From: Acidimicrobiia bacterium
Lineage (GTDB): Bacteria; Actinomycetota; Acidimicrobiia; IMCC26256; DASPTH01
Assembly (NCBI GenBank): GCA_040880805.1
Contig: JBBDHW010000060.1
Coordinates: 655 to 64,654 of the forward strand
DNA: 64,000 nucleotides
Reading direction: 5' to 3'
This document shows positions 1 to 64,000 of the stretch, piece by piece. The notes beneath the pieces are model-generated. The model had not been told where the DNA came from. It was given only the letters and a program-made list of their open reading frames with translations, and made no database searches. The translations under genes were made by a program, and so were the position numbers. Numbering within the stretch: position 1 is the first letter of the stretch; each line of letters opens with the position of its first letter.

Positions 1-8269: not shown

Positions 8270-8440
8270 TGGCCCCGCCGAAACTCGCAAGAACTTTGGG
8301 ACTCCTCGGGTTTGTGTGGGTCCATCCGTGGTCAACTTCCCCGGATCACCACCAGTCGGCCTGTGGGAGCCGTATGACCGGAGACGGTCACGTACGGTTC
8401 TGCGAGAGCGGGAGGGGGAGGATCCCTCCCGCCACTCACC
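8270..8440 (+). mobile_element. 3'-terminal relic of a group II intron (end of domain IV, then domains V and VI). Domains I-III and the reverse transcriptase are absent.
   Basis: A canonical domain V lies at 8367-8400. After a 3-nt linker there is a domain VI-like helix (8404-8437: GAGAGCGGGAGGG / CCCTCCCGCCACTC) with an unpaired A at 8434 as a branch-point candidate and CAC shortly after. Only about 165 nt separate the upstream WD40 stop (8203) from domain V, too little for a complete intron. The 5' boundary is a guess. Confidence 0.6.
8367..8400 (+). ncRNA. Group II intron domain V (catalytic hairpin).
   Basis: The 34-nt sequence GAGCCGTAT-GACCG-GAGA-CGGTC-AC-GTACGGTTC carries the AGC triad and a lower helix matching the consensus. 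It has a 2-nt AC bulge, a 5-bp upper helix with compensatory pairs, and a GNRA (GAGA) tetraloop. As I recall it, the flanking strands are identical to yeast ai5gamma D5 (GAGCCGUAUGCGAUGAAAGUCGCACGUACGGUUC). Confidence 0.88.
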
Positions 8441-8656
8441 CGACAGGGGGCCGCTGGCGAAGCTGCACCCACGGCGCGACGGAAACCACGCACCCACCGC
8501 GGAAACGCGTGGGACTGAGCCCGTCCGACCTACCGGCACGCAGACCAACCAGCGGCCTACCTCACCCTCGGCGTGTCTCGATCCGGTGTTCGGGGACGGT
8601 CGGGCGAGGAATGGGAGGTAGGTCGATGGTGCTCTACGGGCCGTATACTGCCCTGT

Positions 8657-8908
8657 ATGACAACGCCCGTGCCGACCAGATTCACCGACGAGGAGCTCGC
8701 GCTGATCGACGAACTCGTTGACGTAGGCATCGGCGACAGCCGATCTGCGGTGATTCGACGAGGAGTGCACCACCTTGCCGATGCGGTCCGCCGAGCGGGC
8801 GTCGGCGCCGCCATCGTCCAGTCGTACACCAAGCAGCCCCAGACGCTCGACGACAACGAGCTCGCGATGGCGAGCGCAATCGCGTTGACCGAGGCGGAGC
8901 CGTGGTAG
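8657..8908 (+). CDS. Ribbon-helix-helix (CopG/MetJ-type) antitoxin.
   Basis: The sequence TRFTDEELALIDELVDVGIGDSRSAVIRRGVHHL is a typical RHH N-terminus. The gene overlaps the downstream MazF-family gene (stop 8906-8908, toxin start 8902). I chose the ATG at 8657; the ORF track starts it at 8573. Confidence 0.7.
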   Translation: MTTPVPTRFTDEELALIDELVDVGIGDSRSAVIRRGVHHLADAVRRAGVGAAIVQSYTKQPQTLDDNELAMASAIALTEAEPW

Positions 8909-9213
8909 CCCAGGCCGAGCTCTGGTTGATGGAGACCCCGAACCAGAAGCGCCGACCGGTACTCGTCGTGTCGCGCGACGAGGCCATCCCAGTTCTCAAC
9001 AACGTCGTGGTGGCGCCGGTCACGAGCACGATCCGAGACATCCCGACATGCATCCCCGTCGGCCCCGAGGAAGGCATCGACCACGACAGCGCGGCCACGT
9101 TCGACAGCCTCGCCGCCGTACCGAAGTCGGTCCTCACGACGCGCCTCGGCGAACTCGGCGTCGGTGGACGACGCCGCATCTGCGAGGCCTTGGACGCCGT
9201 CGCCAACTGCTGA
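8902..9213 (+). CDS. mazF: MazF/PemK-family type II toxin (endoribonuclease).
   Basis: The sequence ELWLMET..QKRRPVLVVSRDEAI..LNNVVVAPVTSTIRDIPT.IPV matches the MazF/PemK core (RPvlVvS ... V.PiTs). The size of 103 aa fits, and there is a 7-nt overlap with the upstream antitoxin. Confidence 0.75.
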   Translation: MVAQAELWLMETPNQKRRPVLVVSRDEAIPVLNNVVVAPVTSTIRDIPTCIPVGPEEGIDHDSAATFDSLAAVPKSVLTTRLGELGVGGRRRICEALDAVANC

Positions 9214-9403
9214 CGACGGTCACCCAGCCGGCGTTCGGAGACGGCTGGAGTCAGGAGCCGTACACCGGCAGCCGGGAAACGGCTACTTCGTTGGTCCGGT
9301 GATCGCAGGCAGGTTCGCATCGTGCTGGTTGCTGTCGCCTTGTGTAGTCAGCCGTCCGCTGCACTGCGCGAGCGCTGGTCTTTGGGACCGTCGACGTCGC
9401 TCG

Positions 9404-9437
9404 GCGCGGCTGGAGGGATCCAGTTCTCCAGCCGCGC
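9404..9437 (-). terminator. Strong hairpin immediately 3' of the glyoxalase-family gene, in the convergent gap with the toxin gene.
   Basis: A perfect 12-bp stem, GCGCGGCTGGAG (9404-9415) / CTCCAGCCGCGC (9426-9437), encloses a 10-nt loop. It lies 4 nt past the stop of the minus-strand gene. There is no U-tract, which is common in high-GC actinobacteria. Confidence 0.45.
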
Positions 9438-9441
9438 TTCG

Positions 9442-9933
9442 CTACTCGAGCTCACCGAAGCGGAGCCGGTTGCCGAATGGGTCGACGACGGCGAACTCGG
9501 TGCGACCGTCCGCGCTCTCGAGGCCTGGCTTGTTGCGGCCCACCGAGAACTTCTCGCTCAGCTCCGCGTGCAGGTCTCGCACGCCGGTCATGTAGATGTA
9601 GACGACCGAGCCGGGAGTGCTGTCGCCCTGGTGTTCGGTGAGATGCAGCACGAGGTCCCCTCTCGACACCTGGCGGTAGAGGGGGAGATCGGGCTCGAAG
9701 CGGTGCTCCCAATCGACCGTCATGCCGAGGTAGTCGACATAGAACTCGGTCGCTCTGTCTGTGTCGAAGGTCCGCAGGATCGGAACAACGCTGGTGAATT
9801 TCATGGACGGGTCCTCTCTCGATGCGGGCGCGGTGGCGGTTGCGAGGAGGCGTTGGCGTGCCGACGCGTACGACGTGCGCTGTTTGCGGGCGCGTGCACG
9901 TACGAGTTGCTTGAAGTCCTTGTCGGCGGTCAT
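9442..9933 (-). CDS. Glyoxalase/bleomycin-resistance (VOC) superfamily protein with a short basic N-terminal extension.
   Basis: The sequence MKFTSVVPILRTFDTDRATEFYVDYLGMTVDWEHRF...LVLHLTEHQGD...AVVDPFGNRLRF is a bleomycin-resistance-like VOC fold pattern. I chose the ATG at 9933; the ORF track extends it to 10038. Confidence 0.7.
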   Translation of the reverse strand: MTADKDFKQLVRARARKQRTSYASARQRLLATATAPASREDPSMKFTSVVPILRTFDTDRATEFYVDYLGMTVDWEHRFEPDLPLYRQVSRGDLVLHLTEHQGDSTPGSVVYIYMTGVRDLHAELSEKFSVGRNKPGLESADGRTEFAVVDPFGNRLRFGELE

Positions 9934-10303
9934 CCGGTGCCTCGCACCCGTCCGGTGTGGCAGTCCCCAGCAGTGCCGCCCGGACGGTGGAGCTACCGAA
10001 CGAACCTGACCGGAAAATTCGCTCCCCTTTGCCTCCATCGAGCGCCCTTGCTGGGTGACCCAATGGACCGAGCCGTGTGATCATGACCGCAGAGCGAGTC
10101 CTGCGCTCGACCTCCGACGACCTTCCCACAACCACGAGCCGACGGCGAGCAGCACAGATCGGCGTGTCGGCGTGTACCGGCGCGGCAGGCCCTAAGCACG
10201 TTGTCGCGTACGCGGCGTGAGCGCATTATGGGCGTGACATGCCCACGGCGAACAGCGTGTCTTGGAGCGTGACTTGCGGATATCGGGTGTCGGCGATGCT
10301 TTC

Positions 10304-11680
10304 TTACGTCGTGGGTTGGATGTTCTGGTTCAGGTGGAACAGGTTGGCCGGGTCGTACTTGGTCTTGATCGCAGCCAACCGCTCGTAGTTGCCTCGATAG
10401 TTGGCCTTGATGCGGCTCTGGTCGTCGCCGTCCATGAAGTTGATGTAGCCGCCTTCAGCCGAATACGGCTCGAGCGCTTCGTAGTAGCCGCGGACCCAGG
10501 CGATGTTCGTGTCGTTGTCGGCGGGGTTTTCCCACATGCCGGCGATGACGGGCGAGAAGTTGACGTCGCGGTACGCGAACGCTGTCTCGTCGGCACCCAC
10601 GCGTTGCACGGCCCCGTCGATTGGATAGAGGTGGACGGCACACTGGATTGCTGGGACCCGTGCACCATGGTCGGCGTGCACGGCGATCGCCTCGTCGCTG
10701 AGGTCGCGGGCGAAGCTCGCTTTCCAATAGTGCTGAAGTCCGGCGGGGAGCAGCGGGTCGAAGAGAGTGTTGAGCGCCGGATACGGCATCGCGCCGACGT
10801 GCGACCCGACAGGCGCGACGACATCGAGGAACGGCTTGATCATCTTCTCGCCCTGGTCGAGTGGACCCGCCCAACACGGCACCGCGAGACACACGTTCTT
10901 GAAATGCCACTCCTCGGGCAAGAACGGCAGCGGCGGCGCGAGATGGAACCCGACGAATCCCCCCAACTCCTCGGGGGACTCAGCAATGTACTCGCGGTAG
11001 AAGCGCAAGACCTCGTCGGCCCGATCGACGGGATACGCGATCGGTCCACCGTAGATGTCCGCCACGGGGTGCAGCCGGTACTCGAACGTGGTGACGACAC
11101 CGAAGTTGCCGCCGCCCCCGCGCAACGCCCAGAAGAGGTCGCTGTTGTCGTTCTCGCTGGCGGTGACCACGCGTCCGTCGGCGGTGACAACCTCAGCCGA
11201 CAGGAGGTTGTCGCACGACAGTCCGTACTTTCGCGAGAGGTAGCCGATGCCCCCACCGAGGGTGAGACCCGCGATCCCCGTCGAGCCGATGATGCCGCCC
11301 GTGGTCGCCAGACCATACGCATTCGTGGCTTCGTTGAACCCCGCCCAGGTACACCCGCCGCCAGCGCGCACGGTCTGGGTGTCCGTTGCGACGACGACGT
11401 CTTGGAGGAGGCTGAGATCAATCACGAGCCCCCCGTCGTTGGTACCGAAGCCCGGCGCGCTGTGCGCGCCACCCCGAACCGAGAGATCGAAACCCTCGGC
11501 GCGGGCCACACCGATCACCGCGGCCACGTCGGCTGTCCCGGTGCAGCGCACGATGGCGGCGGGACGCTTGTCAATCATGCCGTTATAGACCTTGCGGGCC
11601 TCCTCGTACCCGGCATCTCCCGGAGCGATCACCTCGCCGCTCGCCTCGCTACGTAACGCGTCGATTGCAGACATGCTCAT
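10304..11680 (-). CDS. FAD-linked oxidase (PCMH-type FAD-binding domain plus a BBE-like C-terminus).
   Basis: Motifs are RGGAHS..G....DGGLVIDLS, GGG.TW, GLTLGGGIGYLSRKYGL, LFWALRGGGGNFGVVT, and the C-terminal YINFMD...NYERLAAIKTKYDP.NLFHLNQNI. Confidence 0.85.
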   Translation of the reverse strand: MSMSAIDALRSEASGEVIAPGDAGYEEARKVYNGMIDKRPAAIVRCTGTADVAAVIGVARAEGFDLSVRGGAHSAPGFGTNDGGLVIDLSLLQDVVVATDTQTVRAGGGCTWAGFNEATNAYGLATTGGIIGSTGIAGLTLGGGIGYLSRKYGLSCDNLLSAEVVTADGRVVTASENDNSDLFWALRGGGGNFGVVTTFEYRLHPVADIYGGPIAYPVDRADEVLRFYREYIAESPEELGGFVGFHLAPPLPFLPEEWHFKNVCLAVPCWAGPLDQGEKMIKPFLDVVAPVGSHVGAMPYPALNTLFDPLLPAGLQHYWKASFARDLSDEAIAVHADHGARVPAIQCAVHLYPIDGAVQRVGADETAFAYRDVNFSPVIAGMWENPADNDTNIAWVRGYYEALEPYSAEGGYINFMDGDDQSRIKANYRGNYERLAAIKTKYDPANLFHLNQNIQPTT

Positions 11681-11777
11681 GCTCCCTCCCGGCAGCCCGG
11701 CACCTCTGGGTGCCGCTTCTCGACGTCATCATGGACCTTCATCGCAGGTGACACCCCTCATTCACGCGTCAGGTCTG

Positions 11778-12167
11778 TCAACGGCTTCCCATCTGCGTGA
11801 GCATGTGGTCCATCACCTTCGTGTGCTCGACCTGTGGGCTGAAGAGGATGACCTCGGCGTCGTCCACCACGCGCACGCTGTGTCCGGGGGGCCAGTAGAA
11901 CAGGTCGTTTTCGGAGCAAGTCTCGTCGGTCCCGTTGGTGTAGGTGACGACGACTTCACCCGAGAGCATGTAGCCCCAGTGCGGGGCCTGGCAGGCGTCA
12001 CCCTCGAGCCCTTTCAACAGTGGGGCAATGTCGGTGCCGGCCCCGAGCGAGAAGTACTCGCCTCCGAGCGTGCCGAGTCCGGACGGATCACCGAAGCCAT
12101 CGGCTTGGCGTGCGACCGCGCCGGGCACGTCGATCTTGACTGGTATCTCGTTCTTGGCGATGCGCAT
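11778..12167 (-). CDS. Cupin-domain protein.
   Basis: It is a small beta-rich protein with HWGYMLSGEVVV...G...FYWPPGH motifs. The ATG at 12167 is preceded by AAAGG. It is transcribed divergently from an HxlR regulator. Confidence 0.6.
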   Translation of the reverse strand: MRIAKNEIPVKIDVPGAVARQADGFGDPSGLGTLGGEYFSLGAGTDIAPLLKGLEGDACQAPHWGYMLSGEVVVTYTNGTDETCSENDLFYWPPGHSVRVVDDAEVILFSPQVEHTKVMDHMLTQMGSR

Positions 12168-12278
12168 GCGACACCTTTCTGTGGAGCCAACTCGGACCAT
12201 CTGCGGTTGCCCCAACATCGAAACCCCTCGGAGGCAGGTTGACTAGTTCCAATACTGAACCGATGGCATGCTGGTGGC

Positions 12279-12938
12279 ATGAACAAATACGGCCAGTACT
12301 GCCCGATCTCGCGCTCGGCCGAGGTGCTCGGCGATCGTTGGACCTTCCACATCGTGCGCGACCTGCTCACCGGCACGACAAGATTCAACGAGCTGGTCCG
12401 TGGTAATCCGGGGCTCTCACGGGCACTGTTGAGTCGGCGGCTCGATCAACTCGAACGCGCCGGAGTGGTCGCGCACGATCCGAACGGGAGTTACCAACTC
12501 ACGCCCGCCGGCCGCGACCTGCAACCGGTCGTCTTCGGCCTCGCCGAGTGGGGCGCGAGATGGGCGTTCGGCGAGCCCGACCCCGACGAACTCGACGCCG
12601 ATCTGCTGTTGTGGTGGCTCCACCGCCGCCTGAACCCCGACACCCTTCGCGGGCCCCGCTTCGTCATCTACGTGCACTTCGGCGACGATCCGAACCGGTA
12701 CTGGATCGTCGTCGAAGACGAGGCATCTCTCTGTCTCACCGACCCGGGGTTCGATGTCGATCTCACGCTCCACTCCGAACTCTCGACGCTCTACCGCATC
12801 TATCTCGGGTACCACACGCTCACCGATGCGTTCCACGAAGGTCAGCTCCATCTCAGCGGATCCAACGCCGCCATACGCAGCTTCATCGACGCATTCCAGC
12901 CTTCCCCCGTCGCCGCCATCGTTGCGGAAGCGACATAG
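12279..12938 (+). CDS. HxlR-family transcriptional regulator with a C-terminal extension.
   Basis: The N-terminus YCPISRSAEVLGDRWTFHIVRDLLTGTTRFNELVRGNPGLSRALLSRRLDQLERAGVV is the HxlR winged-helix signature. Confidence 0.85.
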   Translation: MNKYGQYCPISRSAEVLGDRWTFHIVRDLLTGTTRFNELVRGNPGLSRALLSRRLDQLERAGVVAHDPNGSYQLTPAGRDLQPVVFGLAEWGARWAFGEPDPDELDADLLLWWLHRRLNPDTLRGPRFVIYVHFGDDPNRYWIVVEDEASLCLTDPGFDVDLTLHSELSTLYRIYLGYHTLTDAFHEGQLHLSGSNAAIRSFIDAFQPSPVAAIVAEAT

Positions 12939-12964
12939 CGGCAATCTCCGTCTGTGCCCTGATG

Positions 12965-13127
12965 CAACCTTCGTAGAAACGCCACGGTGATAATCCAGCC
13001 AGGCATTGAGCGCATCTCGCTCGTCGTGCGACTCGAACCCCGGTTCCGGATACTCCTTCGGAGCCATCAAGAGAGAGTACGGACTGCCGGCCGCGGGGTA
13101 CTTCGAATACACAAGCACACCGAACAC
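12965..13127 (-). pseudogene. N-terminal fragment of a DinB/DUF664-like protein.
   Basis: The sequence EYPEPGFESHDERDALNAWLDYHRG resembles the start of DUF664/DinB_2 proteins (ER..L..fLDyqR). The similarity stops where the HxlR gene's 3' end begins, and there is no room for the rest of the domain. Confidence 0.3.
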
Positions 13128-13264
13128 GCGCGCCGAAACACCGATGCTGCGACAACGTCCGCCGCGCCAGATCGGCAGTGCTTCACTTCGGTGCTCGGTC
13201 TGCGGCGTGGCAGCACAGCGGCTGAGGTAGCACGAGCGCGAGTGGTAGCGGGTACGGTGCGCGC

Positions 13265-14344
13265 ATGCGCGCAGCCATCTTCGTAGAACAACATGAGGAC
13301 CTCTCGCTGGAGGACGTCACCGCTCTCACGCCCGGGCCGCGTGACGCCATCGTCCACGTGCACGCGAGTGGGGTGTGCCAGTCCGACCAGGCGGTGATCG
13401 ACCGCATGCCCGGTGGCAACCCGATGATCCTCGGGCACGAGGCTTGCGGCGTGGTCGAGTGGGTCGGCGCCGAGGTGTCGCGCGTACGGCCCGGCCAGCG
13501 AGTGATCGTCGCGCTCACACCGGTGTGCGGGCAGTGCTGGTTCTGCCGGCGGCAGGAGACGCACCTCTGCGAGATGGGGCCCGAGGTGATGGCCCGGCCC
13601 CGCGCCCAGCGCGCCGACGGGTCCGTGGCGAACGCGATGAGCGGGGTCGGCAGCTTCGCCGACGTCATGACGGTCGACGAGGCGTCATGCATCCCGGTCG
13701 ACACGGATCTCCCGGCCGATCAGCTCGCGCTCATCGGGTGCGGGTTCACCACCGGATTTGGTGCAGTGATCAACACCGCGCAGGTCGGTCCGGGCGCCAC
13801 GGTTGCCGTGATCGGCTGCGGTGGCGTGGGAACCTCGGCGATCCAGGGAGCGCGAGTCGCCGGCGCGTCGCGCATCATCGCGATCGACCCCGTGGCGATG
13901 AAGCGCCAGTCAGCCCTGCGGTTCGGTGCGACCGACGAAGTCGACCCGAGCGCGGGCGACCCGGTGGAGCAGGTGATCGCCCTCACAGGAGGTCGCGGCG
14001 TGGACTTCGCCTTCGAGGCGGTGGGCGTCGAGCAGCTGCAGCTGCAGGCGCTCGAGATGACTCGACGCGGCGGCACCACAGTGTTGGTCGGCGTCGCCGG
14101 TCGCAGCGCGGGTCTCGCGCTGCCGACGTTGCGGATGGTGATGGAGGACCGCACGGTGAAGGGCAGCTACTACGGCTCCGCGCGCGTCACACGCGACTAC
14201 CCGCGCTTCATCGAGCTCATCGAGACCGGCCGGGTTGACCTGGGCGGGATGGTCACGAAGCACTTCTCGCTCGAAGAGGTGAACCAGGCGCTGGCCGCGA
14301 TGCGCGACGGCGCGGTCGTGCGCGGCGTCTTGATGGGTTCTTGA
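13265..14344 (+). CDS. Zn-dependent alcohol dehydrogenase (MDR superfamily).
   Basis: Motifs are GVCQSD, GHEACGVVEWVG, the structural-Zn cysteine cluster CGQCWFCRR..HLC, and the Rossmann motif VIGCGGVG. Confidence 0.9.
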   Translation: MRAAIFVEQHEDLSLEDVTALTPGPRDAIVHVHASGVCQSDQAVIDRMPGGNPMILGHEACGVVEWVGAEVSRVRPGQRVIVALTPVCGQCWFCRRQETHLCEMGPEVMARPRAQRADGSVANAMSGVGSFADVMTVDEASCIPVDTDLPADQLALIGCGFTTGFGAVINTAQVGPGATVAVIGCGGVGTSAIQGARVAGASRIIAIDPVAMKRQSALRFGATDEVDPSAGDPVEQVIALTGGRGVDFAFEAVGVEQLQLQALEMTRRGGTTVLVGVAGRSAGLALPTLRMVMEDRTVKGSYYGSARVTRDYPRFIELIETGRVDLGGMVTKHFSLEEVNQALAAMRDGAVVRGVLMGS

Positions 14345-14370
14345 GCGCACTTCGGTTCGGCGAGGCGCGG

Positions 14371-15702
14371 CTACGAAGATGTGGCTGCGCTGCGAGCAGA
14401 AGTCGCGACGGACACGAACTCCAGGTGCAGCTCCCGGAGGCCGCGGAGCATGTAGGTGGGGTCGTACTCGTAGCGCCGGGCGTCGGCCGGGCCGTGGTGA
14501 GCTTCGGAGATCCGGATGTCCTCCGTGCGGTCGAGGAAGCGCTGGATGGTGACTTTGGTCTCCGCACGCGCGAGGGGTGCGCCGGCGCACGAGTGGATGC
14601 CGTGCCCGAACCCGACGTGCATGCGACCGTTCGCGCGATCGAGACGGAACTCGCCCGGGTTCTCGAACTGGCGCGGGTCGCGGTTCACCGCGTCGTTCAT
14701 CAGGAACACGGTCGTGCCGGCGGGGAGGTCGATCCTCCCGACCGTGGTCGGGACGCGAGAGAGCCGGAACGAGCCCTTCAACGGGCTCTCGATCCGCAGC
14801 TGCTCCTCGATGAACGGCGAGATGAGATCGCGGTCGTCGCGCAGCCGCTGCTGGAGCTCGGGTCGGTCGCCGAGCCGCCGGAACGACATGGTGATGAGCC
14901 GGGCCGTGGTCTCCCCGCCCGCGGAGAACAGGTTGGCCGCGATCCTCATGACATCGTCGACCGGGGGCAGTGTGCCGTCGGGGAACGTCGCCTGGGCCAT
15001 CTCCGTCATGATGTCGTCGCGCGGCGCGCGCCGACGGTCCTCGATGTAGGCGGTGAACTGCTCGTAGAGGAACTCGAGCGGCTTGTGCGACAGCTTCGCC
15101 GGACCTGCCTCCTGCACGAGACTTGAGCGGAACTGTGCCATCGGGCGCTCCCTGCCCGCGAGCTTGGCGCGGATCTCGTCGCGGTCCTCGTCGGGCACGC
15201 CGAGGAGGTCGGCGATCACCATGAGGGTGAAGGGCAGTGCGTATTCGGGGATGAAGTCGCACTCACCGCGGTCGTAGAACTCGTCGATCGTCCGATCGGC
15301 GAGCTGCCACATGTACTCCTCGTTCTCCTTGAGGCGCTTCGGCGTGATCAGCCGCATCAGCAGTCCGCGCTGTGCAGTGTGCTTGGGCGGGTCGAACGAG
15401 GGCAGCTGGTCGCTGAACGGCAGCTCGTCGCGGTGCGCCTCGATGATCTCGGTGATGTCGTCGCCCTCGAGCGGAACCGGGATCTTGACGAACGGCCCGC
15501 TCACCGTGTTGCAATTCGACCACGTCGCCTGGTCGTGGTACACGGCGATCGCCTCTTCGTACCCCGTGACCAGCCACACGTCCCACTTCGGGTAGTACCA
15601 CAGCGGGCCTTGCTCGCGGACCCAGTCGTAGTACGCGTATGGGTCCTGGGGGAGGTCAGGGTCGCGGAACAGGTCGATGTCGGCGAAATCAGTGTTGCCC
15701 AC
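14371..15702 (-). CDS. Cytochrome P450 (paralogue pair A with 16690..17949).
   Basis: The haem loop is FGHGIHSCAGAPLAR, the ExxR motif is present, and the I-helix reads AGGETT. The GTG start at 15702 has GGAGGA 5 nt upstream and aligns with the paralogue's start; the ORF track starts it at 15717. Confidence 0.92.
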   Translation of the reverse strand: MGNTDFADIDLFRDPDLPQDPYAYYDWVREQGPLWYYPKWDVWLVTGYEEAIAVYHDQATWSNCNTVSGPFVKIPVPLEGDDITEIIEAHRDELPFSDQLPSFDPPKHTAQRGLLMRLITPKRLKENEEYMWQLADRTIDEFYDRGECDFIPEYALPFTLMVIADLLGVPDEDRDEIRAKLAGRERPMAQFRSSLVQEAGPAKLSHKPLEFLYEQFTAYIEDRRRAPRDDIMTEMAQATFPDGTLPPVDDVMRIAANLFSAGGETTARLITMSFRRLGDRPELQQRLRDDRDLISPFIEEQLRIESPLKGSFRLSRVPTTVGRIDLPAGTTVFLMNDAVNRDPRQFENPGEFRLDRANGRMHVGFGHGIHSCAGAPLARAETKVTIQRFLDRTEDIRISEAHHGPADARRYEYDPTYMLRGLRELHLEFVSVATSARSAATSS

Positions 15703-15944
15703 CGCGGTCCTCCGCAACGATCGTCGATGACGTGGTTTGCCCGTACGAGAGCAACGTTACGGCGAAGCTGGACAGCGGCGACACCCGCCGTCTCGCTGAC
15801 GCCAACGCGGGAGTCGTTATTGTCTGACTGTCCGATCTGGCGTGTCGAGGAATGACATGAAGCAAACGGCCGTGCTCGCGTGACTGCACCGCAGGGCGCT
15901 CGCTCCCCGGAAGGCGCCGCCACTTACGCACAGGACCAGAGCTC

Positions 15945-16133
15945 ATGAGGGTGGAGGTCGACGCTGATTGCTGCGGCGGCTTCGGACAATGCGTGATCCT
16001 CTGTCCTGACGTGTTCGCGCTGACCGACGCGGGATATGCCGTCGTGGTGCTGCCCGACATTCCCTCCGAGCTCGAGGCGGTCGTCCGCGAGGCAGAACAG
16101 AGCTGCCCCACGCACGCGATCACGGTGACGTGA
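15945..16133 (+). CDS. Small ferredoxin (single-cluster, P450-partner type).
   Basis: The 62-aa protein has C..GFGQC...CP...........CP, the pattern of 3Fe-4S/4Fe-4S actinobacterial ferredoxins. It is flanked by P450 genes. Confidence 0.85.
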   Translation: MRVEVDADCCGGFGQCVILCPDVFALTDAGYAVVVLPDIPSELEAVVREAEQSCPTHAITVT

Positions 16134-16225
16134 TCGGCGTCGAGCGCTGTCAGCCGGAGAGGCTGTCGCGGTACTGATCCTCGTGCTCGCGCGCGGTAGC
16201 GCGGGCGGGACTAGCTTCCCGTGCC

Positions 16226-16651
16226 GTGGGGGACCGCGACGAGATCACCGCCCTGGTGTACCGCTATGCCGAGCTGCTCGACGGCGGCGACATCGACGGC
16301 GTCGTTGCGCTGTTCGCGGATGCGACGTGGCGTTCCGCGGCAACCGGCAAGGTGTTGCGCTCGCCGGAGGAGATCCGGGCCGTCTACGACCGCATCATGC
16401 TCTACGACGGTACGCCGAAGACCCAGCACCTGATGAGCAACCTGACCATCGATCTCGTCGAGGGTGCCGACGGGGCGACGGGGCGCTGCTACTACACGGT
16501 TCTCCAGGGTCTCGACGCGGGCGAACCGATCCAGACCATCGTCGCCGGGCGCTATATCGACCGGTACCGACGCGGCTCGGACGGCTGGCAGTTCGCGGAC
16601 CGCCTGTTCATCGTCGACCTTCCCGGTGGCCAGTCGCGCCACTTCGCGTGA
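16226..16651 (+). CDS. SnoaL-like / NTF2-fold protein.
   Basis: The sequence EITALVYRYAELLDGGDIDGVVALFADATW...Y.DRYRR..DGWQFADR is typical of SnoaL_4/NTF2-like proteins. The start codon is GTG. Confidence 0.7.
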   Translation: MGDRDEITALVYRYAELLDGGDIDGVVALFADATWRSAATGKVLRSPEEIRAVYDRIMLYDGTPKTQHLMSNLTIDLVEGADGATGRCYYTVLQGLDAGEPIQTIVAGRYIDRYRRGSDGWQFADRLFIVDLPGGQSRHFA

Positions 16652-16689
16652 GGCGGCCGCAAGCGGACTGCGAAGGCGGCGGCCCGCGG

Positions 16690-17949
16690 CTACCTGACGG
16701 GCGTGAACTCCAAGTGCAGTTCCCGGAGGCCGCGGAGCATGTAGGTGGGGTCGTACTCGTAACGCCGCGCGTCGGCCGGGCCGTGCGCCGCCTCCGAGAT
16801 CCGGATCTCGTCCGTGCGGGCCAGGAACCGCTCGGTGGTGATGCGCGACTCTGCACGGGCGAGGGGCGCGCCCGCGCACGAGTGGATGCCGTGCCCGAAC
16901 CCGATGTGCTGGCGACCGTTCACGCGATCGAGGCGGAACTCGTTCGGGTTCTCGAACTGGCGCGGATCGCGGTTCGCGGCGCCGTTCATCACGAACACGG
17001 TGGTGCCGGCAGGCAGATCGACACCGCCGACCGTGACCGGCACGCGTGACAGACGGAACTCGCCCTTGATCGGGCTCTCGAGCCGCAGGGCCTCCTCGAT
17101 GAAGGCCGTGACCTTGCCGGGGTCGTCGCGCAGCGCCTGCTGGAGGTCCGGGCGGTCGCCGAGGATCTGGAACGACGTGGAGAGCAGGCGGGCCGTCGTC
17201 TCGCCGCCCGCGCTGAACAGGTTCGCGGCGATCCGCATGACGTCGTCGACCTCGGGCAACGTGCCGTCGGGGAACGTCGCGGTGGCAAGCCCGGTCATGA
17301 CGTCGTCGCCGGGCGCGCGTCGCCGCTCCTCGATGTACGCGGTGAACTGCTCGTAGAGATACTCCAGCGGCGCATGCGACATCTCCTCGGCGCGCTTCTT
17401 GTCCACGAGATTCGTGCGGAACTTGTCGCGGTCATCTTCGGGCACGCCGAGGAGGTCGGCGACCACGAGGAAGGTGAACGGAAGCGCGTATTCCCTGACG
17501 AACTCGCATTCACCGCGTGGGAAGAATTCGTCGAAGGTCTGATCGGCCAGCTGCCACATGAACTCCTCGTTCTCCTTGAGGCGCCTCGGCGTGATCAGCC
17601 GCATGAGCAACGCGCGGTGGTCGGTGTGCTTGGGTGGATCGAACGAGGGCAGCTGGTCGCTGAACGGCAGCGTGTCGCGGTGCTCCTCGATGATCGCGGT
17701 GATGTCGTCGCCCTTCAGGGGAACCGGGAAATCGAAGAACGGTCCGCTGACCGTGTTGCAGTTCGAGAACGTCGCCTGGTCGTGGTACACAGCGATCGCT
17801 TCGTCGTACCCGGAGATCATCACCACGCCGCGATTCGGCTCGCGCCACACCGGGCTCTGCTCGCGCAGCCAGTCGTAGTACGGGTAGGGGTCCTGGGTCA
17901 GGGCCCGGTTGCGAAAGAAGTCGATGGTGGCGAAATCGGAATTACCCAC
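16690..17949 (-). CDS. Cytochrome P450 (paralogue pair A with 14371..15702).
   Basis: The haem loop FGHGIHSCAGAPLAR is identical to the paralogue's. By eye the two proteins are roughly three-quarters identical. The start codon is GTG. Confidence 0.92.
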   Translation of the reverse strand: MGNSDFATIDFFRNRALTQDPYPYYDWLREQSPVWREPNRGVVMISGYDEAIAVYHDQATFSNCNTVSGPFFDFPVPLKGDDITAIIEEHRDTLPFSDQLPSFDPPKHTDHRALLMRLITPRRLKENEEFMWQLADQTFDEFFPRGECEFVREYALPFTFLVVADLLGVPEDDRDKFRTNLVDKKRAEEMSHAPLEYLYEQFTAYIEERRRAPGDDVMTGLATATFPDGTLPEVDDVMRIAANLFSAGGETTARLLSTSFQILGDRPDLQQALRDDPGKVTAFIEEALRLESPIKGEFRLSRVPVTVGGVDLPAGTTVFVMNGAANRDPRQFENPNEFRLDRVNGRQHIGFGHGIHSCAGAPLARAESRITTERFLARTDEIRISEAAHGPADARRYEYDPTYMLRGLRELHLEFTPVR

Positions 17950-18027
17950 GGCGGTTCCCCTGACGATGATCGATGACTCGGGTTCACACTAGGAAGGAAC
18001 GTTCTCGCAGAGCAACGGCCCGCGCGA

Positions 18028-19245
18028 CTACGCGCTGGGTGTGAAGGTTGCCGGCATGCGTTGCCAGCCTCCGACCATTGCCCAGTCGGGGTATTCCTCG
18101 ACGCCGTCCAGCGCGATCTCGTAGTCGGGCATGCGCCGGAGTACGGCCGTGATCATTTCGGAGAACTCGACTCGGGCAAGGTGTGATCCGGGGCAACGGT
18201 GAATGCCGACTCCGAACGAGAGGTGCCGGTTCGGAAGGCGGTCGATGACGAACTCGTCGGCGTTCTCGAATTCCGACTCGTCGCGCCCGGCGGCGGCCTC
18301 GCTCAAGAGAACGCGCTCACCCTTCTTCATCTCGACGCCCTCGAACACGGTGTCAACCGCAACCGTTCGCGCGTGCGTTCGCGCCGGCGGGTAGTAGCGA
18401 AGGAACTCCTCCGTGGCGAGCGGTAAGAGGTCGGGCTCGTTGCGCAGTCGTTCGCGATCGTCCGGGTGCTGCGACAGATGGAGCAACGCGGCGCCCGTGA
18501 GCGACGTCGTGGTGTCGACGCCGCCGGCCGTCGTGAGAAACGCGATCGACTGCGCGATCTCTTCGGATATCCGCACACCGTCGACCTCATGATGTGCGAT
18601 CGCGGTGAGTGCGTCGTCGCGTGGGGACGCGATGCGGTGTTGCAATTCTTCGGTGATGCGAGTCATCACCGGTCCGTACGACTCTGAGGCTTGCCGATGC
18701 TCGGGGGTTCCGATCGGGTACGCGGAGACGCCGTGGAAGGCGTCGGAGAACGTCTGCCACTCTTCGCGTGGGAATCCCATCCACTCCAAGGTGACGGCCG
18801 CAGGGACGGGGCAGGTGAGGTCGTGAACGAACTCGCACTCACCGAGGTCGACGACTTGGTCGAGGTAGTGCGCGGTCCAGAACCGGGCCCGCTCGCGCAG
18901 GCGCTCCGATGCCTGAGGCGAAAGGATCTGCGCGAGCGCGCGGCGCAATCCGTACCACCTCGGCGGGTCGCACTCCTCCGGGAGGCAGACGGGAACCTTG
19001 CTGTTGGTGAAGGAGATTGCGGATCGATCCGGGTCGGTCCGCTCCGACGAGAATCGCTCCCAGTCGCGGAACGCCGCGGCCACGGCTTCGAAGCTACTGA
19101 TGACCCAGTGCCCGCCGTTGTGTTCTGCCCATGCGACCGGGCACAAGGCAGCGCGCACTGATCTCCACGCATCGTCGGAACTTCCCCGAGTCGTCGATCC
19201 GAAGAGGTCGAAGTCCACCCGCGGGCGCGTTGCGTTCGAATTCAT
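18028..19245 (-). CDS. Cytochrome P450.
   Basis: The haem loop is FGVGIHRCPGSHLAR, with EEFLRYYPP (ExxR) and TAGGVDTT. I chose the ATG at 19245 (MNSNATRP); the upstream 72 codons of the track ORF look non-coding. Confidence 0.9.
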   Translation of the reverse strand: MNSNATRPRVDFDLFGSTTRGSSDDAWRSVRAALCPVAWAEHNGGHWVISSFEAVAAAFRDWERFSSERTDPDRSAISFTNSKVPVCLPEECDPPRWYGLRRALAQILSPQASERLRERARFWTAHYLDQVVDLGECEFVHDLTCPVPAAVTLEWMGFPREEWQTFSDAFHGVSAYPIGTPEHRQASESYGPVMTRITEELQHRIASPRDDALTAIAHHEVDGVRISEEIAQSIAFLTTAGGVDTTTSLTGAALLHLSQHPDDRERLRNEPDLLPLATEEFLRYYPPARTHARTVAVDTVFEGVEMKKGERVLLSEAAAGRDESEFENADEFVIDRLPNRHLSFGVGIHRCPGSHLARVEFSEMITAVLRRMPDYEIALDGVEEYPDWAMVGGWQRMPATFTPSA

Positions 19246-19357
19246 CTCCACCGCGTGACGATAACCAGTTCCACGAGTCCCGAGTCGGGCGCGCCGTCCT
19301 GACCGCGCCGTGCTACGACAGGGGAGTCCGGACCGAGATCGAGACCCTGGGGTGACC

Positions 19358-20521
19358 ATGCCTGAGCAGCCGACGCGACCTGAGATCATCGACTCCGACG
19401 GGCACGTCATCGAGCCCGACGTGATCTGGAAGGAGTATGCAGAACCGGAGTTCCGCGACATTCTCGGTCATCCGGGTGGCGGCTACGTGCAGGCCACCGG
19501 CATTCAGCGCGCGTACCCCGACATGGCGCCCGAGTTCCTCGGAGGCGGTGGCGACGACGATGAGGCCGCGTGGGCGTCGACCGCCGCGGGCGACGCCAAC
19601 TGGGACGAGGAGTCCAAGTTCAAGATGAGCCGGCCGGGCGGCCACGACCCCGCGGCTCGGCTCGTCGACATGGACGCCGAAGGTATCGACGTCGCTGTCC
19701 TCTATCCCACTGCGATGCTGACGTGGATCGAGGAAGCCGACGTCTTCGGTGCCGCGTGCCGTGCGTACAACAACTGGTTGTACGACTACTGCGCGGTGGC
19801 GCCGAGTCGCTTGTACCCGGTGGCGCTCGTGCCGCTCCAGGATCCGCAATCGGCCGTCGTCGAGATGGAGCGCGCGCTCGAGCACCTCGACGCGAAGGCG
19901 GTGATGATCCGGCCGGCGCCGTACATCGGTGCGCTGAAGCTCAATCATCCCGCGTACGGCCCCTTCTGGGCTGCGGCCGAGGCGCTCGGGTGCCCGATCG
20001 GTGTGCATCCGTCGCCCCACGGCGACATGCTGAACGCGTGCCGCCTGCTCGGGCTCGCGGACGGTGTGACGAACCCCACGGAGGGGCTTGCGCTTCGCCA
20101 GGGTCTCACGAACGCCCTCGACCTCCAGATGGCGGTCGGGTACTTCACCCTCGGCGGGATCTGCGAGCGTCATCCCGACCTGCGCGTCGCGTTCCTCGAG
20201 GGGACGGGTGGCTGGATCGTGCCGATGCTGCAGCGCTTCGATCACCAGTTCGAGATCTTCGGCAGTCCGGATCAGGCGACGCGACCGAGCGAGGTGTTCG
20301 CGCGTCAGTGCATGGTGAGCTTCGACCCCGACGAGGTCGCGCTGGCCTTCACCGCCGAGCACCTCGGCGCGGACAAGATCCTCTGGGCGTCCGACTACCC
20401 ACACCCGGACGCGAAGATCCCGGGCGTCGTGGAAGAGCTCCTCGATGCGGTGAAACCCTTGCCGGACGAGTCGAAGCGTCTGATCCTCGGCGCGACCGCA
20501 CGGGCGTTCTACAACCTCTGA
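19358..20521 (+). CDS. Amidohydrolase_2-family metal-dependent hydrolase or decarboxylase.
   Basis: Motifs are IIDSDGHVIEP near the N-terminus and ILWASDYPHPD near the C-terminus. I chose the ATG at 19358. Confidence 0.8.
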   Translation: MPEQPTRPEIIDSDGHVIEPDVIWKEYAEPEFRDILGHPGGGYVQATGIQRAYPDMAPEFLGGGGDDDEAAWASTAAGDANWDEESKFKMSRPGGHDPAARLVDMDAEGIDVAVLYPTAMLTWIEEADVFGAACRAYNNWLYDYCAVAPSRLYPVALVPLQDPQSAVVEMERALEHLDAKAVMIRPAPYIGALKLNHPAYGPFWAAAEALGCPIGVHPSPHGDMLNACRLLGLADGVTNPTEGLALRQGLTNALDLQMAVGYFTLGGICERHPDLRVAFLEGTGGWIVPMLQRFDHQFEIFGSPDQATRPSEVFARQCMVSFDPDEVALAFTAEHLGADKILWASDYPHPDAKIPGVVEELLDAVKPLPDESKRLILGATARAFYNL

Positions 20522-20570
20522 TCGCGTTGCTCACTGCGAAGCGAGCGTTCACTCAGGAACAGGAGAGCCG

Positions 20571-21290
20571 ATGGCGACGTATGTTCTCGTGCACGGCGGC
20601 GCGCACGGCGGATGGTGCTACCAGCGCGTCGCCCGCCTCCTGCGGTCCGCGGGGCACGAGGTGTACACGCCCACGATGACCGGACTGGGGGAGCGGTCGC
20701 ATCTGCTCAGCCCCGGCATCGGCCTCGACCTGCACATCACCGACATCGCGGCGGTGCTCCACTACGAGGATCTCCGCGACGTGATCCTGGTCGGGCACAG
20801 CTATGGCGGGATGGTGATCACCGGCGCCGCAGATCGCGCCGCCGAGCGGGTCGGCCGCATCGTGTACCTCGACGCCGCGAACCCGGTGAACGGTCAGTCC
20901 CTCGTCGATGTCGCCGGCCCGATCATCGAAGCGACCCGCCCCGCAGGGCAGGTCGTGGACGGCGTGGAGCTGGTGCTGCTGCCGTCGCCCGAGGCGGGCC
21001 GGTTCTATGGCGTGACCGATCCGGACGACGTGGCCTGGATGGCGGACCGGTTGACCGGCCACCCGTGGGGCTGCTTCGAGCAGCCGCTCCGCCTCACGAA
21101 CGAAGCGGACCTGTGGGCGATCCCGCAGTACCACATCGTCTGCACCTCCACGCTGGCCACCCGAGAACCCGAGCTCATGGAGAAGGCGCGCGCGGCGGGT
21201 CGACTCTGGGAGATCGACACCGGCCATGACCTCATGATCACCGAGCCCGAGGCGGTGGCCGACGCACTGCTGCAGGTCGCGTCCGACTGA
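20571..21290 (+). CDS. Alpha/beta hydrolase (esterase-like).
   Basis: Motifs are YVLVHGGAHGGWCY, the nucleophile elbow VGHSYGG, and a C-terminal GHDLM. Confidence 0.8.
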   Translation: MATYVLVHGGAHGGWCYQRVARLLRSAGHEVYTPTMTGLGERSHLLSPGIGLDLHITDIAAVLHYEDLRDVILVGHSYGGMVITGAADRAAERVGRIVYLDAANPVNGQSLVDVAGPIIEATRPAGQVVDGVELVLLPSPEAGRFYGVTDPDDVAWMADRLTGHPWGCFEQPLRLTNEADLWAIPQYHIVCTSTLATREPELMEKARAAGRLWEIDTGHDLMITEPEAVADALLQVASD

Positions 21291-21324
21291 CCTGGCGTGT
21301 CGACCGGGATAGGGTGCTTGTCCG

Positions 21325-22569
21325 ATGACTCCCCGCGTCGATGTCCCGGCGTCCATCGATCCCCTCGATCTCGTCGACCCCGCGCGGTTCGCACGCAACG
21401 GCTACCCGGACGCGGTGTGGACGCGACTGCGGGCCGAGGCGCCCGTGGCGTACTTCGAGCCGCCGGGCTACCAGCCGTTCTGGGCGATCACGAAGCACGC
21501 CGACATCGTGGACGTAGCGTCGCAGCCGGTGCGCTTCTCGAACGCGCACGGGCTCATCCTCGGCCACATCGGCGCTCCGGCGCAGCCGACGGAGATGGTC
21601 GTCACCCTCGACCCTCCGCGGCACGGACCCCTGCGCCGCGTCGCCATGCCGCGCTTCACGCCACGCGCCATTCGATCGCGCCACGCCGAGATCGAGCGCA
21701 TCGCAGTCGAGATCCTCGATGAGGTGGCGGCCGCGGGCGACTCGGGCGAGTTCGACTTCGTCGAGCGCATCGCCGCGCCGCTGCCGATCGCGGTGATCTC
21801 CTGGATCCTGGGTGTGCCTCGTTCCGACTGGCAGCTGCTGTTCCATTGGACCAACGAGGTGATCGGCAAGGACGATCCGGAGTTCCGCCGCCCCGGCGAG
21901 ACACCCGGCCAGACCATCAAGCGTGCTCGCGGCGAGATGCACGCCTATCTGGGGGCCCTCATCGAGGAGCGCCGGCGGGATCCAGGCGACGACATCGTCA
22001 GCCACCTGGTCAGCGCGGAGATCGACGGCGAGCCGCTCACCGAGGAGCAGCTCCTCATGTATTGCGAGCTGATCGTCGAGGCGGGCAACGAGACCACGCG
22101 CAACGCGATCAGCGGGGGTCTGCTCGCCTTCTCCGAGCGCCGCGGCGAGTGGGAGAAGCTGCGTGACCACCCCGAGCTGATGCCCGACGCGGTGGAGGAG
22201 ATGCTGCGGTGGGTCAGCCCCATCATCCATTTCACGCGGATGGCCACCGAGGACTCCGAGGTGCGCGGGGTGAAGATCGCCGAGGGCGAGCGGGTGGCGA
22301 TCTTCTTCGCGTCCGCGAACCGGGACGAAGAGGTGTTCGAGGACCCGTTCGCGTTCCGCGTGGACCGCCACCCGAACCCCCACCTCGCGTTCGGCATCGG
22401 CGAGCACTTCTGCATGGGCGCGCACCTCGCGCGCCTCGAGATGGAGACGGTCTTCCGGCACCTGCTCACGCGGCTCGAGTCGTTCGAGGTGTCGGGCCCG
22501 GCGGAGCGCCTCAACTCGGCCGTCAACGGCGGCATCAAACACCTGCCGCTGCGCTGCCGCCTCACTTGA
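21325..22569 (+). CDS. Cytochrome P450, resembling the CYP124/125/142-type lipid or steroid terminal hydroxylases.
   Basis: The haem loop is HLAFGIGEHFCMGAHLARLE, with FWAITKHADIV, AGNETT and EEMLRW. The clade assignment is from memory of motif patterns only. Confidence 0.9.
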   Translation: MTPRVDVPASIDPLDLVDPARFARNGYPDAVWTRLRAEAPVAYFEPPGYQPFWAITKHADIVDVASQPVRFSNAHGLILGHIGAPAQPTEMVVTLDPPRHGPLRRVAMPRFTPRAIRSRHAEIERIAVEILDEVAAAGDSGEFDFVERIAAPLPIAVISWILGVPRSDWQLLFHWTNEVIGKDDPEFRRPGETPGQTIKRARGEMHAYLGALIEERRRDPGDDIVSHLVSAEIDGEPLTEEQLLMYCELIVEAGNETTRNAISGGLLAFSERRGEWEKLRDHPELMPDAVEEMLRWVSPIIHFTRMATEDSEVRGVKIAEGERVAIFFASANRDEEVFEDPFAFRVDRHPNPHLAFGIGEHFCMGAHLARLEMETVFRHLLTRLESFEVSGPAERLNSAVNGGIKHLPLRCRLT

Positions 22570-22571
22570 CG

Positions 22572-23366
22572 ATGGGCGAGGAGCTCGCAGGGAAGGTCGC
22601 GATCGTCACCGGTGGCGCCAGCGGGATCGGCCGTGCGACCGCCGAGCTGTTCGTGGAGGAAGGCGCGCAGGTCGTCATCGCCGATGTGAACGCCGACCGG
22701 GGCGTTGAGGTGGCGGCGGGACTCGGCGCGGCGGCCGCGTTCAAGCGCACCGACGTGTCCGATGCGGACGAAGTCCAGGCGCTCGTGGATTTCGCCGTCG
22801 GGCACTTCGGCGGGCTCCACGTGATGTTCAACAACGCCGGGATCGGCAGCGCCTTCACCCGCTTCCTCGACAATGATCTGGCGGACTACGAGCGCGTGAT
22901 GGCGGTGAACCTCTTCGGTGTCATGGTCGGCAGCCAGCGCTCGGCGCGCCACATGGCGGAGCACGGCGGCGGCTCCATCATCAACACGTCGTCCATCGCG
23001 GCGCTCACCGGCGGCGCCGGGCCGATCATGTACCGAGCCGCGAAGGCCGCCGTCATCCAGTTCAGCCGCTCGATCGCGATCGACCTGGCGGACTACGGGA
23101 TCCGGGTGAACTGCATCGCGCCGGGCCACATCCCCACGGGCATCACGAACTACGACATGGCGGCAGTCATCCGGCACACGCAGCCGCTGCAGCGCCTCGG
23201 GTCGTCGGAGGACGTGGCGAACGCGGTCCTGTTCCTGGCGGGCGACCGCTCGGCGCAGATCACGGGGATCGTGGTTCCGGTCGACGGTGGGACCACCGCG
23301 GGCCCGCCCGCCAACCAGATGCGGGAGATCCTGAGCAAGCGCACGGGAGGTCCGGATGCCGGCTGA
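22572..23366 (+). CDS. SDR-family oxidoreductase.
   Basis: Motifs are KVAIVTGGASGIGRA, NNAG and Y..AKAA. It starts 2 nt after the P450 stop. Confidence 0.9.
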   Translation: MGEELAGKVAIVTGGASGIGRATAELFVEEGAQVVIADVNADRGVEVAAGLGAAAAFKRTDVSDADEVQALVDFAVGHFGGLHVMFNNAGIGSAFTRFLDNDLADYERVMAVNLFGVMVGSQRSARHMAEHGGGSIINTSSIAALTGGAGPIMYRAAKAAVIQFSRSIAIDLADYGIRVNCIAPGHIPTGITNYDMAAVIRHTQPLQRLGSSEDVANAVLFLAGDRSAQITGIVVPVDGGTTAGPPANQMREILSKRTGGPDAG

Positions 23367-25008
23367 CATCGTCGTCCGCGGCGGAACGGTCTTCGACGGG
23401 AGCGGCACGCCCGGCCGCGTGGCCGACGTGGCGATCGAGGGCGGTGTGATCCGCGAGGTCGGGGCGAACCTCCGGGGCGAGCGCGAGCTCGACGCGTCGG
23501 GTTGCGCGGTCGCACCGGGCTTCATCGACATCCACACCCACTACGACGCGCAGGTGTTCTGGGACCCGGCCCTCCGGCCGACGTCGTACCACGGCGTCAC
23601 CACCGTCGTCGCCGGCAACTGCGGCTTCACGATCGCGCCCACCCGGCCCGAGCACCACGACGTGATCGTGCGCACGCTCGAGAACGTCGAGGACATGGAC
23701 GGCGCGTCACTGACCGCGGGCATCGTGTGGGAGTTCCAGACCCACCCTGAGTACATGGGGCTGGTTCACCGCCGCGGCACGGTGCTCAACTTCACCGCGT
23801 ACATCGGGCACAGCGCGCTGCGGCTCTACGTGATGGGCGACGCGGCGTACGAGCGTGCGGCGACGGCCGACGAGATCGACCAGATGTGCCGTCTCGTCAC
23901 CGAGGCGATCGACGCGGGGGCGGCCGGGTTCTCGACGAGCTTCGCCTACACGCACCGCGGCATGGACGGGAAGCCGGTTCCCAGCCGCTTCGCCGAGCGC
24001 GACGAGGTCGAGGCGCTCTTCCTCACGGTGGGACGGACGGGCAAGGGTGTGGTGCTCGCCACGGCGGGCGAGCAGTGCACGTACGCCGACATGTACGAGT
24101 TGCAACCCCGCATCGGGCGGCCGTTCACCTACCCGTTGTTCGCCCTCGCCGACGGCAGGCACCAGCCACAGCTCGACCTGCACGAGGCGGCCCTGGCCCG
24201 CGGCGCGCAGGTGTGGCCGCAGGTCACCCCGCGGCCGCTCACCATGCAGTTCACGCTGGCCAGCCCCTTCAGCCTCAACGTGAGCACGGTCTTCGGGGAC
24301 CTCATGGACAAGGACCGCGACGCCCGCATCGCCGCGTACCGCGATCCCGCCTGGCGGGCCCGGGCCGCCGCCGACCTCGAGCAGGTCCCGATGCGGCCGC
24401 GCTGGGAGACCTGCGAGGTCTCCGAGTCGGACCGGTTCCCCGAGCTGGAGGGCCGGGGGGTGGACGAGCTCGCGCGTGAGCGCGGCTGCAGCCCGCTCGA
24501 CGTGATGTGCGAATTGGCGCTCGAGGAGGACCTCGAGACGCGCTTCCGCATCTACATCGCGAACGACGAACCCCGCAGCGTGAGCCACCTGCTCACCCAC
24601 GAGCAGGTCGCGCTGGGCCTCTCGGACGCGGGCGCGCACGTCAGCCAGCTCTGCGACGCGCCGCTGGCCACGGACCTGCTCGGCAACTGGGTGCGGGAGC
24701 GAGAGGTCATGCCGCTCGAGCGCGCGGTGCGCAAGTTGAGTGGCGAACCGGCCGACATGTTCGGGTTCGCGCGCCGGGGCTACGTACGCGAGGGCTACTG
24801 GGCCGACGTGTGCGTGTTCGATCCCCAGACAGTGGGCCCCGGCCCCCTCCGGCGCGTGCGCGACTTCCCGGCAAATGGAGAACGTCTAACCGCGGAAGAG
24901 CCGACGGGCGTTCGGCACGTGCTGGTCAACGGCACGCCGATCCGCCTCGATGGCGAGCAGCTCGACGCGCGCGGGCTGCGTCCCGGCATGCAGCCGGAGA
25001 TCACCTGA
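23356..25008 (+). CDS. D-aminoacylase-like amidohydrolase (N-acyl-D-amino-acid deacylase family).
   Basis: Motifs are DIVVRGGTVFDGSG....ADVAIEGG.I..VG and APGFIDIHTHYD. It overlaps the upstream SDR by 11 nt. Confidence 0.8.
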   Translation: MPADIVVRGGTVFDGSGTPGRVADVAIEGGVIREVGANLRGERELDASGCAVAPGFIDIHTHYDAQVFWDPALRPTSYHGVTTVVAGNCGFTIAPTRPEHHDVIVRTLENVEDMDGASLTAGIVWEFQTHPEYMGLVHRRGTVLNFTAYIGHSALRLYVMGDAAYERAATADEIDQMCRLVTEAIDAGAAGFSTSFAYTHRGMDGKPVPSRFAERDEVEALFLTVGRTGKGVVLATAGEQCTYADMYELQPRIGRPFTYPLFALADGRHQPQLDLHEAALARGAQVWPQVTPRPLTMQFTLASPFSLNVSTVFGDLMDKDRDARIAAYRDPAWRARAAADLEQVPMRPRWETCEVSESDRFPELEGRGVDELARERGCSPLDVMCELALEEDLETRFRIYIANDEPRSVSHLLTHEQVALGLSDAGAHVSQLCDAPLATDLLGNWVREREVMPLERAVRKLSGEPADMFGFARRGYVREGYWADVCVFDPQTVGPGPLRRVRDFPANGERLTAEEPTGVRHVLVNGTPIRLDGEQLDARGLRPGMQPEIT

Positions 25009-25032
25009 TCGTGTCGCCGATCTGCGCCGGGC

Positions 25033-26184
25033 ATGTCACCTGACGACCAATTCCGCTACGAGCTGCGTTCGTGGCTGCAGGAGCACCCGCCGCCCGACGT
25101 CGACATCGCGGAGACGCGCGAGGAGGCCGAGGCGCTGCGCGAGTGGCAACGGACGCTCCACTCCGGACGCTGGGTCGGGATCCACTGGCCGGTCGAGTAC
25201 GGCGGGCGCGGCGCGTCGCTGACGCACGTCGCCATCTACAACGAGGAGCTGGCCCGCGCCGACACGCCGCAGATCCTCGGGCGGGCCGGCGTCAGCCTGG
25301 TCGGGCCGACCCTGATGGCGCACGGCACGGAGGAGCAGCGCCTGCGGTGGATGCCGAGGATCCTGGGTGCCGACGACATCTGGTGCCAACTCTTCAGCGA
25401 GCCCGACGCGGGGAGCGACCTCGCCGCCCTCTCGACGCGCGCGGAGAAGCGTGGCGGCGCGTACCTCGTGAACGGTCAGAAGGTGTGGTCGTCGTACGCG
25501 ACGTACGCCGACTGGGGCATCGCGCTGGTGCGTACTGACCCGGAGGCGCCCCGGCACAAGGGAATCTCGATGCTGGCGATCCCGATGCACACGAAGGGTG
25601 TCGAGGTCCGCCCGCTGCGCCAGATCACCGGCGAGAGCGAGTTCAACGCGATCTTCTTCGATGAGGTAGAGGTGCCGGTCGAAAACCTCATCGGCCCGGA
25701 GAACGAGGGGTGGCGGGTGGCGAACACGACACTCGCCAACGAGCGCGGCGCGACGTTCGTGTGGAAGGAACAGGTGTTGCACCAGGCGGCCATCGATCTC
25801 CTGTCACAGACGTGTGCACGCCTCGGGCGGCTCGGCGACCCGATCGTGCGCCAGCGGCTCGCGCAAACCTGGATCGAGGTCGAGATCTTTCGCCTGCACA
25901 ACGCGCGCACGCGAGCCCGCATCGAGCGCGGCGAGGAGATCGGACCCGAGTCGAGCCTCGTGAAGCTGTTCTGGGCGCAGATGAGCCAGCGGCTCTACGA
26001 GACCGCCAGCGCGGTTCTGGGACCGGACGCACTCCTCATGCCGGAGGACCAACGCGCGATCGATCGCGGACAGTGGGCGCGCGGCCTCCTATCGACGCGC
26101 GCCAACTCCATCATGGGCGGCACGAGCGAGATCCAGCGCAACATCGTCGGTGAGCGTTTGCTCGGCCTGCCGAGGGAGCCGTGA
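25033..26184 (+). CDS. Acyl-CoA dehydrogenase.
   Basis: Motifs are WCQLFSEP.AGSDLA, NGQKVW.S, and the C-terminal GGTSEIQRNI.GER.LGLP. Confidence 0.9.
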   Translation: MSPDDQFRYELRSWLQEHPPPDVDIAETREEAEALREWQRTLHSGRWVGIHWPVEYGGRGASLTHVAIYNEELARADTPQILGRAGVSLVGPTLMAHGTEEQRLRWMPRILGADDIWCQLFSEPDAGSDLAALSTRAEKRGGAYLVNGQKVWSSYATYADWGIALVRTDPEAPRHKGISMLAIPMHTKGVEVRPLRQITGESEFNAIFFDEVEVPVENLIGPENEGWRVANTTLANERGATFVWKEQVLHQAAIDLLSQTCARLGRLGDPIVRQRLAQTWIEVEIFRLHNARTRARIERGEEIGPESSLVKLFWAQMSQRLYETASAVLGPDALLMPEDQRAIDRGQWARGLLSTRANSIMGGTSEIQRNIVGERLLGLPREP

Positions 26185-26198
26185 GCCCGACGCGCGGT

Positions 26199-27347
26199 TC
26201 AGCGCACGGTTCGGAAGAAGTCGCGCAGGTCGTCGACGAAGAGCTCGGGCTGCTCCATGGCAGCGAAGTGGCCGCCGCGCGGCATGACGGCCCAGTGCGT
26301 CACGTTGTAGCGCTGTTCGACCCACGAGCGCGGGAAGCGCAGCACCTCCTCCTTCGGATAGCGCGCGACGCCGGTGGGAACGCCGATGTACTCCGGTGCT
26401 TCCCTCAACACGCCGCTGTGCATGGTCTCCCAGTACAAGCGCGCCGAGGACGTGATCGTCTGCGTCACCCAGTACAACATGACGTTGGTGATCAGCTGGT
26501 CGCGGGTGAAGCAGTTCTCGGGGTGGCCGTCGCAGTCGCTCCAGGTGCGGAACTTCTCCACGATCCAGGAGAGCAGCCCGGCCGGCGAGTCGTTGAGCGC
26601 CATCCCGAGCGTCTGCGGCTTGGTGCCCTGCACCTGCGCGTAGCCCGCTTCGTCGCGCTGGAACCGCCCCATCGCGGCGAGATCCGCCTGCTCCCCCTCG
26701 GTGAGCGGGACCGGGTCCTCGGGAGGGGCAGCGATCGGCATATTGAGGTGAAGGGCCGCGCAGTGCTCCGGGTCGAGCGCGGCGATCCTGGTCGCGACCT
26801 GGGCGCCCCAGTCGCCGCCCTGCGCGCCGTAACGCGCGTAGCCCAAGCGAGGCATCAGCTCGATGAACGCCTGGGCGACGCGCCGCACGTCCCAGCCCGG
26901 GGTGCGCGGGGGCTCGGAGAAGCCGTAGCCCGGCAGCGAGGGCGCGATCACGTGGAACGCGTCCTCGGCGCGGCCGCCGTGGGCCTCCGGGTCGGTCAGT
27001 CGTGGGATGACGTCGAGGAACTCCACGACGGAGCCGGGCCAGCCGTGGGTGATGATCAGCGGAAGGGCGTCCGCGTGACCGGAGCGCGCGTGGACGAAGT
27101 GGATCGACTGGCCATCGATGCGGGTGCGAAAGTGTTCGAGCTCGTTGAGCCGTGCCTCCTGTGCTCGCCAGTCGTACTCGGCGCGCCAGTACTCCACGAG
27201 CTCGCGCAGGTAATCGATCGGGGTGCCGTACTCCCAGCCGGTCCCCTCGATCTGGTCCGGGAAGCGGGTCCGCGCCAGACGGAGTCGAAGGTCGTCGAGG
27301 GTCGCGTCGTCCACGCGAATGTGGAACCTCTCGATCGCTTCCGGCAC
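26199..27347 (-). CDS. Epoxide hydrolase (EH N-terminal domain plus alpha/beta hydrolase).
   Basis: Motifs are FHIRVDDATLDDLRLRLARTRFPD, HGWPGS and GGDWG. Confidence 0.88.
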   Translation of the reverse strand: MPEAIERFHIRVDDATLDDLRLRLARTRFPDQIEGTGWEYGTPIDYLRELVEYWRAEYDWRAQEARLNELEHFRTRIDGQSIHFVHARSGHADALPLIITHGWPGSVVEFLDVIPRLTDPEAHGGRAEDAFHVIAPSLPGYGFSEPPRTPGWDVRRVAQAFIELMPRLGYARYGAQGGDWGAQVATRIAALDPEHCAALHLNMPIAAPPEDPVPLTEGEQADLAAMGRFQRDEAGYAQVQGTKPQTLGMALNDSPAGLLSWIVEKFRTWSDCDGHPENCFTRDQLITNVMLYWVTQTITSSARLYWETMHSGVLREAPEYIGVPTGVARYPKEEVLRFPRSWVEQRYNVTHWAVMPRGGHFAAMEQPELFVDDLRDFFRTVR

Positions 27348-27424
27348 TGCGCGCTCCCTGAGCGAAGTGTGCCGACACTATCCCCGCGCCCAACCGGGAA
27401 GCCGAGAGCAGAAAAGGAGCGTCA

Positions 27425-27865
27425 ATGGGTTCGGTGTTCAACCATGTGGGTCTTTGCGTCACTGACGCGGCGCGGTCGCGGCGGTTCTACGAGGAGGTGC
27501 TCGGCTTCGAGTTCTGGTACGAGTTGGAGCCGCCCGACGAGATGGTTGCGAAGCTGATCGACCTCCCCCAACCCCTCGGGGCCAAGGCCGTTTATCTACG
27601 CCGGGGCGAGTCGGTCCTCGAGCTGATCTCCTACGCCGATGCTGGCGCGCACGCGTCCGCGCGCCCTCGGGTGATGAACGAGATCGGGCTCACCCACATC
27701 TCGGTGTCGGTCGACGACATCGATGCCACGGCGGCGAAAGCGGTGGAGTACGGCGGCAGCGTGCTCGAGCAGACTCACGTCGGCCTCGCGGTGATGATCC
27801 GCGATCCGGACGGGCAGTTGCTCGAGCTGCTCCCGATCGGGTACCGCGCCAGCCTTCCCAACTGA
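27425..27865 (+). CDS. VOC/glyoxalase-family protein.
   Basis: Motifs are FNHVGLCVTDAARSRRFYEEVLGFE and THISVSVDDID...DPDGQLLEL. Confidence 0.8.
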   Translation: MGSVFNHVGLCVTDAARSRRFYEEVLGFEFWYELEPPDEMVAKLIDLPQPLGAKAVYLRRGESVLELISYADAGAHASARPRVMNEIGLTHISVSVDDIDATAAKAVEYGGSVLEQTHVGLAVMIRDPDGQLLELLPIGYRASLPN

Positions 27866-28115
27866 CGGCTTCCGGGTACGCCGCGATTACGTGAGTCACT
27901 GTGTCCGAGAAGAATGTTCCGTGTCTTGGACAGGAGACCGGCTGCGATCCGGCCGGCCGCAAGCGAGGAACCCATCGCCGGCTCTGGGCGCGCCTTGCGC
28001 GACATTCTGTGCGCGCCAGGCCGTCGTTCTGTGTGCCAGTGCGCGCGCTGAAGGGAGCCTGGCCTGAGTACTCGAGCCCGCTTCGCGTTCACTTCGCCGA
28101 CGCAGTGGGGTATGG

Positions 28116-28155
28116 TGTTGACAAATCCCAACGTGAGTGTTGTATAGTGTCAACA
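28116..28155 (+). promoter_or_regulatory. Putative promoter with an inverted-repeat operator, probably producing a leaderless transcript.
   Basis: TTGACA lies at 28118-28123 and TATAGT at 28143-28148. The 19-nt spacer is longer than optimal. The ATG at 28155 is only 7 nt after the -10 box. An 8-bp inverted repeat, TGTTGACA (28116-28123) / TGTCAACA (28148-28155), brackets the promoter. Confidence 0.4.
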
Positions 28156-28379
28156 TGGACGGGCGGGGCCGACACCCGAAGAAGGAAGTTGAGGCGGCTC
28201 TCGAGCGCGCAGACGAAGCAACGTGGACGTGCGAGCGGCGGAGTGGCCATGTGTGGGCCATCATCCGCTGCCCGTTCGGCTGCTGCCAGCTCAGCGTGTC
28301 GAGCACCCCCAAGAATCCTGGCAACGAAGCGAAACGCATCCGGCGGAGGGTCGACCGGTGCCCGCAGGGCAAGCGCTGA
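28155..28379 (+). CDS. Small Cys-rich hypothetical protein (74 aa).
   Basis: It is the first gene of a tight two-gene module, with C..(x)..C.FGCC and a C-terminal RRRVDRC. I cannot name the family. Confidence 0.45.
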   Translation: MDGRGRHPKKEVEAALERADEATWTCERRSGHVWAIIRCPFGCCQLSVSSTPKNPGNEAKRIRRRVDRCPQGKR

Positions 28380-28396
28380 CGACGAAGGAGATCAGA

Positions 28397-28972
28397 GTGC
28401 AGGACTGGAACTTCACGCTCGTACTTGACGGGGACGTGTTGTCGGACAATGACTTGCTCAACGCGCTCTACGACGCGGGCTGCGACGACGCCAGCTTCGG
28501 TGAGATCGACGGCGTGTTCTACGCCGAGTTCGATCGAGAGGCCGACGCGTTCGCCCAAGCGATCTTCACCGCGATCCGCGAGATCGAGTCGACAGGCGTC
28601 CGAGTCGTCAGCGTCGCGGATCCCGATGAGCTGGTGACCGCGGCGGACATCGCTGAGCTCATTGGCCAGAGCCGTGAGTCGGTGCGTCTCTACATCGCGG
28701 GTAGGCGCGGCCCGGGAACCTTCCCCGCTCCGATTTCCCACTTGTGGTCGCGGGGACGGTTGTGGCGCTGGCCGGCAGTCGCCGACTGGCTCCGAACCGC
28801 CGGGTTCGAGATCGACGAGCCCGAAGGACGCGCCGAAGATTCCGAGGCGGTCGCCGCCATTGTCAATGGCCAACTCGCGATGCGAGAGGCCTGGAGCGTG
28901 CTCTCCGATGACGAACAACGTCATCTTCGACACGAGATCAAGCTGACCAGCGACGTGCCAGCGACTATCTGA
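28397..28972 (+). CDS. Putative DNA-binding protein (C-terminal helix-turn-helix).
   Basis: AAGGAG (28385-28390) lies 6 nt before the GTG at 28397. The sequence VTAADIAELIGQSRESVRLYIAG looks like an HTH, and the N-terminal acidic alpha/beta domain resembles antitoxin-like folds. Confidence 0.5.
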   Translation: MQDWNFTLVLDGDVLSDNDLLNALYDAGCDDASFGEIDGVFYAEFDREADAFAQAIFTAIREIESTGVRVVSVADPDELVTAADIAELIGQSRESVRLYIAGRRGPGTFPAPISHLWSRGRLWRWPAVADWLRTAGFEIDEPEGRAEDSEAVAAIVNGQLAMREAWSVLSDDEQRHLRHEIKLTSDVPATI

Positions 28973-29101
28973 CACACAAGGGCGTGCCGCCCAGAAAACG
29001 CGCACAAGATCGCGCACGGGAACACTCAATCGACGCGCACGTAACGGCACGTAGGTCTGACGCGCACGCGAGCTCTTTGGCGTTCAGTGGAGCCAGCGCG
29101 T

Positions 29102-29287
29102 CTACTTGTCCGCGAGGTCTTTGGAGTAGCGAAGGCTGAGCCCCCAAATATCGTCAGTTCGACTCCTGGTGTCGGCTCGCCAGCGGTGCGTCTCGTAGAA
29201 CGAGCGTGCACGCAGGTTTGCTGCCATGACCCACAACGTGGCGCGCCGATAATCTGCCACTCGGAAGTCGTCGATCGCTGCCACCAT
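29102..29287 (-). pseudogene. C-terminal remnant of a GNAT acetyltransferase.
   Basis: The sequence ATLWVMAANLRARSFYETHRW matches only the last beta-alpha-beta of GNATs (LWV...N..A..FYE..G). The acetyl-CoA-binding Q/RxxGxG/A motif and everything N-terminal to it are absent. Confidence 0.6.
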
Positions 29288-29289
29288 CA

Positions 29290-29904
29290 GTGCTCGACCC
29301 AGTCACCGCGGCTCGGCGAACTTGCACAGCTCAATGTTGCGTCGGCGTTGTAGCTCCCGGCCACGCCATTGACACCTGGGAGGGCAGCGGGGTGCTCGAG
29401 TTGCGCCGTCCCGGGGACGCGTACTCCGTGGTGCACTTCTGGCGCGGCGAGAACGGCGCGTTCACCTGCTGGTATGTCAACCTCGAAGAGCCGTTCCGTC
29501 GCACGCCCATCGGCTTCGATTCCAGTGACCAGGAACTCGACATCGTGGTCCTGCCCGACCGGTCGTGGTTCTTCAAGGACTGGGACCTCCTCGACCAGCA
29601 CGTCGCGCGCGGCCGCTACAGCCCAGAACTCGTAGCAACGATCCGCGCCGAGGGTCTCCGCATCGGCGCCGAGCTCGACGCAAGAACACACTGGTGGGAC
29701 GACCAGCACATCCGACATAGCAACCCTCGAGGTCAGCGCGTGAAGACCGGAAGCTTCTCCCAGCCGCGCACGGTCGGGGTGTGGGCCTGCTTGACGTTGT
29801 CCCAGTCGACTTCCCAATCGGGCCAGCGGTTCAGCACCTCGTCGAGCGCGACCCGGCCCTCGAGCCGCGCCAGCGCAGCGCCGAGGCAGAAGTGGAGGCC
29901 GTAG
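29290..29904 (+). pseudogene. DUF402-domain gene, apparently 5'-truncated and with an aberrant 3' extension.
   Basis: The core DUF402 motif is present: FTCWYVNLEEPFRRT..GFDSSDQELDIVVLPDRSWFFKDWDLL. The N-terminal part of the family is missing. The ORF tail (about the last 60 codons) is low-complexity and runs 172 nt antisense into the P450 gene. Confidence 0.5.
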
Positions 29905-30923
29905 CCGAAGCTCAGGTGGTGATCGATCGTGCGGTGGATATCGAAGCGGTCGCCGTCTGGGAAGTGGCGGTCGTCCCGATTCGCCGAGCCGTTCAGCAGC
30001 AGCATGATGCCGCCTTCGGGCACCGTCTCGCCGTAGTACTCGGCCTCGCGCGCGACCGTGCGCGCTTGAACAGGGGAGGGCGCCTCGTACCGGAGGATCT
30101 CCTCGATGGCCTTCGGGATCAGCGAGCGGTCCTCGGCGATCTCGCGGCGCTGGTCGGCGTGCTCGGCCAACAGCTTGCCGGTCCAGCCGACCAGGCGCGT
30201 CGTCGTCTCGTTCCCGGCGCCTGCGATCAGCCCCACGTAGGTGAGGACTTCCTCGCGACTCAGCCGTCGGACCGTGCCGGTCTCGTCCTCGAACTCGGCG
30301 TTGAGCAGTTTGGTCATCAGGTCGTCGGACGGATGCTCGGCCCGCCATTCGATGTACTCGGCGAACATTGCGAACCCGCCTGCGAGGTACTCGTTGTCGG
30401 GGACTTCGCCGTCCTCGGTGATCCGCAGCCCCTCGTCGAGCGCGTCGCGGATCGCCTCCTGGTCCTGCTCGGGGATCCCCAGGAGAGAGCCGATCGTCCG
30501 CATCGGCATGATTGCGCCCAGGTCGGTGACGAAGTCGAAGCGGCCGGAGCCGGCGAGCGGATCGAGTGTGCGTGCGCAGAACTCGCGCACCTTCGGCTCG
30601 ATGTCGTTCATCGCCTTCGGGGTGAACACCCGAGACATCAGGCCCCGGTGCACGTCGTGGATCGGCGGGTCCTCCATGAGGACCATCCCGGAAGGCATCT
30701 CCACGTTTGCCAGGATGATCTCGAGCGTCGACCCTTTCCCGGAGCGATACCTCTCCCAGTCGACGAGGCCACGTTCGACTTCGTCGTAACGGCTCAGCGC
30801 GTAGAACCCGTACTTCTCGTTGTGGTAGAGCGGCGCCTCCTCGCGCATTCTGCGCCACAGCGGGTGTGGGTCCCGGTCGATCTCGATGTCGAACGGGTCG
30901 TAGTAGATGTCGCTGGTCGTCAT
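29733..30923 (-). CDS. Cytochrome P450.
   Basis: The haem loop is FGYGLHFCLGAALARLE, with AGNETT and EEILRYE. The ATG at 30923 overlaps the stop of the upstream SDR (ATGA). Confidence 0.92.
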   Translation of the reverse strand: MTTSDIYYDPFDIEIDRDPHPLWRRMREEAPLYHNEKYGFYALSRYDEVERGLVDWERYRSGKGSTLEIILANVEMPSGMVLMEDPPIHDVHRGLMSRVFTPKAMNDIEPKVREFCARTLDPLAGSGRFDFVTDLGAIMPMRTIGSLLGIPEQDQEAIRDALDEGLRITEDGEVPDNEYLAGGFAMFAEYIEWRAEHPSDDLMTKLLNAEFEDETGTVRRLSREEVLTYVGLIAGAGNETTTRLVGWTGKLLAEHADQRREIAEDRSLIPKAIEEILRYEAPSPVQARTVAREAEYYGETVPEGGIMLLLNGSANRDDRHFPDGDRFDIHRTIDHHLSFGYGLHFCLGAALARLEGRVALDEVLNRWPDWEVDWDNVKQAHTPTVRGWEKLPVFTR

Positions 30924-31747
30924 CGGCCGAACAGGAACTGCGCGACCGGGGCGGCGTCCGGGAACGAGCCGGTGATGCCGGACGCGAGGTAGCCCGCGTC
31001 GGAGATGATGGTCTGGCCGTTGATGGCCGCGGCCGCCTCGCTGCAGAGGAACACGAGCGCGTACGCCTGCTCGAGTGGCGTGTGGGGCTCGACGCCCACA
31101 TCGGCGCGGAAGTCGGCGGCGAAGCCGAGCCACACCTCCGCGTTCGCCTGGGCCAGCGGAGTGTCGGTGGGGCCGGGGCAGATCGCGTTGATCCGGATGC
31201 CGCGCTTCAGCATCGGATGGGCCTGGCTGGCGACATAGGCGCACATCGCCTGCTTCATCGACATGTAGTCGGCTTTGCCGTGCTCCTCGACCCACTTGAC
31301 GGCCGCGTGCCAGTCGCTGATCGCGAGGAGCTCTTTGAGCTCCTCGAGGTTCGCCTCCCACCCGAGGCCCGCGGCGGACGAGATCATGCCGATGGCGCCG
31401 CCCCGCGGGATCATGTCGCGCTCGAGCAGCCAGTCGATGAGGTGCCGGTGGCCGATGAAGTTGATGCGCTCGATGCCGGGCGTGCCGTCGGCGACGCCCG
31501 CGCAGGAGAACAGCGCGTCGACCGTGCCGCCGCACGCGTCGACGGCGACGTCGATCGAGTCCTTCTCGGCGAGATTGACATGGACGGACTTCACGCCGGG
31601 CTGGGTGACCTCGGCATAGTCCATGACCACGACTTCCGCGCCGGCGTCCTGCACGAGTTGCGCGGCGGCAGCGCCCATTCCCGTGGCACCTCCGACGACG
31701 AGCGCACGCTTGCCGTCGTACCGGAATGCGTCGAACAGCTTCACCAT
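30920..31747 (-). CDS. SDR-family oxidoreductase.
   Basis: It carries KRALVVGGATGMGAA and is translationally coupled to the downstream P450. Confidence 0.8.
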   Translation of the reverse strand: MVKLFDAFRYDGKRALVVGGATGMGAAAAQLVQDAGAEVVVMDYAEVTQPGVKSVHVNLAEKDSIDVAVDACGGTVDALFSCAGVADGTPGIERINFIGHRHLIDWLLERDMIPRGGAIGMISSAAGLGWEANLEELKELLAISDWHAAVKWVEEHGKADYMSMKQAMCAYVASQAHPMLKRGIRINAICPGPTDTPLAQANAEVWLGFAADFRADVGVEPHTPLEQAYALVFLCSEAAAAINGQTIISDAGYLASGITGSFPDAAPVAQFLFGR

Positions 31748-31787
31748 GATTCACCTTCCCAATTGTCGGTTCACGTCGATTGTCGGA

Positions 31788-33005
31788 TCACGCGACGACA
31801 CCGCGGACCTTGAGATCCACGATGGTGTCCCAGTCGAGCCCGAGCTCGGCCAGGATGTCATCCCCTTGCTCGTTGAACTCGGGCGCGCGCTCGGGCTTGG
31901 CCGGTTGCTCGTCGTACTGCACGGGTGCGGCAACCAGCGTGAACGGTGTGCCGCCCGCGGTGCTGCATTCCTGCAGATAGCCGTTGGCGATGGTCTGCGG
32001 ATCGTCGGCCGCCTCGAGCGAGTGCTGCACGATCGTCCACTGGCCGACGAACGGCTCGAGCCGCGCTCGCCACTCGGCGACCGTGGCTTCCGCGAAGGCA
32101 TCCGTGAGGATCGCGACCGCCTCGCGCGCGTTTTCCATCAACGACGCGTGATCGGCGAACCGCGGGTCGGTGGCCAGCTCGGGGCGTCCGATGATCTCGC
32201 ACAGCGGCGGCCAGTACTTGCCGGCCTGCAAGCAGGTGAGCATGACGTAGCGACCGTCCTTGGTCTGGTAGATCGCGACCAACGGGTTCCGCGACATCTC
32301 CTCGTTCGGCGGCGGCCCCCACGCCTGGTCCATCAGCACCGACAGGGCCATGGCCTGGCCCATCGCCCACAGGCCGGTTCCCAGCAGTGAGATGTCGACC
32401 GTGGTCGTCTCGCCGGTGCGCTCGCGGTGGAACAACGCGCCCATGATCCCTCCGGCGATCGTCATCGCGCCGAGCGAATCACCGAACCCCGGGCCGGGCG
32501 GCATGGGCACCAGGTCGTACTCGGGGCGCATGGTGCCGAGCGCGATCCCGGCGCGCGCCCAGAACGCCAACGAATCGTAGGAGCCCTTGTCGGCGTCGGG
32601 TCCGCGTTCGCCCTGTCCCGTGCCGCGCGCGTAGATGATGTTCGGGTTGGCGGCGCGGATCTGCTCCAAGCCGATCTGCAACTTGGCGCGCACGCTCGGC
32701 AGCTTGTTGGTCAGGAAGACGTCGGACGTGGCGGCCAGCTTGTAGAGGATGTCGAGTCCGTCAGGCGACGTCAGGTCGAGTGCGAGGCTGCGCTTCCCTC
32801 GGTTCGAGTGCTCGAGCAGCGCGTGCACGTCGCCCAAGATCAGCGCCATGCCCGTCGATTCGAGTCCGCGCATCGCGTCGCCGCGCTCGACGTGCTCGAT
32901 CTTGATGACCTCCGCCCCCCAGTCGGACAGGAGCGCCGAAGCCGCGGGCACGAACGTGTGCTCCGCGACCTCGAGGATGCGCACGCCGTGCAGGATCTGG
33001 GTCAT
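31788..33005 (-). CDS. Family III (CaiB/BaiF) CoA-transferase.
   Basis: Motifs are GVRILEVAEHTFVPAASALLSDWGAEVIKIEH and NRGKRSLALDL. The ATG at 33005 is preceded by GGAGA; the upstream part of the track ORF is non-coding. Confidence 0.9.
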   Translation of the reverse strand: MTQILHGVRILEVAEHTFVPAASALLSDWGAEVIKIEHVERGDAMRGLESTGMALILGDVHALLEHSNRGKRSLALDLTSPDGLDILYKLAATSDVFLTNKLPSVRAKLQIGLEQIRAANPNIIYARGTGQGERGPDADKGSYDSLAFWARAGIALGTMRPEYDLVPMPPGPGFGDSLGAMTIAGGIMGALFHRERTGETTTVDISLLGTGLWAMGQAMALSVLMDQAWGPPPNEEMSRNPLVAIYQTKDGRYVMLTCLQAGKYWPPLCEIIGRPELATDPRFADHASLMENAREAVAILTDAFAEATVAEWRARLEPFVGQWTIVQHSLEAADDPQTIANGYLQECSTAGGTPFTLVAAPVQYDEQPAKPERAPEFNEQGDDILAELGLDWDTIVDLKVRGVVA

Positions 33006-33227
33006 CGGTGTCTCCTGGCTGCAGCTTCGAAATCGATTTCGGAACTGGCTAGCGTACGTGCGCGCGAGCCCCGGCGGGCAAGCGTTGGCCGAGCTGGGGA
33101 GGGTTGGAATGACGGTCGGTGGCCGTGAGCTCTCGGAGCTCCTCGACGACCCACGCGCCGTGTCCGGCATCGACGTGCTGGTCGACGGCGCGCTCGCGCA
33201 GGCGAACGCCGCCGCGGGTGGTGCGCC

Positions 33228-33992
33228 GTGAGGCCGGCCATGGGACAGCGCGTGGTCGGCCGTCGCGTGCTCGTCGTCGGTGGATCGGCCGGCATCGGCA
33301 AGGTCATCGGCGAGTCGTTGTGTGAGGCGGGAGCCCACGTGGCGTTCGCGTCGCGTCGCCACAGCACCTGCCAGGAGATCGCCAAAGCTGCCGGCGGCAC
33401 CGCGGTCGGCCTGGAATGTGACGTCACCGACGAGGCCCAGTGCCAGCGCGTCGTCGACGAGACCGTCGAACGCCTCGGTGGGCTCGACGACCTGGTCTAT
33501 TCGGCCGGTGTGATCTCGATTGTGGCCCTCGCCGACGCCGACGCTGATTGGTGGCGACGGACGTTCGAGACCAACGTCATGGGCGCCGCCCTCGTCACGC
33601 GCGCAGCCCTCCCGCACCTGCAGCAATCGACCGGTACCGCGGTGTTCCTGTCGTCGGTCTCCAGCATCGGCGCGCCGTGGCCGGGCATCGGCGTGTACAC
33701 GTCTACCAAGGCAGCACTGAACCGGATGATCGAGACCTGGCGGTCGGAGCACCCGGAGGTCGGCTTCACCCGGATCTTCGTCGGTCCGACCAACGATGCG
33801 GGGACCGGGACCCAGATGGATGCGGGCGCGGTGACGCACATGATGCGGTGGGCCGGGCTCGGCGTCCACTCGGGCGCGCTCGCGGAACCGGCTTCGATCG
33901 CCGCCGCCGTCGAGCTCGTGCTCAGTGACGAGGCGCGGATCCTCGACGTCACGGTGCAGCCGAAGGACGGCCCACTCCCCTGGGGCGCGTAG
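33228..33992 (+). CDS. SDR-family oxidoreductase.
   Basis: Motifs are RRVLVVGGSAGIGK, YSAG and Y.STKAAL. An alternative ATG lies at 33240. Confidence 0.85.
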   Translation: MRPAMGQRVVGRRVLVVGGSAGIGKVIGESLCEAGAHVAFASRRHSTCQEIAKAAGGTAVGLECDVTDEAQCQRVVDETVERLGGLDDLVYSAGVISIVALADADADWWRRTFETNVMGAALVTRAALPHLQQSTGTAVFLSSVSSIGAPWPGIGVYTSTKAALNRMIETWRSEHPEVGFTRIFVGPTNDAGTGTQMDAGAVTHMMRWAGLGVHSGALAEPASIAAAVELVLSDEARILDVTVQPKDGPLPWGA

Positions 33993-34037
33993 CGCGGCGC
34001 ACTGCCGCAGATCTTCATCTGCTGTCCGCCCTCTCTC

Positions 34038-35840
34038 TCACGATGTCGCGCGGGCGTTGGGCGAGGTCTTCGCGACGAAGCCCGACTGGCTCGGTGTGCC
34101 GGCGGTCGGCTCGGTCGCGCCCGTCGACGGACACTGTCCCTGCGCGCACGGCGAGGCGGCCGTCGGGAGGGTTGCGCCAGCCGGGATCCCGTCGAGTGCG
34201 TGGGTCGAGTTGGACTTGTCGAACCAGAGCAGGTTCTTCGGCCAGCGCCCGCTGCTGTAGCGACGGCCCTCGTCGATGTACCACGAAACGTGGGGGACCT
34301 CGGTGTTGCTCCCGAGCGACATGCCGCTCGTGTGGGGATCCATCCACATCGGCGCGAAGTCGGCCGGGCCCGGGCTGTATGCCGCATACGGCAGCCCGGT
34401 GGTGTGGCCGTATCCCGTGAGGGTGACGAGTGGGCTGCGGGTCGGGTTCGGGGTCGGTGGCGCAGCGAAGAGCCCCTGCTTGAAGGTGCTCGGGATCAGG
34501 TTCGGCCCGGCGTTGTGGATGCCGTTGAGGAACCAGTCGATACCGCCGGGCACCGCGCCGCTCGTGGTTCCGCGATTGGTGCCGAAGAACCAGTTGAAGG
34601 CACCCCTCGTGGCGACGATGTTGTCAACTTCGTCCGGTAGGTCGAAGTACGGGGGGATGAGGGAGACCCCGAAGGTGTGCTCGGCCTGATCGTCGGGGTA
34701 GCCCTGGGCGAGAATCGGGAGGTCGAAGTACCCCGCGCCCGTGACGAACCACTCCGGGAACCACTCCTGCGCGGTGGCCTGCTCCATCAGGGTCCTGGTC
34801 ATGGCCACGTCGGCGAAGAGCACCACCGTCGTGACGCCCGCGTCCTTCATCCGGGTGGCCATCACCGGCGCCTGCTCCTGCGCGATCGTCGCGTCGCCCA
34901 AGGCCCCACCCGAGCCGACATAGGTGTTCGTAGTCGCGAACGTTCCCCCGTACTTGCCGACGGCCTTCTTGAAGCGGGACTCGTCGATGACGTCCTTGAT
35001 CTCGACGAGACCGAACTTGCGGGGCTTGCCTTTCACGTCGCCGCCGGCGTACTGGGCCTTCTTGCCCACCAGGTTCTTGCCGATCACCTCGGCCGAGCTC
35101 GCGGCGGCTGCGTCCGTGTCGTTGCCGCCCCACCGGTACGGGGCCTGGGCGGCCGACTCCTCCGGCGACGCTGCGTAGCTCTCGACGAGCACCTTGGCCT
35201 GCGCCATGCTGGCCACCAACGTGTCCAGGCCAAAGCTGTCGAAGTTGATCACCGCGAACGGCTTCTCGGCCAGGATCGCCACCGCGTCGGCACGTTGGGC
35301 CGTCTCGTCGGTGCCCGTCGACTCGTAGAGGGTCACGTCGATGTCGCGGCCCCACGTCTCGTAGAACGGCAGCCTCGCGACGAGGTAGTCGTGCACCGCG
35401 TCCGCCCACGTGCCCGTCGAGCCGTCGGCCAGGTTCTTCAGCTGCGCGGCGGCCGCCTGCGACGCGCCCCGCGACGGGCTGGGCAGGACTGCCACCAGCT
35501 TGATCGAGGTCGCGGTCACGCCTTTGTACGTCGCGCCGCCGTTGTCGTCGCCCTTCTTGAACGGCCGCACGCAAAGCGGGCCGCCACCGACGCTCGACGA
35601 GTCCCACTTGCCGTACACGCCGTACTGCGCACCCGTTCGGCACCGCGGGTCGTCCATCGCCGCCTGGGTGCCGATCCCTGTGCCCGGTACGGGCTTGGCT
35701 GCGCCGGCAGGCGGCTTCACGACGACCGCGGTGCTCGCCGCGTCACCGTGCCCCGCGCCGACAACTGTGAACGCGGACACCGCGACGGCGATCACAACCA
35801 CCGACTTCACCACGCGCCCACAACGCTTCTGAGTTCTCAT
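34038..35840 (-). CDS. Large secreted solute-binding protein (type I periplasmic-binding fold, Leu/Ile/Val-binding-like), paralogue of 42815..44491.
   Basis: The N-terminal signal peptide is VVVIAVAVSAFTVVGAG. The sequence GGATYKGVTATSIKLV resembles ABC-type branched-chain amino-acid-binding proteins. The Cys-containing tail reads SPCAQGQCPS. Confidence 0.65.
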   Translation of the reverse strand: MRTQKRCGRVVKSVVVIAVAVSAFTVVGAGHGDAASTAVVVKPPAGAAKPVPGTGIGTQAAMDDPRCRTGAQYGVYGKWDSSSVGGGPLCVRPFKKGDDNGGATYKGVTATSIKLVAVLPSPSRGASQAAAAQLKNLADGSTGTWADAVHDYLVARLPFYETWGRDIDVTLYESTGTDETAQRADAVAILAEKPFAVINFDSFGLDTLVASMAQAKVLVESYAASPEESAAQAPYRWGGNDTDAAAASSAEVIGKNLVGKKAQYAGGDVKGKPRKFGLVEIKDVIDESRFKKAVGKYGGTFATTNTYVGSGGALGDATIAQEQAPVMATRMKDAGVTTVVLFADVAMTRTLMEQATAQEWFPEWFVTGAGYFDLPILAQGYPDDQAEHTFGVSLIPPYFDLPDEVDNIVATRGAFNWFFGTNRGTTSGAVPGGIDWFLNGIHNAGPNLIPSTFKQGLFAAPPTPNPTRSPLVTLTGYGHTTGLPYAAYSPGPADFAPMWMDPHTSGMSLGSNTEVPHVSWYIDEGRRYSSGRWPKNLLWFDKSNSTHALDGIPAGATLPTAASPCAQGQCPSTGATEPTAGTPSQSGFVAKTSPNARATS

Positions 35841-36013
35841 CGTCCCCCCTCAGCTCTCGACGATGACCTTCGCGCTCGCCGCTGTCACCCTGTGTGCACG
35901 CGCATTCTGGCACGACTCCTCCGAGTCCGACCGTCGGTGTGCCGACCGTTCCCGGTAGGGTGCGGCCGCTCCCGTCGGGGTGCTTCGGGTTGGTGGACGA
36001 TGGGAGGACGCCC

Positions 36014-36619
36014 ATGAAGGTCGACGTCCAGCTCTCGCAGTCGGTGATCGGCGCCGCGAAGCGCGCACAGGAGCTGGAGGCGCTCGGCGTCGACGGCGTG
36101 TTCACGTTGACGGGCGTTGATGACGAACGTCGCCGTCGCCTTCCCGCGCAGCGCGATGCACCTCGCCAACGCTGCGTACGACCTGCAGTTGCCTTCACAG
36201 GGCGGGTTCCGCCTCGGCCTCGGCAGTCAGGTCAAGGCCCACGTGGAGAAGCGCTTCGGCGCGCGCTGGGGCAAGCCCGTCGCCCACATGCGAGAGTGGA
36301 CGGGCAGAACCCGGGACTGTTCTCCAAGAACCCCGTCGACCAGTTCCACGACAACTGCTGGGTCGCGCCCTTCGTGGAGGACAGCGTGCCCGAGCTGGCG
36401 ACGCACATCCCGGTCGAGCGCATCCTGTTCGGCTCCGACTGGCCGCACGCCGAGGGAATGGCGCACTCACGCGATTTCTTCAAGAACGTGGAGGAGTTCT
36501 CGATCGACGACCGACGCAAGATCATGGTGGAGAACGCGCGCGCGCTCACGCTGCACTCGCGCGGGCACGAACCTTTAGGCTCGCCGAATGCGTGCTGCCG
36601 TGCTGAACGACGACCATGA
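36014..36619 (+). pseudogene. Chimeric remnant: the 5' part of an LLM-class (F420/flavin) oxidoreductase fused to the 3' end of an amidohydrolase_2 gene.
   Basis: Frame a (36014 onward) reads MKVDVQLSQSVIGAAKRAQELEALGVDGVF. Frame b reads NVAVAFPRSAMHLANAAYDLQ..GGFRLGLGSQVKAHVEKRFGARWGKPVAHMREW; both are LLM-like. From about 36300 frame a reads NPVDQFHDNCWVAPF...RILFGSDWPHAEG...IMVENARALT, which is an amidohydrolase_2 C-terminus. Confidence 0.7.
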
Positions 36620-37553
36620 GCTCGTGGTCGCCGACGTCGCCGATCCGTCGCCGGGACCGGGCGAGCTCGTGCTCGAGGTGACCGCCTGCGGGATCTGCGG
36701 CTCCGACCTCAAGCTCCGCCCCTCGATGCCCGCCGGCCTCGTGATGGGCCACGAGTTCTGTGGCGTGATCGCCGCCGCGGGCAGCCACACCGATCCGGCG
36801 TGGCGCGTGGGTCGACACGTGACGGCACTCCCGATCTTCGGATGCGGCAACTGCCTGGCCTGCCTCGCCGGAGAACCGGCTCACTGCGAGCTCGGGGGGA
36901 GTCCGGGCGGGTTTGCCGAGTACGTGCGGGTACACCAGCGCGAGACGGTCGGACTCCCCGAGTCGATCGATCCGGCGCTCGGCGCGCTGGTCGAGCCGCT
37001 GGCGGTCGGGCTGCACGCGGTCGAGCGCGCCCAGATCCGATCGGGCGACACGGTGCTCGTCGTCGGTGCGGGACCGGTCGGGCTGTCGGTGCTCGCGTGG
37101 GCCGCCCGGAGCGGTGCCCGCGAGCTCGTAGTGTCCGATCCCTCGGCCCCGCGCCGTGAGGCCGCGGAGCAGTTCGGTGCCACCCGCACCGTCGACCCCG
37201 AGGCCGAGCCGCTCGAGCCGCGGTACGACGTCGTCATCGAGTGCGTCGGTCTTCCCGGCATGACCGACAGCTGCGTGCGCGCGTCCACACACCACGGCCA
37301 CGTTGTCATGGTCGGCGTGTGCACCAAACCCGATCCGTACGTGCCCATGGCGGCGCTGATCAAGGAACTCGCGATGGACTTCGTCGTGTACTACACGCGG
37401 CGCGAGTTCTTCTCGGTCGTCGACGCGCTCGGCCAGGGCGCGATCGACGCGGCGCCGTTCGTGACCCGGCGCGTCGGGCTCGAAGACGCCAACGACGCGT
37501 TCGCCGAGCTCATCGCGGCCAAGGACCAACGCAAGATCCTCGTCCTGCCGTAG
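36588..37553 (+). CDS. Zn-dependent alcohol dehydrogenase / MDR oxidoreductase.
   Basis: Motifs are ACGICGSDLK, GHEFCGVI, GCGNCLACL and VVGAGPVG. Confidence 0.88.
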   Translation: MRAAVLNDDHELVVADVADPSPGPGELVLEVTACGICGSDLKLRPSMPAGLVMGHEFCGVIAAAGSHTDPAWRVGRHVTALPIFGCGNCLACLAGEPAHCELGGSPGGFAEYVRVHQRETVGLPESIDPALGALVEPLAVGLHAVERAQIRSGDTVLVVGAGPVGLSVLAWAARSGARELVVSDPSAPRREAAEQFGATRTVDPEAEPLEPRYDVVIECVGLPGMTDSCVRASTHHGHVVMVGVCTKPDPYVPMAALIKELAMDFVVYYTRREFFSVVDALGQGAIDAAPFVTRRVGLEDANDAFAELIAAKDQRKILVLP

Positions 37554-37572
37554 GCCCTGAGACCCCGCTCGC

Positions 37573-40015
37573 TCAGTACGGGTTGCCGTCGGGGTCGAGG
37601 TAGTCCTCGGTCGCGACTCGCTCGGACACGAGGCGGTCGTACTCGCCGTCGTCGAGGCCGAGAATTTCCTTGAACACGTACTCGTTGTCTTCGCCCAGCG
37701 TCGGCGCGCCACGTTCCCACGCCAACGGGACGCCGCGGAACGCGTGACCCAGGTGGTTGAACGTGCCGACATCCGCGCTGGTGAGTGGCCGGATCCACCC
37801 ACGGTCGGCGATCTGGCGATCGGACGTGAGCATGGCGTCGTCGGCACACGGCGCGGCCGCGACGCCCGCCTCCTGCAGCGCGTGGAAGGCGGCCTCGGCC
37901 GTCACCGTTTCCGTCCACGCGCCGATGGCGTTGTCGAGCTCGTCGTGCGCGGCCTGGCGCCCCACGACGTCGGCGAGGCGCTCGTCCTTCGCGAGGTCGG
38001 CGCGCCGGAGCACGCCGGTGAGACCGCGCCACGCATCGTCGTCGGTGACGGTGAGCGCGAGCCAACGGCCGTCGGCGCAGAGGTACACGCCCTGCGGCGC
38101 GCGGTGCGGGTCGCGGTTGCCGAAGCGTTGTGGCGTCACGCCGAGCTGCAGGTTCACGAACACGTCGCCGAGCTCGGTCAACACGTTCTCGCTCTGCGCG
38201 AGCTCGATCACCTGACCGCGCCCGGTCGAGGCGCGGTAGTGCAGGGCCGCAAGCGTCGCAAACGCACCCGCGGGACCCGTGACGCTGTCCATGTGCTGGG
38301 TGGACGGTGACTCCATGAGCGATGTGCCGCGGTGCCCGAGGAGGGCGGCCAGCCCGGTCAGACCGTCGAACTGGCCGCCGAAGCCGGTGTAATGGGCCCA
38401 GTCACCGGAGAGGCCGGCCGGCGGGAGCCGCAGGATGATCATGCGCGGGTTCGCCTGCAACAGTTCGGTCTCGTGAATGCCCATCTGGTGCAGCGTCGTC
38501 GACTTGAGATTCTCGACGAACACATCGCTCTTCTCGACGAGTCGCATGAACAGCGCGCGCTGTTCGGGAAAGCGCACGTCGAGTGTGCACGACCGCTTGC
38601 CGCGCGAGACCGAGTTGTTCATGGCGTGTCGGTTCCACGGCCGATCCTCACGGCCGGGTGCGAGCGGTCCGTACAACCGAGCGAGCGCGCCCAGCGCCAT
38701 GTTCGGCGCCGGGCGGGGGACGTAGCCCTTGGTGGTGGGCGGGAACACATTGGGGCTCTCCACGCGGATCACCTCCGCGCCGAGGTCGCCGAGGAGCGCG
38801 GTGAGGTACGGGCCCGACCACACGGTGGTGAGGTCGAGCACGCGCATGCCGAGAAGCGGTGGCACCGACGGGTCGCGCGCCGCGACCGGCGGCGTCGGCG
38901 ATTGGACGTCGCCACCGTTTGCGGCCGGTGCGTCGAACTGTCCGAGACGCGGTGCAGTGCGCCGCAGCGCCCAACCCCCTTCTGTGAGCCGGTACGGCGC
39001 TCCGGGAAGGAGCACCGGGCCGACCTCCTGGTCGACGGCGTGCACCCAGAACCCTCGAATGCGAGAATCGGCGCTAACAGCTCGGCGGGCTCGTTGACCG
39101 GTGTGACCGGCCATCCCGCCTCCTGCGCCGCGGCCGTGACTTCCTCGCGCGTGCGTTCGAGAAGCCATGGGTAGAGGACACCGTCGAGGATTTCTTTCGT
39201 CTCTGGTCGCACGAAGGCGTCGGGCCGCGCGAACGCGTCGCGCAGCTCGTCGCTGCCGAGCGCGGTGATCATCTCGCCGAGCTGCTGGGTCGTCATCATC
39301 ATCGCCACGTAGCCGTCGGCGCAGGGGAACACGCCGAGCGGCAACAGCGTGTCGCTGCTGCTCGGCGCGATCAGGAGCGACGCGACGCGGCCCTGGTACT
39401 CCCACCCGAGATAGCGCGAGATCCGGTACGGAGCGGACGCGAGCGCCTCGACGGCCGAACAGTCCACGAGCGCGCCGACGCCGGTCGCACGCGCGCGGAG
39501 CACGCTCGCGAGCGCGCCGAGCGCGGCGGTGTGACCGACCGCGGTCTCGCCGAGCGACATCGGCAGCTTGAGCGGGCCGCGCCGGTCGAGACGATCGCAC
39601 CGCTGAGGGCCTGTGCGACGAGGTCGCTCCATGCGTAGTCGGCATACGGGCCGGTGGATCCAAAGCCCGTGATGGCGACGACCGTGAGCGTGCGCCGACG
39701 TGCGAGCAACTCGTCGCGGTCGATGCTCCAGTCGGCGAGGGATCGGACGCCGGGCGCGTCGATCACGACGTCGACGCCGTCGAGCAGCGTCGAGAGCGAC
39801 GCCGCCGAGTTGCTTGATGCCACCTCGACGACCGCGCTCCGCTTGTTCGTGTGCAGGTGCGTGAACATGCCCGCATCCGCGCGGAGGGGGTCACCGTCGG
39901 GCGGCTCCACCTTGACCACGTCGGCCCCGAGGTCGGCGAAGACCTTGCCGCACCATCCTGCTGCAACTCCGGTTCCGAGCTCGACGACCCGCAGATCGCT
40001 CAGTGCCTGGCGCAC
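37573..40015 (-). pseudogene. Tandem-domain family III CoA-transferase disrupted by two frameshifts.
   Basis: Three consecutive frames carry one continuous CoA-transferase-like sequence. 40015-39581 reads DLRVVELGTGVAAGWCGKVFADLGADVVKVE...AQALSGAIVSTG. About 39578-39072 reads GPLKLPMSLGETAVGH...VNEPAELLA. From about 39070 to 37573 it reads DSRIRGFWVH...GMRVLDLTTVWSGPYLTALLGDLGAEVIRVE.... The architecture matches the intact gene 56035..58326. Confidence 0.7.
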
Positions 40016-40031
40016 GAAGTCCCGTCCGCGT

Positions 40032-41291
40032 TCACGCCGCCTCGCCGAACACCACCGGGATGCCGTTCGGCCCGCGGTGTTCGAGGCCGATGATCCGGAC
40101 CGGCGGCGCGGCGGGATCGATCCGCAGGTTGGGCAGCCGGTCGAGCACTGCGTTCATGGCCACGAACATCTCGGCGCGCGCGACGTGCATGCCCAGGCAC
40201 ACGTGCGGACCACCGGCGAAGCCGAGGTTCGGCTTCGGGGCCCGGTATGGATCGAAGCGATCGGGCTCGTCCCAACGGTCCGGGTCGCGGTTCGCGGCTC
40301 CGAGGACCATCTCGACCACCGCTCCCGCGGGGATCTCGACCCCGCACAGCTCGACGTCGTCGACGACGAGCCGGCGGAAGATCGGGTCCGTCGGCTCCCA
40401 GCGCATGACTTCGTCGATGGCGCGCCGCAGCAGCTCGCGATCCTCGCGGACGGCGTCGAGCAACAGCGCGTCGTGCAACAGGGCCACGAGCAGGATGCCG
40501 AGCTGGCGCCAGGTCGTGCCCGAGCCGGCAGTGAGGATCAGGCGAGCGAAACCGTAGATCTCGTCGTTCGTGAGGAGGTGACGCTCGCCGTCTTCCTCGA
40601 GCTCACTCTCGACGAGCAGCGTGATCACGTCGTCCTGGGGATCGGCGCGGCGCGCCTCGATGATGCGTCGCAGCATGGCCGTCGTCCGCTCGTGGGTGGC
40701 CATGAGCGACTCGACATCCCGAGCCATTCCTTCGCCGGCACCTTGACGGAAGTCGAGCGCCTCCTCGCGCGTGAGGCCGAAGCTCGACGTGATCGTCTGT
40801 AAGGGGATCCGCGCGCAGAGCTCGGCATTCAGCTCCGCGTGCCCTCGTGTCTCGAAGGCCGACACGGCCTCGTCGACGAGCGATGCGATCCACTGGTCGA
40901 TCCACCACTGCGACCGCTTCGGCGAGAACGCCGGCTGCACGAGTGCCCGGTTGCGGCGGTGCTCGTCTCCGACCATCTCGAGGATGCTGCGGCCGAACAT
41001 CTGCGTCGTGAGCCCCGCGTAGAACGTCGAGGAGAACACTTCGTTCTGGCGCAGGGCGATGTCGTTGGCTTCGAACGACAGCGCCGAGAAGACGGGTGCC
41101 TCCGGCCGGAGGTTCAGTCCACCCGGGCCGAAGCCGAGGAGGTCGCGCACGGAGCCCTCGTGCACCGGTGCCTGCGCGCGGAGTTCGGCAAGGGCCGGAT
41201 ACGGATCCTCCACGAGGACCCCGCCGTCGACGGCCATGACGTGCTTCTCGACGTCGTACAGCTCTTTGAACCGATCGGCCTCTGTCTGCAT
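40032..41291 (-). CDS. Cytochrome P450 (paralogue pair B with 51371..52714).
   Basis: The haem loop is FAGGPHVCLGMHVARAE, with GSGTT and EVMRWEP. The C-terminus RLPNLRIDP is shared with the paralogue. Confidence 0.9.
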   Translation of the reverse strand: MQTEADRFKELYDVEKHVMAVDGGVLVEDPYPALAELRAQAPVHEGSVRDLLGFGPGGLNLRPEAPVFSALSFEANDIALRQNEVFSSTFYAGLTTQMFGRSILEMVGDEHRRNRALVQPAFSPKRSQWWIDQWIASLVDEAVSAFETRGHAELNAELCARIPLQTITSSFGLTREEALDFRQGAGEGMARDVESLMATHERTTAMLRRIIEARRADPQDDVITLLVESELEEDGERHLLTNDEIYGFARLILTAGSGTTWRQLGILLVALLHDALLLDAVREDRELLRRAIDEVMRWEPTDPIFRRLVVDDVELCGVEIPAGAVVEMVLGAANRDPDRWDEPDRFDPYRAPKPNLGFAGGPHVCLGMHVARAEMFVAMNAVLDRLPNLRIDPAAPPVRIIGLEHRGPNGIPVVFGEAA

Positions 41292-41374
41292 CGTTCCCCC
41301 AAGAACGCGAGTCTCGCTCTTGCAGACGCTAGCTCTGTCCTCACCGGCGCGCGAACTAGAGTCCTTCGACTCCC

Positions 41375-41598
41375 ATGAGCCCGCCCGAGCCTGGCTACAC
41401 GCCGCCCGACATCTCCCTCCTCGGAGACGAGCACGTCCGCCGCTACGAGGAGACGAACGGCGAGGTCGGCCACGAGTGGAACGGCGCCACGTGCCTGGTG
41501 CTCACCGCCGTCGGGCGCAAGACCGGGCAACCGCGGAAGTTCGCGCTGAGACGCGCACGACGCGTGAGATCCCCGTGGTCGTCCTCGAACCCCAGTAG
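41375..41598 (+). pseudogene. Deazaflavin (F420H2)-dependent nitroreductase/DDN-family gene with a large internal deletion.
   Basis: The N-terminus GDEHVRRYEETNGEVGHEWNGATCLVLTAVGRKTGQPRK matches the DDN family. After about 41545 the frame is lost. The last codons in another frame (TREIPVVVLEPQ*, ending 41598) match the family's C-terminus, so the roughly 90 central residues appear to be missing. Confidence 0.6.
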
Positions 41599-41619
41599 TG
41601 CGCAGCCGATGCCGCGCGC

Positions 41620-42813
41620 TCAGGTGGTGAGGAGCATGCACGTGGCGTACGGTCCGCCGCCCGTCGACACCACGGTCACCTCGTGTTCTGGCACCTGGCG
41701 AGGACCGGCTTCTCCGCGCAACTGCGTGCACGCCTCGTGCAGTACCCAGTGGCCGTGCATGCGCCCCGCCGAGAGCTGCCCGCCGTAGGTGTTCAGCGGG
41801 AGCTCCCCGTCGAGGCCGATCCGTTGGCCGCCCTCGACGTACGCGCCCGACTCGCCCTCGCCGCAGATCCCGAGGGCCTCGAGCCACACGAGCGTGAGGA
41901 ACGAGAAGCCGTCGTAGAGCTCGGCGAAGTCGAGGTCGCGTGGCCCGAGCTCGGCGCGACTCCACAGCTCTCTTGCCGCGTCCGCCGATGCCATCCGTGG
42001 GTAGTCCGGCCGCCGCAGCCAGCCACCGACAGGGTCCGACACGCGCGCGGCAGCGTGCACGCGGACCGCCGGCTTCGGGCGGTCGGGCGCAGTGTCGGCG
42101 GCCGAGACGACGAACGCGCACGCGGCGTCGACCGGGACGTCGCAGTCGTAGAGCCCGAGCGGATCGCTGATCATGCGCGCCGCGAGGTAGTCGTCGATGG
42201 TGAGTGGCGCGCGGTAGATCGCGCGCGGGTTCAGCGCCGCGTGCCGTCTCGCGTTGACCGCGACCCAGCCCATCTGCTCGCGCGTCGTGCCGTAGCGGTG
42301 CATGTGGCGCTGCGCGTGCATGCCGATCCAGTTGGTGGCCGAGTAGGCGTTCGCCGCGAGCAGCTCGCCGAGGTCGTCCATCATGCGGGGGCCGTCGCGG
42401 CCTTCGTCGCGCGTCGCCGTCCCGGCGCTCGGCACATCGCTCCCCATCACGCTGCCGCCGAGCATCGCGACCGAGCGGTACACGAGCACGTGCCGCGCCG
42501 CGCCCGACGCCGCGGCGCGGCATGCGTTGTGGACGCCGGCCATCGAACCGCCGACGGAGGATCCTCCTTCGCCGGTCCACGTCGGCTGGAGGCCCAGCGC
42601 GGGGATCGCCTCGGCGAGTGGCGTCTCGCCGACCGTCGTGACGCCGTCGATGTCGTCCGGCGTCAGGCCCGCGTCCGCGATCGCCTCACGGGCGGCCTCC
42701 ACCGTGAGCTCCAGTCCCGAGCGACCGGTCCTGCGGCCGACCCGTGAGATGCCGATGCCCGAGACGATGCACCGGTGCTCCCAGTGATCGTCTGTGCCGC
42801 GCGCCGTGGTCAC
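41620..42813 (-). CDS. Thiolase-fold protein of the SCP-x / lipid-transfer (Ltp) type.
   Basis: The protein is about 397 aa and carries IVSGIGISRVGRRTGRSGLEL..EAAREAIADAGL.PDDIDGV and a C-terminal GGQLS.GR.HG. The GTG start lies 1 nt after the stop of the upstream gene. Confidence 0.75.
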   Translation of the reverse strand: MTTARGTDDHWEHRCIVSGIGISRVGRRTGRSGLELTVEAAREAIADAGLTPDDIDGVTTVGETPLAEAIPALGLQPTWTGEGGSSVGGSMAGVHNACRAAASGAARHVLVYRSVAMLGGSVMGSDVPSAGTATRDEGRDGPRMMDDLGELLAANAYSATNWIGMHAQRHMHRYGTTREQMGWVAVNARRHAALNPRAIYRAPLTIDDYLAARMISDPLGLYDCDVPVDAACAFVVSAADTAPDRPKPAVRVHAAARVSDPVGGWLRRPDYPRMASADAARELWSRAELGPRDLDFAELYDGFSFLTLVWLEALGICGEGESGAYVEGGQRIGLDGELPLNTYGGQLSAGRMHGHWVLHEACTQLRGEAGPRQVPEHEVTVVSTGGGPYATCMLLTT

Positions 42814-42814
42814 G

Positions 42815-44491
42815 TCACGATGTGGCTCCGCCGCTGCTCGGGCAGCCGTTGCACGGGTAGTCGGGTGGGACGTCGGCGGCGGGAAGAGTTGTCAGCACGT
42901 TGATGGACTTGGACTTGTCGAAGAATGCAGGCGCCTTGGAGGAGAGTTGGCCGCGGAGGAAGCGCTTGCCGCCACTGAGGAACTGATAGACGCCCTTCGA
43001 GTCGGGGAGGTTCACCGCGACGGAGGGTCCTGCGGTGTCGGGATCCCACCAGAACAGCGCGACGTCACCGCCCGTCAGGTACTCGTCGTAGGGAAGCTTC
43101 GCCACCTTTCCGTAGAAGCGGCCCGCCGAGGCCACCTGTCCCTCGGCCGCGCCGCCGACCGGCGGCCGCGAGAACATCCCGGCCTTGTAGTTCCCCGGGG
43201 TCAGTTTCGGGCCCGCCATGTGGATCCCCGCGTAAAGGAGCTCCAGATCGGTGACGACCGCCTGGCTGTACACCCCCGCGTTCGGTCCCCAGTACCACTG
43301 GAACGCGACGTCGGACGGTCCTGCCGTCTGACCCTGCACTGGCACCCAGAGCCCGGAGACTCCGAACGCGTGCTTCCACTGGTCCTGGTCGAAGGTGCGG
43401 GCCAGCGCGCCAACGTCGACCAACCCGACACCCATCACGATCCACTCGGGGTGGTAGTCGTTCTTGGACGCGGCGGTCGTGAGGGCCGCGGTCATCTGGT
43501 AGTCCGATGGCAGCACGAGCACGCTCGTGACACCGGAGTCCTTGAGCTTCGCGACCAGGGTGGGCGCGGCTTCCTGCGCAGCCGTACTCAGCTGGGAGGC
43601 ATCGAGCGGCGGCGCGTACGTGAGGTCCTGCGCCAGCTTCACGCCGTGCTTCTTCAACTCGTCGAACGCGGGCTGGAAGTCAGGAGCCGTCGCCGCGTCT
43701 GACCGCACCGTGCCGAACACTCGCTTCTTCGTTTGCAGCGACGTGTCACCGGCGTGCTCCGCCGGCTTGCCCGCGAGGACCTTGATGATCAACTCGGCGC
43801 CGAGCAGCGCATTGGCGGCGAAGTCGAGGCTCAACGGCCAGCGGTACGGGGACTGGGCGATGCTCAGCTTGTTCGGAGCCATACCTCCGAGCGCGAGGAT
43901 CTTCTGCTTGGCGATCGACGACAGGAAGACCTCATCACCGACGAGGTCGATGACCGCGAACGGCTTCATCGCGGCGATCTTCACTGCGTCGGCGCGATTG
44001 GCGGCCTCGTCGGTGCCCGACATCTCCACGACCGAGACGTCGAGCTTGCGGCCCCACTGCTGATAGGTCTTCTCGAAGATCGGCAGCGAATCGCGCAGCG
44101 CGGCCTCGACGTTGGAGAACTGGCCGGTGGCGCGATCTTTGATGGGGCTCCGGCCCTCGTTGGTCGTCTGGTCGGGCGCCTTCCGGATGACGACCTTGAT
44201 CGAGTCCTCGGTCACGCCCTGGTACGTGGACCCGCCGTTGTTCGCGTTCTTCGGCCACGGCTTCACACACGGCAGCCACCCCTGGTACACGAACCTGATC
44301 CGTCCGCGCTGCGCGTCACACTGCGGACCGTTGAGCGCAGCCTTGGTCCCGACGCCGTTGTTGACAGCAACGACGCCTGCGTTGGCTGCCGTGAGTGCAC
44401 TCAGCAGGAGCATGGCGATGAGCGCGCACGCACCTTGGCCGGTGCGCCGTGCCAACGGCCTGGTTGTGTGTGACATGGTGGATCCCCCCAT
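42815..44491 (-). CDS. Large secreted solute-binding protein (type I periplasmic-binding fold), paralogue of 34038..35840.
   Basis: The signal peptide is ACALIAMLLLSALTAANA. The sequence GGSTYQGVTEDSIKVV resembles that of the paralogue. The Cys tail reads YPCNGCPSS. Confidence 0.65.
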   Translation of the reverse strand: MGGSTMSHTTRPLARRTGQGACALIAMLLLSALTAANAGVVAVNNGVGTKAALNGPQCDAQRGRIRFVYQGWLPCVKPWPKNANNGGSTYQGVTEDSIKVVIRKAPDQTTNEGRSPIKDRATGQFSNVEAALRDSLPIFEKTYQQWGRKLDVSVVEMSGTDEAANRADAVKIAAMKPFAVIDLVGDEVFLSSIAKQKILALGGMAPNKLSIAQSPYRWPLSLDFAANALLGAELIIKVLAGKPAEHAGDTSLQTKKRVFGTVRSDAATAPDFQPAFDELKKHGVKLAQDLTYAPPLDASQLSTAAQEAAPTLVAKLKDSGVTSVLVLPSDYQMTAALTTAASKNDYHPEWIVMGVGLVDVGALARTFDQDQWKHAFGVSGLWVPVQGQTAGPSDVAFQWYWGPNAGVYSQAVVTDLELLYAGIHMAGPKLTPGNYKAGMFSRPPVGGAAEGQVASAGRFYGKVAKLPYDEYLTGGDVALFWWDPDTAGPSVAVNLPDSKGVYQFLSGGKRFLRGQLSSKAPAFFDKSKSINVLTTLPAADVPPDYPCNGCPSSGGATS

Positions 44492-44504
44492 TAGGTGATG
44501 ATGC

Positions 44505-45599
44505 TCAGAGCCCGTAGAGCGTGGCGCAGTTCTTCCAGAGGATCTTGGCCTTCTCCTCGTCGCCGAAGGGCGTGAACCACTCGTCGGTGAGTGCTTTGGA
44601 GTTCGGCCACGTCGTCTCGGAGTGCGGGTAGTCGCTCGCCCACATGATGTTGTCGATGCCGATGTGCTCGCGTTCGCGCAGCCCGACGGGGTCTTCCATG
44701 AAGGTGCCCAAGACCTGACGGCGGAAGTAGTGGCTCGGCGGTTCGGTCAGCTCGCTCTTGGTCCAGAAGCGGTGCCTCTCCCAGAGGTGATCGGAGTAGT
44801 ACTGGAAAAAGGAGATCCAGCCGATCTGGCCTTCGACCGCAATGAACTTGAGCTCGGGGTAGCGCTGCATGACGAGGCCGTGGATCAGCTCCGACACCGA
44901 CTCTGCCATCGTGAGCTTGCTCATCACGAGGCCGGTCATGAAGCGGGGCGCGCTGTCGTAGATGCTGGCGGTCGGGGTGCCGGGACGGCGGCCGCCGACG
45001 TGCAGACCGATGGGCAGGCCCGTGTTGCGGAACGCCTCCCACATCGGGTTCCACTTCTCGTCGCCGTAGTCGCCCTCGGGCGGGAACAGCGGGATGTACC
45101 CGCCGGCGAGGCCGGGCTGCGCGGCGGCGAAGCGGAGCTCTTCGGCGGCGCGCTCCGGCGTGTCGATCGGGATCGCCGCCATCCCGAGGAGCCGTCCCGG
45201 CGCGTACGACGCATAGTCGGACAGCCACCGGTTGTACCCGCGCACGCTGTTGAGCCGCAGTGCCGCGTCGGACGACATCAGGGGACCGCCCACGTAGAGC
45301 ACCTCGGCGTCGACGCCGTCGGTGTCCATGTCCTCGATGCGCGCCGCCGGATCCCACGCTCCCGACCGCTGCTCGTCGAGCTTGCGCACGTTGAGCGAGA
45401 ACTCCTCGGGCTTCTTCCCGGCGAGATTGTCGAGGGTCATGATCGGCGTCCGTCGTCCTTCGAAGACACGGACGTCACCGTCGTCGGTGTGCTCGACGCG
45501 CGGGGCGCGGTCGCGAAACTCGGGGTCGAGGTACTCCTGCCACGCCACGTCGGGCATGGTGACGTGCGAGTCCGACGAGATCAATCTGTACTCCGTCAC
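44505..45599 (-). CDS. Amidohydrolase_2-family metal-dependent hydrolase.
   Basis: Motifs are LISSDSHV.MP near the N-terminus and IMWASDYPHSE near the C-terminus. Confidence 0.8.
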   Translation of the reverse strand: MTEYRLISSDSHVTMPDVAWQEYLDPEFRDRAPRVEHTDDGDVRVFEGRRTPIMTLDNLAGKKPEEFSLNVRKLDEQRSGAWDPAARIEDMDTDGVDAEVLYVGGPLMSSDAALRLNSVRGYNRWLSDYASYAPGRLLGMAAIPIDTPERAAEELRFAAAQPGLAGGYIPLFPPEGDYGDEKWNPMWEAFRNTGLPIGLHVGGRRPGTPTASIYDSAPRFMTGLVMSKLTMAESVSELIHGLVMQRYPELKFIAVEGQIGWISFFQYYSDHLWERHRFWTKSELTEPPSHYFRRQVLGTFMEDPVGLREREHIGIDNIMWASDYPHSETTWPNSKALTDEWFTPFGDEEKAKILWKNCATLYGL

Positions 45600-45621
45600 T
45601 GCAATCCTCCGTGTCGAGGCG

Positions 45622-46860
45622 TCAGGTCACGACGCCGTTGCCCTTCAGCTTCACGATGTCATCCCAGTCGAACCCGAGCTCGAGGAGCAGCAACTCGGTG
45701 TGCTCACCCTGCTCGGGCCCGCGGCGCAGCGACGCGGGTTGCTCGTCGAACTGGACCGCGCCGGCGGGTACGCGGAAGTTGCCGCCGTCGTGCTCCACCT
45801 CGACGAGGTAGCCGTTGGCCACCACCTGAGGATCCTCGATGACCTCGGGCACCTGTGCGTACGGCGCCCACGGGAACCGGGCGCCCGAGAACGCCTCCCG
45901 CCACTCGGCGAGCGTGCGCGACTTGAACAGGGGCTCGAGGATGTCGACCATCTCCGCCGGGTGTTCGAGGATGGCGGCGCCAGTGGTGAAGCGCGGATCT
46001 TCGAGCAGGTCCGTCCGGTCGATGGCGCGCGCGAGGTCCGCCCAGTGACGGTCGGGCTGGAGGAGCAGCAGGCTGAGGAATCGGCCGTCCTTCGTCTCGT
46101 AGGTGTTGCTCAGCGGATTGGGCGACATGCGCGCGGCCTGGCCGGCCACCGGAGCGGCGGCGAAGTTTCCCTGCAGCGCCGAGAGCACGTCCGACGCGAG
46201 CGTCCAGACTGCGGTGGCGAGCAACGACACGTCCACGACCGACGGCTCACCGGACCGCTCGCGTCGGTACAGCGCGCCGGCGATTCCGAACGCGAGCTGC
46301 ACCGCGCCGTTCCGGTCGCCGAAGCCGCCACGCTGATTGATCGGTCGTTCGACCGAGGGCGGTGTCAGCGTCGCGCCGAGCCCGCCCCGGGCCCAGTAGG
46401 CAGTGGCGTCGTAGGCGGGCTGGTCGGCGTCCGGCCCGCGCACGCCGTGGCCGTGCCCGCGGGCGTAGATGATCTTGGGGTTGACCGCCCGGAGGTCGTC
46501 GACGCCCAGGCGCAGCTTCGCGAGCGTCGACGGCAGGAAGTTCGTGGTGAACACGTCCGCCGTCTCGACCAGGCGCAACAACAGATCGCGGCCCTCGGCG
46601 GAAGCGACGTCGAGGCCGATGCTGCGCTTGCCGCGGTTGTGCATCTCCATCGACTGGTTCACTCCGCTCGCCGAGAGCCGGAGGATGCCCTGGCTCACGA
46701 GGCCGCGGTAGCCGTCACCGGTGACCGGATGCTCGATCTTGATGACGTCGGCACCCCAGTCGGCGAGCAGCGCGCCGCACGCGGGCACGAACACGAATTG
46801 GGCGAGCTCGACGACACGGACGCCCTCGAAGACGGGCACGGACGGCCCGGCGACGGTCAC
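45622..46860 (-). CDS. Family III CoA-transferase (paralogue of 31788..33005).
   Basis: Motifs are GVRVVELAQFVFVPACGALLADWGADVIKIEH and NRGKRSIGLDV. The GTG at 46860 overlaps the stop of the aldehyde dehydrogenase (GTGA). The rest of the 947-aa track ORF is out-of-frame read-through. Confidence 0.88.
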   Translation of the reverse strand: MTVAGPSVPVFEGVRVVELAQFVFVPACGALLADWGADVIKIEHPVTGDGYRGLVSQGILRLSASGVNQSMEMHNRGKRSIGLDVASAEGRDLLLRLVETADVFTTNFLPSTLAKLRLGVDDLRAVNPKIIYARGHGHGVRGPDADQPAYDATAYWARGGLGATLTPPSVERPINQRGGFGDRNGAVQLAFGIAGALYRRERSGEPSVVDVSLLATAVWTLASDVLSALQGNFAAAPVAGQAARMSPNPLSNTYETKDGRFLSLLLLQPDRHWADLARAIDRTDLLEDPRFTTGAAILEHPAEMVDILEPLFKSRTLAEWREAFSGARFPWAPYAQVPEVIEDPQVVANGYLVEVEHDGGNFRVPAGAVQFDEQPASLRRGPEQGEHTELLLLELGFDWDDIVKLKGNGVVT

Positions 46861-48359
46861 GGGTTGCCGACCGCCAAGTGCTTCACCTGCTGGAACGACC
46901 GGATCCCTTCCACGCCGCGCTCTCGACCGATGCCACTCTGCTTGTAACCGCCGGAAGAGGCGTAGGCGCCGCTGTAGCCGCCGTTGACCTGCACCGCGCC
47001 GGCGCGGATTCGCTCCGCGATGCTCGTTGCCAGCGCGAGGTCGCCGCCGAACACCTGCCCCGACAAACCAAAGATCGAATCGTTGGCGATCTCGACCGCG
47101 TGGCCGAGGTCGCGGTACCCGAGCACGCACACCACCGGACCGAAGATCTCGTCCTGCGCAGCTGGGTTCGAGTTGTCGGGCACGTCGAGCACGGTCGCTT
47201 CGAAGAAGTACCCGCGCGGCTGGTCGGCGGGTCGGCGGCCGCCGGCGGCCACGGTGGCACCGGCCTCGACGGCCGCGGCGACGTAGCGCTCGCAGCGCTC
47301 GCGCTGCGCAGCCGAGATCAGTGGCCCGACGACGGTCGACGGGTCGCTCGGGTCGCCGACCTTGAGGTTCGACGCGATCGCGGCCGCCTGGGTGACCACC
47401 TCGGACTTGCGTTCCTCGGGAACGAGCATCCGGGTGGGCGCGACGCACGCTTGGCCGGCGTGTGCCGCGAACACGCTGACGCATCCCATCGGCGCACGTT
47501 CGACGGCGTCGTCGAGGTACAGCTGGACCGACTTCCCGCCCAGCTCGAGCAGCACGCGCTTCACCGTCGGTGCCGCCTGGGCCATGATCGCCTTCCCCAC
47601 CGTGGTGGAGCCGGTGAAACTGACGCAGTCGACGGCAGGGTGTGACGACAGCAGCTGACCGCCTTCGACACCGCCTTCGACGACGACGTTGAGGACACCG
47701 GCAGGCAGCCCGACCGCCTCGGCCGCCTCTCCGATCACGAGCGTGGCGATCGGTGTGAGCGGGCTCGGCCGCACGATGACGGTGCTGCCCGTCAGCAGCG
47801 CAGGGACGAACTTCCACAGCGGCGTCTGCAGCGGGAAGTTGTACGCGGCGATCGCGCTGACGACGCCGATCGGCTCGTAACGCATCATGCTCGCCGTTAC
47901 CCGGTTGCCCAGAATCATCTCTTCCAACGGGCGTTGCGTGAGCTCGACTTCGGGCATGGTGCGGTAGATCTCGCATGCAGCCCGCAGATGGGCGAGCGGC
48001 ATCCCGACTTGCGCGCCCAGCATCGACGTCGTGGCTCCGGCCTCGGCGGTGAGGGTCGCGCCCAGCTCCTCGGCGCGGCCGGCGAGGTACTCGCCGAGCG
48101 CGAGCACGGCGTCGATGCGCTCCTCGCGCCGGAGCCCGCTCCACACGCCGCGGTCGAACGCGCGGCGGGCGGCCAGGACGGCCTCCTCCATCTGCGCGAG
48201 CGACAGCGCCTCGACCTGAGCGATGACCTCTTCGGTGTAGGGGTTGTCGACCGCGAGGGGCGCTCCGTCGCCGGGGACGAAGCGCCCGTCGACGTACGAC
48301 TGGCGGATGTCGGCAATCTTCGAGGGCAGGTCGTTCGAGCGATCCACTTGTGTTCGCAT
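46857..48359 (-). CDS. NAD(P)-dependent aldehyde dehydrogenase.
   Basis: Motifs are FTGST.VGK, LELGGKS, GQAC and EEIFGPV, and the 500-aa length fits. Confidence 0.92.
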   Translation of the reverse strand: MRTQVDRSNDLPSKIADIRQSYVDGRFVPGDGAPLAVDNPYTEEVIAQVEALSLAQMEEAVLAARRAFDRGVWSGLRREERIDAVLALGEYLAGRAEELGATLTAEAGATTSMLGAQVGMPLAHLRAACEIYRTMPEVELTQRPLEEMILGNRVTASMMRYEPIGVVSAIAAYNFPLQTPLWKFVPALLTGSTVIVRPSPLTPIATLVIGEAAEAVGLPAGVLNVVVEGGVEGGQLLSSHPAVDCVSFTGSTTVGKAIMAQAAPTVKRVLLELGGKSVQLYLDDAVERAPMGCVSVFAAHAGQACVAPTRMLVPEERKSEVVTQAAAIASNLKVGDPSDPSTVVGPLISAAQRERCERYVAAAVEAGATVAAGGRRPADQPRGYFFEATVLDVPDNSNPAAQDEIFGPVVCVLGYRDLGHAVEIANDSIFGLSGQVFGGDLALATSIAERIRAGAVQVNGGYSGAYASSGGYKQSGIGRERGVEGIRSFQQVKHLAVGNP

Positions 48360-48434
48360 GCGACCCCGCTAGAACGATAGTCTCGGGTTGGCAGACCGTA
48401 GCTCTTCCCCGGCGGGCGTGCCAAGGCAGAGGAG

Positions 48435-49193
48435 GTGACGGTCGCGGTGCCGACACGTCATGCACGGAACGCGGCGATGAGCGAGAACACCGGCGCGCGG
48501 TCCGCCGGGTCGACGCAACGGACGAGGCGCACCGGACGGGCGGGGCCTGGGGAGCAGCCGCGGCAGTGGGAAGTCCGGGCCGCGCTGCGGGCGATGGACC
48601 GGGTCGGGGACAACGGCGGTCGAAGCATCGCTCACGACATCGTGGACGCGGCGTGGGATCTCATGCTCACGAGCGAGGTCACTGACTTCACGGTGAAGCA
48701 GGTCGCCGAACGCGCGAACGTCGCGTTGCAGACGCTCTACCGACACTTCGGCAGCAAGGACGAGCTGCTCCTCGCCATGTTCGAGGAGGCGATCGACCAG
48801 GGGTCGAGGGCCTTCATCGCCGAGAGTGCCCGCTATCAACCCGTGGAACGACTGCATCACCTGGTGACGGCACCGTTTCTGTTCACCTACGACGATCGCG
48901 CGCAACGTATCAATCGCTGGCGAGCCCGTGAGCGCCAGCGACTCATCGAGGCGTTTCCCCACGAAGTGGAAGCCGTCGTCGAGCCGTATCGCGCCGCGGT
49001 CGTCGACGCGATCGTCGCGGTGTGCGATGCCGGCGACGGTTCGTGCGACGATCCCGAGATGGCGGGGACGATCGTGACGCACCTCGTCCAGACGATGACG
49101 CTCGCGGTCCACGGCGGGGGCCTCGTCGCGGACTCCGAGGCACTCGCCGAACGAGTGTGGCGACTCTGCTGGCAGGGGCTCGCCATCCGCTGA
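48435..49193 (+). CDS. TetR-family transcriptional regulator.
   Basis: The HTH reads FTVKQVAERANVALQTLYRHFGSKDELLLAMFEE. It is divergent from the operon encoding ALDH, CoA-transferase, amidohydrolase, solute-binding protein and thiolase. An alternative start lies at 48477. Confidence 0.85.
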   Translation: MTVAVPTRHARNAAMSENTGARSAGSTQRTRRTGRAGPGEQPRQWEVRAALRAMDRVGDNGGRSIAHDIVDAAWDLMLTSEVTDFTVKQVAERANVALQTLYRHFGSKDELLLAMFEEAIDQGSRAFIAESARYQPVERLHHLVTAPFLFTYDDRAQRINRWRARERQRLIEAFPHEVEAVVEPYRAAVVDAIVAVCDAGDGSCDDPEMAGTIVTHLVQTMTLAVHGGGLVADSEALAERVWRLCWQGLAIR

Positions 49194-49304
49194 GCGTCAG
49201 CGGTGTGCGCGACGCATCGAGATCTCGATCAGACGGGCAGCTCGAGCGTCGAGCCCCGAGCGATGGGGGCGAAGGCACGCCGAGCCATCGTTCATCCTGA
49301 CCGC

Positions 49305-50243
49305 TCAGTGGGCGGCCGCGGCGTGCTCCCGCAGCGCGGGAACGACGTCGCCAAGGAGCCGGTTGACAACCGGTTGGGGGTCGCCACCCGCGGTGGCCGG
49401 GCTGAACACGAAGTGCCGCGCCCCCGCGTCGTGGAACGCCCGCAGCTTCGTCGTCACTTCCTCGACGGTCCCCGCGGCCGCGACGCTGTCGACCATGGGA
49501 GCGAAGTCCTGGTTGTAGGTGCCGCCCATCGATCGCGCCGCCTCCTCGCGCGCGGTGTCGCCGTCGGGGTTCACGTTGACGAACACGAACACGTACCACT
49601 CGAACGCCGACAGGTTGCGGGCGATCTCGGCGGCCGCTTGCTCGACCGTCTCCACCGAAGCGGCGTAGCGACGCGGCGAGTAGAGATACGGGAACCACCC
49701 GTCACCCAACGTCGCGGCGCGCCGCATCGCCGGCTCTTGGCGACCGGCCACGACGATCGGCGGACCACCGGCCTGCACCGGCGCGGGATGGATCCGCACG
49801 TCCTGCATCGAGTAGTAGCGGCCCTCGTGGGTGATCTCCTCCGCGGTCCAGAGGCGCCGGATCAACGGGATCATCTCGTCGGCGCGGCGGCCGCGTTCGT
49901 TCACCGGCACCTGGCAGGCGCGGAACTCCTGCGGGTACTCGCCGCCGACGCCGACGCCGAGGATCACGCGCCCGTTGGTGGCGCGGTCGAGGTCGGCGAT
50001 CTGTTTGGCGACGAGCGCCGGTGGGTAGAGCGGCAGGAGCAGGATCGACGTGCCGATCGTCACCCGCTCGGTCAGCGCCGCCAGCCGGGCGAGGCCCATC
50101 ATCGCCTCGGGGCTCGGGTTGCGCGACGCGACGTGCCCGCCGACCCACAGCGAGTCGACGGCTTCCTCGAGCGCAGTGATCCGGCGCGCGTCGCCGCCAC
50201 CCACCAGCCCGATGCGCACCTCACCACTGCCGGTCGTCGTCAA
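49305..50243 (-). CDS. LLM-class (luciferase-like) F420/flavin-dependent oxidoreductase.
   Basis: Motifs are LWVGGHV, RVTIGTSILLLPLY.P...AK..A.LD..TNGRVILGVGVGG. The TTG start at 50243 has GGAGG 7 nt upstream. Confidence 0.8.
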   Translation of the reverse strand: MTTTGSGEVRIGLVGGGDARRITALEEAVDSLWVGGHVASRNPSPEAMMGLARLAALTERVTIGTSILLLPLYPPALVAKQIADLDRATNGRVILGVGVGGEYPQEFRACQVPVNERGRRADEMIPLIRRLWTAEEITHEGRYYSMQDVRIHPAPVQAGGPPIVVAGRQEPAMRRAATLGDGWFPYLYSPRRYAASVETVEQAAAEIARNLSAFEWYVFVFVNVNPDGDTAREEAARSMGGTYNQDFAPMVDSVAAAGTVEEVTTKLRAFHDAGARHFVFSPATAGGDPQPVVNRLLGDVVPALREHAAAAH

Positions 50244-50334
50244 CGGAGCACCTCCGCTCCTCGGGCGCGCTCGTCAGCGACGCCGGCGCCTCGCCATCGC
50301 ACCTTATCTAGGTGCTGCTATAGCGTTCGCCGCC

Positions 50335-51366
50335 GTGCAACACACCGCCGTTCCGACGACGCTCGACGCGGTGCTCGACCCGGAGTGGCTCGGCCAGGCG
50401 CTCGACGACATCGGCGGCGGTGACCGCATCGTCAGCGTCGAGGAGGTCGACTCCTCGAAGACCCTCGCGACAAAAGTCCGGTTCCGGCTGACGCTCGAGG
50501 GCGCCGACGGTGCGCGGCAGACCCGGGCGTACTGCGTGAAGGCGCACCTCGACGGGTCGCCCGGGGCCGACATCCTGTCGGAAGCCCGCTTCTACGGCGA
50601 GCTCGCGCCGCGGCTCGACGTGCGCTCGCCGCGGGCCTACTACACGGCCGTCGACGACGCGGCGCAGCAGGCGATCATCATCATGGACGACGTCGTCGCG
50701 AACGGCGGTCGCTTCCTGAACGCGCACACGCCCTACTCGCTCGACACCACCCGCGACACCCTCGGCCAGTTGGCGCGCCTGCACGCGGCGACGTGGGGTT
50801 GCGACGACGTCGCCGACCTCGACTGGCTCACCCCGCGCGTCGCGTCCATGGCCGACATGTTCCCCATGGACCAACTCCAGTTGCTCCTCGACGACGGACG
50901 CGGGCCCGACATCGCGCCGGAGCTGCGCTCGGCGGAGAACGTCGCGGAAGCGATGCGGCGTACCGGCGCGCACGAAGTGACCTGTGTGATCCACGCCGAC
51001 CCGCACTCGGGAAACTCGTACCTGGATGGGGACGGCCGAGCGTGTTGGCTCGACTGGCAGATCGTGCAGCGCGGCAACTGGGCGACCGACATCAGCTATC
51101 ACCTGGCGACGGTCCTCGATATCGAGACTCGACGGGCGCACGAGGCCGAGTTGCTCCGTCACTACCTCGGCGAGCTCGAGTCGCTCGGCGCGCCGGCGCC
51201 GACGTTTGACGAGGCGTGGGAGCAGTACACGCTCAGCTTCTCGTACGGCTATTTCCTGTGGGTCATCACGCGGATCAGCTCGCGCGCGGTCGTGCTGGTC
51301 CACATCCCGCGCCTCGCTGCGGCGCTCACCGACCACGACACCTTCGGTCGCCTCGGCGTGGTCTGA
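50335..51366 (+). CDS. Phosphotransferase-family protein (APH / ecdysteroid-kinase-like fold).
   Basis: It carries HADPHSGNSYLDGDG.ACWLDWQ (the catalytic-loop HxDxxxxN followed by DWQ). I chose the GTG at 50335; the ORF track starts it at 50050, inside the divergent LLM gene. Confidence 0.7.
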   Translation: MQHTAVPTTLDAVLDPEWLGQALDDIGGGDRIVSVEEVDSSKTLATKVRFRLTLEGADGARQTRAYCVKAHLDGSPGADILSEARFYGELAPRLDVRSPRAYYTAVDDAAQQAIIIMDDVVANGGRFLNAHTPYSLDTTRDTLGQLARLHAATWGCDDVADLDWLTPRVASMADMFPMDQLQLLLDDGRGPDIAPELRSAENVAEAMRRTGAHEVTCVIHADPHSGNSYLDGDGRACWLDWQIVQRGNWATDISYHLATVLDIETRRAHEAELLRHYLGELESLGAPAPTFDEAWEQYTLSFSYGYFLWVITRISSRAVVLVHIPRLAAALTDHDTFGRLGVV

Positions 51367-51370
51367 CATG

Positions 51371-52714
51371 TCAACCGAACAGCACGGGGATCGCGGTGGC
51401 GCCGCGCTCGTACATCCCGATGAAACGCGGAGGCTCGGCGTCGGGGTCGAGACGAAGGTTGGGGAGCCGGTCGAGCAGCGCGCCGATCCCCACCGCCATC
51501 TCGGCGCGTGCGACGTGCATGCCGATGCAGATGTGCGGGCCGCTGCCGAAGGCGAGCGTCGGTTTGGGAGCGCGACGCACGTCGAATTGCTCCGGCCGAA
51601 CCCAGCGCGCCGGATCGCGGTTGGCCGCGCCGATGCAGAGATGCAGCACCGCGCCACGCGGGAGCTGCACGCCGTGGAAGTCGACGTCGCGGGTGACCCA
51701 GCGCGAGAACATGGGATCCGTCGGCATCCACCGCAGCGACTCCTCGATTGCCGACCGCAGCAGTTGCCGGTCTTCCCTGACCGCAGCGAGCACATCGGGT
51801 CGCTGCAAGAGCGCGGTGATCGTGATGCCCATCTGCTTCCACGTGGTGCCCGAGCCCGCCGCGAGCAGGAGCATGGCGAACGAGTAGACCTCCGCGTCGG
51901 AGAGGCGATGGGTCACGCCATCGTCGTCGGTGTACTCGGCCTCGACGAGCACGCTGATGAGGTCGTCGCGTGGTTTCTCGCGCCGGGCGGCGACGATGGG
52001 CTCGAGCATCTCCACGATCTCCATCGGTCGCTGGAGCGACTCCCGGATGACCAATGCCTGCTCGACCGGCACACCGAAGCTGCCGGTGATGGTGAGCACC
52101 GGGATCGCCGCCGCGAAGTCGACGTTGAGCTCGGCGCGACCGTCGTCGACGAACCCGTCGATGAGCAGGTGCACCGTGCGCTCGATCCAGTTCGCGATCC
52201 ACCACTGGGCCTTCGCCGGCACGAACGACGGCTGGACGAGCGAGCGGTATCGACGGTGCCGGGCACCGCCCATCGACAACATGCTGCTCGTCACGCTGAT
52301 GTCGTCGGCTTCCGGGCCGGCGGCGTCGGGTGACGACGCGAACACCTCATCGTCGCGGTACGCGGTGTCGCAGCTGGCGAAACTGAACGCGGAGAAGTGC
52401 GGTCGGTCGGGAAAGGGGAGACCATGGAACGAGGCTGCGCCGGCGTGGCCCGTCAACTCGTGCACCGTGCCTTCGTGCACCGCGGCGCGCGCTCGCAACT
52501 GCGCCCACATCGGATAGGGGTCGTCCGTGTAGTCGCCGCCGGAGTGCGCGTTGTAGCTGCTCCGCAGATCGAAGAGCCGGCGAAGCTGCTCGCGGTCGAG
52601 CGTCTGCGTGTCGTCCACCTCGCTCATGTCTTCCGCTCCTGGCGGCTGCGCCGCCGGGCCGCTCGGACCCCGCTCGCTGCTCGCCGGGATACCCGCCTCC
52701 GCGCGCTCGCTCAT
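51371..52714 (-). CDS. Cytochrome P450 (paralogue pair B with 40032..41291).
   Basis: The haem loop is FGSGPHICIGMHVARAE. The ATG at 52714 overlaps the SDR stop (ATGA). A shorter start (MSEVDD, about 52627) is possible. Confidence 0.9.
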   Translation of the reverse strand: MSERAEAGIPASSERGPSGPAAQPPGAEDMSEVDDTQTLDREQLRRLFDLRSSYNAHSGGDYTDDPYPMWAQLRARAAVHEGTVHELTGHAGAASFHGLPFPDRPHFSAFSFASCDTAYRDDEVFASSPDAAGPEADDISVTSSMLSMGGARHRRYRSLVQPSFVPAKAQWWIANWIERTVHLLIDGFVDDGRAELNVDFAAAIPVLTITGSFGVPVEQALVIRESLQRPMEIVEMLEPIVAARREKPRDDLISVLVEAEYTDDDGVTHRLSDAEVYSFAMLLLAAGSGTTWKQMGITITALLQRPDVLAAVREDRQLLRSAIEESLRWMPTDPMFSRWVTRDVDFHGVQLPRGAVLHLCIGAANRDPARWVRPEQFDVRRAPKPTLAFGSGPHICIGMHVARAEMAVGIGALLDRLPNLRLDPDAEPPRFIGMYERGATAIPVLFG

Positions 52715-53496
52715 CGCGCCACGTAGCCGCCGTCTACCGGGAGAAGGACACCGGTGATGTTCCCCGAGCGATCGGACGCGAGGAACACCGCGGCCTCCGC
52801 GCAGTCCTCGGCGGTGATCGGCCTCCCGAGCGGGTGCATGGAACCGACGTGTTCCGCGATCTGCTCGATGCCGCCGGGAGGTGTCTCCATTCCCCCCGCC
52901 GCCGCGAAGTTCGTGTAGGGCATGGCCGCGGGGCAGATCGCGTTCACCCGGATGCCGAACGGTGCGCACTCGATCGCCACGGCTTTCGTGAGCTGGTGCA
53001 CGCCGCCCTTGGTCGCGCCGTACACGGTGCCGCCCCAGCCCACGAGACCGGCGATGGAACCGGTGTTGACGATCACGCCCCCGTCGCCCTGCTGCTTGAA
53101 CTGGATGACCGCGTGCTTGCACCCGAGGAACACGCCGCGGAGGTTCACCGCGATCAAGCGATCGAAGTCGTCGACGCTGTGCTCCTCGAAGCTCATCCCG
53201 AGTCGCGGGGTCGGGATACCGACGTTGTTGAAGACGACGTCGAGCCGTCCGAAGTGCTCGACCGCGGCGGCGATCATGTCGGCGACCTGATCGTCCTGTG
53301 AGACGTCACACTCCTGCGCGACGGCGGTGCCGCCGATCGCCTCGACTTGGCGCACCGTCTCCTTCGCCCAGTCGAGCTGGAGATCCGCGACGACAACGCG
53401 CGCGCCTTCCTCGGCGAAGCGCAGTGCCGACGCGCGCCCAACGCCGGATCCCGCCCCGGTGATCACCGCGGACTTGCCTTCGAGCAACATTTCCAT
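52711..53496 (-). CDS. SDR-family oxidoreductase.
   Basis: Motifs are KSAVITGAGSGVGRA, NNVG and YGATKGG. Confidence 0.9.
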   Translation of the reverse strand: MEMLLEGKSAVITGAGSGVGRASALRFAEEGARVVVADLQLDWAKETVRQVEAIGGTAVAQECDVSQDDQVADMIAAAVEHFGRLDVVFNNVGIPTPRLGMSFEEHSVDDFDRLIAVNLRGVFLGCKHAVIQFKQQGDGGVIVNTGSIAGLVGWGGTVYGATKGGVHQLTKAVAIECAPFGIRVNAICPAAMPYTNFAAAGGMETPPGGIEQIAEHVGSMHPLGRPITAEDCAEAAVFLASDRSGNITGVLLPVDGGYVAR

Positions 53497-53718
53497 TCAG
53501 CCCCGCTCTTCCTCGGACGTGAGACTCAGCGCGCCGGTCGGACACGCCTCGATTGCGATGCGGACCGCGTCGATCGCGTCCCCCATCGGGTCGATGACGA
53601 TCGCCTTCGTCGCTTCGTCGTGCGCGAACGTGCCCGGCGCGTAGACGATGCACATCCCGCTTCCCATGCAGAGCTCGCGATCGACGGCGATCTCCCGGGT
53701 GCGCTCCTGGTCAGGCAT
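53497..53718 (-). CDS. Small ferredoxin (P450-partner type).
   Basis: The 73-aa protein carries C.GSGMC......F and CPTGA. Its stop directly abuts the SDR start. Confidence 0.85.
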   Translation of the reverse strand: MPDQERTREIAVDRELCMGSGMCIVYAPGTFAHDEATKAIVIDPMGDAIDAVRIAIEACPTGALSLTSEEERG

Positions 53719-53760
53719 GGTCGACTCGCAGCAGCCCAGCGTGAATTCCGAGCGGCGGTG

Positions 53761-54954
53761 TCACGCGGGTGTGAAGACGAGCGGCAGTGGGTCGACGCAG
53801 CGGACGACAGCGGTGTTGAGGTAGCCGGGTGTTCGGTTCGGGTCGAGCCAATAGTCGGGGATGCGACGGTGCAGCGCCTCCAACGCGACGCGGAGTTCGA
53901 GTCGTGCCAGGTGGGAGCCGAGACACCGGTGGAAGCCGCTCGCGAAGGCGATGTGGCGGTTGTTGGGTCGCGCGAAGTCGACGCTGGTCGGCTCCGGGAA
54001 CGTGTCGGGGTCCATGTTGGCGGCGGCCCACACGACGCGCATCTCGTCCCCGGCCTTCACCTCGACACCGTCGATCTCGAAGTCGACGGTCGCGTGGCGG
54101 CTGCCGGCCACGACGGGTGTGTGTACGCGCATCAGCTCTTCGATCGCCGCCGGAAGCAGCGACGGATCAGCCACGAGGCGGTCACGTTCCGCCGGATGGC
54201 GGGCCAGCCAGTCGACCATGCACGAGAGTGACGCCGTGACGGTGTCGAGGCCGGCGAGCACGAGCAAAAACGTGATGTCGATGACGTCCTCGTGCGTCAG
54301 GCTGTGCCCGTCGACCTCAGCCGTGAGGAACCCGCCAATCAGGTCGTCCTGCTGCTCGCCGGACGCCTCGCGGCGATCGAGCTCGGCGTCGAGGTACTCG
54401 ATGAGCTTTGGCCCCGCCGCCGCAAGGTGCTCCTCGTCCGTCGGGCGGATGATGCCGTTCTTCACCCAGAGCAGGAACGGCACGTCGTCGAGCGGCAGGC
54501 CGAGCTGGCTCAGGAAGATCTGGCTGGGGAGCGGCTCGCAGAAGGCCGCGAAGAAGTCGACTTCTCCGTCGGCGGCGAACGCGTCGATCAGCCCCTCCGC
54601 GAGGTTCCGGATTACCGGTTCGAGGCGGGCGACCTGCTTGGGAGCGAACAGCGGGTCGAGCAGCTTGCGGTACTTGGTGTGTTGCTCTCCGTCGAGCATC
54701 AACGGGATCAGCGGCCGGCCGGCGCCCAAGGCCATCGACACGATCGCCACTGCGTCCGGATCAATCGAGTGGACGTCGCGGCGCTTGGTCACCGCGACGA
54801 CGTCCTCGAAGCGCGTCAGCTCCAAGGCGCCATCGCGCTTGGTGGCCGGTGTGCCATGGTGGATGGCGGCGACCCGCTCGTAGGTGTCGACCACGCCGTC
54901 GACGAATGCGCCGTCGCGGCCACCGTCGGCGACTGCACTCGCGGAGTCCGCCAT
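53761..54954 (-). CDS. Cytochrome P450.
   Basis: The haem loop is FASGFHRCLGSHLARLE, with AGLDTV and EELMRV. I chose the ATG at 54954 because the 55002 start would abut the divergent gene. Confidence 0.9.
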   Translation of the reverse strand: MADSASAVADGGRDGAFVDGVVDTYERVAAIHHGTPATKRDGALELTRFEDVVAVTKRRDVHSIDPDAVAIVSMALGAGRPLIPLMLDGEQHTKYRKLLDPLFAPKQVARLEPVIRNLAEGLIDAFAADGEVDFFAAFCEPLPSQIFLSQLGLPLDDVPFLLWVKNGIIRPTDEEHLAAAGPKLIEYLDAELDRREASGEQQDDLIGGFLTAEVDGHSLTHEDVIDITFLLVLAGLDTVTASLSCMVDWLARHPAERDRLVADPSLLPAAIEELMRVHTPVVAGSRHATVDFEIDGVEVKAGDEMRVVWAAANMDPDTFPEPTSVDFARPNNRHIAFASGFHRCLGSHLARLELRVALEALHRRIPDYWLDPNRTPGYLNTAVVRCVDPLPLVFTPA

Positions 54955-55004
54955 TACGCTGAAACTACACCGTTTCGCTTCGTTGCTCGTCGAGGGGAGC
55001 ACTT

Positions 55005-56027
55005 ATGCCTTCTGCACGTGATGCGAAAGAGTGGGCCGCCTCGGGTGGTCTCCATGGCATCGGCAACTCGCTGTACACGCCCTTCAGCGGCACCGACGGC
55101 GACGACATCGACTTCGCCGCCTACCGCGCGCTGGTTCGGTACTGCGTCGGTGATCTCGGGCACGCCATGCTCTGGCTCACGAGCGGGATCGCCGAGTGGT
55201 GGTCACTCACCATCGACGAACGGAAGCAGCTGCTCGAGGTGGCGGTGGAGGAGGCGCGCGCGATCGCGCCGGACACGGTGATCCAGGCGTGCACGAGCGC
55301 CACGTCGGCCAAGGACTGTCTCGAGTTGACCGAGCACGCCGAGTCCCACGGCGCCGACATCTGCTACCTGCAGACGCCGCCGATGGAGGTTCACGGGGGA
55401 GAGGGCGTGCTCCGCTTCTTCCAGTACGTCGCCGACCGCACCGACATCGCCCTCGGCCTGTTCAACTCGGGGTCGTCGGGCTACGCCCTCACCCCGGAAG
55501 AAGTCGCGCAGATCACGAACGAGATCCCGGCGGTGTGCGCGATGAAGGAAGGGATGATGGAACCTTGGCGGAGCAAGGCTGCGCATGCGCTCGCTCCCGA
55601 GCTCGTCATCTGGGAGTGCGACACCATCGTGTACAAGGCGGGATGGTTGCAGCAGGGGATCGTCGGGCCCGCGCAACTCGGCACCGCCGGCTACTTCTAC
55701 GAGACGCCCGAGAAGCCGATGCTCACCAACTACTGGACCATGGTCTGGGAGGGTCGACTCGCCGAAGCCATCGAGTACGCCCAGGAGACGGGCCTCGACC
55801 GCATCAGTGAGGAAGTGGGCGGGTGGTTCACCCGCTACCCCGGACGGCCCGACTACTTCACGCACTGGGGCGAAGGGTTCCGGTACGCGGCGTCCGTCAT
55901 CGGGCTCCCCGTTGGTGACTACCCGCACTCGCGCCCCCCGCAGGGCATCCTGCCCGAGGCCGCCAAGGAGCAGATCCGCAAGGCGTTCGAGAATGCGGGG
56001 TTCGCCAAGCAGCTCACCGACGCGTAG
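55005..56027 (+). CDS. DapA/DHDPS-family (class I aldolase-like) protein.
   Basis: It has a TIM-barrel-sized length and the sequence G..N.LYTPF..DG..IDF.AYR.LVRY resembles the dihydrodipicolinate-synthase family. GAGGGGA lies before the ATG. Confidence 0.6.
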   Translation: MPSARDAKEWAASGGLHGIGNSLYTPFSGTDGDDIDFAAYRALVRYCVGDLGHAMLWLTSGIAEWWSLTIDERKQLLEVAVEEARAIAPDTVIQACTSATSAKDCLELTEHAESHGADICYLQTPPMEVHGGEGVLRFFQYVADRTDIALGLFNSGSSGYALTPEEVAQITNEIPAVCAMKEGMMEPWRSKAAHALAPELVIWECDTIVYKAGWLQQGIVGPAQLGTAGYFYETPEKPMLTNYWTMVWEGRLAEAIEYAQETGLDRISEEVGGWFTRYPGRPDYFTHWGEGFRYAASVIGLPVGDYPHSRPPQGILPEAAKEQIRKAFENAGFAKQLTDA

Positions 56028-56034
56028 CGGCTCG

Positions 56035-58326
56035 GTGTCGGTGTTTGCGGACGTCCGCGTCCTCGACTTCTCGAACAACTGCGCGGCCGCAATGGCTGCC
56101 ATGCATCTCGGTGATCTTGGTGCCGAGGTGATCAAGGTCGATCCAGCGGCTCGAGCGCGCGGCCGCGACGAGCCGGGCTATCTGGCCTGGAATCGCAACA
56201 AGCGGCGTGTGGCGCTGGATCTGATGACGCCCGCGGATCTCGGTGTCGCAAAGCGCCTGGTTGCCGACGCGGACGTTGCGATGTTCGATGCGGCGCCGGG
56301 CGTGCTCGAGTCGCTCGGTCTCGACGGTGTCGCCTTGACGCGGCAGCACGAACGGCTGATCCACGCCTGGGCGCCGCCCTACGGCGAGACGGGCCGCTGG
56401 AGCGCGTTGCCCGCGTCACACAACGTGCTCACCGCGCTGACCGGAATATCGTCGGGACAAGCGTCGTATTCCGGCGCGCCCGTCCACCTCGTCGCGCCGC
56501 TGGCCTACTACGGCCAGGCCAATTGCATGGCTACCGCGATCGGCGCGGCATTGTTCGAACGCGTTCGCTCGGGACTCGGGCAAAGCGTCGTCGTCAGCGG
56601 GCTGCACGGCGCCGCGCAGGTCTTGCCGTCAACACGGTTCGAGCACGAGCAGACTTCGATCTGGAGAGCGCCCCTCGGCGGCGCGCCGAACTACCGCCTG
56701 TATCAATGCGCGGACGGTGAATGGTTCTTCCTCGGCGCGCTGTTCGAAGTCCTCTACGTGCGGGCTCTGGAGGCGACCGGCGTGCTCGCCGATGTGTTGT
56801 CGGATCCACAGTTCGCCGGCGATCTGAGCGCCGCGTTGGTCGCGCCGGGCGCCCAGGTCACGATGCGAAAGCTCGAAGCGGCGTTTCGCTCGAGGGCGCG
56901 CGCGGAGTGGCTCGCAGTTCTCGGTGCGGTCGACGTGCCGTGCGGACCGGTGCGCACACGCGAGGAGTGGTTTGCCGGCGAGACCATCGCCGCGAACGAC
57001 ATGCGCCTCGAACTGGAACATGCGGAGCTCGGCACGGTGGAGATGCCTGGCGTCTCGCTCCGGATGAGTGGGACCCCGGCGGTCACGCCGCGTCTCGCGG
57101 AAGACGTCCCGGTGTCACGGGTTGTGCCGCCCCATACGACTGCTGCACGTCAGGGAACGGTGCTTGACGAACCGCCGCTCGCGGGTGTGAAGGTGCTGGA
57201 TCTCGGCGCCGTGATCGCGGGCGCGTACGCCGGGACCATGTTGGCCTACTTCGGTGCCGATGTCGTGAAGATCGAGACGGCGAACGGGGATCCGTTTCGC
57301 TCGTACCGCTCGGGCTTCTGTGTCTACAACCGGGGAAAGCGGGGACTCGTCCTCGACCTGAAGCAACCCGACGCAAAGGAGGTGTTCCTCGAATTGGTCG
57401 CGCAGGCTGACGTCGTGCTCGACAACTCTCGACTCGGCGTGCGCGAACGGCTTGGGATCTCGTACGAGAGCTTGCGCGAGGTCAATCCGCGCATCATCTC
57501 GCTGTCGATCACTGGTTACGGCACGAACGGTCCACAAGCATCGATGCCCGGCTTTGATCCGCTCCTCCAGGCGCAGAGCGGCTTGATGCAAGCCCAGGGC
57601 GGCTACGGGGGCGAACCGGTTTTCCACGGCATCCCGGTGAACGATGTCGGCAGCGCCGCGATGTCGGCGTTCGCCATCGTCGGTGCGCTCTTCGCGCGTG
57701 CGCGAACCGGCGTGGGCCAGGACATCCAGACCAGCTTGGCGAGCCAGAGCGTGTTGCTGCAGATCGGCGCGCTCACCTCGTACCCCGGAGCACGCGAGCC
57801 GGCAATGGGCGCGCGCGACTGCATCGGTGCCAGCGCGCTCGAGCGCTACTACGAATGTGCCGACGGATGGATCGCCGTCGCGTGCGCCACGGCACCGCGT
57901 GCTGCGGCATTGTTCGATGCGCTCGGGTTGCGGGCCGAAGGTGCCGAGGGGGCGCTCGCCGAACCGCGCGAGGGTGGACTTGCGTCTCTGATCGCCGACG
58001 CGCTGAAGCCGCTGTCGGTCGACGATGCGCTCATGCGACTCAGTGACGCTGGCGCGTCGGCCGCTCCAGTCGTCACGGTCGACCAGACCTACACGGATGC
58101 GTTCCTCGAAGAGCACAACTACTACGACTCTTATGTCGACCCGACCTTCGGCCCCGGGCGCGGTATTGCCGGCTTCGCCAGGTTCGAGCGCACGAAGACG
58201 AGGTTTCGACGCGCGGCGCCGACCCTTGGTCAACACAGCATCGACGTGCTGCGCGAGTTCGGTGTCTCGCAAGCGCGCATCGATTCCTTGCTCCGATCGG
58301 GGGCTGTCGTCCAGGACATGCCATAG
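56035..58326 (+). CDS. Tandem-domain family III CoA-transferase (two CaiB/BaiF modules in one chain).
   Basis: Module 1 reads VRVLDFSNNCAAAMAAMHLGDLGAEVIKVDP...NRNKRRVALDL. Module 2 reads GVKVLDLGAVIAGAYAGTMLAYFGADVVKIE...NRGKRGLVLDL. The GTG start at 56035 or 56041 lies 8-14 nt after the upstream stop. Confidence 0.85.
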   Translation: MSVFADVRVLDFSNNCAAAMAAMHLGDLGAEVIKVDPAARARGRDEPGYLAWNRNKRRVALDLMTPADLGVAKRLVADADVAMFDAAPGVLESLGLDGVALTRQHERLIHAWAPPYGETGRWSALPASHNVLTALTGISSGQASYSGAPVHLVAPLAYYGQANCMATAIGAALFERVRSGLGQSVVVSGLHGAAQVLPSTRFEHEQTSIWRAPLGGAPNYRLYQCADGEWFFLGALFEVLYVRALEATGVLADVLSDPQFAGDLSAALVAPGAQVTMRKLEAAFRSRARAEWLAVLGAVDVPCGPVRTREEWFAGETIAANDMRLELEHAELGTVEMPGVSLRMSGTPAVTPRLAEDVPVSRVVPPHTTAARQGTVLDEPPLAGVKVLDLGAVIAGAYAGTMLAYFGADVVKIETANGDPFRSYRSGFCVYNRGKRGLVLDLKQPDAKEVFLELVAQADVVLDNSRLGVRERLGISYESLREVNPRIISLSITGYGTNGPQASMPGFDPLLQAQSGLMQAQGGYGGEPVFHGIPVNDVGSAAMSAFAIVGALFARARTGVGQDIQTSLASQSVLLQIGALTSYPGAREPAMGARDCIGASALERYYECADGWIAVACATAPRAAALFDALGLRAEGAEGALAEPREGGLASLIADALKPLSVDDALMRLSDAGASAAPVVTVDQTYTDAFLEEHNYYDSYVDPTFGPGRGIAGFARFERTKTRFRRAAPTLGQHSIDVLREFGVSQARIDSLLRSGAVVQDMP

Positions 58327-58335
58327 GAACTGCGC

Positions 58336-59316
58336 TTACGAGCCTGGTGTGATCCCGGTGATGTCGCTGAAGAGGGTGCGGAACGTGTCGCTGAACGTCG
58401 TGCGGCACGGACCGGTGATGGAGCGGCGTCGCGTCGGGTCGGCTCTCGCGCCGGCGGGGCTACCCAGTACGGGCTCGACGACGAGCTTCGCGTCGCGCCC
58501 GGACCATGCGGCCGCTTCCTGCATCCATTCCTGCACGGTTGTCACGTCATCTCCGCACCAGTTGGTGACGTGCGCAGGGGTGCTCGCCGCCTCCAGGAGC
58601 GGTTCGAGCATCCACTTCATGTCGTCGATGTGGATGGGTGAGTGTGGCGTCGGGTCCGACGGTGCGACCATCGCCCGGCCATTCATGACCGCGTCGATGT
58701 GCATCGCGGGGAACGAGCCGGGAAGGCCGGTGAGCGTGTTGAGTCGCGTGACGACGATCGGAAGGTCGAATGCCCGCGCGCAGAAGCGAGCAACGCTCTC
58801 GAGGCCGAGCTTGCACGCGGGACTCGTCGGCGCGTACGCCGTCGCGCCTCGACCGATCGGGTCGGCTTCGCTGTAGGCCCACCACGGATCGTCATTGGCC
58901 GAATAGATGCCCATCCCCGACATGACAAGCGCGGCCCTGGCCTTGCGGCAGTGTTGGAGCACAAAGCCGGCGCCCTCTACGTTGGCGCGGAACGCGTCGT
59001 CGAGGTGGACAAGGTCAGCGCGCAGCCAGGCCAGGTGCACGACGTACGTGAAGTCATCAGGCAGGTCACCGAACTCGCCCCCGGCAAGGTCGATCGCGCG
59101 CAACGTCACCCCGGCTGCCAACAGCTCCTCGCGCGTCGACTTCGCGCCGGTCGGCGATGGCGTCGCGACCGCGGTGTACGTCTCCTTGGCCCGGATGGCA
59201 GAGTCCGCGAAGCGCGCGATGCCCCACACCTCGTTCTCGCCCGCGAGATGGAGCGCGAGCGCGGTGCCAATCGTGCCCGTAACGCCCGTCACGAGGATGC
59301 GCTCGCCCGAGATCAC
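58336..59316 (-). CDS. NAD-dependent epimerase/dehydratase-family protein.
   Basis: It carries ILVTGVTGTIGTALALHL. The GTG at 59316 overlaps the sulfotransferase stop (GTGA). Confidence 0.8.
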   Translation of the reverse strand: MISGERILVTGVTGTIGTALALHLAGENEVWGIARFADSAIRAKETYTAVATPSPTGAKSTREELLAAGVTLRAIDLAGGEFGDLPDDFTYVVHLAWLRADLVHLDDAFRANVEGAGFVLQHCRKARAALVMSGMGIYSANDDPWWAYSEADPIGRGATAYAPTSPACKLGLESVARFCARAFDLPIVVTRLNTLTGLPGSFPAMHIDAVMNGRAMVAPSDPTPHSPIHIDDMKWMLEPLLEAASTPAHVTNWCGDDVTTVQEWMQEAAAWSGRDAKLVVEPVLGSPAGARADPTRRRSITGPCRTTFSDTFRTLFSDITGITPGS

Positions 59317-60443
59317 AGGTACCGGCGGGTGTAGAAGTCGAAGCGGGCGCGCAGTCGGTCCGGGTCGAGGCCGAAGTCGGCGGCCGTGTAGCGGTGCACG
59401 CCGTGCTGATCCTGCGGGTGCTCGTCGAGCCACCGTTGCACGGCCTGCCGCGATCCATCGTCGAACGCGAACCCGAGACCATCGCACAACATGGCAACCG
59501 TGCCGACGGGGTCGCCCATCAGCGACGGGTAGTCGACGTCGATGTTGCGGTCTTCCTTGCTGTCGCGATCACGCGTGGCGAGTCCGCGATGCAACGCCAG
59601 TTCCTCGATGACCACCCACTCGCGGGCGAAGCGCACGGGGTCGTAGTCGGGTGTGTTGGACTGCCGCATGAAGCCGGTGAGGCTCACTGCGGATGGCAAG
59701 ACGGCGGCCGGATCGCGATGCGTCCAGATCAGCACGGCATCGGGATATCTGGCGAGCAACGCGTCGAGCGACAGCAGGTGCTTCGGGTACTTGAGCACCC
59801 ATCGGCCGGGGTTGCGCGATTGCAGGTGCTGCAGCGTGCGGCGATGCGCCTCGTACGCAGCCGCGTAGTCGGCGTCGAGGAACCAGTCGCGGTATGAAGG
59901 AATGTCGTAGGACGCCATCCACGCCTGGTTGATGAAGGTCCAGTCGAACAGCCCGTTGCACTGCTCCGGCCGGGTTGCCGACATCGGGTGCCGAACCAGC
60001 ATCTCCGCGGGCATCTTGTCGATGCCTGCCTGGACCATGGCGATCCGCGGATCGGTGTCGTAGGTCGCCCGCTCCGGCGGCGGCGACGGTGCCGACATCT
60101 CCCAGGACCGGGGCGCCCGCACACCCTCGACACACGCAAGGAGCGCGTGGAGGTGCGTCGAGCCGGAGCGCGGCTGACCGACGATGAACACCGGTGCGGC
60201 GATCACCTCCTCCGCGATCTCGGGGTACTGCTTGCGGTCGTCGACGAGGGCCAGCCGCTTCGTGAGAATGCCCGTGAGCGTCCCCACGGCGCCGTCTTGT
60301 ACCGCGCCTTCGACGCGTGCGTCGCGGTTCAACGAGTCGACGAACGCGTCCAGCGCCTCGAGGAACGGCACGTCGCCGAAGTCGTCGAGGCCAGTGGCCG
60401 TCGTTGCCTGGTCGAGCAATTCGTCACGGACGATCACGTTCAC
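59313..60443 (-). CDS. Sulfotransferase-family protein (PAPS-dependent, Sulfotransfer_3-like).
   Basis: The 5'-PSB loop is VFIVGQPRSGSTHLHALL, and the sequence RWVLKYPKHL is also present. Length is about 376 aa. Confidence 0.75.
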   Translation of the reverse strand: MNVIVRDELLDQATTATGLDDFGDVPFLEALDAFVDSLNRDARVEGAVQDGAVGTLTGILTKRLALVDDRKQYPEIAEEVIAAPVFIVGQPRSGSTHLHALLACVEGVRAPRSWEMSAPSPPPERATYDTDPRIAMVQAGIDKMPAEMLVRHPMSATRPEQCNGLFDWTFINQAWMASYDIPSYRDWFLDADYAAAYEAHRRTLQHLQSRNPGRWVLKYPKHLLSLDALLARYPDAVLIWTHRDPAAVLPSAVSLTGFMRQSNTPDYDPVRFAREWVVIEELALHRGLATRDRDSKEDRNIDVDYPSLMGDPVGTVAMLCDGLGFAFDDGSRQAVQRWLDEHPQDQHGVHRYTAADFGLDPDRLRARFDFYTRRYL

Positions 60444-60464
60444 ACTCCACGATGCGCACCCCGG

Positions 60465-61277
60465 CTATTCACCGCGCAAGTTCTGAAAGTCCAGCTCCGG
60501 CAGTGCCTGGTGGCACAGCGCGCCGCCGTCGATCGTCAGCTCGATACCGGTCACGTACTTCGCCTCGTCGGATGCCAGGTAAACCACACCGGCCGCGATG
60601 TCGGCCGGCTCCCCGAGGCGCGGGACCATGATGTTCTTCTCGAACGCGGCGCGGTTCACAGGGTTGGCGAGGATCGCGGCCATCCCCGGTGTGCCCGTGT
60701 AGATGAACCCGACGATGATCGCGTTCGTGCGGATGTCGTCCTTGCCGTAGTCGGTCGCCATCTGGCGGGTCAACGCGTTGAGCGCGCCTTTCGACGCGTG
60801 ATACGCGGGCCGGTGGGGGAGCGCGGTCTTCGACGAGCTCGCCGAGATGTTGATGATCGATCCGTTGCCGGCTTTGCGCATCTCCGGGATCGCGTACTTC
60901 GATGCCCACACGCTGCCCATCAGCGCGATCCGCAAGATGTTGTCGAAGGTGTCGTTGTCGACGAGGTCGACATGACTGTCGTTTCCGCTCCCGACGTCGT
61001 CGGAGATCGCGTTGTTCACGAGCGTCGTCAAGGCGCCGAACCGCTCGACCGTCTGCGCGATGGCGCCCGCGACCTCCTCCTCGATGCCATTGTCCGCGCG
61101 GATGTACAGCACCTGGCCGCCCGCTTCCTTCACGCCGGCCTCCACCTCGTGGCCGTTCGCTTGGTTCCGGCCCGTGAACGCGACCGCGGCGCCTTCAGCG
61201 GCGAGCATCTCCACCACCCCCCGGCCGATGCCCCGAGTGCCACCGGTCACCAGCGCGACCTTGCCGTTGAGCCGCAT
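60465..61277 (-). CDS. SDR-family oxidoreductase.
   Basis: Motifs are KVALVTGGTRGIGRG, NNA and Y.ASKGAL. I chose the ATG at 61277. Confidence 0.9.
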   Translation of the reverse strand: MRLNGKVALVTGGTRGIGRGVVEMLAAEGAAVAFTGRNQANGHEVEAGVKEAGGQVLYIRADNGIEEEVAGAIAQTVERFGALTTLVNNAISDDVGSGNDSHVDLVDNDTFDNILRIALMGSVWASKYAIPEMRKAGNGSIINISASSSKTALPHRPAYHASKGALNALTRQMATDYGKDDIRTNAIIVGFIYTGTPGMAAILANPVNRAAFEKNIMVPRLGEPADIAAGVVYLASDEAKYVTGIELTIDGGALCHQALPELDFQNLRGE

Positions 61278-61391
61278 ACTCACCCTTTCGCCCCTTCGAA
61301 GGTCGTCCACTCTGTTCGTCAGGACCTTTGCACTCCGGGCAGCGTCGAGCAACGCGCGAGCCTGCCGAGGGTCTGGGTACGCTCTCGGCCG

Positions 61392-64000
61392 ATGCCGTCG
61401 ACGTCCGTGTTCGGGCGCGAGCTCGAGTTGGATCGGATCGCCGCCTTTGTGCGGGCGGTCCCCGACGGTCCAGCCGCATTGCTCATCGAAGGCGAGGCGG
61501 GGGCCGGGAAGACCGCGCTCTGGGAAGCGGCACTGGCGTGTGGTGGGACCGAGACGGGGATCGTCTCGTGCCGTCCGGTCCAGTCGGAGGCGACGTTGTC
61601 CTACGCAGGGTTGGGCGATCTGATCGGTGGTGCGATCGACGAGCTCGCCGCTGGGCTACCGGCACCCCAACGACGCGCGCTCGACGTCGCTCTTCGCCTC
61701 GAGGTCGGATCCGCGCGCGCAGCCGACCACCGCGCGGTCGGTGCCGCCACGCTCTCGCTGCTCGCAGCCCGGTCCCGCGCGGAGCCCATGCTCATCGCGA
61801 TCGACGATCTGCAATGGCTCGACCGTCCCTCGGCGCGGGCGATCGGCTTCGCGTTCCGGCGGCTCTCGGACGAGCCGATACGGCTGGTCATGACCGCGCG
61901 GCCCGAGTCGACGACGACGATTGCGTCGGAACATGGAGATCTCCTGCGCGATCGTCGCGTCGAACGTCTCCGTCTCGCGCCGCTCAGCGTCGGGGCCATC
62001 GAACGCGTCCTCCGTGAGCGACTCGACCTCACGCTGCCGCGCACGGCACTCGTCCACCTGCGCGACACCGCACGCGGCAATCCGTTGTTCGCGCTGGAGG
62101 TCGGTCGGGCACTGGCCGATGCCGGAGCGCTTCCCGGGCCTGGCCAGCCCTTGCCGATCACGGGCGACTTGCATGAGCTGCTCGTGCAGCGGCTGCGTCG
62201 TCTGTCGTCAGACGTGCGCGACGCGCTCCTCCTGACAGCACTGCTCGCACATCCGATCGAAGACACACTCGCGCGAGCGTTCGGCAACGGGTGGGACGTC
62301 GCGATCGATCGCGGGCGTCAAGCCGGAGTCGTCGAGGCCACGACCGGCACGGTGCGCTTCGTCCATCCCCTCTTCGCGACGGTCGTTGCGAGCGAAGCGA
62401 CCGAGCGCGAGCGACGAGACGCGCATCGCCGATTGGCGGATGCATGCAACGGTGGTGAGGAGCGGGCGCGTCACTTCGCCCTGGCCGCGAAGGGCCCCGA
62501 CGAACGCGTGGCGATGGCATTGGAGGACGCGGCGGCGCAGGCGACGAGACGGGGCGCTCCCGACGCCGCCGCGGAGCTCGCCGAGCTCGCGCGATCGTTG
62601 ACGCCCGACGGTCGTCCGCACGACGTCTTCCGCCGCTGCACGATCGCGGGTCAGGCCCGGTTCGCGGCGGGAGACTCCGTGCGCGCGCTCGAGCATCTTG
62701 TCGAGGCCGAAAGTGTCGCGGCCCCGGGATCTGAACGAGGTGGCGCGCGGTGGCGGCTGGCCCGGGTGCGATACCACCATGACAACATCGCCGCGTCGCG
62801 GGAGATCCTGGAGCAGGCGCGCCTCGAAGCTGGCGACGATCCGGCGTTGTGCGCGGCGATCGATCACGACCTGGCCTACACCTGCTTCGCAATGGGTGAT
62901 GTGCGCGCGACGCGGCGCCACGCGATGTCGGCCGCCGACCTCGCGGCGCGCGCCGGCCCGGAGCAGATCCTCGCGGGTGCGATCGCGCAGGTCGCCGTGG
63001 CCGACTTCATGCTCGGCGACGGTGTGCGCACCGACCTGATGGATCGCGCCCGCGCGCTCGAGGACTGGGATGAGCCGCGTCCGGCTTTGCTCCGACCGAG
63101 CGTTGCCGTCGCTCACGTCTACTCGTGGGCGGACCGCATCGACGAAGCCCGCATCCTTCTCGGTACGTCGGAGCGCGAGCTGCTCGAGCGCGGCGACGAG
63201 GGGGCGATGCCCTTCCTCTGGTACCACGTCGCCGAGATCGACTGCTGGACCGGGCAATGGGAGCGCGGGCTGGCGCGTGCGGTCGACGCCGATCGGCTGG
63301 CCATCCAGACCAGCCAGGAGGGCATTCGCACCATGACGTGCTACGCCGCCGCGCTCCTCGCGGCGCACCTGGGGCGCACCGACGACGCTCGCACCTATGT
63401 CGACCAAGGGGTGGGTGTGGGCACGGCGACCGGTCACGCGCTCGGAGCCGCGTTGAACCTCGGAGTGCTCGGATTTCTCGAGCTGTCGCTCGGTCGTCCC
63501 GACCACGCTGACGCGATCTTCCAGCCCCTCGTCGAACGCGCGAGATCGAATGGGTTCGACGAGCCGGGTACGGCCTGGTGGGTTGCCGACGTCATCGAGA
63601 CCGCGATCCTCCTCGGTGACCACGATCGCGCGACGGCACTGACCGAGTGGGTGGACGCGCGCGCTCGTGCCATCGACCGTCCCACCGGTCTGGCGGTGGC
63701 CGGCAGAAGCCGAGCGCTGCTCGCCGCCACGCGCGGACACGTCGACGAAGCGCTGGGGGCGTGCGACGTTGCCATGACCGAGCACGACCGTGTCCGGATC
63801 CCGTTCCCGCGTGGTCGGACGCTGTTGGTGAAGGGTCAGATCGCGCGCCGCGCTCGGAAGTGGGGTGTCGCGCGGGAGGCACTCGCCGAGGCATTGACGG
63901 TGTTCGAGCAGTTGGGTGCCGTGCTGTGGGCCACGCGCGCTCGCGACGAGCTTGCCCGCATCGGGGGACGCCGGGCCGCGCCGGGTGACCTCACCGAGAG
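61392..64000 (+). CDS. Large ATP-binding LuxR-family (LAL/MalT-like) regulator, 3'-partial because it runs off the window.
   Basis: This ORF is not in the track because it has no stop within the window; I translated it by hand from the ATG at 61392. It reads FGRELELDRIAAFV......LLIEGEAGAGKTALW (Walker A) and MLIAIDDLQWLD (Walker B), followed by long TPR-like helical repeats. The window ends just before where the LuxR HTH is expected (..ELARIGGRRAAPGDLTE). Confidence 0.8.
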   Translation, partial: MPSTSVFGRELELDRIAAFVRAVPDGPAALLIEGEAGAGKTALWEAALACGGTETGIVSCRPVQSEATLSYAGLGDLIGGAIDELAAGLPAPQRRALDVALRLEVGSARAADHRAVGAATLSLLAARSRAEPMLIAIDDLQWLDRPSARAIGFAFRRLSDEPIRLVMTARPESTTTIASEHGDLLRDRRVERLRLAPLSVGAIERVLRERLDLTLPRTALVHLRDTARGNPLFALEVGRALADAGALPGPGQPLPITGDLHELLVQRLRRLSSDVRDALLLTALLAHPIEDTLARAFGNGWDVAIDRGRQAGVVEATTGTVRFVHPLFATVVASEATERERRDAHRRLADACNGGEERARHFALAAKGPDERVAMALEDAAAQATRRGAPDAAAELAELARSLTPDGRPHDVFRRCTIAGQARFAAGDSVRALEHLVEAESVAAPGSERGGARWRLARVRYHHDNIAASREILEQARLEAGDDPALCAAIDHDLAYTCFAMGDVRATRRHAMSAADLAARAGPEQILAGAIAQVAVADFMLGDGVRTDLMDRARALEDWDEPRPALLRPSVAVAHVYSWADRIDEARILLGTSERELLERGDEGAMPFLWYHVAEIDCWTGQWERGLARAVDADRLAIQTSQEGIRTMTCYAAALLAAHLGRTDDARTYVDQGVGVGTATGHALGAALNLGVLGFLELSLGRPDHADAIFQPLVERARSNGFDEPGTAWWVADVIETAILLGDHDRATALTEWVDARARAIDRPTGLAVAGRSRALLAATRGHVDEALGACDVAMTEHDRVRIPFPRGRTLLVKGQIARRARKWGVAREALAEALTVFEQLGAVLWATRARDELARIGGRRAAPGDLTE

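Follow-up and report, generated by a model that had tools for sequence, protein, structure and literature searches.

Between a WD40 gene and a toxin-antitoxin pair, the 64,000-nt stretch of Acidimicrobiia DNA analyzed here (the window) carries a non-coding segment in which an initial annotation, made from the letters alone, had recognized an orphan group II intron domain V/VI. The locus raises the question of which element left this segment behind, and in what way. The answer involves two intron families, which we call X and Y.

The 3' end of intron X

We scanned the 64 kb against Rfam with cmscan and found a single match above the gathering score, to RF00029 (Intron_gpII; gathering score 40 bits), at 8365-8440 of the forward strand (59.3 bits, E-value 4e-9). 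It covers the model end to end (1-77 of 77), and a permissive re-scan of the 6 kb at 5000-11000 returned it again with an E-value of 3.8e-10. The covariance search thus bore out the assignment to domain V/VI. In the RF00029 alignment, the forward strand shows a 34-nt domain V at 8367-8400, with its AGC triad at 8368-8370, a GAGA loop of the GNRA type and a two-base AC bulge, all as initially described. The lower helix equals the Rfam consensus, and the upper helix deviates from it through compensated pairs, in line with the compensatory pairs that had been proposed. Domain VI follows after 3 nt (8404-8440), as claimed, and ends with both the model and the last X base at 8440. It is a 9-bp G+C stem with an unpaired, branch-point-type A8434 seven bases before the 3' end. 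Domain V is also a hairpin in the minimum free energy fold of 8336-8570, and these 235 nt fold better than shuffled sequences (z -3.0).

The X part can be followed further upstream by homology. Further genomes of the order and two metagenome contigs carry copies of X, and blastn of the window against the copies L079 and L081 gave a match at 8336-8440 (105 nt, 92-93% identity). The forward-strand segment 8336-8366 comprises the tail of domain IV and the J4/5 linker, and its 5' limit is the truncation point. Upstream of 8336, the window has no homology to the closest X copies at the DNA or the translated level, and tblastx against an X copy likewise found nothing there. The break falls just past the end point of the RT/maturase ORF of the intact copies, in which the ORF end lies about 35-45 nt 5' of domain V; this ORF end is absent from the window.

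The remaining parts of a group II intron are missing. Models of the D1-D4 ribozyme domains matched nowhere in the window, even at an E-value of 10, neither a 5' GUGYG nor a reverse transcriptase was found upstream of the X domain V in the window, and Pfam searches of the ORFs in 1-11700 found no RVT_1 or GIIM domain. The domain V/VI is therefore truly orphan. [quoted passage not shown] We also considered that the fold might be a chance RNA-like structure inside a protein-coding gene, as both strands have long mechanical ORFs overlapping the region. However, no Pfam family matches any of these ORFs, the RF00029 E-value of 4e-9 speaks against chance, and the differences between related copies include indels of lengths not divisible by three as well as compensatory pair changes. 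A coding origin, to which we assign practically no probability, was consequently rejected.

The 3' end of a second intron, Y

The relic had been taken as a lone intron tail within 8270-8440. This delimitation had to be revised: the 3' end of X abuts the end of a second intron, and the composite relic extends from 8336 to 8565, with 105 nt of X followed by 125 nt of Y. When we searched the genome itself with 8204-8572, we retrieved a locus on contig C69 that matches the window only at 8441-8577, with 97% identity overall and 98.9% in the interior of the Y domain VI. On C69, the block stands four bases (GAAA) after a different domain V, itself located behind a 447-aa RT+GIIM ORF, and this Y copy possesses domains V and VI as well as an intact RT ORF. 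In the window, the forward-strand Y part begins where the C69 homology starts, with the final base of domain V and the J5/6 linker (CGACA, 8441-8445). It continues with an oversized domain VI (8446-8565; 97% identical to the C69 copy and modeled with RNAalifold), the end of which is the intron end. It is followed on the same strand by an exon-like 3' flank (8566-8577), part of the homing site, in which 10 of 12 bases agree with the C69 3' flank and after which the similarity ends.

That the 125 nt after 8440 belong to the Y family is supported by their occurrence elsewhere. They trail a Y-family domain V in nine other loci, and RF00029 covers the Y domain V together with the whole block in L017, L019, L020 and L032. 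Y introns from seven further genomes of the order carry the block at 79-91% identity, directly behind a Y-type domain V wherever upstream sequence exists. Uninterrupted Y introns read ...ACGGTTC GA(A/T/C)A GGGGG at this transition, and in the window the Y tail is preceded by the X tail instead of the Y domain V. The 3' end of Y is fixed by two pairs of paralogs, each from a single genome (L019/L032 and L020/L033): their sequences agree completely through ...CCTACCTCAC and diverge directly behind it.

The block also has the structure of a domain VI. Its closing helix pairs 8445-8457 with 8549-8562 (13 bp) and encloses a branched insert; a bulged A8559 lies seven bases before the 3' end at 8565, which is a domain VI signature. 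For alignment A1, RNAalifold gave 31 pairs, 8 of them with compensatory changes. The usual size of domain VI is about 30-50 nt; that of the Y family, by contrast, measures about 120 nt. The 13-bp closing helix is invariant across families while the internal helices covary, and other Y subfamilies have the same closing helix with unrelated interiors. This large covarying domain VI is a small structural curiosity worth entering in intron databases. At a further locus, L019 (G229:C3, 1466-1831), the Y 3' end ...CCTACCTCAC adjoins the GTGCG 5' end of a Y-like intron without spacer; the second intron has an RF02003 match at 1695-1831, and the arrangement looks like head-to-tail tandem introns.

The X|Y junction in an intact twintron

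A complete twintron, in which X lies inside the domain V of Y, is present on the metagenome contig L080, the only fully intact case that we found. The outer intron starts at 541 and carries RF02003, a D1-D4 model, at 616-733 as well as an RT+GIIM ORF. The last base of its domain V before the insertion (...GCACGGTT) is 2494. The inner intron X starts with GTGTG at 2495, has RF01999 at 2563-2682 and an RT+GIIM ORF of 424 aa at 3117-4391, and ends with domain V/VI at 4379-4454. Its end, ...TTACC, abuts CGATAGGGGG, and the outer intron picks up again as CGATAGGGGGCCGCTGG. Read without the inner intron, the contig gives GCACGGTTCGATAGGGGG, which is the uninterrupted Y sequence as found in G180. Both twintron junctions are thus present in L080, and removal of the inner intron restores a continuous outer one. 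In the window, the 3' junction 8440|8441 is present and the 5' junction is lost. The two 3' junctions are the same, and the relic is therefore most probably the tail of a twintron. As a side observation, the twintron on L080 starts shortly after a tRNA-like 3' end.

This result bears on the reading of the relic as a solitary intron tail that retrohoming and later deletion left behind in ordinary host DNA, with no second intron involved. Such a reading would account for the RF00029 match and the absence of domains I-IV, and bacterial introns are most commonly found as truncated copies (PMC4424553). It conflicts with the assignment of the 125 nt past 8440 to the domain VI of a different intron family and with the identity of the junction with that in L080, and we regard it as very improbable.

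The X sequence contains features that may explain the insertion point. The hairpin loop GCGAACCGUGA (AACCGUG) is complementary to CACGGUU, the seven bases that end at the insertion point, and AAAUGCGAA (AUGCG) is complementary to CGCAU, one base further upstream. Both loops are present in X of L080 and in X of G264 (L088). Judged by complementarity, position and conservation, they are candidates for EBS1 and EBS2, respectively. This complementarity and the exact restoration of Y in L080 indicate that X is an intron that retrohomes into the 3' strand of the Y domain V, as far as sequence comparison can tell. The two families are distinguished by their Rfam segments, RF01999 in X and RF02003 in Y; the intron-encoded proteins of both consist of RT+GIIM, with no match to an endonuclease domain.

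Recurrence of the junction

We found the X|Y junction in six loci, namely the window, L074/L081 (G264), L059 (G265:C567), L084 (G265:C365) and the two metagenome loci L079 and L080. G264 (L074, L081, L088) and G265 (L059, L082-L085, L089, L090) are unpublished genomes. Compared with the window, the X part of the five other loci is 77-94% identical and the interior of the Y domain VI 52-56%, a level at which we take the interiors as unrelated. The recurrence of the junction with similar X parts and unrelated Y interiors argues that X repeatedly invades Y introns. In G265, an uninvaded Y (C8) exists beside an X-invaded Y of the same subfamily, and the genome of the window is parallel to this, with a Y uninvaded by X on C69 and an invaded one in the window. 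The copies L083, L022, L024, L036 and L021 lie outside Y, and the X lineage thus occupies other sites as well.

Pattern searches added little to these loci. A pattern for the twintron 5' junction had 9 matches with two mismatches in 264 genomes of the order, about equal to a reversed-pattern control, and all inspected matches lay in unrelated sequence. A loose pattern for public genomes (domain V end, 30-60 nt, Y domain VI start) gave 42 loci, 40 of which were chance matches, the only real ones being L059 and L074.

Two of the composites deserve a separate description. L088 (G264:C210, minus strand) consists of a full-length X followed by the J5/6 linker and domain VI of Y. It is preceded by the end of a gene, and its 5' flank, ...AACTGCAAGC, is unpaired with the candidate EBS1, which implies that not every composite is a simple twintron. 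It could have arisen by recombination between dispersed X copies or by movement of a composite. L059 (minus strand; 543-1217 of the reverse complement) is a 677-nt ORF-less chimeric intron located 17 nt downstream of a tRNA gene. It is composed, in this order, of a Y-type 5' end, an RF02003 segment, the end of the X ORF, X domains V/VI and the Y domain VI, and a Trp codon in the X ORF end is changed to a stop.

Other introns in the assembly

The assembly comprises 69 contigs and is 95% complete. It contains three RF00029 matches, in the window, on C69 and on C38. A search of the rest of the genome for a full-length copy had been suggested initially. A search with the full X sequence revealed no other X-like DNA in the assembly, and RF01999 had no match there, whereas it was matched in the M. 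acetivorans control; what the genome contains instead is the Y copy on C69 that X has not invaded. This copy (L086, G000:C69:2500-7500) is itself a twintron host: at about 531-2450, a third intron type lies between the Y 5' segment (RF02003 at 111-246) and the Y RT ORF (2532-3875). The third intron has RF02005 at 567-789 (190 bits) and an RT ORF of 496 aa at 898-2388; an RF00029-type domain V was not detected in it. The match on C38 belongs to the third intron of the genome (L087, G000:C38:19000-23069, minus strand), with an RT+GIIM ORF, RF02003, RF00029 at 41.7 bits and a normal-sized domain VI. It reaches the end of the contig, and its 5' exon is not assembled.

These data allow us to assess whether the relic might be a working spare part, serving the toxin-antitoxin genes as an alternative 3' splice module or as the 3' half of a trans-splicing intron. 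Its domains V and VI are undamaged and consensus-like, the 235 nt fold better than shuffles (z -3.0), and C.te.I1 of Clostridium tetani uses repeated domain V/VI units (reviewed in PMC4424553). Yet an intron 5' half is missing from the upstream part of this strand in the window, RF01999 and X-like DNA are absent from the genome, and the homology of the toxin-antitoxin region with other genomes starts only at 8630. We therefore consider such a function even less probable than the lone tail.

Origin of the stump

Overall, our results suggest, with a probability of roughly 0.85, that 8336-8565 is the non-functional 3' stump of a Y-family intron that had been invaded by an X-family intron. Under this scenario, a Y-family group II intron would first have inserted at the site in the window, and an X-family intron would then have retrohomed into the 3' strand of its domain V. 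Subsequently, the upstream parts would have been lost, that is, domains I-V of Y and domains I-IV of X together with its RT gene. What would be left over is an exact fusion of the 3'-terminal 105 nt of X with the 3'-terminal 125 nt of Y, together with the Y 3' flank. As the stump has neither domain I, with its exon-binding sites and catalytic scaffold, nor an RT/maturase, it cannot splice or move (PMC4424553).

We infer both the order of these events and the way in which the 5' parts were lost. For the latter, the simplest explanation is a plain deletion or a recombination between copies of the introns, which has, in our estimate, slightly better than an even chance; turnover of this kind is documented for introns of M. 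acetivorans (summarized in PMC4424553). Abortive, 5'-truncated reverse transcription of a composite RNA is the less probable route, although it keeps a substantial share.

A related scenario dispenses with a twintron at this site altogether. The stump would have been made in one step, by insertion of a composite RNA whose reverse transcription from the 3' end was aborted after about 230 nt, yielding a 5'-truncated copy as in LINE elements. The composite would consist of X with the J5/6 linker and domain VI of Y as a 3' extension, spliced at the Y 3' splice site, and a full twintron would never have been present in the window. Several observations are in favor of this scenario. The 3' flank in the window matches the C69 homing site in 10 of 12 bases, and G265:C365 carries a second, independently 5'-truncated X+Y composite, in which X starts about 240 nt before domain V. 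G264 has a full X with the Y domain VI behind a non-Y 5' flank. It is accepted that composite twintrons may be retromobile (PMC2882425), and splicing downstream of the predicted site is known from 3'-extended introns such as B.c.I4 (PMC1865049). However, there is no evidence that X uses the Y 3' splice site, and the donor element is absent from the assembly. The G264 5' flank is unpaired with the candidate EBS1, so that reverse splicing there is doubtful, and recombination between dispersed X copies is the simpler account of that composite. We thus hold an origin in one step to be unlikely compared with the decay of a resident twintron.

Flanking sequences and the question of an island

Between the WD40 stop and X lie 132 nt (8204-8335). 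Neither the fetched loci nor the genome nor the 264 genomes of the order revealed an origin for this segment; whatever matched did so at chance level and within coding DNA. A forward-strand motif at 8209-8224 shares 12 of 16 bases with the last 16 of the C69 5' exon and may be a remnant of the Y 5' exon or homing site; 29 of 5000 shuffles do as well. Since none of the fetched loci matches the 111 nt that separate this motif from X (8225-8335), we treat the motif as a lead only. The motif TTCGGGGACGGTC downstream of Y was considered as a repeat and rejected, as it has only two occurrences in the genome.

In the initial annotation, the relic was proposed to mark a mobile-DNA junction and to support an island origin of the locus. 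One part of this proposal stands: the GC content rises from 0.56-0.62 in 4500-8000 to 0.65-0.67 around 8000-9000, and the relic lies near the right edge of the low-GC block, which holds a second WD40 gene. Other marks of an island were not found, as the window contains no tRNA, no direct repeats were found bracketing the putative island, and 31 genomes of the family yielded no empty site. A DNA search of these genomes showed no region collinear with 1-8203 among the matches listed. The region of the toxin-antitoxin pair (8630-9238) recurs in just two further genera of the family, at 78-79% DNA identity, which is indicative of variable, accessory DNA. Taken together, an island origin of the locus is plausible but weakly supported.

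The toxin-antitoxin pair at 8657-9213 consists of an RHH antitoxin, with a weak RHH_1 match just under the cut-off (E-value 6.5e-4), that overlaps a PemK/MazF toxin (E-value 7.5e-12). The pair itself is probably mobile. No promoter or terminator consensus was found in 8000-9000. By eye, a TATACT is seen 9 nt before the likely ATG at 8657, a position that would suit a leaderless transcript.

Comparison with known systems and implications

Truncated intron tails, bacterial and archaeal twintrons and site-specific homing into introns are already known (PMC4424553, PMC2882425, PMC4649490), and the relic as such is ordinary mobile-element decay. Specific to the present case are the target, which is the 3' strand of the catalytic domain V of the outer intron, and the oversized domain VI of the outer family. 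Truncated group II intron fragments are the commonest state in bacterial genomes (PMC4424553); like the relic, they retain the 3' domains V/VI without ribozyme core or RT and have accessory genes nearby, but the fragment in the window derives from two introns instead of one.

A close parallel concerns TeI3/TeI4 of Thermosynechococcus elongatus, where the same pattern of similar inner and dissimilar outer copies was interpreted as independent insertions of an inner intron into outer introns that had already diverged (Mohr, Ghanem, Lambowitz 2010, PMC2882425). Both systems show site-specific insertion of an intron into a mobile intron in non-essential DNA, with nearly identical inner and diverged outer copies. 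However, the inner intron of T. elongatus is ORF-less and lies in domain IV, where it separates two start codons of the outer ORF, whereas X encodes an RT/maturase itself and occupies the 3' strand of domain V; in the window, moreover, the 3' stump alone is present. The nested group II introns of Methanosarcina acetivorans (Dai and Zimmerly 2003), as summarized in PMC4424553, resemble X and Y in repeated site-specific homing into introns, balanced by deletions and without coding flanking exons; according to the same summary, their host is an archaeon and their targets are intron ORFs, unlike the target of X. Extra structured RNA behind a canonical domain VI is also found in B.c.I4 of Bacillus cereus, whose 56-nt 3' extension is experimentally part of the excised intron (PMC1865049). 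The X+Y composite differs in having two tandem domain VI-type helices, the extra block being the domain VI of another intron.

An insertion into an element that is essential for the outer intron has consequences for splicing, which must then be sequential. Copertino and Hallick reportedly described in 1991 an inner intron in domain V of the outer intron of Euglena psbF. Euglena chloroplast twintrons are similar to X and Y in that the inner intron breaks an element essential for outer splicing, but they are organellar, degenerate and non-mobile and lie in housekeeping genes (PMC3534033). The X/Y pair also fits the idea that inner introns are kept in sites needed by the outer intron (PMC4649490), as well as the idea that other introns offer a perpetual homing site (PMC4424553).

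For the annotation of this genome, our results mean that the non-coding stretch from the WD40 gene to the toxin-antitoxin pair is the dead debris of two introns and holds no regulatory RNA or gene, and that the locus formerly hosted retroelements. Beyond that, they add an actinobacterial case of intron-targeting introns, in which the invader strikes the host ribozyme at its most conserved and essential part. A wider interpretation, which we put forward as tentative and on balance doubtful, is that X represents a specialized "intron of introns" lineage among Acidimicrobiales-like bacteria, which persists because it homes into the catalytic domain V of Y at the invariant 3' strand, and that the composites with two tandem domain VI units can be excised or mobilized as one unit. 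If this were true, the "intron of introns" cycle would naturally lead to introns that are chimeric or extended at the 3' end, such as the Y-5'/X-3' mini-intron L059, and the window would be one decayed product of the homing of X into Y.
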